DNA of 64,000 nt, from the NCBI RefSeq assembly GCF_006345805.1, contig NC_043008.1:77066001-77130000 (forward strand), in the 5' to 3' direction. Shown here piece after piece: positions 1 to 64,000 of this stretch (position 1 is its first letter; each line of letters opens with the position of its first letter). The notes under the pieces were generated by a model. It was given only the letters and a program-made list of their open reading frames with translations. It was not told where the DNA came from and searched no databases. Source of the DNA: Octopus sinensis. Lineage: Eukaryota. Both the position numbers and the translations under genes were made by a program.

Positions 1-34
1 TGTATGTATGTATGTATGTATGTATGTATGTATG

Positions 35-65
<31 letters not shown>

Positions 66-93
66 CCTTGTTAGGTATTTCGTCTAGAGTAAA

Positions 94-390
94 GGCGGCG
101 AGCTGGCAGAATCGTTAGCACGCCGGGCGAAATGCGTAGCCGTATTTCGTCTGCCGTTACGTTCTGAGTTCAAATTCCGCCGAGGTCGACTTTGCCTTTC
201 ATCCTTTCTGGATCGATAAATTAAGTACCCGTTACGCATTGGGGTCGATATAATCGACTTAATCCGTTTGTCTGTCCTTGTTTAGCCCCTTGTGGGTAGT
301 AAAGAAATAGGTATTTCGTCTGTCTTTACGTTTTGATCTAATCGACTGCCCCCTCCCCCAAAATTTCGGGCCTTGTGCTTAGAGTAGTAA
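94..390 (+). mobile_element. tRNA-derived SINE with Meta/MESC-like central domain
   Basis: A-box-like GAGCTGGCAGAATCG, B-box GAGTTCAAATTCC, core gaggtcgactttgcctttcatcctttc..gtcgataaa..agtacc; multiple copies in the window. Confidence 0.85.
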
Positions 391-544
391 TGAATATGTG
401 CACGTATGACGGGATACCTCATGAGAAGTAACGAGGCAGGCATTTGGGATAGGCTAAAGTAACATAGGAAATTATAAATAAAAATAGTTTATTACAACAG
501 CACTGAGCAAAGAATTAATGACAACTTGCAGAGTGACAATATTG

Positions 545-757
545 CGGCCGAGCTGGCGAAATGCTTAGCGGTATTTCGCCTGCCGTTACGTTGTGAGTTC
601 AAATTCCACCGAGGTCGACTTTGCTTTTCATCCTTTGGGGGTCGATAATTTAAGTACCAGTTACGCACTCGGGTCGATGTAATCGACTTAATCCCTTTGT
701 CTGTCCTTGTTTGTCCACTCTATGTATAGCCCCTTCTGAGTAGTAAAGAAATAGGTA
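545..757 (+). mobile_element. Same SINE family, second copy
   Basis: Near-identical to 94-310. Confidence 0.85.
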
Positions 758-2039
758 TCTCCTTTATGTTTATCCCCCTGTGGCAATAAAGAAATAAATA
801 TTGCGGCCTTGACATATAGCAGCAAAAGCAATAAAGCGGTTAGGACAGAATAGAGGTGATGTGTATAGAGACGATTATCGTATCCAGACAATGACGCCAT
901 CATGAATGAGGTAGTGATATAGCAGTGATAACAGTTATGTAACAACGAAAGTACAGTGGCGATGACAGGAAGGAGGTGATGATATTTGACTGGTGATGAA
1001 GCTACGCTGTTGTCACCCCCATACAAATATACACACACCACATTTTCACACATAATACGCTCGCGCGCACGAAAACACACACACACACATACACACACAG
1101 GTTCCTAGACTAAAATCAATTTTTCTGTTAAATGTATCTATCCGTTATTTTCCGTCACCTACAGCGAATGTGTATATGTGTGTATGTGTGTGTGCGCGCG
1201 CGCATACATATTGATGTTTGTATGTATGTATGTATGTATGTATGTATGTATGTATGTATGTATGTATGCGCTAATGCAGCCAGTGCAGTCGTAACATGGG
1301 ATGAAATCTTTTTAACTTTGAAAGTGCCGAAACAAGATTTACTCAGGCCTCTATGACAAACGAGAGGTTTTCCATATTTATTTGTCCTTTTCCATTAATC
1401 AGCTCCATAATTTACATACGTACATGGTGGCTGCCCCCTCGTTATCGAGTATGGCCATTGCACGAAGCTTAGTCAATGTTGTTATCGTGCAATGCCTGTG
1501 CAAGAAGATTTTTTTTTTAAAGTGAGGAAAGGCTATGCACTGAGTCAATCCCACTCACTAAGCAAACAGCAGCCATAATCCGAAAAGAAGAACAAGTCAA
1601 CATCATCGGTAACCACTGAGCCGCAGGTTTTATATCGGAGTTATCCCAGCAAGCTGAGTTACCTTCTCCTAGAAGGATGTCCTAACAAAGGCTAGGGGTC
1701 TGTCACTCTCAATGGTTTAACCGCGCGATCGGGTATTCAGTCCGATTATTTCTATGTCCCCGCGCATGACACAGCCTTAAGACATTTATTGGATGGCCGT
1801 TGACTCTCAAGAGTTCCTCCGCCCTTTGACGGGTTTTGTTTTTCATCCCGTAAGGTGTCCAATAAACAACCTCCTCACCAAGCAAGCTTGGTGGGGTTAC
1901 CGGTTTAGTCGCCGACGACCCGACCATGCAACAGGTTGTGCTGGGTTACATGTTACATACATACATACATACAAACATACATACATACATACATACATAC
2001 ATACATACATACATACATACAAACATACATACATACATA

Positions 2040-2406
2040 CCCATCAAAATATCCGTCATATGCAAGCATGACAGGCCTGATGTTATTGTTTGGGACAGGC
2101 AAGAAGAAGCATGTACCGTCATAGAGGTCAACTGTCTTGCTGGTGTGAATATCACTTTGAAAATCAAATGAAAAGCAGATATCTATGGACAACTGCTTCA
2201 TAAACTCCAACTTTTATATCCGGATTACAAATTTACATTTATACCATTAATAATTGGTACACTTGGTTTTGTTAGTAAATACCTAACTCTCAGTCCGGTT
2301 AAGCTTGGATTTTCCGAAAAAAAAATTAACCAACTGATTCACATATTACAAATAGAATCTGTAAGCGGAATAGTAAGACTATGCAAGACATTTCTCGGGC
2401 TTAAAA
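2040..2406 (+). mobile_element. 3' fragment of an RLE-endonuclease LINE (CRE/NeSL/R4-like)
   Basis: HDRPDVIVWD...CTVIEV restriction-like endonuclease motif, with stops. Confidence 0.6.
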
Positions 2407-3543
2407 TGTGACATTTTTGCTATCTACATTCCAAAGATGGAGCTTTGTATCTTTGTTAAAAGCAGCTAAGTCGAAAAGTCATACAGTTTTGAAATATGAG
2501 TTCTTTCCTGGAAATACAGCATCTCAGGCAGCTCAGAATATCAATGGAGTATTTCATTCTAATGTTATAACACAGCAGACAGTATCAAATTGGTTTACAA
2601 AATTTCGTTCTGGTAACTTTGAACTCACAAATGAGCAACGCGGTCGACCAGAAATACAGGTGAATAATAACAAACTGAAAGCCACCGTAAAGTCAGATCT
2701 CAAAGTGCCCATGAATTATCATTGTTGTTTGGTGTTTGCAAGCAAACAATACTGACTCACATAGTTCAAATCGGTAAAGTGGTAAAGTTGGATAAGTGGG
2801 TTCCACGTGAACTCAATGAAAATCAGAAACAGCAACATTTGGAAGCCTGCATTGTGCTACTTTCTCGTCACAAAATTGAATCATTTTTTAATCGAATTGT
2901 AACATGTGATGAGAAATGGATCCAATACAACAACCGTAAACGCTCAGCACAATGTTTGGACAACGAGCCACCAAGACACAGTCCAAAAAGCAAAATTCAT
3001 CCAAAGAAGCTAATGGTGTGTGTTTGGTGGTCTGGCGCAGGTGTGATCCATTATGATTTCATTAAACCTAGCTCATCAATCACGGCCGAAGTATACTGCA
3101 GCCAACTGGACCAAATGACGCAGAAACTTACAAACAGCCTAGATTAGTCAACTATTTCATTGCAAGATAACGCCAGACCACATATCGCACAAATGACATT
3201 GGCGAAACTACAGGACTTTTAGCTGGAAGTTCTCCATCAGCCACTATACTCACCTGATCTCCACCCCACCCCCCGCTGTCTACCACTTCTTCCCGAAATT
3301 GGATAACTTTTTGTTAGGAAAAAAAATTAATTTCGATGATGCTGTAAAACTGGCCTTCTAAAATTTTATTGACTCTAGATTACCAGGCTTTTACAGTTCC
3401 GGGCTGACACGCTACCGCTGAAATGGCAAAAGTGTATTGACAATTTCGATGCATACTTTGATGAATACAACTATTCCTTGTGTTTATAAAACATTAGCAA
3501 ACATTTTTTCTTTTCTACAAATGTCATACTTGACGACTTAATA
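2407..3543 (+). mobile_element. Degenerate mariner (DD34D-type) transposase relic
   Basis: HTH (ASQAAQNINGVF..TVSNWFTKFRSGNFEL..RGRP), WVPREL, IVTCDEKW, KKLMVCVWW, LQDNARPH and PPYSPDL motifs across frameshifts; ends at TA. Confidence 0.9.
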
Positions 3544-3553
3544 TATATATATA

Positions 3554-4110
3554 CGAGCAAAACGCCCCCCGTCCAATGGACGGTGCTGAGTTGGCAAACA
3601 TTTAAACCAAATTTTCTCAAATAATTAAGCATGCCTATATTTTAATAAAATGTTTGGTTTTGTTAAACGAAGTTAAGGCAAAAAAAAAAAATTTTGAAAA
3701 ACCAAGTAGTCTTTCCTTCTTTCATGCCAAGTTTGAAGAAAATATCTCTTTTGCATCTTACCTTTTTGGTCTCTTAAATCTACTGCATTTTGTGGCATTA
3801 TCTCAAGCCAGCCGGATATTTTTGCGCAAATTTCACGTACATTTTTCTCGCGTACGCGTAATATCGATCGCAACAGCTGATGCACTTGCGCGTACCAATA
3901 CACGTTCCCACGGCTTTATCGATCGTATTCTCACCTGAAATCGATTTTTGTAATTTTTTCAAGACTTATACACGCCCTGATACCGTCGGTATCTACAAAT
4001 CAAATTTAAGCACAATCGGATGAAGGATGCCCGAGATCCTAGAAGACACACACACGCACACACACACACATACACACACACAGACACACACACACACAGA
4101 ACGGATTTTA

Positions 4111-4120
<10 letters not shown>
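3554..4120 (-). mobile_element. Non-autonomous Helitron-like element
   Basis: Hairpin ccgtcc-aat-ggacgg (3569-3583) just inside a CTAG-like end; the other end has the same microsatellite-containing layout as the Helitrons at 9451 and 13925. Confidence 0.55.
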
Positions 4121-4142
<22 letters not shown>

Positions 4143-4474
4143 CAAACACTTGTGTGTGTGTGTGTATTACTATTTTGTTTTTATGTAATGTTATATATAG
4201 AAGCGGTTAAACTATAAATTGAAGAAGCAGCCCGTACTCTTCTATAGAGTAACTTTATTTTTCAAAGAAACGTTCACTATCTTTCAAGTTTCAGTTCTTA
4301 TACAGAGAAAGAGAAGGGGAGAAAGAGAACCAGAGATAGTGAGAGCGACAGAGAGAGACAAAGAGACACACAGAGAGACACAGAGAGGGAGACAGTCAGA
4401 TAGAAGAAACAGACAGACAGGCAGACATGCAGACAGTCAGACAGACAGGTAGACAGACAGACAGACAGACAGAC

Positions 4475-4543
<69 letters not shown>

Positions 4544-4696
4544 CGGCGATTTCCTGCACTAAAATGTATTTCTTGAAATTATCACTAATTAGTTGTAAAC
4601 ATATGTATTTAATCAGTGCTAACCAAACTCCCGCTTTAAAATAATACCGGGGTGTAAACGGGATGGAAAGAAATAAGTTTGAATGGAAAAATATAA

Positions 4697-4749
<53 letters not shown>

Positions 4750-5522
4750 TATGTGTGCGCGCGCGTGTGCGTTTGTGCGATATTATTAGTTCGGTTAGTG
4801 ACCTAAATATAACTATGGCGTCTACATGCTTTAACCTTGAAGCCTTAGCAATAATAATGCTGTACATTAGAAGTTAGGATGGGTGTAAACGAGTTGCTTG
4901 TTGCAAACTCACCCCTCACCTACAGGGGTAATAGATTTACCAGACTGTATGTTGATAGAATGACGGATGTACCCCTCTCCACTCCACTCATACCTAGATT
5001 TCGAGTGAATGAAAAAAAAAAAAAGAAACATATTTAGCATATTTTTCTGATTGTTGTACGTAGAGGATTTTCTTGTTGGATAGGTAGAGACGGTGGAGAG
5101 TTGGCTAACCTTGGGATATGATGTTTATGTCTTTGATATTTCAATTCAAACCCTGTTAAAATTTTCCTTGCTTTCGATGTACCACTCACATACTAAAATC
5201 ATTCTGAACTATAATTTTCTTCATATAATTTTAAGGTTATTCCTCAGTTAGGAAACTAGTAATGAATATTGTGTTCGGAATAACTTGAACCACATTCTTA
5301 GCACTAAAATAAGTTAATCGCCAGCTCCATCACACCATATTCGCGAGGATTCATTAAAGATTCAGTATTGAGGTTTCGGTTAGCTAAGAATTTACTTGTT
5401 TCTTCATTCAGTAGAGATGCCATCACCTACCATAGTACCACTTTTTCATGGTGCATCACAGACAATGACATTACTTTGTTCTCCACCCTTCTCTCTGTCT
5501 CTCTCTTTCTTTCTTTCTCTTT

Positions 5523-5578
<56 letters not shown>

Positions 5579-5720
5579 TCTCTCACTATTGACAATAATT
5601 TCGCTAACACTTCTTTCAATACTAAGATTTTTGGTGCGGTTTTTATGTGCGTATATAAATTTGTGTATGTATCCATACATGTATGTATATGAATATTGTA
5701 TGTAAATATAAATATATGTA

Positions 5721-5880
5721 GGAGCAGGCGTGGCTGTGTGGTAAGAAGCTTGCTTCCTAACCATATGATTCCGGGTTCAATCCCACTGCGTGGCAATTTG
5801 GTGTCTTCAACCATACCCTCGGGCTGACCAGAGCCATGTGAGTGGATTTGGTAGACGGAAACTAAAAGAAGCCCGTCGTG
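5721..5880 (+). mobile_element. tRNA-derived CORE-type SINE (5' part)
   Basis: GTGGCTGTGTGGT A-box, GGGTTCAATCCC B-box, core cactgcgtggca..ttgggcaagtgtctt. Confidence 0.8.
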
Positions 5881-5957
5881 TATATATATATCTCGTGTGT
5901 ACCGTTGGCGATTTTTTTACCTCTGTCTTCCCTTCTCTGGATCTTTCCTTCTCCTAT

Positions 5958-5992
5958 GTTTCCGACGAAGAGCTCCGCTCGAAACGTTAAAC
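5958..5992 (+). ncRNA. Atypical minimal hammerhead-like motif in a Penelope-type pLTR (5900-6083)
   Basis: GUUU-CCGACGA-A-GAGC(ucc)GCUC-GAAACGUU-AAAC; identical copy at 30823-30857. The core has U4C. Confidence 0.5.
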
Positions 5993-6079
5993 CCTCCTTC
6001 TTTCCTGAGCGTCCAATAATACTTTATTTGTTCCATGTCCTCGCGTTGTTGTGTTTTTTTTGCTTTCTTGTTTGGATTA

Positions 6080-6660
<581 letters not shown>

Positions 6661-6751
6661 TATATATACACGTGTGTGTGTGTGAGTGTGTGTGTGTGTG
6701 TGTATGTATGTATGTGTTTGTTGTTTGTATCTGTCATGTATATGTATGTAC

Positions 6752-6784
<33 letters not shown>

Positions 6785-7111
6785 TATATATAACTGATAA
6801 TGTGTTTGTCTGTCTATATGTATGTAAGTGTGCATCACCAAAACTTGAGAACTTCTCAACAGATTTCATTCAAATTTTACACATGCATTCTTAGGTTCAA
6901 CTTCTTGCCTATCACGACCTTGGAGCAATCTCATCTCTTAAACTATTTTGAGTATCACGTGTCAAAAAATGAAACAATAACATCCCTACTGTAATATGAG
7001 ATAATACTTGTTTCACTATTAATACTTTCACCATATATTTTTTTTTTTTTTTTTTTGTACTTGTTTCAGTCATTTGACTGCGGCCATGCTGGAGCACCGC
7101 CTTTTAGAGTG

Positions 7112-7273
7112 GTGAAAGAGTACAGCAGGGATCACCACCATCCCCTGCCGGAGCCTCGTGGAGCTTTTAGGTGTTTTCGCTCAATAAACACACACAACGC
7201 CCGGTCTGGGAATCGAAACCGCGATCCTCCGACCGCAAGTCCGCTGCCCTAACCACTGGGCCATTGCGCCTCC
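7112..7273 (-). mobile_element. tRNA-derived SINE (third family)
   Basis: Minus strand GGCGCAATGGCCCAGTGGTTAGGGCAGCGGAC...GGTTTCGATTCCC; longer copy at 24792-25089. Confidence 0.8.
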
Positions 7274-7620
7274 ATATATATATATATATTATTATTATTA
7301 GTTTCGATATGAATTTATTTACATGTTTGTGCGTGTTTGTATGTGTGTGTGTATATATATATAAATTATATACATAATTATAAAATATTTGTAAAATTTA
7401 CCTATGAGGTTTTATTTCTGCGCTGACCACTTGGTAAAAATCATTTATGATTTTACCTTTTATTATTATTATAATTAATATTTGAAAAAATATTTACTTC
7501 TTGATCAAGGGTAAATGTTAATAATTTGATGGGTAAAATGAGTCTTGATGGGTAAAAGATGAGCGAAGACGCAGCTTGCTTGCATATCCGTGGCCACTCG
7601 TATTTATATGCCTGGGTATA

Positions 7621-7690
7621 CCGACGCTGATGAAGGCAAAAAGGTTATGTTTTTTATTACTTTAAGCCCGAAACACGATCATGTACGTGG
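7621..7690 (+). ncRNA. Type I hammerhead ribozyme motif
   Basis: CUGAUGA 7627-7633, stem II GGC/GCC, GAAAC-AC-GAUC-AU-GUA, stem I ACG/CGU(+CC/GG). Confidence 0.6.
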
Positions 7691-7722
7691 TTAACCAAAG
7701 TTTTAATTAATTTTCTTTCTTC

Positions 7723-8870
7723 GGATCTTTTCTATTTTGAGGCCAGTTTTTTCAAATTTTTCCTATTGAACCAAACAATTTGAAACTTCGTATACTGGTA
7801 GAATGTGTCAAAAGTAAACTTAATTGTAAACCAGAATGAAAACGGAATTGTAACTTCTAAGTTTAACGTTGTTTAATAATTAGAATTTTAACCAATGATA
7901 TTCCGTCATTCGGCTTTATTTTATTTACTCCGTCTCGACCACCAATTTCGTGACGTATTTAACATCTTAAATGTAAACAAGTCAGCCACCTTCTAATAAC
8001 AATATTTAAAACTAGTTAATAAGCCACATGTATTAAATTGAAAATGTTCCTTCTGTATGTCTGCATGTATGTGTGTGTGTATGTATGTGTAAGTATGTGT
8101 GTGTGTGTATGTATGTATAGCCGATTCATCGTAATCGTAATTACGATGAATTGGCCATACATACATAGATACATACACACACACACATACATGCAGACAT
8201 ACATATACACATACACCGAGTAAAAAATTTCAGTTATCTCTCTCTTTCACACATTACTCTCTCTGTCTCTTCACACACACTAACAGAAGCACTTCACTTA
8301 CACAACATACTGTCTCCCACACCCCATCAAACACACACACACACACACACATGTACATCAATGCTTCCCCTAGACGGTAACTTCAAAGACAAACTTCCCT
8401 CGTCATAAAATCGCTCCCTCTTAGTCTCTTTCGCTCTCATTACTTATGTAAAAAAATAAAAGTTTTTTACGGAAATCGACGGAAAACTTGTGCTACGACA
8501 AGCGAAACTTCGCCGAAATTTAATATTAAAAAGCAAAGAGCTGGCAGAAACGTTAGCACGCCGGGCGAAATGCGTAGCCGTATTTCGTCTGCCGTGTTTG
8601 TTTACAGTTTTCCGAACGTTAGTACGTCACAAAAGCGCTTTCTACGTCACACTAATAGAATGCAGTCAAGTTTTACACATGAAAACAAACAATCTGATTG
8701 GTTAAAATTCGCAGTTTTAATCTACGATTAAAGTCATAAAATAGATTTTTCTCAAATAAACTAGTTCCAACTTGTGTCTTGTTTTGCTAGACTCTATCAG
8801 CATACGAAGTTTCAGATTATTTAGTTAAGTAGAAAGATCTGTGGTCCTGGCTTCAGAATAGAAAAGATCC
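7723..8870. mobile_element. Non-autonomous DNA transposon (Merlin-like MITE)
   Basis: 24-bp TIRs GGATCTTTTCTATT..., perfect 8-bp TSD CTTTCTTC (7715-7722, 8871-8878). Confidence 0.85.
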
Positions 8871-9086
8871 CTTTCTTCTACTAGCCTATAAGGTAGTGTG
8901 TTTTTCTCGGAGAATTTATGGTGGTAATAGTGTCTTTTGACGTCTATTTTTCAGTGCGTGGTGAGGCATAAGCCAATGCCCTTGTTATAATTATGTATAT
9001 AATTATAAAATATTTATAAAATTTACCTATGAGGTTTTATTTCCGCGCTGAGCACTTGGTAAAAATCATTTATGATTTTATCCTTT

Positions 9087-9194
<108 letters not shown>

Positions 9195-9384
9195 GGGGAA
9201 AATTCACAGAAAAACAAAAGACGAAGTCAGGTGGTGTACACAACAAACAGATGTATTAGTTGAACGCTTGGGAAGTGAAAAAGTCTTTAACGCTCTTCCA
9301 CAGAAAGGAACACAGAAAGAAACAAGGAGAGAAAATAAAAAATGTGAAGTGGTTAGCGATATGTGTGTGTGTGTTATGTGTGTG

Positions 9385-9432
<48 letters not shown>

Positions 9433-9450
9433 TGTGTGTGTATTTATGTA

Positions 9451-12384
9451 CTAGCTGGTGTGCCCGGTAATTTCCGGGGTAAAGATGTTGTATTGAAACG
9501 CCTTATTACTCTGATATAAGAAACTAATTTCGTTATAACTGCCACAAAAGGTGCATTTTCCGTCGCGAAAAAGTACAAAAAACTGTCAGCTGGAGGAGGG
9601 AGAGGGTGTTGGAGGTTGCGCGGGAGGTTTTCGGAGGAGGCGAGAAAGTACTCTGACTCGTCGTGGCATTTTAAAGGTGAACTTTATGAAGGCTAATTTA
9701 GTAACAGTAATATATTAATGTGGAATATATGTACATGAATATATGCATGAAGTGTTTAATGTTTTGGAATGAAATGAAGAAAGTGCAATAATGACGTTCA
9801 CACTCACTGATGGTCGCTCTCAGCAACTTATTTCTTAATTTGTCAATGAATGACATACAGAGAGGGGACAATATAAGACAATACAAAACATTTAGGTTTG
9901 GAGGTTACGATTTAATGGAAATTGGAACATGGAATCAGAAAAATGAAATCGAGAATCGTATAAAAATTTCTGTGATTATATTTTCGGGTTCGTGTTCGAC
10001 ACACGGGTGTTTTTTTTTTTGTTTTTTTCTGTCCCTTTTTCTTTTTCTTTTTTTCTCCCTTTTTCTCCTTATTACTTTTCCTTTTTGATTAGACCGGCTA
10101 CACCAGCACGCTCTCAACTTCCTTGCAACATTCGTCCATCTTTTCACAAACGTATTTCGAGACCTTTAGCTTACGAAGTTCTTACTTTTATAACTATCAA
10201 AAAGCATCCAGAAGGATAGACATATTGTTGAAAACAAATGGTTTCGTTGGAGGCCTGTTATTTCTATTCCAGCCCCTGAGGTTAGAAGGGTCAAGTAGCA
10301 AAGATATTATTCTGCTTAGCGAAGGCATCTAGGAAATGTACAACTGCTCGCGAGAAAAGCGCTGTTGAAGTGTTAAGTGAAATTTGGCAATCGAGGATCG
10401 AATCCACGATATGTCTGCATGAAGCCACTACAAATACGTTGAGGAATAAAAAAATTTATCGACTGTCATGGAAAAAGGGTAACTATAAAAATGCAGAATT
10501 ATCAGCCCCCCCCCACACACACACACAAAACCTCACGCGTACTCACATACCCATACGTACACACACTGCACACAAAACACACATACACACACAACATATA
10601 CATACACGAAACTGTTGTATGAACTGTAAATAAGCAATAAATAGTATGATTTGTAAAATAAGTATAAGTGATACAGGGTGTCCCAGCTGAATGTGATGTG
10701 GTAGTTTGGTTTCATTTTTTAAGAATTTTAAGCATTCAAACTATGAGTTCATTGTATTGGGACACACTTATTAAATACTGTTACGAAACGGGATGGAAAT
10801 CGCCCGTCGTCGTCGCTCGCCCCGAACGGCCCACTAGTTCGCCACGGAACCCAAAGAGGCGGAGAGAGGAGATACAGATAGATACTGCCACAACCTCAAC
10901 AACCTCAGAAGCACAGAGATACAGAGGCACAACCCGAGATACAACCCAAAGAGAGGCAAGGCAACAGAGACACTGGCTTATATTCAAACAACAGTTTATA
11001 TGACAATCAATTGCTACAACATCAAGATACATCAAAGCATGCACGTGACTACTCAATACATAATACAACAGCATTTCAAGAGTACAACTCAAAGCATAAT
11101 ACAACATCATGTAACAATTCAAGAGTACACGTCCCAAGACAACAGTTCTTTAAAGTCTCTTCCTAAACATCACAATCAACAAGTCCTTTACTCTTCTTCT
11201 TCACAATGTCCTTTATCGACCACATCGACAGAGTCCTTGACTGTTCTTTTCACTGTTCAATACACCATGACACATATCAATGCACAAACACATACCTCAA
11301 TTCCTAATTGAATCTGCCAGTGTCCCATTCCTCTCAATACTGCTAATTCCTCTGAATACTGCTAATTCCCTTCTGCGCCGCCAAGCTTTCTCGCATCCAA
11401 CTTGCTCCTAAGAATTCCAACGCTTGCTCCCTAAATCCAAGATTCCATCCACTCGCTCTGACCTCCAGAATCCGTCTGTCTTCCTCGAGGACCGGCCAGC
11501 GACTCCAAGATCCGTCTGTGTTCCTCGACGACCGCTCAACGACTGCCAAGACCTCACTTCGTCTCTGTGCTTCTTCCACTCCCTCATCTCCCTCTGTACC
11601 GCTCATACCCTCTCTAACTGTCCCTTAGTCTTATACTCTATCTCTCTCATGACAGCTCTACCATACTCTCTGCCTGTCCTTCTCTCTTACTGTCAATACC
11701 CTCTCCATCTGCTCTTAGATTCCCTTAATCTGTCTTCCTCTTTCACATTCTCCTGACCCTCTTCTCAGCTGCACGAGGTCACAGGTCATTCCAAAACCCA
11801 TTAGTCCTCCATTAGACAAAAGACTGTCACATTTTCATACTGGAACCATATCCACGATGTGGGTCAGAAACACTGCACTAGTTAAACCCGTAACAATACG
11901 TTCTGGAATCAAAAATTTGTGTACTGTCATCGAAAAAATTTAACTGGAAAAATGCAGAATTATCGGAGTTATAAGCATTGAAACTGTACATGCATCAAGT
12001 TCACTAATAAAGTTTAGCAGTTGAAAACTGTGAATAGTGAAATGCAGAATTAAGTCCGCTGAATCTGGAATCAAATATTGATCGCTTCGCTAAAAACTAA
12101 CAACTGTAAGTGCAGGTGCTATAGGTCATTTCCCTTAAGTATTTCAAAAATATTTTGCAGGTGCTATGGGTTATTTCCCTTGGGTGTTTAAACAAATTAG
12201 TTATATGAGGTAGATATAAAGATCCTTTCCTGGGGCCGTATTACCGATGTCTTTCAACAATCTAAGCATGTCACGGGATTTCCAGACATGAGTTCTACTC
12301 ACGTGTCAAGTTTCATCAAAATCAATAAAACGATGTAGGAGGAGTTAGCTAACAACGCCACCGATTTTCCACATATGTAGTAGA
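9451..12384 (-). mobile_element. Non-autonomous Helitron containing a nested solo LTR
   Basis: Minus strand: A|TC at 12384, then hairpin cccggtaa/ttccggg, then CTAG|T at 9451. Confidence 0.65.
10779..11895. mobile_element. Solo LTR (Gypsy-type)
   Basis: TGTTACG...CGTAACA termini with 4-bp TSD ATAC (10775-10778, 11896-11899). Confidence 0.85.
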
Positions 12385-12439
12385 TACATAAGTATGCATG
12401 TATATGTATGCATATGTATGTACACATATATATATGTAT

Positions 12440-12680
12440 ATATAATCAACATAAGCAACAAGGATATACAGAGATAATGCAGTACGAACGTTTCATGCGA
12501 CTCTATTTAATGTAGAGCAATCTTCAGCTGTATAAAAATATAGGATTTAGCTAAATTCTATATTTTTATGCAGCTGAAGATTGCTCTACATTTTAAATTG
12601 ATGTAATGTTTGCATTGCTCAATTAAATAGAGTCGCATGAAACGTTCGTACTGGATATCCTTGTTGATTATATTGATAAT
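12440..12680. mobile_element. Inverted Penelope-like pLTR pair with hammerhead-like variants
   Basis: Palindrome centred on AGCT 12549-12552; each arm has CUGAAGA...GAAACGUUC. Confidence 0.6.
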
Positions 12681-12795
12681 AATAACCTTATTTTAAATTA
12701 TATGGATAATACCATACTAAATTCTGGTGCCTTCAACTTAGGTAGCATATTCATCTGAATCTAAACTTTACTGAACTTATTTACCATACCTAGAG

Positions 12796-12855
<60 letters not shown>

Positions 12856-12985
12856 TTATGTATGTATATTTATGTATGTATATTTATGTATGTATATTTA
12901 TGGGTATATATATGTGTGTGTAAATATATGTATATATATATGTATAATATATATATGTATATATATATATATATATATGTATATT

Positions 12986-13060
<75 letters not shown>

Positions 13061-13135
13061 ATGTATATATAGATGTATATGTTTATATATATATATATTT
13101 TGGGGAAAAAAGAGCGGATTATACTCGAGGATTTA

Positions 13136-13176
<41 letters not shown>

Positions 13177-13202
13177 TATATATATATATATATATATTTA
13201 TG

Positions 13203-13724
13203 CCGTAAATCCTCGAGTATAATCCGCTCTTTTTTCCCAAAATTTACAGGTCAAAATGTCTAGTGCGTACTATATACGAGGTTAAAAATGAAAAATATTT
13301 TCTGAGCAATGTCCGAGTCTGTATTTGCAGTCCGGCAGTGTATATTCAGACGCATTCTGTGATGTCGGGTGCGAAAATACCTTGAGTTAAGCCTGAAAAC
13401 AATGAAGTCATAAAACAATCATCCATAACTTCCAGTAAGCAACATTTCTTAAAATTAATGTATTCAGAACACAGAATAACATGTAAGAAAAACAATTTAC
13501 AAACATATTTACATTTCCATATAACAGTTAAGAACATCACCATTATTGTATTACGCATGCGCGGAAGTGTTTGTTCGACTAGATGCTGCTGGCTTAATTA
13601 CGCACGACTCAAGTTAAAGAAGGGGGTTCGTATTATACAAAAGGTTTAGGTTTTTCAGAAGTATAGCCCCTAAAAATCCCCTGAGTATTATACTCAAGGG
13701 CAGACTATACTCGAAGATTTACGG
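13203..13724. mobile_element. Tc1/pogo (Tigger-like) MITE
   Basis: TIR CCGTAAATCCTCGAGTATA / TATACTCGAAGATTTACGG followed by TA; extra inverted TIR copy at 13099-13139. Confidence 0.75.
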
Positions 13725-13883
13725 TATATGTATGTATATGTATATGTATACATATGTGTGTATATGTATATACATATATGTTTATATTTGTATATATATC
13801 TATATATATATGTATATATGTATATGTAAGTATATATATATATGTATATAGGTGTATATATATATAGAGAGAGAGAGAAAGAG

Positions 13884-13914
<31 letters not shown>

Positions 13915-13924
13915 CTAATATATA

Positions 13925-15027
13925 CTAGCAGTATCACCCGGTGTTGCTTGGGTATGTTTCGACCATTTAGAATTGGAATTTTTGAAAAGTAAAAATTTTG
14001 CATTATGCAACTTGTTATTCTCTTCAAGTGAACATTTTTCCAGTTGAAATACACCGAAAAATGGTGACACAGCAATCAAAAATCGTAAAAAAATAGGGAT
14101 TTTCATAGAAAAAAAAACACCTTTTTGATGTAAATAATTTTTGGTGTTAACATGGTCCGATTTGAATTTTATCTTCTACAGAATAAAGAGCAAGCCTTCT
14201 ATCATATTCTCAATTTTGGTTAACTTGCACGGCAGGGTCTCAAAGGAGATAGTATTAGTTGGAGGCTGCCAAACCTGCCACACACAGACCACTTCAGCTT
14301 TATATATATAGATTTGGTACACACTACTTTCCATCCTTAATAATGAAACTTGGTAGATCCAAAAGTTAAACACACAGACAAACACACAGATACACACACA
14401 GACACACAAGTTGAGTTTTATATATATAGATTTCTCCACAGGGATTTCAGGGGACAGTTTCAGGGAGTCGCTGGCGATGTATCGTGATGATCAAAAATCC
14501 GGCCAGCTAAAATTTGGTTAAAGTGATTCAAACTGCAGACTCAACGCAAAATGGTCGCATTTAATTCAAAGCGTTAAAAATGTTATGAAAACAATTGGTA
14601 TGTGTTCACAAAGTCCAAACGATTAATACGAAAAAAAAACCCCAGGCTACATCCCGAAAATTCATTTCTTTGCCAAATTTCTACAATGTTTACGGCGATT
14701 CGTTTTTACATCTTGATTATTTTTTTTTAATGAATTTATGCATGTTTGCACGCGTGGTGAACACACTTCACGTCAAACAGCTGAGTAAAGTTCATTATTC
14801 AATGCATGGGATAAGGCCTAAACAAACACATTATCGATTTTTTGCACTTGCGAGATGAATTTCGGAAGAGAAATAGCGCAGTTCAATTTTCATTCGCCTA
14901 AACTTTAAGTGACCCATTTTTGCTGGTTCTACGATTTGTTGGCTAGGAGATGTGCCGGGAAGTTAAACACACAGACACACACACAGATACACACACAGAC
15001 ACACAAGTTGAGTTTTATGTATATAGA
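13925..15027 (-). mobile_element. Stacked non-autonomous Helitrons
   Basis: CTAG plus hairpin at 13925-13953; repeated 5' TC ends at 14312, 14430 and 15027, the last two within duplicated blocks. Confidence 0.6.
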
Positions 15028-15055
15028 TATATGTACGTATGTATATTTATATGTA

Positions 15056-15152
<97 letters not shown>

Positions 15153-15323
15153 GCATACATATAAATATGATTCACCGATGCTGGCTTGGCTGTGTGCTAA
15201 GAAGCTTGCTTCCCAACCACATGGTTCCGGGTTCATTTCCATTGCGTGTCACCTTGAACAAGTGTCTTCTACTAAAACCTTCGGCCGACCAAAGCCATGT
15301 CAGTGGATTTGGTTGACAGTGGA

Positions 15324-16239
15324 TAGGTTTCGCCTATTAACGAATGAATCACTTACGTAATCCCCGTCCGTAGGGCTCGTCAGTACGATCGTTCCACAGG
15401 TAATATAATTTGTAAAACTAACCACCAGTTTTCCGTATAAAAAACAGACACGTGCTTAGTTTCACCGATTACATTGGGGTTAATTTCAAATGTCTGAGTT
15501 CTGACGCGCTAAGGTCTGCGATTAATTCTTGTTTTTTATATAATTTTCATCTGTCTTGCCCGCATATTGTATTGGTGTCCGCTGAATTTTTCTCTAGAGA
15601 ACATTCTTTTCTTTGTAGTTTAATCGCAGGTGATCTACTTCTAGCATATGGCTGACCACATAGTAGTTTTTTAGCCCTTTAAATATGTACACTTGTATTA
15701 GAATTTTCTCTGATTCTTCAGATTTTTGTATGCTAGGCTACTGGTTTTAAATTGATATTAATTAAATTAATATTTAATTTATCTCCCTCATTATTTAAAT
15801 GCTAAAATAAATATGTTCTCTAATAGGCAGCATTAACTGCAGTAAATTATTTACTGCAGATTTTGTTTCCGGAATTTTAGCGTGCCAGAACTCAGACATT
15901 TGAAATTAACCCCAAGGTAATCGGTGAAACTAAGCACGTGTCTGTTTTTATACGGAAAACTGGTGGTTAGTTTTACAAATTATATTACCTGTGGAACGAT
16001 CGTACTGACGAGCCCTACGGACGAGGGATTACGTAAGTGATTCATTCGTTAATAAGCGAAACCTAGGTCTGCGATTAATTATTGTTTTTTATATAATTTT
16101 CATCTGTCTTGCCCGCATATTGTTCTAGTGCCCGCTGAATTTTTCTCTAGAGAACATACTTTTTTTTGTAGTTTGATCGCAGGTGATCTACTTCTAGCAT
16201 ATGGCTGACCACATAGTGGTTTTTTAGCACTTTAAATAT
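15324..16239 (+). mobile_element. Non-autonomous Penelope-like / retrozyme-like element (inverted arm plus 553-bp tandem period)
   Basis: 15324-15512 is the reverse complement of 15877-16065; 15512-15686 is directly repeated at 16065-16239; contains an intact hammerhead. Confidence 0.8.
15999..16075 (+). ncRNA. Type I hammerhead ribozyme (minimal stem III, palindromic CUAG loop)
   Basis: AUCGUA-CUGACGA(16005-16011)-GC...GC-GAAA(16058-16061)-C-CUAG-G-UC|UGCGAU; predicted cleavage after C16069. Confidence 0.85.
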
Positions 16240-16250
16240 ATATATATACA

Positions 16251-16338
<88 letters not shown>

Positions 16339-17248
16339 CTTGAACTCAGCCTCTGATTGCGTCAGACAATTAAAATTATAGTAAATAGATAAATAAATAA
16401 ATAAATAAATAAATAAATGAACAAACAGACAAACTTCTTTGTTAATACAAAAGGAGGCCAGTTAGGAAAATGACCTCTAAACCTATAAAGATTAACTTCC
16501 ATTAAGCTTGTAATAACTGAGTTATATTAATGAGTGCAAAGGGGTGAAATGACAGAAAGAAGGCTGGTTGTGAAAAAATAAGGGCATTTGCAACATACTG
16601 AAAAATAGAGGTGTAAGAAGATTAAAGGGTGCTACAATCATGTGAAAGTCGCTTAATGGTTTAATCACACCATAAACAGGAACAAAATGATGTCATGGGT
16701 GCAACAGTTGCTGTATTATCCGCTGCAGTTACTGTGAAAGGGATGACAGATTCGTTGAGTTTCTAGGTTAAGTATAATCAATTATGGTGTAGTTAATTAA
16801 TGGTTAAGTATTGTCACATTAAGTATAATTATAGGTTGAGTATTGACTTATTAATGTCATGGTTGGCACAACCGTAAGAGAATCCAGCTTTCAGACGATG
16901 CAGTGATAAGTCATTTCAAATCACTAGTGTGAGCAAGTTGAAGACACTTAAGCGTCGATGTATCAGTCCCCTGATGCATAAATAGATACCATAGGGAAGT
17001 AAAGTTGGCTATGATTAACTGTAATAGAGATGCCGCTGTGAGTGAGTTGGATTGGTGTGAGATATATTAAAACACAATTCCGTAAAAGTTGAAATTAATC
17101 CAGTTTTGTACCTGGACCAAACTACACACTGTAAGGTAGCATACTGAATAGGGATTTTTTAAAACAAGCTATTTATATTTTCGCAGAAATAATATCTTCA
17201 ATATTGATTATTGTGTATTGGTTAAAACATAATTAAACATTTCCCCAA

Positions 17249-17278
17249 GAGCGACTAAAGGGGTCGCTCGTGAACTAG
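17249..17278 (+). mobile_element. Helitron 3' terminus
   Basis: Hairpin GAGCGAC/GTCGCTC followed by CTAG|T. Confidence 0.55.
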
Positions 17279-19609
17279 TTATCACAATAATATGGATGTG
17301 ATTTAGTTCAGAGAAACCAAATGTGACATTTTGAGTGCTGCCATTTAAGCAAGTCTCGAGCCGTATCTTTGCTTTGTTTTCCTAGAAATTAAGGTCAATT
17401 ATGTATAAATTTGATTTATTTGTCCTTCATAATCTAACAAAAATAAAATATCCTATTCAATGAAGTTTGACCTCTTCTTAAAACAGGGTTGGTTCATTGT
17501 AGAAATTCTCGTTGAGATAGAACATGTTAGAAACTAAATAAAATGTTAATTGTTCAAAATTCCAAATAATTTCCAAAGAATTTTGTTGTATGTAAAAATG
17601 TAAGAATTGGCTAAACTATAAACATTGTTTCCTTTAAATATTCTAAAACCCTCATTATTGGGTCACTCTCTAAAGACTTGGTCTTCCTACAATTTATTAA
17701 TGTCAAATCAACTTCACAGATTCTCCTGAATTTCATCTATATATTCTCATTTATTCTTGGCATCAGTAAAAGTAGAGGAAAGACGAAAGGACAAGTCTCG
17801 GTATCCTCCGAAACTGCGAGATAGATGCTCTCTTCAGATCACAGAATTGGCCTGACTCTGAAAAAGAGAGTGGGTCCCACAAAATGCACACAGAGACTAG
17901 GTGGCAATGTTAAGTATACCGGTCCCTCTGACGGAATTGCGTGCAGTTTCCACCCATCTATTCTCAAGGCGTTGATTTATCCCTGAGGTTATGACAGAAG
18001 ACATTTGCCCAATGTGGGATTTGAACAGGAAACCAAGTAGCTGAAAATTTTTTGGCCCAAGTGCTATCCCTTCGACCATGTAGTTACGAGCTTTACCTCA
18101 CAGCCCTGTCTTCTTCCACTGTTACTGATGCCAATAACAAATGAGAATGTATCGATGAAATACAGGAATGAACCCAGGTCTTTGATTGTTCTCGACAAGA
18201 GCAAAATCTCTGTTGCTACAGCGTTTTAAAACATTATTTAATTAGTAACAAGGTCACTATACAGTTTCAAAACGTTACTTAGTCACAAGGTTGCAATACA
18301 TAGGGGCACTGAATACAGTTGGCTGAATTAGCGATGGGAGAATACGATATTTGATCTACCTTGAATGTAGATTAGGGTATCTTATATCTACCCCTGAGAT
18401 AGAAAATATTACTTAAGACGGAATTAATATCATGTTCACCTGGGTTAACCTAATCTTGTCAGTATTTGGTGGTATACTTACCTGTATTTAGATGGGTGCT
18501 CTACTAAGCTAACCACCACACTATCTTCCAGTTATTGATTCCTGACCTCTTGATAACAAAGATAATAAGGAAGCGATATAGACGATTGAATCGATTCCAA
18601 TATAATGATTTCTAGCATAGAAAGAAGGACATAAATTTCGAGGAAGGGAAAGTCGATTTCATCTGTCATTATATATAACCGGTACTTATTTTATTGACCA
18701 TCGCTAGCATGGAAAACAAGGTCATCCACATTGCCTTCAAATTTTTAAAATATCATTTCCCTGTCTGAATTCGAAACTATTACTATAAACTTCGTTCAGC
18801 AGTATATAATCACCGAGTCTATCATTTCATTGGAGTTGGTACATTATTGTGGACTTCCCTTATTGTTAAAAAGTAGAGTGACAGAACACTAGTACAATCA
18901 CATAGACATAGATATGCTTCAAGCAAAAACACTGGTAAATTTATTTGGTTACAGTGGACACGGTAATAAACAGACTTTTACCGCAAACTCTGGCACAACA
19001 TTTAACAGAGTTACAGTTGACATATTGTGATAGTCGTACATGTATCACAAACTGTAGAAATATTGTAATAAACACACTTGTTATAATATTGTATTTTGTA
19101 ACTCAAATATTGATGGATTTCAAAGTTGTCTTTATATTTAATTTTCACATACGTTTATTGTGATTCTTCATAGTAACGTCTAACTATTTAATTATGAAAC
19201 AATTAACGATATTTAAATAGTTTTTTTTTTGTTTTTTCATTTATCGCATGTACAGTTTTATGCTAGGCATTTGCGCAATGCCTTTATTGTCAAATGGAAC
19301 ACATATTCATTTAAGTATCTCTCTCGTTGTTGATTAGTCTCAACCAACCAAGACGAGAGTTAGCGATTTGTCTCCACAACGGCCAATAACTATCGCCAAA
19401 ATATCGCTTGTTCGCTTGGTATAACCCACTTGGATATTTGACAATGTAAAATATTGCAATGATGATGATGATTGTAGTGGAAATGGTAGTAATAGTAATG
19501 GCGAAAGTAGTGTTATGGTGGTCGTGGAGGAGGTTATGAGGATATTGATGGTGTAATGTTTGATTATATAAGGGTCATAATCATCCGCCCTCTTATAGCA
19601 ACAGCAATA

Positions 19610-19610
19610 T

Positions 19611-19642
<32 letters not shown>

Positions 19643-19711
19643 ACAACAACAACAACAATAACAACAACAACAACAGCAGCAGCAACAACAACAACAGCAA
19701 CAACAACAACC

Positions 19712-19743
<32 letters not shown>

Positions 19744-19792
19744 AATAATAATAATAATAATAATAACAACAATAATAATAATAATAATAATT
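19610..19792. repeat. Compound trinucleotide microsatellite (CTA)n(CAA)n(TAA)n
   Basis: Read directly from the sequence. Confidence 0.95.
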
Positions 19793-22380
19793 CTTTCTTT
19801 ATTGGTCACAAGGGCCGCACATGAAATCAAAAGACGATACGACACAAAGGATAGTCGGGTATTTACATATAGTGCGTGTAAAGAATTAAAAAACAATGAC
19901 AACGAACAATAAAAATTCGAACAATAAAATTCCCCAAAAGGGGAGGACGCTCAACCCAGGGGCAACCATGGAACACCACACATCCTGGACATACCGAATG
20001 CCAAGGATACCTCGGACGGATACTCCTCTCCGCAGACGCATGTTCAGTGTACGCCCATTCACACGGGCCAGCCTTGTTGCATTCACTACCCTTTCAACAA
20101 AAATACTAAGGGGAAGCACTTCCCTCTCCACCCTCACTTCCCATTTCAAGTGAAACTTTAAAAAATCGATGAGGGCTTGGTCGAAGAGGAAAGTATCTGT
20201 CTTCAGTACTTTCAACCACATCCACCACACTAACTCTTCCGCCATAGCCACCAGACAAGAAAACTGTCTGCATATCTTCGATCAGCTAATCGACGACAAG
20301 CGTCAACCACTTGGCTAACACCTTGGCCAAAATCTTATAATATTCATTCAGCAAAGTTATAGGCCTAAAATTGTCTATTCCCCCCCTCTTGTTCCGATCC
20401 TTTCTCAGCAGCACTACCACGCTACGTTCTGCTGCCAGTTACAGTAGACATCCGCCAAAAGATCGCCGAATAAGTTTGGCATATGAAAATAAAGTTTGAA
20501 AGGCTGACCATCCAGCCGCGAGGACTTTTCCTTTGTGCAGTTGGTCATTGCGCCCCATATGTCATTTGATATTATCGGCATTTCGTAGAATTCCGCATAC
20601 CTGTTAGAAAGGCGCTGCATATCACCGAGTTAGGAGGTCAAATCCTCCCACATCTCCGACTCACCGTGTGCTCCGTACAGTTCAACAAAGAACCAGTCTT
20701 GTCGCCAGCATGTCGGTTGCTATGCCACTTTTTAGCGCCTTTTCTAACTTCCTAACTAGATCTCTCTCTATCCTAGATTTCTCTAACATTATTTCTTTAC
20801 TAAATCCAACTACCTCTACTCTAATAGTAGGGCTATCCATCTTTGGGTGTTGGCAATTGCACCCGACAACTTCCGATGGACTAACTTGCTAACTCGGTCT
20901 CTAAAAGCTTTGGGTGCCGAGAAAGACGCATTCAACTTCCAGTATTCGGGGCCGTACCTGTGTATCCTATCTAGGTCGACACAAATTTGTGACCTGTGTA
21001 GCCGACGACTTTTAGTTGTGGACAATTTAGGTACAGACCTACAAATGACTCTATCTAGATACAATCTGGAAGACCCGGTTCTGTTTTCTCATATCCACAT
21101 TAGTGCATTCGAGAAATCCAATCGGTACCTGTCAGCCAGTTGAAAGCGGCTGAGCAGGTTTGTGAGGCTTTTTTTTACATCCCCTCTCCTATCGGCTACC
21201 TCCACCCTATCCAGGCGTACATCCAAGATAGCTTCCAATTGCCCACTAGGATCAAAAGAGAGAACTCTCCCAAGGAAAACCTTCACATGTCTGAAGAAAT
21301 CTGGCTGCTCCGCCCCAGTTGGGGCGTACACAGCGACTAGTCTAAATGCACCATCTTCGCTATTGCTCACATCCGGGACCACCAACTTATCACCCGAGTC
21401 CAGGCTTTTCCTAAACAGCACTTCCACTCCACTTCCCATTCCAGGCCGACTAAGAGAAGCGTAGATCACAAAGTCATAGAAAATAGGGGCTAGATCGTGT
21501 GTGTCAGAAATCCTGGTCTCGCTGACTGCCGTCGCATCCATAGCTAGTGACCTGAGGGCTACTTATTTACCAGAATCCGTATCCTGTTGGGGTTCCTTTT
21601 GGAACACTCTTGAAAGCATACTTGTGGATTTTACAACGTTTGGGAAGTTTTCCCTATGTTTCCAGCGACATACTCAACATCATTGGTGCTTCCGGCACTT
21701 GAACGATGCTGGTGTCGAAGATTTCACCCTCCTTCTCGATGGATTTCCTTCGTGGTATGAGGGCCATCAGTTCTTTGTTACTGTTGTTGCTGGGGCTGGT
21801 ACCCCTTGTGTTGTTTGCAAATTCTTTAGTTGTTGCGGCGTTTTGGTCCTATGGTTCCCTCACTTCTTTGATCGGCTAATCTCCTCACACAGGTGGCACC
21901 GTGATCAACACTCAACTGTAACATGCATCTGTTCCTCTCGTGGAAGGCAAATGAGGTTTGGGATCTTGTGGATTGTGCCTGGTTTGATGTGGAGTAGCAC
22001 GTCCACACTAATCCCAGGCCAATTTTCTGACAGGTTTGCCTCACCTCCAGGAGGTTGTTATTCCTGAGACTCGTTGTCCTCATTCTAGATGGCTAGAGAA
22101 ATAATTTTCGATCTGACAGGGAAATAAGGAGTCTTTTGACGGTTAGACATTCAATCTTGAAGAACGCTGAAATACCTGAAAATTGCTTGGCTCACGAGAA
22201 CTGAATGTCAGGCATAATATTTCTAACGCTCTCATCACGTCTGGCTGACCAGCTGTCTGCGACCGTTTTGTGTTAGTGGAAACCCATTTGTATATTACTG
22301 TTTTTTGTTCGTTTTTGCTCATAGCTCGGGCGGTGTCTGTGCTACCCCATGATTTTTCAAGCTTGATCAGCTTGGGCCAG
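19793..22380 (-). mobile_element. Degenerate, internally deleted Tx1/L1-clade LINE
   Basis: APE motifs (AVSETR, LVAVYAP, YLDRV, YWKLNAS) and RT start NFRPITLLNEYYKILAKVLAKWL (~20300-20372); 3' end runs into the (ATT)n tract. 5' limit approximate. Confidence 0.8.
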
Positions 22381-23013
22381 ACATATGTCTTTTAGTAGGG
22401 TATCTATTCTATGTATTTCACTGTCTTAGGTAGCCGTTGCAGCAAATATATTGTTGTTAATGTTGTTGATGTTGTTATTGCTATTCCTGTTGGAAATACT
22501 GTTGCTGCTTATGTTGCTAAGACTACTGTTGTTTTTGCTTTTTTCTTTTATCTTGCTGTTGCAGTGGTGGTGTTGATGGCGTTGGTGATAGTCGTGTTCA
22601 TGGTCGCATTGTTGCCGCTGCTGGTTGATGTCTGTGGTATTGTCACTTTTATGAAGGGGAGTGGGGGAAGTCAACTTTTTAGTGGAATTAAATTTCTGTT
22701 CTGTGTTGTCATTGTTGCTGTTGCTGTTAGGCGTCGTAGTGGTCCACTAGATTTGATAAGTGTTCACTTCCCCTCTACCCTTCTATTTTAACTATTTTTT
22801 TCCGAAGCAAAATGAAAACCAGACCTTTGCAATACTGGTTGTTTCATCCTTTCATTCTTTTGGTTTCGGTAAAATAAGTTGAACACTGGGGTCAATGTAA
22901 TCGACTCAACCCATCCTCTATAATTTCAGGCCTTATACCGATAGAAGAAGGAACTATCATGGTTGTTGTTGTTGTTGTGGTGGTGGTGGTGGTGGTGGTG
23001 GTGTTTTTCATTA

Positions 23014-23400
23014 CAGAATCGTCAGCAAGCCGGGTGAAATGCTTAGCAGTATTTCGTCTGCCGCTACGTTCTGAGTTCAAATTCCGCCGAGGTCGACTTT
23101 GCCTTTCATCTTTTCGGGGTCGATTAAATAAGTACCAGTTACGCACTGGGGTCGATATAATCGACTTAATCTGTTTGTCTGTCCTTGTTTGTCCTCTCTG
23201 TGTTTAGCCCCTTGTGGGTAGTATAGAAATAGGTATTTCGTCCGACTTTACGTTCTGAGTTCAATTCCGCCGAGGTCGACTTTACCTTCCATCCTTTCGG
23301 GGTCGATAAAGGAAGTACAAGTTGCGTACTGGGGTGAATCTAATCGACTGGACTCCTCCCGAAAAATTTCAAGCCTTGTGCCTAGAGTCGAAAAGGTTAT
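23014..23400 (+). mobile_element. Meta/MESC-like SINE copy (dimeric)
   Basis: Matches the 94-390 family. Confidence 0.8.
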
Positions 23401-23455
23401 TGAAAGGCAACTAAGGCGGTGAGCTGGCATATTCGTTAGCACACTGAACGTAATG

Positions 23456-24043
23456 GGCAAGACTTCCACCCGTCACCCCCTCCCCTCACACACACAAAAA
23501 CACCCTTAAAATTTTAATTTTCTTTCGACACAAACCTCCTGCAACAAAATTGGCAAAAATCGGCATTTTTAAATTACCACCCCCACCCTCATTTTTTACT
23601 TTTTTCAGAATTTTCTTTTTTCAAAATATGCAGAAAAATACGGAGATTATGATTCTGAAAAAAAATTCCAACAATTTTTGTAAAATTTTTTGTAAGAACT
23701 TTTTTTTTTCTAAATATGCGCAAAAATACGGACATTATGATTCGGACAAAAATTTCAAAACATTTCTGTACTTACGGTTAGGGTTAGGGTTTTAGGGTTA
23801 CGGTTATGGTTAGAGTTTTAGGGTTAGGGTTAGGGTTTTAGGGTTAGGGTTAAGGTTTTAGTGTTAGTGCTGGGGAAAAGTCAAAATCGAAGAATGGGGG
23901 AGGGGGGGAAATTTCACAATGCCGATTTTTGGCAACTTTCCGGAACCTCCGTATCCGAAAATGGGGATTTTTGGCCAAAAATTTTTTTTAAATAAACAAA
24001 TTTGGGAGAAAATGTGGGTGGGGGGACGGGTGGAAGTCTTTCC
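23456..24043. mobile_element. GG-ended MITE (Merlin-like) with internal TTAGGG-like repeats, inserted in a SINE
   Basis: 19-bp TIR GGCAAGACTTCCACCCGTC (18/19 match), 8-bp TSD ACGTAATG/ACGAAATG; the SINE resumes at 24044. Confidence 0.85.
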
Positions 24044-24791
24044 ACGAAATGCTTAGTGGTGTTTCGCCCGTCTGAGTTTTGAGATCAAATTCTACGTTCT
24101 GACTTCAATTTCTATCGAGATCGACTTTGCCTTTCATCCTTTCGGGGTCGATTAAATAAGTACCAGTTATGCACTGGGGTCGATGTAATCGACTTAATCC
24201 CTTTCCCCAAATCTGACACCTTGTGTTTCCAGTAGAAAGGATTATTACAATGCATCTCGATTATATATATGATATAATAAAAGCCAATGTAAAAAAAATT
24301 AACTTCTTTGCCGAGGCTTAAAGCTTCTTTCTGTCAAAACTTTGGTCGTATCTGTAATAGAGTCCGGTATTGAGGTCGTCAAGGTTGATGTGGTGGCCCA
24401 CAGTATAAGAAAAATGATTACTGTACACAGAGGAAGCAAGAGGGCTGATAAGCGTGACCGGATGTGTTGAAATGAGAGGCGGGTCATTAATTAGTGGCAG
24501 GTAATTTGCAATGAATCTTTTTTACAATTTCGTTCAGCAGAAGTGGATCTAGAAAAAAGTGGGGAGGCGGGAAGGGTTTAAAGATAAAAGAGAATTGTTA
24601 GAAAATCATTCCATGGCCAATTTGAGCGACAAATATCTAAGTTAAAGACTGAGATGTCTTACGATTGGCATTCTTGGAAATGGCAATATAGTGGTAATTT
24701 AAAGAGGGGAGCTGGAGCTTAATGAACAGAAACCATGATCAATATCTGGATTGACTAAATACACACACACACTCACACACATATATATATA

Positions 24792-25088
24792 TCACCGTGA
24801 TGGCCGTGACCGACCAGGCTATCAGATGTTACTAAACATCGCTGGTCACAATGCGCTTCGCATTGTTTTAGCCTTTAAATGACGCCACCCCGGTGCCTAA
24901 GCGAGCAGGCCAACAGAAGAAAGAGTGAGAGAAAGTTGTGGCGGAAGAGTACAGAAGGGATCGCCACCACCCCCTGCCGGAGCCGCGTGTTTTCGCTCAA
25001 TAAACACTCACAACGCCCGGTCTGGGAATCGAAACCGCGATCCTACAACCGCGAGTCCGCTGCCCTAACCACTGGGCCATTGCGCCTC

Positions 25089-25089
<1 letters not shown>
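24792..25089 (-). mobile_element. tRNA-derived SINE (third family)
   Basis: Matches 7112-7273. Confidence 0.8.
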
Positions 25090-25151
<62 letters not shown>

Positions 25152-25600
25152 CCCTTGGTTTGTGTCTATGTTTTCGTTTCTCTATGTGTTCGACGTCCTT
25201 TTGGTGTCCTGTACTCATATATGCGTGTATATGTACATGTAGAGGTAGGTACGTACATATATGTTTATATATATGCATATGTTTTATTTCTTTTATTAAT
25301 ATATATATATATATATATAGTAATAATATAGGGTGAAATTAATTAATTTGGAATAATCATTAATTTCACCAAGTAGATTTCGGCATGTAAAAGCCCCATT
25401 CGAGGAAAGTTTAAGTAATACTAAGTAATTAAGGGTTTAGCAACGATTTGCCTCACCACACGCCGAGTTTAGAAATAGCAGTCAAAGAGTTATAGCTATT
25501 CTTTCTACTAAAAGGGAGATCTCAGTAAAACCACAGCACTTAGAAGGCAAACGCAGGCAAGAGAGAAAGAAATGACGACAATCACACAATATTAAGTCAC

Positions 25601-25689
25601 CTACGGACGTACGTTTCGAAATTAAGTTTTAGGAAAGCATAAGAATTAGATAATTATGTCTTACCCAACTTCTTTTCTCATCAGCGCAG
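25601..25689 (-). ncRNA. Type I hammerhead ribozyme (inverted twin)
   Basis: Reverse complement of 25697-25785. Confidence 0.8.
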
Positions 25690-25696
25690 GACGTGT

Positions 25697-25785
25697 CTGC
25701 GCTGATGAGAAAAAAGGTTGGGTAAGACATAATTATCTAATTCTTATGCTTTCCTAAAACTTAATTTCGAAACGTACGTCCGTAG
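25697..25785 (+). ncRNA. Type I hammerhead ribozyme
   Basis: CUGCG-CUGAUGA-GAAA...UUUC-GAAA-C-GUAC-G-UC|CGUAG; cleavage after C25780. Confidence 0.85.
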
Positions 25786-25963
25786 GTGACTTAATATTGT
25801 GTGATTGTCGTCATTTCTTTCTCTCTTGCCTGCGTTTGCCTTCTAAGTGCTGTGGTTTTACTGAGATCTCCCTTTTAGTAGAAAGAATAGCTATAACTCT
25901 GTGACTGCTATTTCTAAACTCGGCGTGTGGTGAGGCAAATCGTTGCTAAACCTTAATTACTTA

Positions 25964-26010
<47 letters not shown>

Positions 26011-26038
26011 CATATATACATATATACATATAATATAT

Positions 26039-26137
<99 letters not shown>

Positions 26138-26439
26138 TATCGTGTCTGGGGAGAGTCATTCTCTTTTAGTGCCTTATTAAATAACACAGTCACTGGTGAA
26201 GTTTCCACTCATTTATTTTTCTAAAATTTTCGTTGTGCCTTGCAACCTTTGACTCTGTCCGTGAGTGTGTTGAATAATAAGGCACTAAAAGAGAATGACT
26301 CTCCCGATACAACAGAATATGCTTCAACACACGAACTCACATAAGGAATCCTGCAAACCAAATCCCAAAACGAAATATATATAAATATAAATCATTTTAA
26401 AGCTGTTGGCTGAAGATATATCTCATATAGCAGTTATTA

Positions 26440-26815
26440 TTTAAAGGTATATATCATATAGAAGTCGGTAACTAAAGGTATATAGCATATAGAAGTCAGT
26501 GACTAAAGATATATACCATACAGAAGTCGGTGACTAAAGATATATATGATATAGATGTCGGTGACTAAAGATATACATAATATAGAATTCGGTGGCTAAA
26601 GATGTATATGATATAGAAGTCGATGACTAAAGATATACACCATTTAGAAGTCAGTGACTAAAGACATATATATCATATAGAAGTCGGTAACTAAAGATAT
26701 ATAGATATGTCAGTGGCTATATCTATAGAAGCCGGTGACTAAAGATATATATCAACTTGATTCAAGATCCTTGAAGATGGTAACTAAAAGTATATATGGA
26801 AGTCGGTAACTAAAG
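26440..26815. repeat. ~30-bp minisatellite (ATATAGAAGTCGGTGACTAAAGATATATATC), about 10 diverged copies
   Basis: Read directly; no unique spacers. Confidence 0.9.
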
Positions 26816-27445
26816 GGGAAAAGATAAGTCGATATCATCGATCCATATATTTGATTGGCATTTTATTTTATCAACACCCAAAAGGATTAAAGACTAATTT
26901 AACCAACGTAAACAGCCACAACAATTGCATTTTAAATAAGTACAAGGTGAGTAATTTTGTAGGGAGGAGGTTTAGTCGATGTCATTGACCGCAATATTTC
27001 GCTGATTACCTATTCTATGGAATGAAAGGCAAAGTTAACCTCGGTAAGATTTGAACTCAGGAAGTAATGAGCCTAAACAAATATCGCAAAATATTATATT
27101 CGCTGTTCCAATAATTCGACCAGTCCACCACCTTATGTTTCTAATTTAGGCACATGACTAATTTTAAGGGGAAGGTAAGTCGTTCACATCGACCCCCGAA
27201 GAGTGAAAAGCAAAGATGACCTACAATGGGATTTGAACTCAGAGCACGAAGGGACATAAATAAATACAAGATTTTTTTGTTCGTATCTCTGCTGGAGGTA
27301 AACAATCCACCACCTTTGGTAAATGTAATATTTCTTAGTATCGTCATCATTTATGTCCCAACCCTAACACTGGTGAAAATCGGTGAAGGTTAACTTATCA
27401 AAGTATTACGTCAGAGATAGCACAATGTTGATAAAGCATTTCTTG

Positions 27446-27517
<72 letters not shown>

Positions 27518-28345
27518 CCGATAATAGTTTATCAAACAAACAGAATTCAACAAGTAGTTATTAAAATACAGAAACAGATTTTCAAGGTAACTTTATCTCT
27601 ACTTGTTTTTAAAGCTAAAACAGATTAAGTAAATAGGAGACTTGGTATTTTTAAATTTAAAATAATCTTATGAGCCATTTTGATTGGTTTAGACTAACGA
27701 TTCCTAATCACTGTACTGCCTAAAAGTTGCTTAATGCGTCTCGAAAATAATGATTTTTTATTAAGGCACAAGGCCAGCAGATAAATACTAAGATAATAAA
27801 ATTGTATTTTTAAAAACATGTGAAAAATGTAAACTGGAATTCAAAATATAATTGGAAATATAAATGTAAGTATTGTCATCAAACTAAAACAAGGAGAGAG
27901 GTGGGAGGGTGTTTACTGCATACTAATTAATTAGCAGTTATTATATTTACTTCTGTTTTAATTATTTATATTTATGAGAAGGAATATGTACATGTAAACA
28001 TGATGTGTTTAGTGCGTCACAATATTTAAATTTCCTCCGCAATGTGCCGCAGATTTAGGCGACAGTTGGAACTTTTCATTCGTAATGTCTTCTATTTCTT
28101 ACAAGAAATTTAATTAGGAATGTCACTGGAGTCTAGCACTGCAATAGTCGATGACAAATAAATTCTACTTAAAATTATAGTAGAAATACGTCGGAGAAAG
28201 CGCAGGCTTTATACTTTGCAAGCCTAGTATTTATTATATCGGAGTGTGTTATCGAAACGGCTACATTACAGGGACGTAAACACAGCAATGTCCGTTGTCA
28301 AGCGATGATGAGAGTACAACACACACACAAACATAAACGCAATAT

Positions 28346-28411
<66 letters not shown>

Positions 28412-28512
28412 ATATTGATAAAAATGGTGAGACAACAAAAGAAAGAAAGAGATCTCGATATTATGTAAATAGAGGAATTTATCTGTAAACAGATAAATAC
28501 ATATCTGTTTAC

Positions 28513-29554
<1,042 letters not shown>

Positions 29555-29576
29555 CATACATACATACATACATACA

Positions 29577-29607
<31 letters not shown>

Positions 29608-29660
29608 TTAAGAAATAAAAAACCAAGGTCGAAATCGGAGGAAAAGTGACGATTCGATCT

Positions 29661-29729
<69 letters not shown>

Positions 29730-29789
29730 TGTATACATATATCACATAAACCCACACCAATTTTTTTTCCATCAATCTTTCAATTATAA

Positions 29790-30965
29790 AGTGTGTGCTT
29801 GCATACATACATATACACACATATAAACCTCTACATTTGTACACACACGCACATATATACATACATTCACTCGCACGCACGTACACACACACGTACACAC
29901 ACACACACACACACATTTACATATATATACAATACACGCACACATATATACACACGTATAAACACACACAAATTCACATACACACCGACACATACATACA
30001 CACAATATATACCTACACGCGCACGCACACATACACATACGTACACACATATAAGCACAGACACACACATACGCACACAAAAACATGCTCACACATACGC
30101 ACGCACACACCCAAAACTCACAACCCCACGGATACACGCATATACATCCATATACGCTTACACACACACACATACAACTACACGCACATACATACACACA
30201 CACAAATGAACCCACACATACGTCCCATACACACGGCACACAATTATACATACACGCACACAATTATACATACATATATATATATACACACACGCACGTA
30301 CAAGCACACACGCACACATACACTAAGTTAAGCACAGTTACTCGCCACACACCCAAACTCTACGCATACACACACGAACACACACACACACACATACACA
30401 CACACACTACAAACAAAACACACACACGATACATATACATACACGCACACACACATACCTCTTTGTTTTTGACCTGTGGCTGGACACAAAAAACACCACT
30501 CCTTATTCTTACATACTGGCCAGCTACTAGCCAGTTGTTCGCCATACACACATACACACACACACGCACGCACACACACACGTTCATCATTGCACACATA
30601 CACACACACGCGCACACGCAGACCTCCGCGCACGCACACATCCACACACATTCCCCCTCCCACTTTCCCTGTCTTTACCATACTGTCTTTGAAAACTCTC
30701 CTGTCTTTAAAAACATTATTCTTCCACCTTTCTACTTCCGGTCTTTCAATACGTGACCTCGTGAGTACCACTGGCGATTTTTTTCCTCTGTCTTCCCTTC
30801 TCGAGATCTTTCCTTCTCCTATGTTTCCGACGAAGAGCTCCGCTCGAAACGTTAAACCCTCCTTCTTCCCTTCTTTCCTGAGCGTCCAATAATACTTTAT
30901 TTGTTCCACGTCCTAGCGTTGTTGTGTTTTTTTGTTCTTTTGTGTTTTCTTGTTTGGATTAACTT
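29790..30965 (+). mobile_element. CA-rich low-complexity tract ending in a Penelope-like pLTR with a hammerhead-like motif (30823-30857)
   Basis: 30765-30965 closely matches 5900-6083. Confidence 0.6.
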
Positions 30966-30967
30966 CA

Positions 30968-31044
<77 letters not shown>

Positions 31045-31046
31045 TA

Positions 31047-31164
31047 TGAAAAAAATTTATAACATTCTTCAGACATAATGACTCAAATATATATTTTTAA
31101 CCTTCTAAAACAAGCCTTCTGTAGTTTTTTCACTTTTTACTATTTGATATATATATATATATAC

Positions 31165-31231
<67 letters not shown>

Positions 31232-32090
31232 TATATATATATAATATATATAAAATAGTAAAAAGTGAAAAAACTACAGAAGGCTTGTTTTAGAAGGTTA
31301 AAAAATATATATTTGAGTCATTATGTCTGAAGAATGTTATAAATTTTTTTCATACAATGACATAGTTTTTGAAGAAAGACCGGTTTCGCGTTCAGCTTTT
31401 CAAATTTCTTACATTGTTATGTTTACGTTGAGAAGTGTGAAGGAGAGTGAAAGAGAGTTCCAGATAAGGGGAGGTTATAAGTAATTTCTTCCGGTGTAAG
31501 GGAGATAATCGCTTAATATTTCTTGCTTTTCTTTTGGAGTGAGTTTCTCTGTATAAGAATGTTGGAATGGTTAAGTTTGGGCTTGTATTTTTCAATGAAG
31601 AATGTTTCCTTGTTTAGTCTAATTTGTGTTGGTGTTCCGATAGCACATTGGTCAAATGGAAAGATTAAAAATTGTGATAGTAGTTGCTTTGCGCATTTCT
31701 CAATGTGCTCACTAAAGGGTATCATTCTGTATTCTGGGAATGCAATCTGTTGTCGATGCAGTGTGCATCTACGTCTGAATGATAGTCCCATGGACCCCAC
31801 GTAGTTTTGGTGGCAGCCCGAGCATTTTATGACATAAATTATGTTTTCAGAGGCACAAGTAAAATTAGATTTGATCTTGAATTTCTGTCCCTCTTTGAAG
31901 AGGAATTCTGATCCTTCTAGTAGGTTTGGACATGTTGCACAGTTCGGTCTACCACATTTTTTTACTTTTGCATCCGTAATTTCAGAAAACAATTTTGCCT
32001 TTGTGAGAATCTTTTTAAGTGATTTAGGTTGTTTGTAGCTTTTAATGATTTGGTGTGTGTTTAGAATTTCCTTTAATTTGGGGTCCTTAT
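31047..32090 (-). mobile_element. 5'-truncated Penelope-like retroelement (Neptune-type): GIY-YIG endonuclease plus 3' pLTR
   Basis: ORF 32100-31513 has the CGRPNCATC Cys motif and NIIYVIKCSGCHQNYVGS..RRRCTLHRQQI GIY-YIG. Hammerhead remnant GAAACCGGUC at ~31388-31379. Inverted terminal copy 31047-31145 vs 31251-31352. Confidence 0.88.
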
Positions 32091-32107
32091 ATATATGCAT
32101 ATAAATA

Positions 32108-32170
<63 letters not shown>

Positions 32171-32534
32171 CTATATTAAATCTCTGAGCGAGATGCAAAC
32201 AGTAGCAATACGGAATCATGTAAATATGATTATTGCTACGGTTGCACATACAAAGTAGCAATAACATATTTGGGCCAACCAAGTGTGGCATCTTACACAG
32301 GACAGTGCCACTGGCGTTTATAGCCCCAGGAAGGCATCTCTAGCTGGCCAACGACGGTCACAGAATATATATATATATTACAGTTTTCTATTCACACCCC
32401 TCTCTAAACCTACACCAGACTTACATCTCATATGTATATAACCAAGGACATCTCATATATATAACCAAGGCCAAAGTCGGAAGAAAAGTTACGATTCGAT
32501 AAAAAGTAAGCAGGTGAAAAAAATATATATGCAA

Positions 32535-32601
<67 letters not shown>

Positions 32602-33168
32602 ACTTTATATAATTAGGGTTCAGCAAAAAAATTTACTTTACCACATATATATAATATTATTTGAGGGAATAAAATCGAAACTTACAAGGAAAAAGAATTC
32701 AATTTAGAAATACTAAATCAAATTCCACACAATATAATATATATATATAAAATATTAAAAAAAAAACACCATGAATAATTAAATTACACCATCTAGAAAA
32801 TTACATGTAATAGAAAAGTTAAAATTAAAATAACAATAAAAAGTAAAGATTAAGTAAATTACAAAAATAATATAATATGTATAATAGGTAGAAAAATGAC
32901 ACATACTTTGCTGCTATATTTAAAAATGATTATAGTAGTAGAGAAACCACTTGCATATAAATATAGTCACTCATCAGGTTAAAAATAAAATAATTAATTA
33001 ATTAATATACTTATATATATATATATATATATAATGTGTTGTATGTGTGTATGTGTGTGTGTGTGTTGTGTGTGTGTGTGTGTGTGTATGAAAATTCTAA
33101 ATATACATAAGTGAAAAATAAAATAATACTTCAATAATTAAATACTTTAAAATTAAATAAAATACACA

Positions 33169-33234
<66 letters not shown>

Positions 33235-33274
33235 AAATTAGAGACAAAACCACTATTATATATATATATATATA

Positions 33275-33313
<39 letters not shown>

Positions 33314-34386
33314 ATAAATTAGAGACAAAACCACTATTATTTCTTATAAGTTTGTGGTTGTGTATATGTGGCTATTGATGTTATTTCTTCTGTGTTAGTG
33401 TAGTGCAGTGTACATACGTTTTTGTATGAGTGATTGTATGTGTGTGTGTGCGGGTGTGCATAATTGATGTGTAGAGGTATATGGCTGAATTTAGAACATG
33501 TCCGTGTCTGTATGTGTTTGTGTATGTATAGATATGTGTGTGTGTGTGTGTTTGTTTACGTGTTTATATATGTTATATACATATAGTATATAGTATTTAA
33601 TACTATTTTACTAAATTTGTGTATGTATAGATATATATGTGTGTGTGTGTTTGTTTACGTATTTATATATGTTTATTACATATATATAGTATATAGTATT
33701 TAATACTATTTAACTAAGAATGAAATATTTCTATAAGTATGTGGTTGAGTATCTGCGGATACTGGATGTTATTTCTCCTCTGTGTTAGTGTCCTGTTGAG
33801 AGTATATGTTTATGAATGAGTGATTGTATGTGTGTGTGTGTGAGTATGAATAGGTGATGTGTAGAGGTGTAGGGCTGCATTATGGATATATCTGTGTCTA
33901 TATGTTTATGTGTGTGTGTAGATGTATATGTGTGTGTGTAGATATATATGTGTGTGTGTGAGTTTGTGTGCGTATTTGGATGTGTTTATATACATACATG
34001 TATATAGGTGCATGAGCTTGTGTGTATATATATATATATTTTGTTTTTTGAAATTAGCTATTTCATCTTTAAATATGAGAAATTAAATATATTAGGTTTT
34101 CATTATATACAATCGTTTATAGAGTCTATTTTAGATCTTGATTATAATATTTTTTTATATATATTTTCATTGATAATTTATATATATTAGTTATTTCAAA
34201 TATCTATATAAGTAGATATAGACTAAAATGGATATTAGCATATGGTTTTTCTACCTTATAAATTAAAGTTAATATTTAACATTATAGTCGATTTCGATAT
34301 AATCATATTTAATAATAGAGTTTATTTAGATTATATAGATATTTATATCGTAAAATATTGATTATATTTTATATTTTAGGTTTAGA

Positions 34387-34438
34387 AACCACCTGAAGAA
34401 TGTCTAAGATGTGCTGACACGAAACGATCGTAGTGGTT
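34387..34438 (+). ncRNA. Type I hammerhead ribozyme motif
   Basis: AACCAC-CUGAAGA-A-UGUC..GACA-C-GAAA-C-GAUC-G-UA|GUGGUU; perfect 6-bp stem I. Lies in a pLTR whose end (34518-34550) is inverted at 33228-33259 and 33312-33340. Confidence 0.75.
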
Positions 34439-34629
34439 ATTCATTTGTTAAATTTTAATTTATATAAATTATTTTATATTTTATGTATTGGCTTAAGTCT
34501 TTCTTTGTTTGATTTGCATAATAGTGGTTTTGTCTCTAATTTATTATAATATAATATTTTATTATAAAATTGGATTCAATCTTAAATCTGATTTTTCCTT
34601 GTAAATTTGGATTTATTCCCTAATATTTA

Positions 34630-34701
<72 letters not shown>

Positions 34702-34705
<4 letters not shown>

Positions 34706-37700
34706 ACGATCTGGTGGCCATAACCTGATTTACAGAATCAACGGGGATATGGGGAATCCAAAACAATACACCATGAAATTAATGTAAAATATTATTAACA
34801 ATTCTCAGCATGGAAAAAACAGATATATACACAAACAAAAAACCAATGCCACACCAGACAGGCAGTCAAAATATTTACAAAGGTAACATATATATATATA
34901 TATATACAGGTCAGAATCCCGGCTTCACCAACTTGATTTCCCAAACTTGTATCCGTAACTCTGGATTCACAATTTTTGGTTTCACCAAAATTAGCCTCAC
35001 ACAAAACCTGGCCTCACAAATTTGGTTTTTCAAAAAGATGGATTCCAAAAAATTGGATTTCATAAAATCTGGATTTCCATTTTAGTAGAAATTCGGCTTT
35101 CAAACCTCGGATTTTGAACCTAGGACCCAGATGTGACACAGAAATTATTTTAAATCTGACAAAAGTTCTGGCGAATTCCTGGAGCATAAAATAAAGCCCT
35201 AAATGCCTAACAAAAAGCACAATGTGCATAAACTAAACAGGCAATCATAACTTCCAGAATCCAATGGAACAACTTTGTCTCACAGAAAAAAAACTGTCAC
35301 AAAAACTGGCGGATACAATTTTCTCTGCTTATAAAGGTTTGCCACAGTCTAGCCAATTTGTTATAGTTTCACAGTTTTATCTAATAACACCTAGCTTCCC
35401 CCATTTTGACAATGGACTTCATCCTGACCTTAGAGTGCAGCATGAAAAACTGTTTACCTGATTAACTTGATATTATAATTTATAATTTCCTAACATTCCT
35501 TTCCCCTTAAAAGGGAAAATTTTTATACACAATAAACAATTTTCAGAAAGATACAATATCATCCAGAAAATACAGAAGTCAAATATGTACATGGTAAGTG
35601 CTAACTTCTGGATAATGCATCTGTAAGTAAATTAGCATTTCCTGCAATATGACAAATATTCAAACTAAACTGTTGCAGATACAAGCTCCACCTCAGAATC
35701 CTCTGATTAGTGCCTTTCACCTTATTAATGAAAACTAAAGGATTGGGATCTGTGTAGACAGTGGTGGGATTTGAACCTATATAAATTTGAAAGTGCTGAA
35801 CTGCCCACACAAGAACTAAACACTCTTTCTCGATGGTAGAGTAATTCTTTTGACAAGAATTAAACTTCATAGAATTCTTCCTGATTTTTCTCATCAACTA
35901 ATTTGTCCTTGACCGGCATAACACCATTAAAGGATTTGGATTCAACAGCTCTTTCATAGAATGGCTTTAACATATTGACATGACAAACTTGTTGCTTCTT
36001 TCTACGATCCGGAGTTTCAATCACATAATCCAAATTGTTAAGTTGCTTAACAACTTTGTAAGGTCCAGAAAATCTAGCCTTCAAGGAACTACCTAGTACA
36101 GGAAGTAGAGCTAACACCTTACTATCAAGAGGAAAACTACGCTTTTGGGATTTACCATCATATCTCTGCTTCATTTGTTGCTGATTAGACTCTAAGTTGA
36201 CATGCGCAGTGTTATTGCAGAACGCAATCTCTCCTTAAACTCAGAAATATAGTCAATCAAATTAAACTTAGGTGCAATGTTATCACTATTCAACCAACTA
36301 TCTTTTAGTACTTGTTAAGGGTCCTCGCACGCTATGGGCATAGATCATATCAAAACTAGAGACCCCCTAAAGTTTCCACGGGAACTTCCCTAGCTGCAAA
36401 CAATACTAGAGGGACACCATGGTCTCAATCCTCCTCATGTTCCAGACAATAAGTCCGCAACATATTCTTCAATACTTGGTGGTAATGTTCTGAGGCTCCC
36501 TGTGCTTGTGGGTGGTACTCTGTAGAACGAAGCTGTTTGATCCCTAATTTATACATCAATATCTGGAACACACTTGACATGAAATTGGATCCCTGAATTT
36601 CCTTTGGAAAACCAAACTGGGTGAAAAACCATAGCATCAGCTACAGTAGTTGCAGAAACTTCTTTCAATGGAATTGCCTCTGGATACCTAGTCGCCTGAT
36701 CCAATACAGTTAATAAGTAGCGATATCCTGCCTTTGTTCTGGGCAATGGACCAGCCACATCAATGATAATAATCCTGGAAAAGGGTTTTTTACAGTCGGA
36801 TTGGGCTATAAGGGTGCCTTGTCGATGGTTGCATTTTGTTTACCCACCAACTGACATGTTTTACAAGTTCAACAACAACTAGCAACATCGTAAGATAAAC
36901 TTGGCCAATAAAAGTACTGTAAACTTCTATACTTGTTTTTTTTTAAACACCTAAGTGACCAGTCAATGGAATATCATGTGCCAGATTCATAATATCAAGT
37001 CTATACTCCTTTGGGACTACATTTTGCTCACTAACTTGCCAATGATCAGATACTGGGACATCACATGGCCTCCACTTCCTCATTAAAACACCATCATGAA
37101 GATAAAAACATATTGGCAATTTCTCTGAGAAAGCTCTAGTATAAAGCTTACTTAAACTGCAATACTCTTTCTGCTTAAGGATTAAAGTTTTCTTGTCTGC
37201 TTTGAATTCAGCTTCATTAGGATAAGTAGGCTCCTCACCACCAGAATTCAGATCAACAAGGAAAGTATTAGACAAAGCTATGTTACCATCATTAACTGAA
37301 CTAATATTAGATTCCTCCGTACTGGGACTAATACTAGCCTCCCTATTCATAGCCTTGGTCTGGGACCTTGTCATTGCACATTCAGGAAATATGCCTGGAT
37401 ACAATGTCTCTAACTTCTCTGTCTCGTGATCAGTCTCAGGTTTAGACAGCACAATGGGAACTGCATAAACTTTATTACCTACAATATCATTGCCTAACAA
37501 AAAGTCCACTCCATCAATAGGTAAGGTAGTAACTAATCCAACAGCAACTGGACCTATTACATATTTACAATCTAAGTGAACTCGATACAAAGGAATGGAA
37601 TCACATTCTGCAGTAATACCTTTAATTAGTACTTCCTTTCCCAAAGATGTCAGCATGCTAATAGGTATAGTATCATGCTTCAAGAGAGTTTGTTCTGCAC

Positions 37701-39625
37701 TAGCATCTCAAAAAACTGTAACAGACTTAGGGGTAGACGAACTGTCAGAAGTAGCATCAACACTAGAATTATCCACAACTGAAGTCATAACTAAATCTGC
37801 ATCAGAAACACCCACATCTGGGTCCAACTTGATCTTAGACAAAACCCCTGTGTCCGAAATACACTTAAAACCTAATGGCACAGCTACCTCTACAGAACCT
37901 ACAACATTTGACAAATCACAACACTTAAAAGCTGCTTCAGGAACAGCTCAATCTGACTGACCTGCTTGAGCTGTCTCCTTAGCCTTTAATTTTCTTCAAT
38001 CAGCAATTAAGCGTCCAGGAGTCTTACAGTAATGGCAGGGTTTAGAAGAAGCACTAGACTGAGCCTTCTGCTGCTTCTGTTTTCTGAATAACACCATCTG
38101 ACTTGATAGATTGTTTTTTTATTGTCATTCTTTTATTGACGCTTGCCGTGAATCAATGCATACTCATCGGCAAGTTTTTCGGCTACAAAAACTCTCACGT
38201 CATAGGGGGAATTATATTCAGGAACTCTTCTATCAACATCAACTCTTCCAACTGGCTGAAAGTATCAACTTTTTTAGACCTAAGCCACTTACCTCATATG
38301 ACCTTTTTTCCTAGTGAATTCTATGTAAGAGTCACAGGAATTTTTCCAAGCTTGCCTTAACTTTTGCTGGTACACTTCAGCTACTTGTTCATGACAATAT
38401 AATATCTTCTGTTTCACTAAGTCATAATCTTTGCAATCAGCTATACTCATAGCAGAATAGACCTCTAAACTTTTCCCAGTAAGTTGAGTTTGGAGTAGTA
38501 TTGACCACTTAGTTTTAGGCCATTTCATTAACTCAGCTGTTTTCTCAAAAGCTAAGAAATAATTATCCAAATCACTATCCTGGAATCTAGGAACGAATTT
38601 ACAAGCACTAGCAATGTTAAAGTGTTTAGATGGAGTAGCAACATCAGCCTCCTCAGACTCGGAATCAATTTGATTCGCTTTTAATTTTATTTCTTACACT
38701 TGAAGTTCATGCGCCTGCTTCTCTTTACCGGCGGCACATTTTTCCTGTTCTAAACTAATTTGCAGTCTTAACTTTTCAAGTTCATAAGCCATCATTCTTT
38801 CACTAGATGATAATTAAGGGGCGACTGAATCTGAGCTTGTCTCATCACCGATGGTAGACATTTTACCCTCAACAATTAGGGTCTGTTTCACATGCGAAAA
38901 AATTACACTTTTAAGATTACCTGCAGATACCTCTAAATCAAGTTTAGCACTCATCTCTAAAAGCGCATCTTTGTTTAAATGCTGCAGTTCCCTCAAAGTG
39001 ATTGTATCTTTCTGCAGTAAGGCTTCTGCTATGGTGCACTCCATGACTACCATAGTTTACCAAAGAATAAGACACCCATTAAAACAGGTTTACATATAAC
39101 ATCACAATGGTAATATTTGATAAAAGGCGCTTTAACAATTTACAAATTTATTTATTTATTATTTTTTTTAAGAAAATCTTGGTGTGTACAACTGTTCGAA
39201 ATCCCGGACGAGCCCCCAATTTGTTACGACCTGGTGACCATAACCTAGATTTACAGAATCCACAAGGATAGGGTGAACCCAAAACAACAACACACCATGA
39301 AATTTTTTGGAAAATATTAACAATTCTCAGCATGGAAAAAACAGCCTACATACAAACAAAAAACCAATGCCACACCAGACGTGCAGTCAAAGTATTTACA
39401 ATGGTAACATATATATATACAATTCAGAAATTCGGACTCAGAATCCCGGCTTCACCAACTTGATTTCACAAACTTGGATCCATAACTCTGGATTTGCAAT
39501 TTTTGGTTTCACCAAAATTGGCCTCACAAATTTGGTTTTTCAAAAAGATGGATTCCAAAAATTTGGATTTCATAAAATCTGGATTTCCATTTTTGTAGAA
39601 ATTCGGTTTTCGAACCTTGGATTTT
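34702..39625 (-). mobile_element. Gmr1-like Ty3/Gypsy LTR retrotransposon, degenerate, RT deleted
   Basis: 3' LTR 34702-35495 (TG..CA); PPT 35496-35508; 5' LTR 39222-~39625 (truncated); tRNA-Pro PBS. Internal order: gag (YFLAFEKTAELMKWPK..LTGK, Cys knuckle), protease, integrase (HLGV, GPLPRTKAGYRYLL, YHPQAQG, GPY), RNase H (YSTIEKECL..DALSR). Confidence 0.92.
39201..39218 (-). promoter_or_regulatory. Primer binding site complementary to the tRNA-Pro 3' end
   Basis: TGGGGGCTCGTCCGGGAT 3 nt inside the 5' LTR end. Confidence 0.92.
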
Positions 39626-39627
39626 AA

Positions 39628-40040
39628 GACTCAGCACCTCACAAAGCCCTAGTCACCCAAGAATGGTTGCCAGACAATCTTTACGATTATGTAACACCCA
39701 ATATGTGGCCTCCAAACTCGCCAGATTTGAACCTCATGGACCACTATATGTGTAGCGCTGTTGGAAGGGAGACCAATCGTCAACTTCATAATGCAATAGC
39801 TTCGCAGAAGGCCGCCATTGTCCAGGTGATATCCGAAATGAATAAGAATCCCATAGTGTCAGCATGCCAGTGGTTTCGGTCCCGCATTGAAGCAGAATGA
39901 GGTTTCATAAAATAATTTACTTAAAAATCATTATCAAGACTAATTGCACAAATGTTTCTTCAAATACATATTTATTTATGCTGAAATATAGTTGTTTTAT
40001 TGTCTACCAAAACTGTCCTTAAATACCTCTCGTACCATGT
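39628..40040 (+). mobile_element. Tc1/mariner (maT-like) transposase 3' fragment abutting the truncated 5' LTR
   Basis: DSAPHKA..TQEWL..WPPNSPDLNLMD motif; a related 5' fragment (FFSDEK) lies at ~40250-40720. Confidence 0.7.
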
Positions 40041-41279
40041 ATATATATATATAGTTTTATATAGAAAGAAATGGCTTTTCTCCATTTTCTTTATATTATG
40101 TTATAGATGTACTCACACGTTCATTTACATAATTATGTGTGTGCGCGTATGTAAACAGGATACGAGCAGTATTAGAGGACATTTAACTGACAATGTACTA
40201 TACATTTCAAATCAATTAAAAGTTTTGGTTTATTTCAGATCCCTGTGACAAATAAAATACTAGCAAAGGGATGAAAAGATATGCAGTCACTGACGCCACA
40301 TATGCGGAGCACAGCGATGTAGAAGGTACCAACTTTCTAAACGTCGTAAGATCATTTGTACACAAAGTACGAATAGACTTTCAAGCCTGAAGTGGTAATG
40401 TTTTGACTATCAATGAGAAAAAAAAAAAGACATTCTAAACATTCGGACACGGCAAGTCATCCAACGGTCTCAATTCATTACAGTTGATGATCGCGAAAAA
40501 TCAATAAGGGTATTGCCAAAGAACTTTTGGTATCGAAACGGACAATCAAAACTGTAGTGCATGCGTACATTCGATACAAGTCGTATGTATTGAAAAGAGG
40601 CCTATTCATGTCTGTAAAGCCGTTTGATCTGTGTCAGCAGTCACTTAACAAGGCTGGAAACCTCACGAACATCGCATAGCTTGGTTCTTTTCTGATGAGA
40701 AAAGCTCCAACAAAGACAAGTCTAACTTGTATGTTATGAGTCTCTGAGATCGATATCTCAAGAATTAACGCCATTAGTTCCTGTGTACCAGAGACAACCC
40801 TCTTCTGTCAGTACACAGACATATTTCCACTCAGCATCCATTCCCATAACACTGCTCTCACCTGTATACATTAGTCAGTGTCTTTAAGTGCACTAATGTA
40901 TTAGCCATTATTTGTGGCAATCACATGGCTTCTACACAAGTTTGGTGCCAGTCTTCTATGACAAGCCAGTGTGAAGTGAGAACTGAAACACGGAAAAGTT
41001 GTATAATCTATTTTCCATTCAGTTGTGGTCGAACTCATTATGGGATAACTGCTAGTTGGCGTCCAGATCTCAAACCATACAGATGGTATGCGGGTCAGCC
41101 TCAGTAAACACAGTATGAGAACTAAGTCCATGACTACATCAGTAATTGAATTTCAAATACAGATGATGCCACAGCAGAATGGTAACAGATATTTACCAAT
41201 ATATATTCCCTGAACCATTTGAGAATATGAGTTTAACTCACAAAAGCTGTTTTAAAAAAACAAAAAAAAACTAGCACAT

Positions 41280-41720
41280 CTGTACATGGAAAGATTGTGT
41301 AGAATAGAGTACTTTCAGTATTTCAGTAATCACCAATCAGATATTGATGAGGATGTCCAACACTGGATGAAACGTTCCAGTGCTACCTTTGATCACCCGA
41401 CTAAGACAGGCAGTTCTGTGGAGATCGCGATTTGAGACAAAGTTATAGAATATAAAGTAGCTGTTGTATCCTGTCCTTTATAGCTCTGAAACTTAGACAA
41501 GGTGACATATCCATAAGCTGGAAATATATTGCTAAAGATGTCTAAGGAAAATCATATGCAGCCAAAAGTAGAATAGAGGTGTGTCCCTTGTACGGACACT
41601 ATGTAACTGTCAGCTTCAATGAGTTTGGCCCATATCATGCAAACGTTCAACCATCGATTTACCCAAATAAACTGATTTACTCCTTGCAACGAGTATGAAG
41701 GAATGGTTCAAAGACATATT
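41280..41720 (+). mobile_element. Highly decayed RTE-type LINE fragment
   Basis: Scattered motifs (VV..LLY.SET-like at ~41460-41495). Confidence 0.35.
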
Positions 41721-42211
41721 TAGCAAAGTTTAGTATCATTATGATAATTGGTAGTGAAGAAACCAACACAAATGGAGACAGATTGTTTATGATAAGGACC
41801 AACATTTGAATGTAACACAAGAACTTCTCAACAATAAACGTTGGATGTAGTAAGTTGTGAGAAACAACCAACAGTGTGTTTACTCTAGTAAAATTTCTGG
41901 AACCGACAGTGGCCAGCAATAGCCATATGGGGTACAAAATTTCAAGGATAATTTTCTGTGACCACTGAGGGATTGTTGACAATGATATATTATCCACTTC
42001 CTACATTAAGTGGAGTTTATCATTAATGTAAATTAAACATGGTACACCCAAAAGATCATAGTTCAATTATTTCACACGAGCTTCAGCTGAAAATTAGAAT
42101 CACAGGAAATTAATTTCTGAACAGGAATAAAAAAGACAAACACAAATTATAGTTGAAATGTTTAATTATATATTTTATCATTGACATTGCATATGTGTAT
42201 GTGTGTGTGTG

Positions 42212-42248
<37 letters not shown>

Positions 42249-44519
42249 CTTTACAATTTGGAAAGTGTTTTGGTTCTTTCAGGAGCCATGAATAGAGGTG
42301 GCTAAACTGGGGTACACGTTCCCTGCATATGTGGTACCACGAGTTGCATGTAATCAGTCTTTGTAAATAGTGTTCACATCCCATAAAGCTATGAGGCCAA
42401 CCTAGATGTTTCACCTTGGAAAAATTTCACTTAAATAATTCAAATAAAAACATGTACCATTGGGTTTCTGTCCTGAATATTTATAAAATAATCACTTCTT
42501 ACATAGGCATGACGTCTCAGACTTATAGGGGAGGGATACAGGAGTATGACAATCATGCTTTTCCTAAGGGCACTGGCAACTTATATGAAATGTTTTGCAT
42601 TTTCTCACTGGGAACTGAAATTTGTTTAATGATTCAATTACCCAAACAAGACAATTATTATATACAAAAAAATGATAAATAACCCTAATGAAGAAAATGA
42701 TAATCAAGATATTCTTGTTAAGAGTTCAACATATCTTCCTGCCCTTTGTTGAATATGGTCATCTTAGTAGTTTGGCCACCGTTGTTCAGCAGTTGGTCCA
42801 CTCCAAGTGACACTACAGGTTTATCACAATATGCTGTGTCATCCACACAAGCAAGTAGTTTTACAAACATACAACCAGCTGTTGATAGCAATCCAGCTGT
42901 CAACGACACTGGAGAAGCTACTTTCTTAAAAACAAGAAAGACATTTTTAGATCCCTGAAAACCAAATATGTTAAGGCATTCTGGTTTCTGCTCAGTAAAT
43001 TGTAGTTTCTTAAAATTTCTAAAACAAAAAAAAAGTATCAAGTGTATTTATGTATATGAATATAGGTATGTGTACAACTGTGTGTATGTATATGTATACA
43101 TATACACACACACACGCATATATATATATATATATATAGTGTATTACATATGAAGCTTGGTTGTGTAGCTTTTCTTTTCCTGTGGTGGCCACAACTCCAA
43201 AATACAGGATATTGTCACAACCAAAACCAAAGGTAGATGTGGTTTCTCAGATATGAAGATACAGCAAATCACAACAGTCACTTGTGCATGTAACATAAAA
43301 GACCATGAAGTCTGAGAATTTCTTAAATTGAAATTCCCTCACAGAATTTTATAACTGCCTATGTTTGCATATAGTGACCTCATAATAATTGGTGCGTGAG
43401 TGTTTATGAGTGTGTGTGTGTGTGGTGTGTGTGTGTGTGTGTGTGTGTGTGCAAATTCTACTATAAATAGAAAAAATAAATAATAATATTAAAAGTTATT
43501 TTAACCATTCTCCAAGTGTCTCCCTTCAACAGTATAATTACATAGAAAGAGGTTTGTGTGTGTATGGGACTTATATTTTGGACCCTACCAAATAAAATTT
43601 AGGTCTTTTAGATGCTTTAACACTCATTGTGTTTTATTGTTCCATCTCAACTTCTGGTTTTGTTGATCTTTCACAATGAAATTTGCATACAGGCTTTTTC
43701 TTTCACAATTACATAGCCACATGCATATACGCACACACACATTATATATATATATATATATCATCATCATACATACATATATACATACACTCACTCACAC
43801 ATACATATATACACACAAAATACATAAATTGCAGTTTATAGTGCACATATGGCAACACATTGAAATACATGAACAAGGGATGGGATTCATAATAGTCACT
43901 TTTGAGTCTGCAAGTCTATAATCCCATGTTTGGTTCTAGCTTCATTTTGGCCCATCTGTTACCACAGTTGTTCTATTTGCCAATGGAATCACAAGTCAGT
44001 CCATTTATATATTTGTTCCACAATCTTTTATAAATTAGTTTCTATTTAGACAGTTTACTGTCTAATACCTGCACAATCTGTATCACGGCGCTGTGTTAGC
44101 TCTCAAGCACACACTTGTGCTACTTCAAATGCACAATGGTGCTCTCCTCTCTCCATATTGCTTTGCACATCTTTCTCTGAATGTCAACCATTGCAGTAAC
44201 AGAGGGAATTTTCCTGCCAATGTTAACAAAAAAGAAATGTAAGTTCTTAGAATCAGCATTAGAACCAGAATTAACTGGATTTTCTGCTTTCTCAATGATA
44301 TGAAAGCTTCTTTTTCCTCCATTTCTTCTCTGTTTCTTTGCCAACAATCAACCCAGATAGATGGCACTAACAGCAATATCAGCAGTATACTTTTGATAGC
44401 TTTCATAATGTCTTTCTTTGATGGAATTAGTTTCAGTTCTGTTGACTTCTGCAGTCCTTTGTATGGTTGTTTCACATCAATCCAACTTCTAGGTAGCATG
44501 CAAGCATGCTACAGTGCAT

Positions 44520-44761
44520 TCACAGGTCTTGAAGAAGATCTTTAAGTAAGACTTCCACATCAGTTTTACCATGAATATAACGGCAAAACAAATTGTCTAC
44601 CATTTTACAATTGATGCCATACAAAGAAGGGAGACTCATAAGAACACGTGAAAATCTGATGTGGTCCCGTGGATGTTTGGTGTTGATATGTTGCTGGAGT
44701 CTTTGTTGAATACAGCTGTTCATGCTATCGACAATGGAAGCCATCTCTAATCCAACATAAC
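44520..44761 (-). CDS. NR0B: NR0B-type nuclear receptor, terminal coding exon (LBD helices 9-12, AF-2)
   Basis: Acceptor acctttcag| at 44762/44761 matches the phase-1 donor: G|GT TAT gives G-YVGLEMASIVDSMNSCIQQRLQQHINTKHPRDHIRFSRVLMSLPSLYGINCKMVDNLFCRYIHGKTDVEVLLKDLLQDL*. It has RF..L..LP.L and an AF-2-like LLKDLL. TGA at 44522-44520. Confidence 0.9.
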
Positions 44762-45037
44762 CTGAAAGGTGACAAAACAATAGAATATTAATAATACAAT
44801 AAGAAAAAGTGGTAGAATCATGGCCAATACACAGAAACAGTAAAAACCATTCACTCAATCAATTCACAGATCAGAGAAACTTAGCATTTTAAAAATGTTT
44901 GCTAATAATCAAAACAATCACTGACTATTTGGTTTCACAAAGATATACACTGATGTCAGAACTGTATTCATCAGTAATCTTCATATGGATTTAAAGGCCT
45001 GCTCTCTCTCTCTCTCTCTCATACACAGACTTTGCTA

Positions 45038-45190
45038 CAGGCATGGCTGGGTGATAAGAAGTTTGCTTCCCAACCACATGGTTCCAGATTCAGCTCTACT
45101 GCGTAGCACCTTCAGGAAGTATCTTGCATTATAGCCTCAGGCCAAAGCCTTGTGAGTGGATTGATAGAGGGAAACTGAAAGAAGCCCATT
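45038..45190 (+). mobile_element. CORE-type SINE in the NR0B intron (further copies 46862-47005 minus, 56484-56760)
   Basis: Similar to the 5721/6258 family. Confidence 0.7.
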
Positions 45191-45249
45191 GTATATAAAT
45201 GTGCTTTTGTGTATGTACAGACATGGACATAAGTATACATACATGCACA

Positions 45250-45281
<32 letters not shown>

Positions 45282-45778
45282 AATATAGATACATATTTAT
45301 ACATCTATTTATATACACACACACACACACATGTAACTACATCCCAATTACTCCTTATCAGAAGAGCACCATACTTTCACATGTCCACATGAATGTAGGT
45401 GGCTCTTCAAACCAGCTTCCATTCAGCAAGAACATTCACAGATATAACCCTTGAACTATCCTGTTTCCTGATATCACCAGTGGAGTTGTGATCTCATGTA
45501 TTTTACTATGCCTGGTTAAGTCACTAGCTGACTCACAAATTAAGCTACATTCATTACAAATGTTGTCAAAGAGGATGTGGCAGCAAAACCACCTGCTTGA
45601 TTTCTCCCTAGCCCATGTGAATGTGTGATTAATCCAGCTCTTGAGAAGAAATCATCCACACACATTGCACTTCAATTCCAGCTGGAGCTCCGCAGGCACT
45701 GCTCTTGAGTCTTGCTTGTGGAGTGATTGCACAGAGAAGTATGCTGCATTGAAGCGTTCACTCAAAGACATCACATCT

Positions 45779-45907
45779 ATTAGTTTCAGTTCATGCAAAG
45801 GACTTCCACAGCCCTTTGCATGATTATTTCACATCAAACCAAATCTAGGCAGCATGCAACATTGCATTCACAGGTCTTGAAGAAGATCTTTAAGTAAGAC
45901 TTCCACA
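45779..45907. repeat. Local direct duplication of 44426-44559 (end of NR0B CDS plus start of 3'UTR)
   Basis: 45 identical bp (tgcattcacaggtcttgaagaagatctttaagtaagacttccaca) flanked by a clearly homologous but diverged ~85-bp UTR segment starting attagtttcagttc. Confidence 0.95.
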
Positions 45908-45930
45908 ACCTTTCCCAATGTTATCCATAT
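45868..45930 (-). CDS. Candidate alternative terminal exon built on a duplicated AF-2 segment (IWITLGKVVEVLLKDLLQDL*)
   Basis: Acceptor cttttatgttag| at 45931/45930. 45863-45907 is identical to 44515-44559. In frame only after the 23-nt microexon. Confidence 0.42.
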   Translation of the reverse strand: MWITLGKVVEVLLKDLLQDL

Positions 45931-46387
45931 CTAACATAAAAGCTTTTAAAATTGTCTTTTGTAACATCTTTAAATCACTTCTTGGTTTGTGATCTTACCT
46001 TTTCCCTCTGGTCAGTTCCCTGTAAATTATGCACCTGAGGAGTCCTCTATCATAGGGATGATTCATGACTGACATTTCAGTACATGGTCCTACTATAGAT
46101 AGCACTCAGAAACCAATCACATGATGTTTTACACACAATTTGTAAGAGTGTGGAACATCTGTTCCATGAGCACATAAAGCGTTGCTCCTTGGAGATTTCA
46201 ATGCAAATGTGATCACAACACCTGGAGTGCTTTAGGACATTATAGTATGGGCAAAAGGGCAAGATGAACATCAATGGCCATCTCCAATTATGCACTGTTA
46301 GTTGTGAGCAACATTTTCTCTCAATAAAAAGATATCTGCAAAGCAACTTACATCTAAGCATTGAGACATTTCTAATTATATTCTTAC

Positions 46388-46410
46388 CAGAGAGACCTCC
46401 ACCATCTGTT
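46388..46410 (-). CDS. Candidate 23-nt alternative microexon of the NR0B gene (E-QMVEVSL)
   Basis: Minus strand reads ctgttacag|AACAGATGGTGGAGGTCTCTCTG|gtaaga: canonical AG/GT, converts phase 1 to phase 0. Usage is inferred. Confidence 0.4.
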
Positions 46411-46455
46411 CTGTAACAGTAATGTACACACACAACACACACATATATAAATAAA

Positions 46456-46515
<60 letters not shown>

Positions 46516-46673
46516 CATGCATATATATATAAATATATACACAAATACATATGTATGTATATATATATATATAATATATATATATATATACACACACACA
46601 CAGATATACAAAATAGACACATATATATACAAAATGAATATATATACACAAACATATATATGTATATATATAT

Positions 46674-46798
<125 letters not shown>

Positions 46799-47769
46799 CA
46801 CACACATATATACACACACACACACATATATATACACACACACTCATGTATATGTATATATGACGAGTTTCTTTCAGTTTCTGCTTACCAAATCCACTCG
46901 CAAAGCTTTGGGCAGCCTGAATCTATAGAAGTAGACTCTTGCCCAAGGTGCCATGCAGTGAGACTGAAGCCAGAACCATGCAGTTAGGAAGCATGCTTCT
47001 TACCATATGGTCATATATATAGATATATATATATAACCCATGCCAGCATGGAAAGTAGACGTTAAATGATATATATATTCAAGTATAAATATATATATAT
47101 GAATATAAATATGCACATACACACACATACATATATATATATACATACATACACACACACACATTTACATACATATATTGTGGATTTAACATTTGTTTTT
47201 CTAGATTAGAATTGTTCAGACTGGAGTTATTTGAAACTGGCTTTATTGCCAGATGCTTTTTTCTGTTGCCAACTCATACTTGTCTTGAAGTAAGGATTCT
47301 CTTTATAATGCACATACCTAAAAGCACAGAGTAACCAGTTATAATGTCCATTGAACATTTCAATAGGATCCAACAGTTTAGAGGACGTTTTGCTCCAGTG
47401 TCTCAGTTTTGACATGATTTCTACCCTTTCTAACACTAACCATTAAAGAAAGTGCCCATCACTGTAGAGGCTGTCTTGCTGTTTTCAAGAGTAAAGGGCC
47501 CTCTCATATCCTAGATTGTCACTACTCAATTTTATTTATTATTACCAGCTACATACATGGTGTACTGAATGCTTTTTAGCAACAGCACCACTAAATAATT
47601 GAGAACAGCATGTTGCTTTGTATACTAGCATGCTTTCAACTGGCTTCATGCAGTTTCCATTCATCAAATTCCCTTACATGGCATTTGTTGGTCTAGGGCT
47701 GTAGTAGAAGACACCCTAAATGGCACACATTAACAAATATATTACATATATAGTATGTGTGTGCGCATG

Positions 47770-48103
47770 TTTCTGAGACCCCCTTCTATTATGACTGACC
47801 ATGGGATTGCACCTAGAAAGTTACCCTCCCAGGCAGAAGTCTGAGCAAGGTTGTTTATGGAAGACCAGCAGTCGCCCATGCATACCGGCCTCCCCTCTCC
47901 ATGCCAACAGTGTTATCCAAGGTAAAGGCAAAGGCTGATATAGCTTGGTACCTGTGATGGATACTGCAACTCATTTTTACAGCTGAGTGAACTGGAGAAA
48001 AGTGAAATAAAGTGTCTTGCTCAAGAACACAACACGCAGCCCGGCCTGGGATTCGAACTCACAATCTCATGATCGTAAGATCAGTGCTCTAACCACTCAG
48101 CTA
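47770..48103 (-). mobile_element. tRNA-derived SINE in the NR0B intron
   Basis: Minus strand GTAGCTGAGTGGTTAGAGCACTG...GAGTTCGAATCCC head followed by gtgttgtgttcttgagcaagacact core. Confidence 0.7.
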
Positions 48104-48290
48104 CGTGTGTGTGTATATATATACACATGAGAGAGAAAGAGAGCATATACACAGATACGGCCTAGTTTGTTTCTCATTGAGAGTATTGCCTGAGAACACA
48201 CACATGCATCCTTAGACAAACACATGCATTCAAGTATAGATGCACCTAAGTGTACATGCACACAGCTATTTAAAAGTAAATGGTACTAAC

Positions 48291-49992
48291 CAGCATTGAA
48301 AAGCACCAACATTCTTAAGTATTTGTATTCAGAACTATCCAAGTTCATACACTGACATTTGCGTATGATGCTCTGTATACTTTCAACAGACTTCATGGTT
48401 GGTTCATCAGACGCTGGAACCTCGTGGTCACGGGCTGGAGATGATGGAAGAGGCGTGACAGCAAACTGGAAGTTATTCTCAGCCATATGCATTAACAGCA
48501 TACGAGTCCATGAGTTCAAGATGAGCGTTAGGCGGTCGTTGTTGGGAAGCTTCATAAATTGAGGAATTTCTTTAGCAAACTTGACCATTTTGTAAAGCCA
48601 TTCAGTGACACGGGCGCTGATTGGCAGAAGGTTTTTTTTGGCCAGGGTCACACGAGCTGTGCTAGACAATAAGTAATCTTTCGAACCATCATATTCTATT
48701 TTAGCTTCTTTTTCTTGTGACATAGTGTCATCATTTGAGGAAGAATTTGATGAAGAAATGGAAGAAAAGTCTGATGAGGACGATAATGACATTTTATTTT
48801 GTTTGGAATCATTTCGACCACAACTGAGAAGATCTCGCAAGAGTGAATGTCCATTTTTTGATTGGGTTGAAGATTGGTTCTGGAGCGGTGGAGATGGACG
48901 GCTATCAATACCAGCTTGATAAGAATCACTATTCTGCAAAGACTGCTGGGATAGTTGAGGCTGGGAAGTAGATTGCCAAGGTGACCGATGCTCATCTTGG
49001 TGGCCAGTCAATGAATTATGATGTAATACTAATCTTGGAGAGATGCAGTGTCTGCTCGGTGAGTTATTACATGAGTCTTTCTTATGTGAAGACTGACCCT
49101 GCATAGCAAGGCTGTGTTGAATTTCCATAGACATGTCACTGCTCTGGACACTTGAAGACTGTTGTTGTAAACTATGGTGTGGTACATCTAATAGTTGATG
49201 TTGTTTCTGCTGCTGCTGCTGATGTAATGGGGGGATTGTTGATAAGTGATTTTCGATAGGAGATTGTCGCTGTTGAATTGAAGTATCACTGAGAAACTGG
49301 ATTGGAGAATGTCTGCTTCTGAGAGGTTGATTTATTGAAGAATTTGCCATTTGCATGGCCTGCTGATCCACTGACATGTATGTGGTACCACAGGAAGAAA
49401 GGAGTGAAGGATCCGTTGTTCTACCATTGTCATGTGTATATTGATATGTTAATGGAAATGTAGCATCTTCTAGTTGGTGCTCCTCTCCTCCATAGCCAGA
49501 GCTGTCACTACAAATAGATTTCCTACTTCCTGTCGAACAAATTGAAGATGCAGATGAAGAAAAGCCTTTACAAGATAAATCCATTGGTTCTGATTGGTAA
49601 CCTGATGGACTTGATGCTGAAGAGCGAGAAACGTCAGATTTATGATAAAATGATTGACCAGTAGAGTAGCAAGGACTGGCTGAGAAAGAACGATCTGAAA
49701 ATGCTGTTGGAGAGGGTGATGTAGAGCAAGATGAAGAATTTGATGGTGATGAAGATAGGTGAGGTGAGGTAGTTAAATGGGAATAACTGGCAGGAACTTG
49801 GCCCAAGAGAACACTCTCCAGAGTGTTATACCGTTTCTCATAAGGTGTGGTCCTTTCCTGTGTAGCTGGGTAAGATTCCCAGTTTAGATAAGAGGGCTGC
49901 ATTGTCAGATGAGGAGAGTTCTGGTTTGGACTACCTGTCCACTTCAGTGGTTCATAGTGGATATTGGAGATAGAAAACTGCATTTCCCCCAT
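48291..49992 (-). CDS. NR0B: NR0B-type (DAX-1/SHP-like) orphan nuclear receptor, large first coding exon: Ser/Gln-rich N-terminus plus LBD helices ~3-8
   Basis: 568-aa ORF ending in an LBD: VKFAKEIPQFMKLPNNDRLTLILNSWTRMLL...PTMKSVESIQSIIRKCQCMNLDSSEYKYLRMLVLFNA, resembling DAX-1 ([43 protein letters not shown], from recall). No C4 zinc fingers. Acceptor ttttatcttcag| opens the exon at 50006; phase-1 donor G|gttagt at 48291/48290. Confidence 0.88.
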
Positions 49993-51810
49993 TCTTATTG
50001 TGTAATCTGAAGATAAAAAGGAAAAAAAAAAAAAATTTTTTAAACTGCCAAATATTTTAGATTTTTAAAAGAAGAAACAGAGAGAGATAGAGAGAGAGAG
50101 AGATAATACTAGCATTGAATATTTACCAACAAAACATCTGCGATAAAATAAATATTTATGTGTTTAATTGTTTGCAAGGACTTGTGCATTTAGACAGGTC
50201 ACACTTTAAGGGCTGCTGATACAAACAAAACTAATACCAGCTGATACTGAACCAATGACATTGAAGTATATGAGGAGACAGGGGAGTCAGATGCAGTTAA
50301 ACATTTTAAAGTCAGAATATGAAGATGAAATTTACAACTCAGAAGTTTAAAAACGTCTCCACCATTGAAAATTTAAGAATAAGTAAAAAAAAACAAAAAC
50401 ATCTTTAGTAACTAAAAAAAAAGAATAATTTGGGCAAATTGGACTGGGGTCTAGTGTAGAATGATGAGGGGTATGGGGTGGTATATGGTGTAGGGTAAAG
50501 AAACTGGTATGGTCTAGTGTGATGAGAAGTGGTGTAGCATGGTGGAGTAGGTTGTAGTTAGGTGTGTGGTGCTGTATTGTAGGGGATATAGGGTAGTACT
50601 GATAGAACGCATAGTGTGGTGGTGTGGGGTCAGATGTAGTGAAGTAGTGAGATGGGGTGTTTGGTGCTTGCTGCATTGGTTAAGTGTTATCTCTTTACTA
50701 TAATATAATATCATGACTATCAAACAAGCTGACACAGGAAAATGTTAAGAATAGCCTCCTCGCCACCATCATGGACAACTTGGATAAAGAGAAATAACAG
50801 TAAATACTTCATTGGTTTTATCAATATACTAAGAAACGATAAAATAGTAGGGATGGGAAAAGATTCAGACTGGGTGTATGGGTGTGCTCACATATACATA
50901 AACATACACACACATATAAACACATATATTGACACACATACATAAATACACACACACACACTACACACATTAAAATAATGGCTCTTGGTAGACCAATATT
51001 CATGTTTTCGCCAATTTAAAATTCCTGTAGGAAACGGGATTTATCTACTTCACCAAAAAGATTTGGGTTCTCCCAGATTTTGCTTTTCCGTATCAGAGAG
51101 AGAGAGAGAGAGATGAGTTATAGACTGCAACAGCTTGTACTAATTATAATAATTAGTAAATATTTATAAACAGAATGGTGGTAAACTAGTTAATTTATTC
51201 ACAGCATTATGTGTAAGTGTGCGTGGGGTGGGAGGCACTGGCTTCTCCGTCACTCCCTTCGTCTATCAGTCTGTGTATGTGTGTAACATGGTAGCAGTGG
51301 AGGCGGTAGCCAAGAAGACGGGGACGTAGGTGAAGTGACAAGTTCCAGAGACACGAGTTTGGCCAACTTTTCGTGGCAGCTAATTTTAGCAACATCGCGT
51401 CTACGAAGACTTCGTCTTTGGAGTTTTCCCCTACAGCCATTAAGTGTAACACAATTAATAATTGTAGTCAGGGGTCAAACAAACGACAGTAACATCCATT
51501 GAATACGAGTGTAAACTGATGCCGAAATAGCACGTAATAATAACGTCCCCTCACTCTTTTGTGTGTGTGTGCGTGAGAGAGAGAGAGTGTGTGTGACAGA
51601 AAGAGAGAGAGAGAGAGACGTTCAACACATTCTTAGTCGCAACATCCAATAAGGCGGAAAGAGCTTTATTGGGGGAGGGGCTGCAGACGACAATGAAACT
51701 GTTCGGTAATTATGTGATATTCATGCCATCCCCAGTAATATTAGTGATGGAAAGAGTTCATACAAGAAAAAAGAAAATCAACTCTGCCTCACCTGGCCGC
51801 TTTTAAACAG

Positions 51811-51848
<38 letters not shown>

Positions 51849-54609
51849 GGTTGAGTAAGTTTCGATCAATATTGATTTCTGACAGTCGAGTTGCCTGAAT
51901 AAATTAGCTGACACCGTTTAGTGCGCGAGTTCGAATAGCAGCAGAGATTTGGTTAGTAATTCCCTTTCGAGGACCATTTTCCTAGGAACAATCAGTCACC
52001 TTCGCCCTACATTTGTGGGTGAGTTATTTTTGTACTGGACTGTTTGGGTACAAAAGCACGTATGCGCGCGCACAGGGTGCAATAATAAGATTATGTTGTT
52101 TTCATGCCTTTCTCAAGGGTAAGTATATCATAATCTACATTAACCAGGATCTCAGATTTAGCTTACCACCAACTTTTTCAATATTGGATCTCAGCTTACA
52201 TTAGCAAAAAAAACAAAAAAAAATCAAATTTATCTGAATCGATGTAAAAAAAATCTTTTTTGTAAGAAAAGTCTGTTAACGGGGCGAGGAAAGTTAAATA
52301 CCTTACCAAAAGAACAAGGAAGTCAGACATGTAAATTAGAAACCCGAGTTTACTTTCCTTTGTTGTAAGGAATGAGGGAGAGAGGAAGGGAGGTGAACGC
52401 ACTCGACAGACACCTGGGTACTTGCTGTTCTCTATGACAAAGGTGTAGTGTCATTTGCTAGGTAAATGATAATTACAGAGACCCTTAATGAGAGAATTAA
52501 CTCTAAACTAATCAAGACGTGATACAAGATTAGGGTAATCCTGTATGAGGCAGGCATTTCTATTTTTAGATAATTAGTTGAAGAATGGGGTGTAGTGCCC
52601 TGTAATCCTTGTAGGTCGTCCTAGACTGAACAAAGGACGCAAACAGTCGGGGACTGACTACGGAGACAATGAAACCGACCTGAAGGCTTTGTTACTGAAA
52701 TAATTAACAATCAATCAAAACTGAATAACACACAACCAATTTATATAGCGACAGGATAGAGTATTTAGAATGATCCCAGAATATTACAGGTACTCATATC
52801 ACTAACCCTGGTATTAGAAGATAAGACATTCACAAACTAGGAGCAGAAGGACATTGTCTTGCACGTTCCTGTATTTTCAAACGGAACTCTTTGTACTGCA
52901 GCAAAATATACGAACGACCTCAGGTGAACCCGAACGAAAGAACACGAAGAAAAAAAATACCATCTGGATTTGAACCTAAACTGAACCCACTGTTTTCGAT
53001 CTCTTTATCAACGTTTGCGATTAATAAATATCGTCATCATTATTGTTACAAAGAAAGCATTATCATCTTTATTAAAATCCCGCCAAGGTCATCTTAGCCT
53101 TTCATCTTTTCGGGGTCGATTAAATAAAGCATCAATCAAAAGCTGGGAGTAATGTTATCGACTGAACCTTTCCTCCTCAAAATTGCTGGCCCTGTGCCTT
53201 AACCAAAAGCTATACTTTATTATTTACAGAATTTCCAACAGTAAAATACTTATTAAGAAATGTTAAAGCTGACTGAATTTTTCAATGTTCAACTACTGTT
53301 CAATTACAGGTATAATAATAATAATAATAATAATCTTTCAAACAATAAATTACATGGCATAGGGTCGGAGTACATACTTAATCACCTTCAATATATAACT
53401 GGTATTTCATCGTCAACGGACCTGAGGCAAAATTCGGAAGTCGTTAAGGCCTTTAACCCTGCGCTCACAACCAAAGGGTATTTTTATGTCGTAAGGTAGA
53501 AATAAACCCGGGAAAGAAATGCAAAATAACAAAGTGTGTGTGCAGTGGCTGTTTGTAAAACCCATACACAAACAAATAAAAAAAAGACACTGATATGAAA
53601 AAAAATTTAACAAAGATAATTATTGAGTGCAAAAAGAGGGAGAGAGGGGGAAGTCTCTCTCAGAAACAATAATAATAATAATAATAAAACTACCTTATAA
53701 TGATGTTTCTCTTTTCTTTCCGTCTGACGGTTGTCTTTGTTTCCTGTTGGTAAATTAAGTGAGGTCTCCGACCGACAAATGATTCAGTTGAATAATCGAA
53801 GCTAGAAACTGTGACCTTACTTGCCGGTACATTTAGCTATTGGTTTTCCTCCCCTTTAATACAGATCGATATCTTTCACCTAGATATCTCAATATAATTA
53901 ACAGAGGAAGTAAAGGTTCATAGGTGACTGCGTTTAAACAATTTATACAAGTTTGTTAACAAACCAGAAAGTTGTTTGGGGTTTCAATCAATTAATTAGA
54001 AATTATTACTTTTGGAGGGCTTTGTTTTTTTTTTTAACTTTCCAAATAAATTAATTTGTTAATCATATATTTCTCGTCTTTGTCTCAGAAAAACTGACTT
54101 GGGTTAAAAAAAAAAGTTAATTATGTTTGTCGATTCTTTTTCTAAAATTTATAAAAGGTAAAACTTAAATCCAAATATGTCCAGACTGTGTTAAAAAATA
54201 ATAAATGTAGTAGAGTGTATTTAATGTAGTCAGTTGTTGGAGCTGACAACACATGGAAACGTCTGCCGGGGTTGTGTTCAATGGTAAGAATGTGGTGATC
54301 TTGCAGATCCAGCTTAACTTACTACAACTGTTGGAGAGAGGGGAATAGTGGCAGGTAGTGATAGAGTGGAAGTAACTCTTGGACAGGAGTTTACGTGTAA
54401 ACGGCAGTGATAGTGATGATGATAGTGGTAGTGGTGGGAGATGATAGCCGCTGCAGACAGTGGGAGAGTGAAAGAGTGAAACAGAGAATGGGTGAAAGAA
54501 AGAGACAGGATGAGAGAGAGGGTGAGAAAGACAGATAGAGAACAAAGAGAATATAGTAGTAGTAGTAGTTGTTGTAGTACTAGTAGTAGTAGTAGTAAAA
54601 GAACGAACA

Positions 54610-54880
54610 GGATGAAGAGGAATACTAGGAGGAGTTGTCTTATATACACACATATAAAGCCGTTCCCACCACCACTACCGCTAATACCTTCGTCACTACC
54701 ATACAACCAGTACCGCCTCACCACTACCACCTCCACCATACCATTGCCACCGTCTATCACGTGCCGCCCATTTCGCGTGTGCAGTTGATGTTCTCCAACA
54801 GTTGTTGTGTCTGACGTCAGACTTCACCTTCAGTTTGGTGGTGGTGATGGTGGTGGGAGTGACGGTGGCTCTAACGTGAC
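54610..54880 (-). promoter_or_regulatory. Candidate core/proximal promoter of the NR0B gene
   Basis: Minus-strand TATATAAG at 54646-54639, with a pyrimidine TCA Inr-like site ~33 nt downstream (54613). E-box CACGTG 54758-54763, GC box 54764-54769, and full CRE TGACGTCA 54812-54819 inside the palindrome GTCTGACGTCAGAC. Candidate donors follow at 54322 (gtaagt) and 53820 (CAA|gtaagg). Confidence 0.55.
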
Positions 54881-54969
54881 TGAGTGTGTGTGTGTATGTG
54901 TTTATGTCCTACAGTCTGTGTGGGTGGCTGACAGAGAAAGAGTGTCTGTGACGGTTCAGCTACTTAACA

Positions 54970-55003
<34 letters not shown>

Positions 55004-55517
55004 GCGTGTAAAAATAGAGAGAGTGAGTGAGGGAAAAAAACAAAAGAAAGAAGGGCTGAGAAGCAAAAATAGAGAGGGTAATACGGAGGAGGAAACAAAG
55101 CAATTGTGGATATGTGTATGTGAGTGAGTGTATTTATCAGTGTATATGTGTTAGTGTGTTAGTGTGCGTGTTTGTGTGTGAAAAAAGCAGACACAATGAT
55201 TGAAGGTTAACAGAGTATAAGTGGTGGGAGAAATAAGAAAAGGTAAAGTAAGAGGAAAGATTTAGAAGGAGGAAGGAGACCAGGAATATCAACAATGAGA
55301 TTATTGACTGGACCAAGAAAGAAGGGGACAGCTGAGACGGGGACCCAAGGGTTATAACGGATTTATATATATATATTTAACATTAGATACATAAATACCA
55401 CACACACACACGCACAGATATATTTATATATATTTAATTAGGTGCACATATGAGATACACGCACATGTTTTAGCTACACCCATATACATATATATAGCAT
55501 TGGGTGTACACACATAC

Positions 55518-55573
<56 letters not shown>

Positions 55574-55778
55574 GTATATAGGCACACAATATTAACTGCA
55601 CTTATCTATAGCATTTGGAATACATACAGACACACATATACACGAAGAGAGAGAGAGACTTTAAGAAGTATGGAATACAATACTGACAATAATCGTAGCA
55701 ACATGGATCTACTTGACTTTTGAAGATTTTCTCGTGTTTGAATTTGTGAATAAATTATCCTTGTAACTTACACACACA

Positions 55779-55818
<40 letters not shown>

Positions 55819-55904
55819 AACACACACACTCTATGGTCCTGGACCGCCCAAAGCCTTGTGAATGGATTTGGTAGACGGTAATTGAAAGAAACCCGTATAT
55901 GCGC

Positions 55905-55949
<45 letters not shown>

Positions 55950-55982
55950 GTGTGTGTGTGTGTGTGTGTGTGTGTTGTGTGT

Positions 55983-56025
<43 letters not shown>

Positions 56026-56235
56026 CATATATGTATGTATATTTATATTATATATATGTGCATATATATATTATACATATTTATATTTATATATATGTAT
56101 ATGTATATAATATATATATATATGTGTGTGTATGTGTGTGTGTGTGGTGTGTGCGCGGTGTGTATACATATATATGTATGTATATTTATATTTATATATA
56201 TGTGCATATATATATATATATACATATTTATATTT

Positions 56236-56288
<53 letters not shown>

Positions 56289-56335
56289 ATATATGTATAT
56301 TATATATAGTATATATATATATATATATATAATAT

Positions 56336-56370
<35 letters not shown>

Positions 56371-56629
56371 GATTTTTGTTTGGTTTGCAAGATTTTTTTA
56401 TGTGAATACGTGTGTTCAAGCATTTTCATTGCGTCTTGTTAAATAAGGCACTAAAAGAGAATGGCTTTCCCAGACACAATAATGGTGTGGCCGTGTAATA
56501 AGAAGTTTGCTTCCCGATCAACTTGTTTCAGGTTCAGTCCCACTTCATGGCTTCTACTATAGCATCGGACTGACCGAAGTCTTGAGATTGGATTTGGGAG
56601 ACGAAAACTGAAAACTGTTTATCATGCGT

Positions 56630-56662
<33 letters not shown>

Positions 56663-56881
56663 CTTATTTTTAAAGTCTGGTATTTATTCTATCGGCCCTA
56701 TCTGCCGAACTGCTAGGTAACGAGGAGTCAAACACACCAGCACTGGTTGTCAAGCGATGAGGTGGGGTGGGGGAGACAAACACACACACACACACACAAA
56801 GGCAGACGCTCGTGGACAAAGATATATATATATATTTCGTTTAGGATTTGGTTTGCAAGGTTCTTTATATGACACAACAGA

Positions 56882-57030
<149 letters not shown>

Positions 57031-57038
57031 TATATATC

Positions 57039-57091
<53 letters not shown>

Positions 57092-57231
57092 TATATATTA
57101 TATATATATATATATTATATATATTATTATATATATATATATATTATATATATAATATATATATATATATAAGGCGGGGAGGGGTACGTATTTGCACGCG
57201 TTTGCGTGCGTGTGTGTCATTATCGCTTGTC

Positions 57232-57595
57232 AGAAACGTTAGCACGCCGGGCGAAATGCGTAGCCGTATTTCGTCTGCCGTTACGTTCTGAGTTCAAATT
57301 CCGCCGACGTCGACTTTGCCTTTCATCCTTTCGGGGTCGATAAATTAAGTACCAGTTACGCACTGGGCTCGATATAATCGACTTAATCCGTTTGTCTGTC
57401 CTTGTTTGTCCCGTATGTGTTTAGCCCCTTGTGGGCAATAAAGAAATAGGTATTTCGTCCGTCTTTACGTTCGGATGCCGTCGAAGTCGGCTTTCGGGGT
57501 CGATGAAATAAGTACCAGTTACGCACTGGAGTCAATGTAATCGAGTAATCCACTTTCCACAAATTTCAGGCCTTGTGCCTTTAGTAGAAAGGATT
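57232..57595 (+). mobile_element. Meta/MESC-like SINE copy
   Basis: Matches 94-390. Confidence 0.8.
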
Positions 57596-57701
57596 ATTAT
57601 TATCATTATTATTATTATTATATATTATTATTATTATATATATTATTATTATTATTATATTATTATTATTATTACTTTTATTATTATTATTATTATTATT
57701 A

Positions 57702-57744
<43 letters not shown>

Positions 57745-57759
57745 TAGTATATTTTTATA

Positions 57760-58455
57760 GCGTGCTTTCACTTCACTACCGAGCGCAGCTCTGTGTGCCT
57801 TGGGTATGTGCTGTGATTTGTTGTGATGCTCTGATGATTATTGTATGGAAAGTGTTCTGCGTAGGATGTGTGCAGTGCCTAGTCGTGCAATTTTCTGTAT
57901 GTTATATGTGTTTGTAAGTCCTGGTGTTTTTGTTACGTATTTGTCTGAATATTTTTTTATCATGCCTAATGCACCTACTATGATAGGAATTGTTTCTGTT
58001 TTTAGATTCCACATTCTGGTTACCTCTATTTCCAGGTCTTTGTATTTTGAAAGTTTCTCCATTTCTTTTAGAGACACGTTGTCATCTGCCGGTATTGATA
58101 CATCAATTAGAAAGCATTTTTTTTTCTTCATGATCCCTGACAACTAAGGGATCCCTGACAAATTAAGGTATGTTGGCCTTAATTTCTCTATCTGTGTGTA
58201 TCGGCATATCCCAGAGTATGGTTGCTTTCTCGTTTTCTGTGACCTTTTCTGGTGTGTGCCTATACCATCTTTTTTCTGTTGTTATTCCATAATGTTGGCA
58301 TAGCTTCCAGTGTATGTAGGTTCCAACTCTGTCATGTCTGTGAATATATTCCTTCTTAGCCAGGACTGGGCAGCCAGAGATAATATGATTTATTGTTTCT
58401 TGTCCATCTCCACATATTCTGCAGTTACTAGTTATATTTCTTTTCATTACATGTT
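57760..58455 (-). mobile_element. R4/Dong-like LINE 3' end (CCHC knuckle plus RLE endonuclease)
   Basis: CRICGDGQETINHIISGC..YIHRHD, ILWD, LIDVSIP, K..KY.DL, IPIIVGALG; bracketed by (TAA)n. Confidence 0.88.
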
Positions 58456-58463
58456 TTTATTAA

Positions 58464-58539
<76 letters not shown>

Positions 58540-58542
<3 letters not shown>

Positions 58543-59390
58543 GTCGTTGCACAGCTTCTATCGCTGGAGATGTCCTACGATGTCAGCTATTCACTGCCAG
58601 TGAACTAAGGTAATACCCCTTGTTTTTTTATTACCATCCGGAGTATTCGAGCGGTTCCAAGCAGTGCTATTTTCTGCAAGTGCTCCATCCTTATTACAGC
58701 TCCTATTTGTTTCATGTACTTCTCAAGATTTCTGCTCACTCTTCCCTGAGCTCCGACAATTATTGGTACTACTACCATCTTTTTCAGCGACCACAATAGC
58801 TTAACTTCCCAAGCTAACCTGTTGTATCTATCGACTTTTCTTTCTTCCTTATCGCATACCTTTTTGTCAGCTGGGCATGCTTTATCTATGATCCAGCATC
58901 GTTTGCTTTCTTTCTCAATTAACTCTATGTCTGATTTCCAATTACTTATTTTATGGCCGCATTGAATCATAAAATCCCATAGGATCTTTGCATTATCATT
59001 TTCAATGATGCCTTCGGGTTTATGTTCGTACCACTCTTTTGCTCTATCAAGTCCATACTTGTTGCAAAGTGTCCAATGGACAATCCTTACTATGTTGTCA
59101 TGACATCTCTTATATTCTTTCTGGGCTATCAGCGTACATTTACTAGTAATATGCCATACGGTTTCACCATTTTGTCCACAAATTCTGCACTTACCACTTT
59201 CTGATGTGTTGTCTATTCTGTATTTGATGTAATTCCGTCTTAATGCTTGCTCTTGGGCAGCACAGATAAGAGTCTCCGTTTCCGGTTTTAAATCACTTTT
59301 AGTCATCCATAGCCATCTTTTTTCTCTGCCTGTCTTATCTTCAACATCCCTTTGAAATTGTTCATGCATTCTTTTCTTTATCCACCTATT
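58540..59390 (-). mobile_element. Second R4/Dong-like LINE 3' end
   Basis: AAQEQAL, CRICGQNGETVWHITSKC, ILWDF, VPIIVGA, LGTARILR; bracketed by (TAA)n. Confidence 0.88.
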
Positions 59391-59935
59391 TTATTATTAT
59401 TATTGAATGAGAGAGCAGTATATGCCATCAAAGTGACACTGGGATAAAATATACAAAGCCCAATATACCCATCATGACTACCCGTCTGATAAAGGTACAC
59501 CAGGCACATGCATCACAACCATATGTGCGTGACACAGCGATCTCATATCAAGATAAACAGCGCATGACCTTGCAGGTGGGGCCCAGTTAGAATTTTCTTC
59601 GGGTTGAGTGGCTCGTCCCGCTAAAACGGTTCCTGAATAAAGGGTTGTTTGCGAATGTTGAACGAGACACTCACGTTTCCAAAGGTGAATTATCCAAACC
59701 CCAAAGAATTCCTCTCATCACATGGCTATGATGCTCTCCCCGCTACTTCTGCTCATGATCAGAGATGCACATATCGTCAGCCACCAAGGGGTATGCTCAA
59801 CTGGTTAAGGTCAAGCAATTGACAAGCAAATCTGTGGTATTGAACAGAGCCCATCTTTTATACCAATACATGATAACACTTCCAATCAATTAAGATCAAA
59901 AGCCATGAGAGCCACTACCTGGTACTGCATCAGGG

Positions 59936-60007
<72 letters not shown>

Positions 60008-60479
60008 GTTATTATTATTAGTGATATTGTTGTGACGAGAGAAGAGGGGCCGTGGTAAAGACCGGGATAACTTCTTGACGAATAAGAAGCTCGATTCCTT
60101 TTTAGTTTCAAGCGGGAACTATTTTATTTAGTGCATCAAGGTCATGAAGATATATCTCCTTCTACACCCAGCACCTGTGTATATAAATAAGATGCAATCA
60201 TCATTATCACCATCATCATCATTTATGTTATTGATAGACGTAGCAATAAGTGATGACTATGGTGCAGAGTTAGCATTGAGGAAGGATTAACGGTGGTAAT
60301 AGTGGGAGGATAATCAGGATTAGGAGGTATTCACTCATAAACACCGATGCTAGCGTAAGTACACGGACACGTGTACCTCTAATATCCCCATCTCTCTCTT
60401 TCTTTTTGTTTGTCCTCTTTCATGAACGTGTGTGTGTGTGCATGTGTGTGCATGTGTGTGTGTGGTGTGTGTACACATG

Positions 60480-60549
<70 letters not shown>

Positions 60550-61046
60550 CATACATATATCTGTACACACACCTGTGATTCAGTGGCCCACCACCAACTT
60601 TCCAGCGGATCATAAACAAAGTAATAACACACCATCCCGCTACCAATTACAAGAAATACAAACACCATATCACAAAAATAAAACCTAGATAATCAACGAA
60701 GAAGCCAGAAAAACGGTACTTAAACACGACACACAAACCAACGAACAAGCACAACCACTTACACACAGATTCACATCAAGGGACATAAATACACCGCTAA
60801 TACTGAGCTGCAACAGTTCTCGCCTGAAAATCGTAGTGGGTTGAAATTCGAATCGCAACACAAACTTTCACTTTCAACAAAACTATATATGTATATTGTT
60901 ATTTCGAGATGATCATATTTTTTCTTTTTGGCCAAATAAACACATGCATCGTTTATCATTATTCCAGACAATGGACATAAGATAAAATATGAACAATAAT
61001 AAACGAGTGAAGAATGAAGATATATATATATATATATATAATATAT

Positions 61047-61080
<34 letters not shown>

Positions 61081-61232
61081 GTGCGTATGTTTCTTTGGCA
61101 AAAAAAAAAAAAAGAAATGACCATCCCGAAGTATAACAATATCTTTTTCAACATACGGTTTCACATGAGGAATCTTGCAACAAAAATTCATAAATGTGTG
61201 TGCGTGTGTGTGTGTGTGTGTGTGTGGTGTGT

Positions 61233-61293
<61 letters not shown>

Positions 61294-62879
61294 GTGTGTG
61301 TGTGTGAAGGTTGAAAAGGAACACACGAGTTAATATATATGAAAAAAATGTCAAGACAGAAAATGTTAAAATAATTTAGAAAGGTCAGGCTTGACCGAAC
61401 ATCGGTCACGCGTCCTAGTGGTTATGGTGTTGTACTCACGATCGCGAGATCGTGGTTTCAGTTCCTGGTCTGGGTGTAGCTTTGCGTTCCTGAGCTAAAC
61501 TCTTCACTATATATTATTCTACGATCACTTCGAACCTGAAGCGTGCTACACAGTGCACCTGTTCAGACAACGTCGATTTGATTGAGGGCGTGAGTTAATC
61601 TACAGTATATGTATTTGACCACTATAAACAAATCATTTATGCAGGTAGTTCGGTAAGCGTTTTATGCTCATTCATACGTCGCCTTCGACAAAAGAGTCTA
61701 CACACACACACACACACATAAACATATACATATATGAGTGTGTGTGTGCGTTTGTGTATAACAATGGAAGATATACACATTAAACAGGCTCCAGTGAGAA
61801 AGTTGGGTAGTTTTCAAAGGAAAATTCTCATGAGACGAAAAAAAATCGTCACGTGGCTTAAAACATCATGAAGAAACTGTAAAAGAAAGCAACTAATTGA
61901 CAAGGTCACTGACAGACATATCGAAAATATAGTACTCCCATAAAAATAAAACAACAGAAACTGACCTTGAATTTTCGCAAAAGAAAGACACTGTGCAACC
62001 TAAAATAAAGCTCTGGCCTCAAGCAAGTACTCACTGCAGATCCTAAAAAAGTAAAATTCTCAGTGAACGTGTAGCGTACACTCGAGTGAAATTCCTCTCA
62101 TCTTTATCATATATACAAGCATTCGAACGTAGCAGATAACAGCTAGCCTTTGGCCGCTATTTGGACCCCGTTATCTCCACTACTCTGATTGGTTGGCATT
62201 GGCACAATTTGTCCCTTCCTCTGTAGCGCCAATATGCAGCGTATAACCAAGCGTATAACCAGCGTATAACCAACCTAAATAGATCATGCGAAACAACCTG
62301 TTTTCAACCCCGTTTGAGCCTACTGTTCCTTATAAAACCCACCTTCACCTCGTCTCGAGGTCTTTGGTTCCAGATCTTTTAAGGTCTAGCCACTGACCAC
62401 ACAAGATACTGCCAGTTCCAGCAACAATGCCAGACGACCTGTCCAACAGCATTACGGCAACCTCCGTCTTTGTCGCTACCATCATCTACTTAACACCATC
62501 GACATCATCTCTCTACGTACACATCTCAAGCAACACTGTATATATTCTAACATAGCACTGTTCGTGAATAACTTCACCGTGGTTAACAACGAATATACAA
62601 CCTGTAAGAACTCATGTACAAGTGACCCAGGTAGCAGCATTACAGCCACAGCTTCGTACGACATGTACCGCACCGGCTCAGCATCATCGCCATAACTTCT
62701 TGATACAGTACTTCAACTACCGTGTACAACTGACTATGAACTGGTATCGATGTTCTCTTTCCCTTGCATTTTTCTAGCCACAAGGGGGCAGCTGATTTCC
62801 AAAACAAAACATTTCTTTTCTTTGTGGCGTCAAAGAACAATATCTAGCCTGTTATACTTTCACCTGGTGGTTCAGTTTT

Positions 62880-63170
62880 GAAGTTCAACCACAATTCCTT
62901 TCACTCATCGGTCTCAATATGGTCGACTTCGTCTGTAGGTAATATCTTTTTGTCATCATGTTGCAGACCGTTCTGGACATCGTATCACGCCTCATGTGAT
63001 GATAATATCTAGAAGACACTCTTTCACAGTTGGCAATAATGTGGTTGATGTTTCCAGTCTTGGTCTTGCACAGCCTACATTTGTTGTCTGTGAACGTTTT
63101 CGGCATTTTATGATTTAGGTACTTGGTGGGGATGTCTTGTTCTTAGATTGCATGGATGTAGCCTTCATAA
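62880..63170 (-). mobile_element. Fragment of an RLE LINE (CRE/R4-like zinc knuckle region)
   Basis: EGYIHAI.EQDIPTKYL..CRLCKTKTGNINHIIANC..Y..RRD. Confidence 0.6.
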
Positions 63171-63899
63171 GCTTGTACCAGCGTATTGGTTCATTTTTAT
63201 TCTGTTGTTCTGATAAATAGATTTTACCAATGCATCAGTTCTTATTTCATCATTCTCCTCAAGCTCATTAGCTCTCCTATTTATGTTGTTAGTTTCATTA
63301 TCACAGACTTGGGGGCAAGATAGTTACTAGTCTGTTTCCTCTGGGCGCGGGCGGAGTAGATGGGAGGTACGTTGCTTAGCGGTTCAACAATGCTAACTCA
63401 TGATTGCAAGATTGCATTTACAATTCCTGGACAGAATGATGAATTGTGTTCTTGCGCAAAGAAGTAGCAGTGATAGAAGTGGTGGTGGTGGTGGTGGAGG
63501 TGATTCGATAATGAAAACTGTATTTTTTAAAATTGAAACAAGTTTTTTATATGACCTATCAGTTAACGCATGCGCATAAATGCAATTCCGTGAAATATTC
63601 ACGTTTATCTATGTGGTAGATATATACAATTTAACTATCATATGTACGGGATGTTTTTTTATGGGAAAAATAGAAAAATAAGAGTGAATATTTGTTTTAT
63701 ATATACTGTGTATCAAGTCTATAAAATTGTGCACAAAGTGTATACAGTTTATATATAAAGCGCATTAAGTATTCATCACATTCCAATTTCTTTCACTTAT
63801 GAATGATTAGCAGATGAGTGACTACCTTTTGATACAGGCACAACACAGGCTACGCTTTCTAAAGTTTTCAGAAATAACCCAATAGGTTTACCATTAATT

Positions 63900-63925
63900 C
63901 CGTGAAATATTCACGGGTCCGCTAG
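63900..63925 (+). mobile_element. Helitron 3' terminus
   Basis: Hairpin CCGTGAA-ATA-TTCACGG then CTAG|T; hairpin duplicated at ~63588-63604. Confidence 0.6.
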
Positions 63926-64000
63926 TATATATATATATATATATATATTTTACAAAATAATTATTGATAAATTTAACTTTAAAGGTATTTTTTGATATGC

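Follow-up and report, generated by a model that had tools for sequence, protein, structure and literature searches.

The window, that is the whole stretch of 64,000 nucleotides that was analysed, carries on its minus strand the gene for XP_029643396.1, a 647-aa protein of Octopus sinensis. This protein corresponds to the minus-strand open reading frame 49992-48291 joined to an exon starting at 44761, and the gene is a single-copy NR0B/Dax1-like receptor. All positions are those of the window. The coding exons are:

48291 to 50006, minus strand: large coding exon, with an acceptor AG at 50008-50007, the ATG at 49992 and a phase-1 donor after 48291.
44520 to 44761, minus strand: coding part of the canonical last exon, encoding the end of the ligand-binding domain (LBD) and the AF-2 helix, with the stop codon at 44522-44520.

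The large exon was 100% identical to XP_029643396.1 over the searched region and encodes a low-complexity N-terminus with LxxLL-type motifs followed by the first part of the LBD. The last exon is conserved among mollusc homologs and, in a PDB search, aligned with the COUP-TFII LBD match over approximately its final 80 residues; we take this segment to be helices 9-12 of the domain. An earlier sequence-only reading of the locus had named the gene an NR0B receptor, and the protein searches bore this out. Pfam detected Hormone_recep above the cut-off (E 1.8e-8) and the PDB matches were LBDs. LxxLL-type motifs were present at residues 58 and 385, with similar motifs in 6/6 other mollusc proteins checked, and scallop and sea slug homologs carry the source names Dax1 or NR0B1. 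The C4 zinc-finger DNA-binding domain (DBD) is absent: Pfam returned no DBD family for XP_029643396.1, the cephalopod homologs carry PF00104 only, and three DBD patterns gave 0 matches in the six frames of the window. Mouse DAX-1 ranked first in the PDB search, by a small margin, for the scallop homolog, mid-list for the octopus protein, and third, behind COUP-TFII and NR2E3, for a 25-sequence profile; by itself, the PDB ranking does not separate NR0B from NR2. The NR0B orthology of the octopus gene rests on source names and on the trees as presented in PMC4070562, PMC4388693 and 10.1101/2025.03.12.642703.

Upstream of 50006, the large exon has a strong acceptor, and a 3291-nt contig (X13 record 9, from one of the runs described below) leaves approximately 550 nt unaccounted for ahead of the exon; at least one 5' exon or extension therefore exists. 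Many database homologs (P0002, P0004, P0054, P0058 and others) run on from the large exon into the intron and end shortly afterwards, indicating that the intron position is common to molluscs. These entries are likely to be unspliced or genomic calls and not isoforms. Within the same intron, a stretch at ~48105-47780 (minus strand) has a tRNA-like head and is presumably, by its look, another SINE. Elsewhere in the window we noted broken LTR-retrotransposon-like fragments downstream of the gene (35604-38693, minus strand; RT_RNaseH E 8.9e-20 and a weak rve match), a mariner-like transposase fragment (2405-3144, plus strand; Transposase_1, E 1.1e-22) and retroelement-like ORF fragments on the minus strand at 57841-59390, 31516-32175 and 21092-21562, with a weak zf-RVT match only at 58608-59390.

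The intron between the two coding exons contains a second copy of the end of the gene:

45779 to 45907, minus strand: 129-nt copy of the gene's 3' end, comprising the last 12 codons, the stop codon (45870-45868) and the start of the 3'UTR.
44426 to 44559, minus strand: parent segment, comprising the last 12 codons, the stop codon and ~95 nt of 3'UTR, with a 9-bp palindrome at an 8-nt indel.

Alignment of the copy (45907-45779) with its parent (44559-44426) gave 113 matches in 138 columns. The first 45 nt of the copy (45907-45863) were identical to the parent (45/45), and the remainder contained 68 matches, 12 mismatches and 13 gap columns in 4 indels, amounting to 15% substitutions plus indels in the 3'UTR part. 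The alignment confirmed the earlier statement that the last 12 codons and the stop are copied perfectly into the gene's own intron while the UTR part has diverged. The similarity was far beyond chance (E 2e-25 locally, 3.5e-28 genome-wide), and a genome search with the last exon returned two matches, the gene and the copy. Contigs of four runs (X1, X3, X6 and X13; four studies; from 20 listed) were placed on 44150-46440; none of the listed runs is recorded as RNA, which counts in neither direction, and these four were treated as RNA because the spliced canonical junction was present. In X1, X3 and X6, the last-exon contigs broke at 44544/44530 and the intron contig began at 45878, as expected for a 45-nt exact repeat assembled with 31-mers. 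This indicated that the copy is real and not an assembly slip.

A genome search with the surrounding region returned dispersed repeats and identified 45346-46424 as a decayed LINE remnant, in three parts:

45908 to 46047, minus strand: LINE remnant upstream of the copy, end of the reverse-transcriptase ORF, 66-77% identity to 9/13 other genomic copies.
45346 to 45778, minus strand: 3' part of the LINE remnant, resuming in register beyond the copy, piecewise 60-82% identical to 13/13 other copies.
46026 to 46424, plus strand: remnant of the LINE endonuclease, in the opposite orientation to the 3' part, 59-73% identity to 5/6 other copies.

Of the 13 other copies, 9 matched the LINE on both sides of the gene piece and 4 matched it downstream only; the gene piece takes the place of ~35 nt of LINE. 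Imperfect look-alikes of 5-6 nt between LINE and gene were seen at both junctions and may represent microhomology, the ancestral letters being uncertain at 16% divergence. The endonuclease and the 3' part lie on one strand at another locus (L048), showing that they belong to one family and that the 5' part is inverted in the window. The two parts overlap by ~20 nt at 46026-46047 in a twin-priming-like arrangement, and a large middle part of the element is missing. No target-site duplication was identified at the LINE, both flanks of which are microsatellites. Genome matches numbered at least 36 for the 3' part and at least 6 for the endonuclease end (queries counted in). Among six LINE fragments searched with Pfam, related copies gave weak matches below the cut-off to Exo_endo_phos (0.012), Exo_endo_phos_2 (0.12) and DUF6451 (0.013); of the other three, two had no match and one had an unrelated weak match. 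One related copy (L005) contains a SINE. The family probably belongs to the RTE clade, judging by its motifs. For O. vulgaris, LINEs of this clade have been described (PMC13282606). The LINE in the window has diverged by ~16-17% along its own branch; the copy may therefore be old, in which case its identical part would have to be explained by gene conversion or selection.

The RNA contigs and the reference disagreed at a few positions. In the intron (within 45878-46375), 8 extra letters and a T>G change at 46096 were common to the contigs of X1, X3 and X6, so that the reference has either a private allele or small errors there; T>C at 44392 was found in all four runs. Related LINE copies carry 7 extra letters at 46210/46211, which would place the 8-letter difference at that site.

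The sequence-only reading had proposed that the copy serves as a hidden alternative C-terminus, spliced in through a frame-correcting microexon:

46388 to 46410, minus strand: proposed 23-nt microexon, antisense to the LINE endonuclease, with a ~6-nt deletion; no splice seen.

The arithmetic of this proposal was correct. The copy has its own acceptor AG (45932-45931), and a direct splice from the phase-1 donor at 48291 is out of frame. The 23-nt piece 46410-46388, bounded by AG/GT (donor side CTG/GTAAGA), restores the frame, which stays open and gives a product of 595 aa instead of the canonical 647 aa. Direct splicing from 48291 to an AG before the copy (exon start at 45930 or 45909) led to an early stop, and AGs further upstream gave an in-frame stop or were out of frame. 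What had been overlooked is that these elements are all LINE remnant: the acceptor AG and the following 23 nt (first 7 codons of the proposed exon) derive from the reverse-transcriptase tail, as the whole microexon does from the endonuclease. The acceptor AG was present in 0/11 other LINE copies, and approximately 5 of the 11 sites ahead of it differed from those copies, making the T-rich tract derived (P ~0.03, post hoc). For the microexon, the donor GT was found in 3/6 aligned copies and the acceptor AG in 1/6; the donor reads GTAAGA where other LINE copies have GTGAT and is nearer to the consensus.

In the 2.36-kb part of the intron before the copy, 70 AG..GT pieces of up to 51 nt are free of stops and restore the frame. 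Two of these have YAG/GTRAG boundaries and one, the proposed microexon, passes the strictest setting and is the best-looking. Tiles of the same size across the window contained at least one frame-restoring cassette in 33/54 cases with YAG/GTRAG, in 15/54 when a pyrimidine rule was added and in 7/54 with GTAAG, a background in which the tiles include the copy's own locus and the GTAAG setting is tuned to the proposed site. The frame-restoring microexon is thus not beyond chance, such cassettes being present in 13-61% of tiles.

Other marks of a functional end were looked for. Neither AATAAA nor ATTAAA, the two variants scanned, occurs from the stop of the copy (45868) to the last exon, the first being at 43638. 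The alternative end was found in 0/5 octopod proteins (among 72 fetched), four of which have the canonical end and one of which stops at the donor. A search for short proteins with the large-exon end gave 10 matches (58-72% identity), none with the proposed tail. As to conservation, 0 of 289 pattern matches in a metagenome scan were confirmed as loci, and the run from another organism (organism B) had no contig at the copy. Among the paper titles listed, none concerned an octopus NR0B isoform, and two matches to DAX-1A were reference-list entries.

The RNA contigs showed normal splicing. The canonical junction was detected in 4/4 runs. X1, X6 and X13 list it, as a loose end at 44762 whose sequence is that of the large exon's end, and for X3 it follows from the depth table; rough depths were ~700, 135, 390 and 275 in the four runs. 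The junctions implied by the hidden isoform (48291 to 46410 and 46388 to 45930) were represented by an alternative junction contig in 0/4 runs among the contigs listed, and rare splices can drop out of such assemblies. In each of X1, X3 and X6, one unbroken intron contig spanned the proposed acceptor; in X1 and X3 it also ran through the microexon. Bin depths at the proposed acceptor equalled those of this single contig, indicating that no junction piece lies there; 30-nt junction pieces did appear at the canonical acceptor. Contig-free stretches covered 45625-45877 in all four runs and 45305-45877 in X1 and X3, and nearly so in X6; in X13 the whole of 45625-46440 was empty, and in X6 the microexon was uncovered. 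These holes prove nothing, a filter having removed records. The depth of 427 at 45844-45920 in X1 corresponds to the shared 45-nt piece placed on the copy and not to expression. A high-copy SINE-like repeat at 45037-45233 attracted hundreds of unrelated contigs, and all 15 contig joints among those listed fell within it, at 45074-45172. The contigs were built by Minia3 with SPAdes-like cleaning and single k-mers dropped, as described in PMC12424806. They may lose short low-depth paths, their depth is a poor measure of expression, and the stretch examined stopped short of the donor at 48291. The RNA result speaks against a major isoform, not against a rare or tissue-limited splice.

Collectively, these data did not support the hidden C-terminus: its splice sites are LINE-derived, cassettes like it are common by chance, only the canonical RNA junction was seen, a poly(A) signal of either form scanned is lacking and none of the octopod proteins carries the end. 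The accompanying idea of exon birth by partial duplication under selection or gene conversion survived in part, in that the duplication is real and the 45/45 identity wants explaining.

The probability of no change over the first 40 nt was 0.0025 if all sites change at one rate, 0.024 if the parent is constrained and 0.22 if protein selection acts on both copies. Simulation gave 0.001-0.05 for the same 40 nt and 0.007-0.075 for a run of at least 45 anywhere. The contrast between the two halves of the copy is mildly beyond chance and needs some explanation. The UTR half carries a further mark:

45791 to 45823, minus strand: 14-bp hairpin (DNA fold), found in the copy only, extending a 4-bp stem of the parent.

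The fold had a z of -3.89 in the copy (0/200 shuffles) and of -1.19 in the parent, and an arm of at least 10 was obtained in 3/2000 shuffles. The hairpin is likely to result from fold-back synthesis. Together with the 9-bp palindrome at the 8-nt indel of the parent, it would represent two single fold-back events, and part of the UTR difference is therefore likely not to be clock-like.

We favour, as the probable explanation, that the copy is an inert templated insertion left by the repair of a DNA break, its template being the last exon 1.35 kb away, and that it is barely spliced. A silent repair scar is preferred to a hidden variant because the proposed splice sites sit in transposon debris and the assembled RNA contained only the normal splice. 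The weights given here to all readings are matters of judgement. A break would have occurred inside the old intronic LINE remnant, with the loss of ~35 nt of LINE, and repair primed by short matching ends would have copied the gene's own 3' end. The mechanism may have been microhomology-mediated templated repair of the SD-MMEJ or MM-BIR type. Typical polymerase theta inserts are shorter than 129 nt. Slower divergence of the coding part, the parent being constrained, would help the 45/45 identity to survive; several UTR differences would be single fold-back events, chance would also contribute, and later local gene conversion possibly added to the identity. Templated insertions with direct or inverted repeats and template switches of 2-5 bp are described in PMC7407515. 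Several points count against this explanation. In the absence of selection or conversion, the probability of no change is only 0.001-0.05, against 0.22 under selection. The splice sites appear better than those of the LINE ancestor and the microexon is the sole candidate in the intron at the strictest setting. The reach of the RNA contigs also counts here, as they cover 4 of the 20 listed runs, can lose rare variants and end short of the donor.

A second possibility, which we consider unlikely, is that the gene piece was captured when the LINE inserted. The reverse transcriptase would have switched from LINE RNA to a local NR0B transcript and back, leaving an inert copy. The 5' part would have been inverted in the same event, and the perfect 45 nt would have come from later gene conversion. 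In its favour, the copy and the LINE 3' part share one orientation, the own-branch divergence of the LINE is close to the 15% difference of the UTR, and the 5' part is inverted with its short overlap. Same-orientation chimeras arise by template switching and inversions by twin priming, according to PMC13174262. Such a capture requires, however, two switches in mid-element and a gap of ~2 kb (an inferred size) at the inversion. An insert of that age makes 45/45 harder to obtain without conversion, and the microsatellite flanks yielded no target-site duplication.

Quite unlikely, in our judgement, is a real minor or tissue-limited isoform in which LINE debris was exonised twice, as the 23-nt microexon and as the acceptor with its 23 nt, and joined to a copied AF-2 helix. 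LxxLL motifs and AF-2 would remain in such a receptor, the last third of its LBD would be gone, and it would work as a modulator in the manner of DAX-1A. The strongest point for this isoform is the coding identity, which fits protein-level selection approximately 10 times better than neutrality (0.22 vs 0.024); the derived acceptor AG and T-rich tract, the derived and near-consensus donor and the open frame are also in its favour. Human DAX-1A uses the equivalent intron and lacks AF-2. The parallel with it, drawn in the sequence-only reading, stands in part: PMC5159745 describes, for human NR0B1, a potential alternative exon 2 whose significance is unclear. Against the isoform, the alternative junction was missing from the contigs of 4 runs and its acceptor was crossed by unbroken contigs in 3, neither a canonical poly(A) signal after the copy nor a database protein with the proposed end was found, and frame-restoring cassettes arise by chance in many tiles. 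An LBD deprived of those helices would also be unlikely to fold. An octopus NR0B isoform built from two pieces of a single dead LINE (antisense endonuclease and sense RT tail) and a copied AF-2 helix, kept identical by selection, would be a regulator convergent on DAX-1A, with an LxxLL-type AF-2 but no folded end to its LBD; it is given the same low weight. That the copy or its perfect 45 nt is an artefact of assembly or polishing is barely credible: an 8-nt gap and one base do separate the reference from the contigs of three runs in the intron, but contigs of three separate studies break where the 45-nt exact repeat forces it, and contigs of the same studies include the upstream flank of the copy with one other letter.

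Read as a templated insertion, the locus is a minor but clean case of a gene whose own end was copied into a retrotransposon in its intron. It also calls for caution, as frame-correct microexons and acceptors are easily found by chance in repeat-rich cephalopod introns. The isoform, if true, would represent exon birth from LINE debris and local duplication in a regulator linked to spiralian growth and reproduction (10.1101/2025.03.12.642703), converging on the human DAX-1A arrangement.

Compared with the mollusc and spiralian NR0B proteins described in PMC4070562, PMC4388693 and 10.1101/2025.03.12.642703 (CgNR0B, BgDAX, LgDAX and Platynereis nr0b1/2), the octopus protein is alike in having an LBD without a zinc-finger DBD and LxxLL-type motifs. 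Unlike them, the octopod N-terminus is longer and of low complexity, and none of the proteins compared shows an equivalent of the intronic copy. Human DAX-1A resembles the octopus case in that its NR0B gene has two coding exons and a single intron where an alternative end may lie (PMC5159745). Unlike DAX-1A, for which a transcript has been reported, the octopus form was not observed, needs two LINE-derived exons and would keep AF-2. LINE/mRNA chimeras formed by template switching and twin priming are similar in that a host-gene piece lies in the LINE sense beside an inverted 5' part; in the passages of PMC13174262 that describe them, the foreign piece is placed next to LINE-1, whereas the octopus piece is internal, comes from the host gene and sits in an element that is likely RTE. 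Insertions attributed to SD-MMEJ with polymerase theta or to MM-BIR differ from the octopus copy in that its template is 1.35 kb off, its insert is 129 nt long and its junctions are blurred by age. What the octopus locus has in common with the insertions described in PMC7407515 is that a short stretch was copied locally, that a little sequence was lost at the site, that the ends look alike over a few letters and that there is an inverted-repeat (fold-back) mark.
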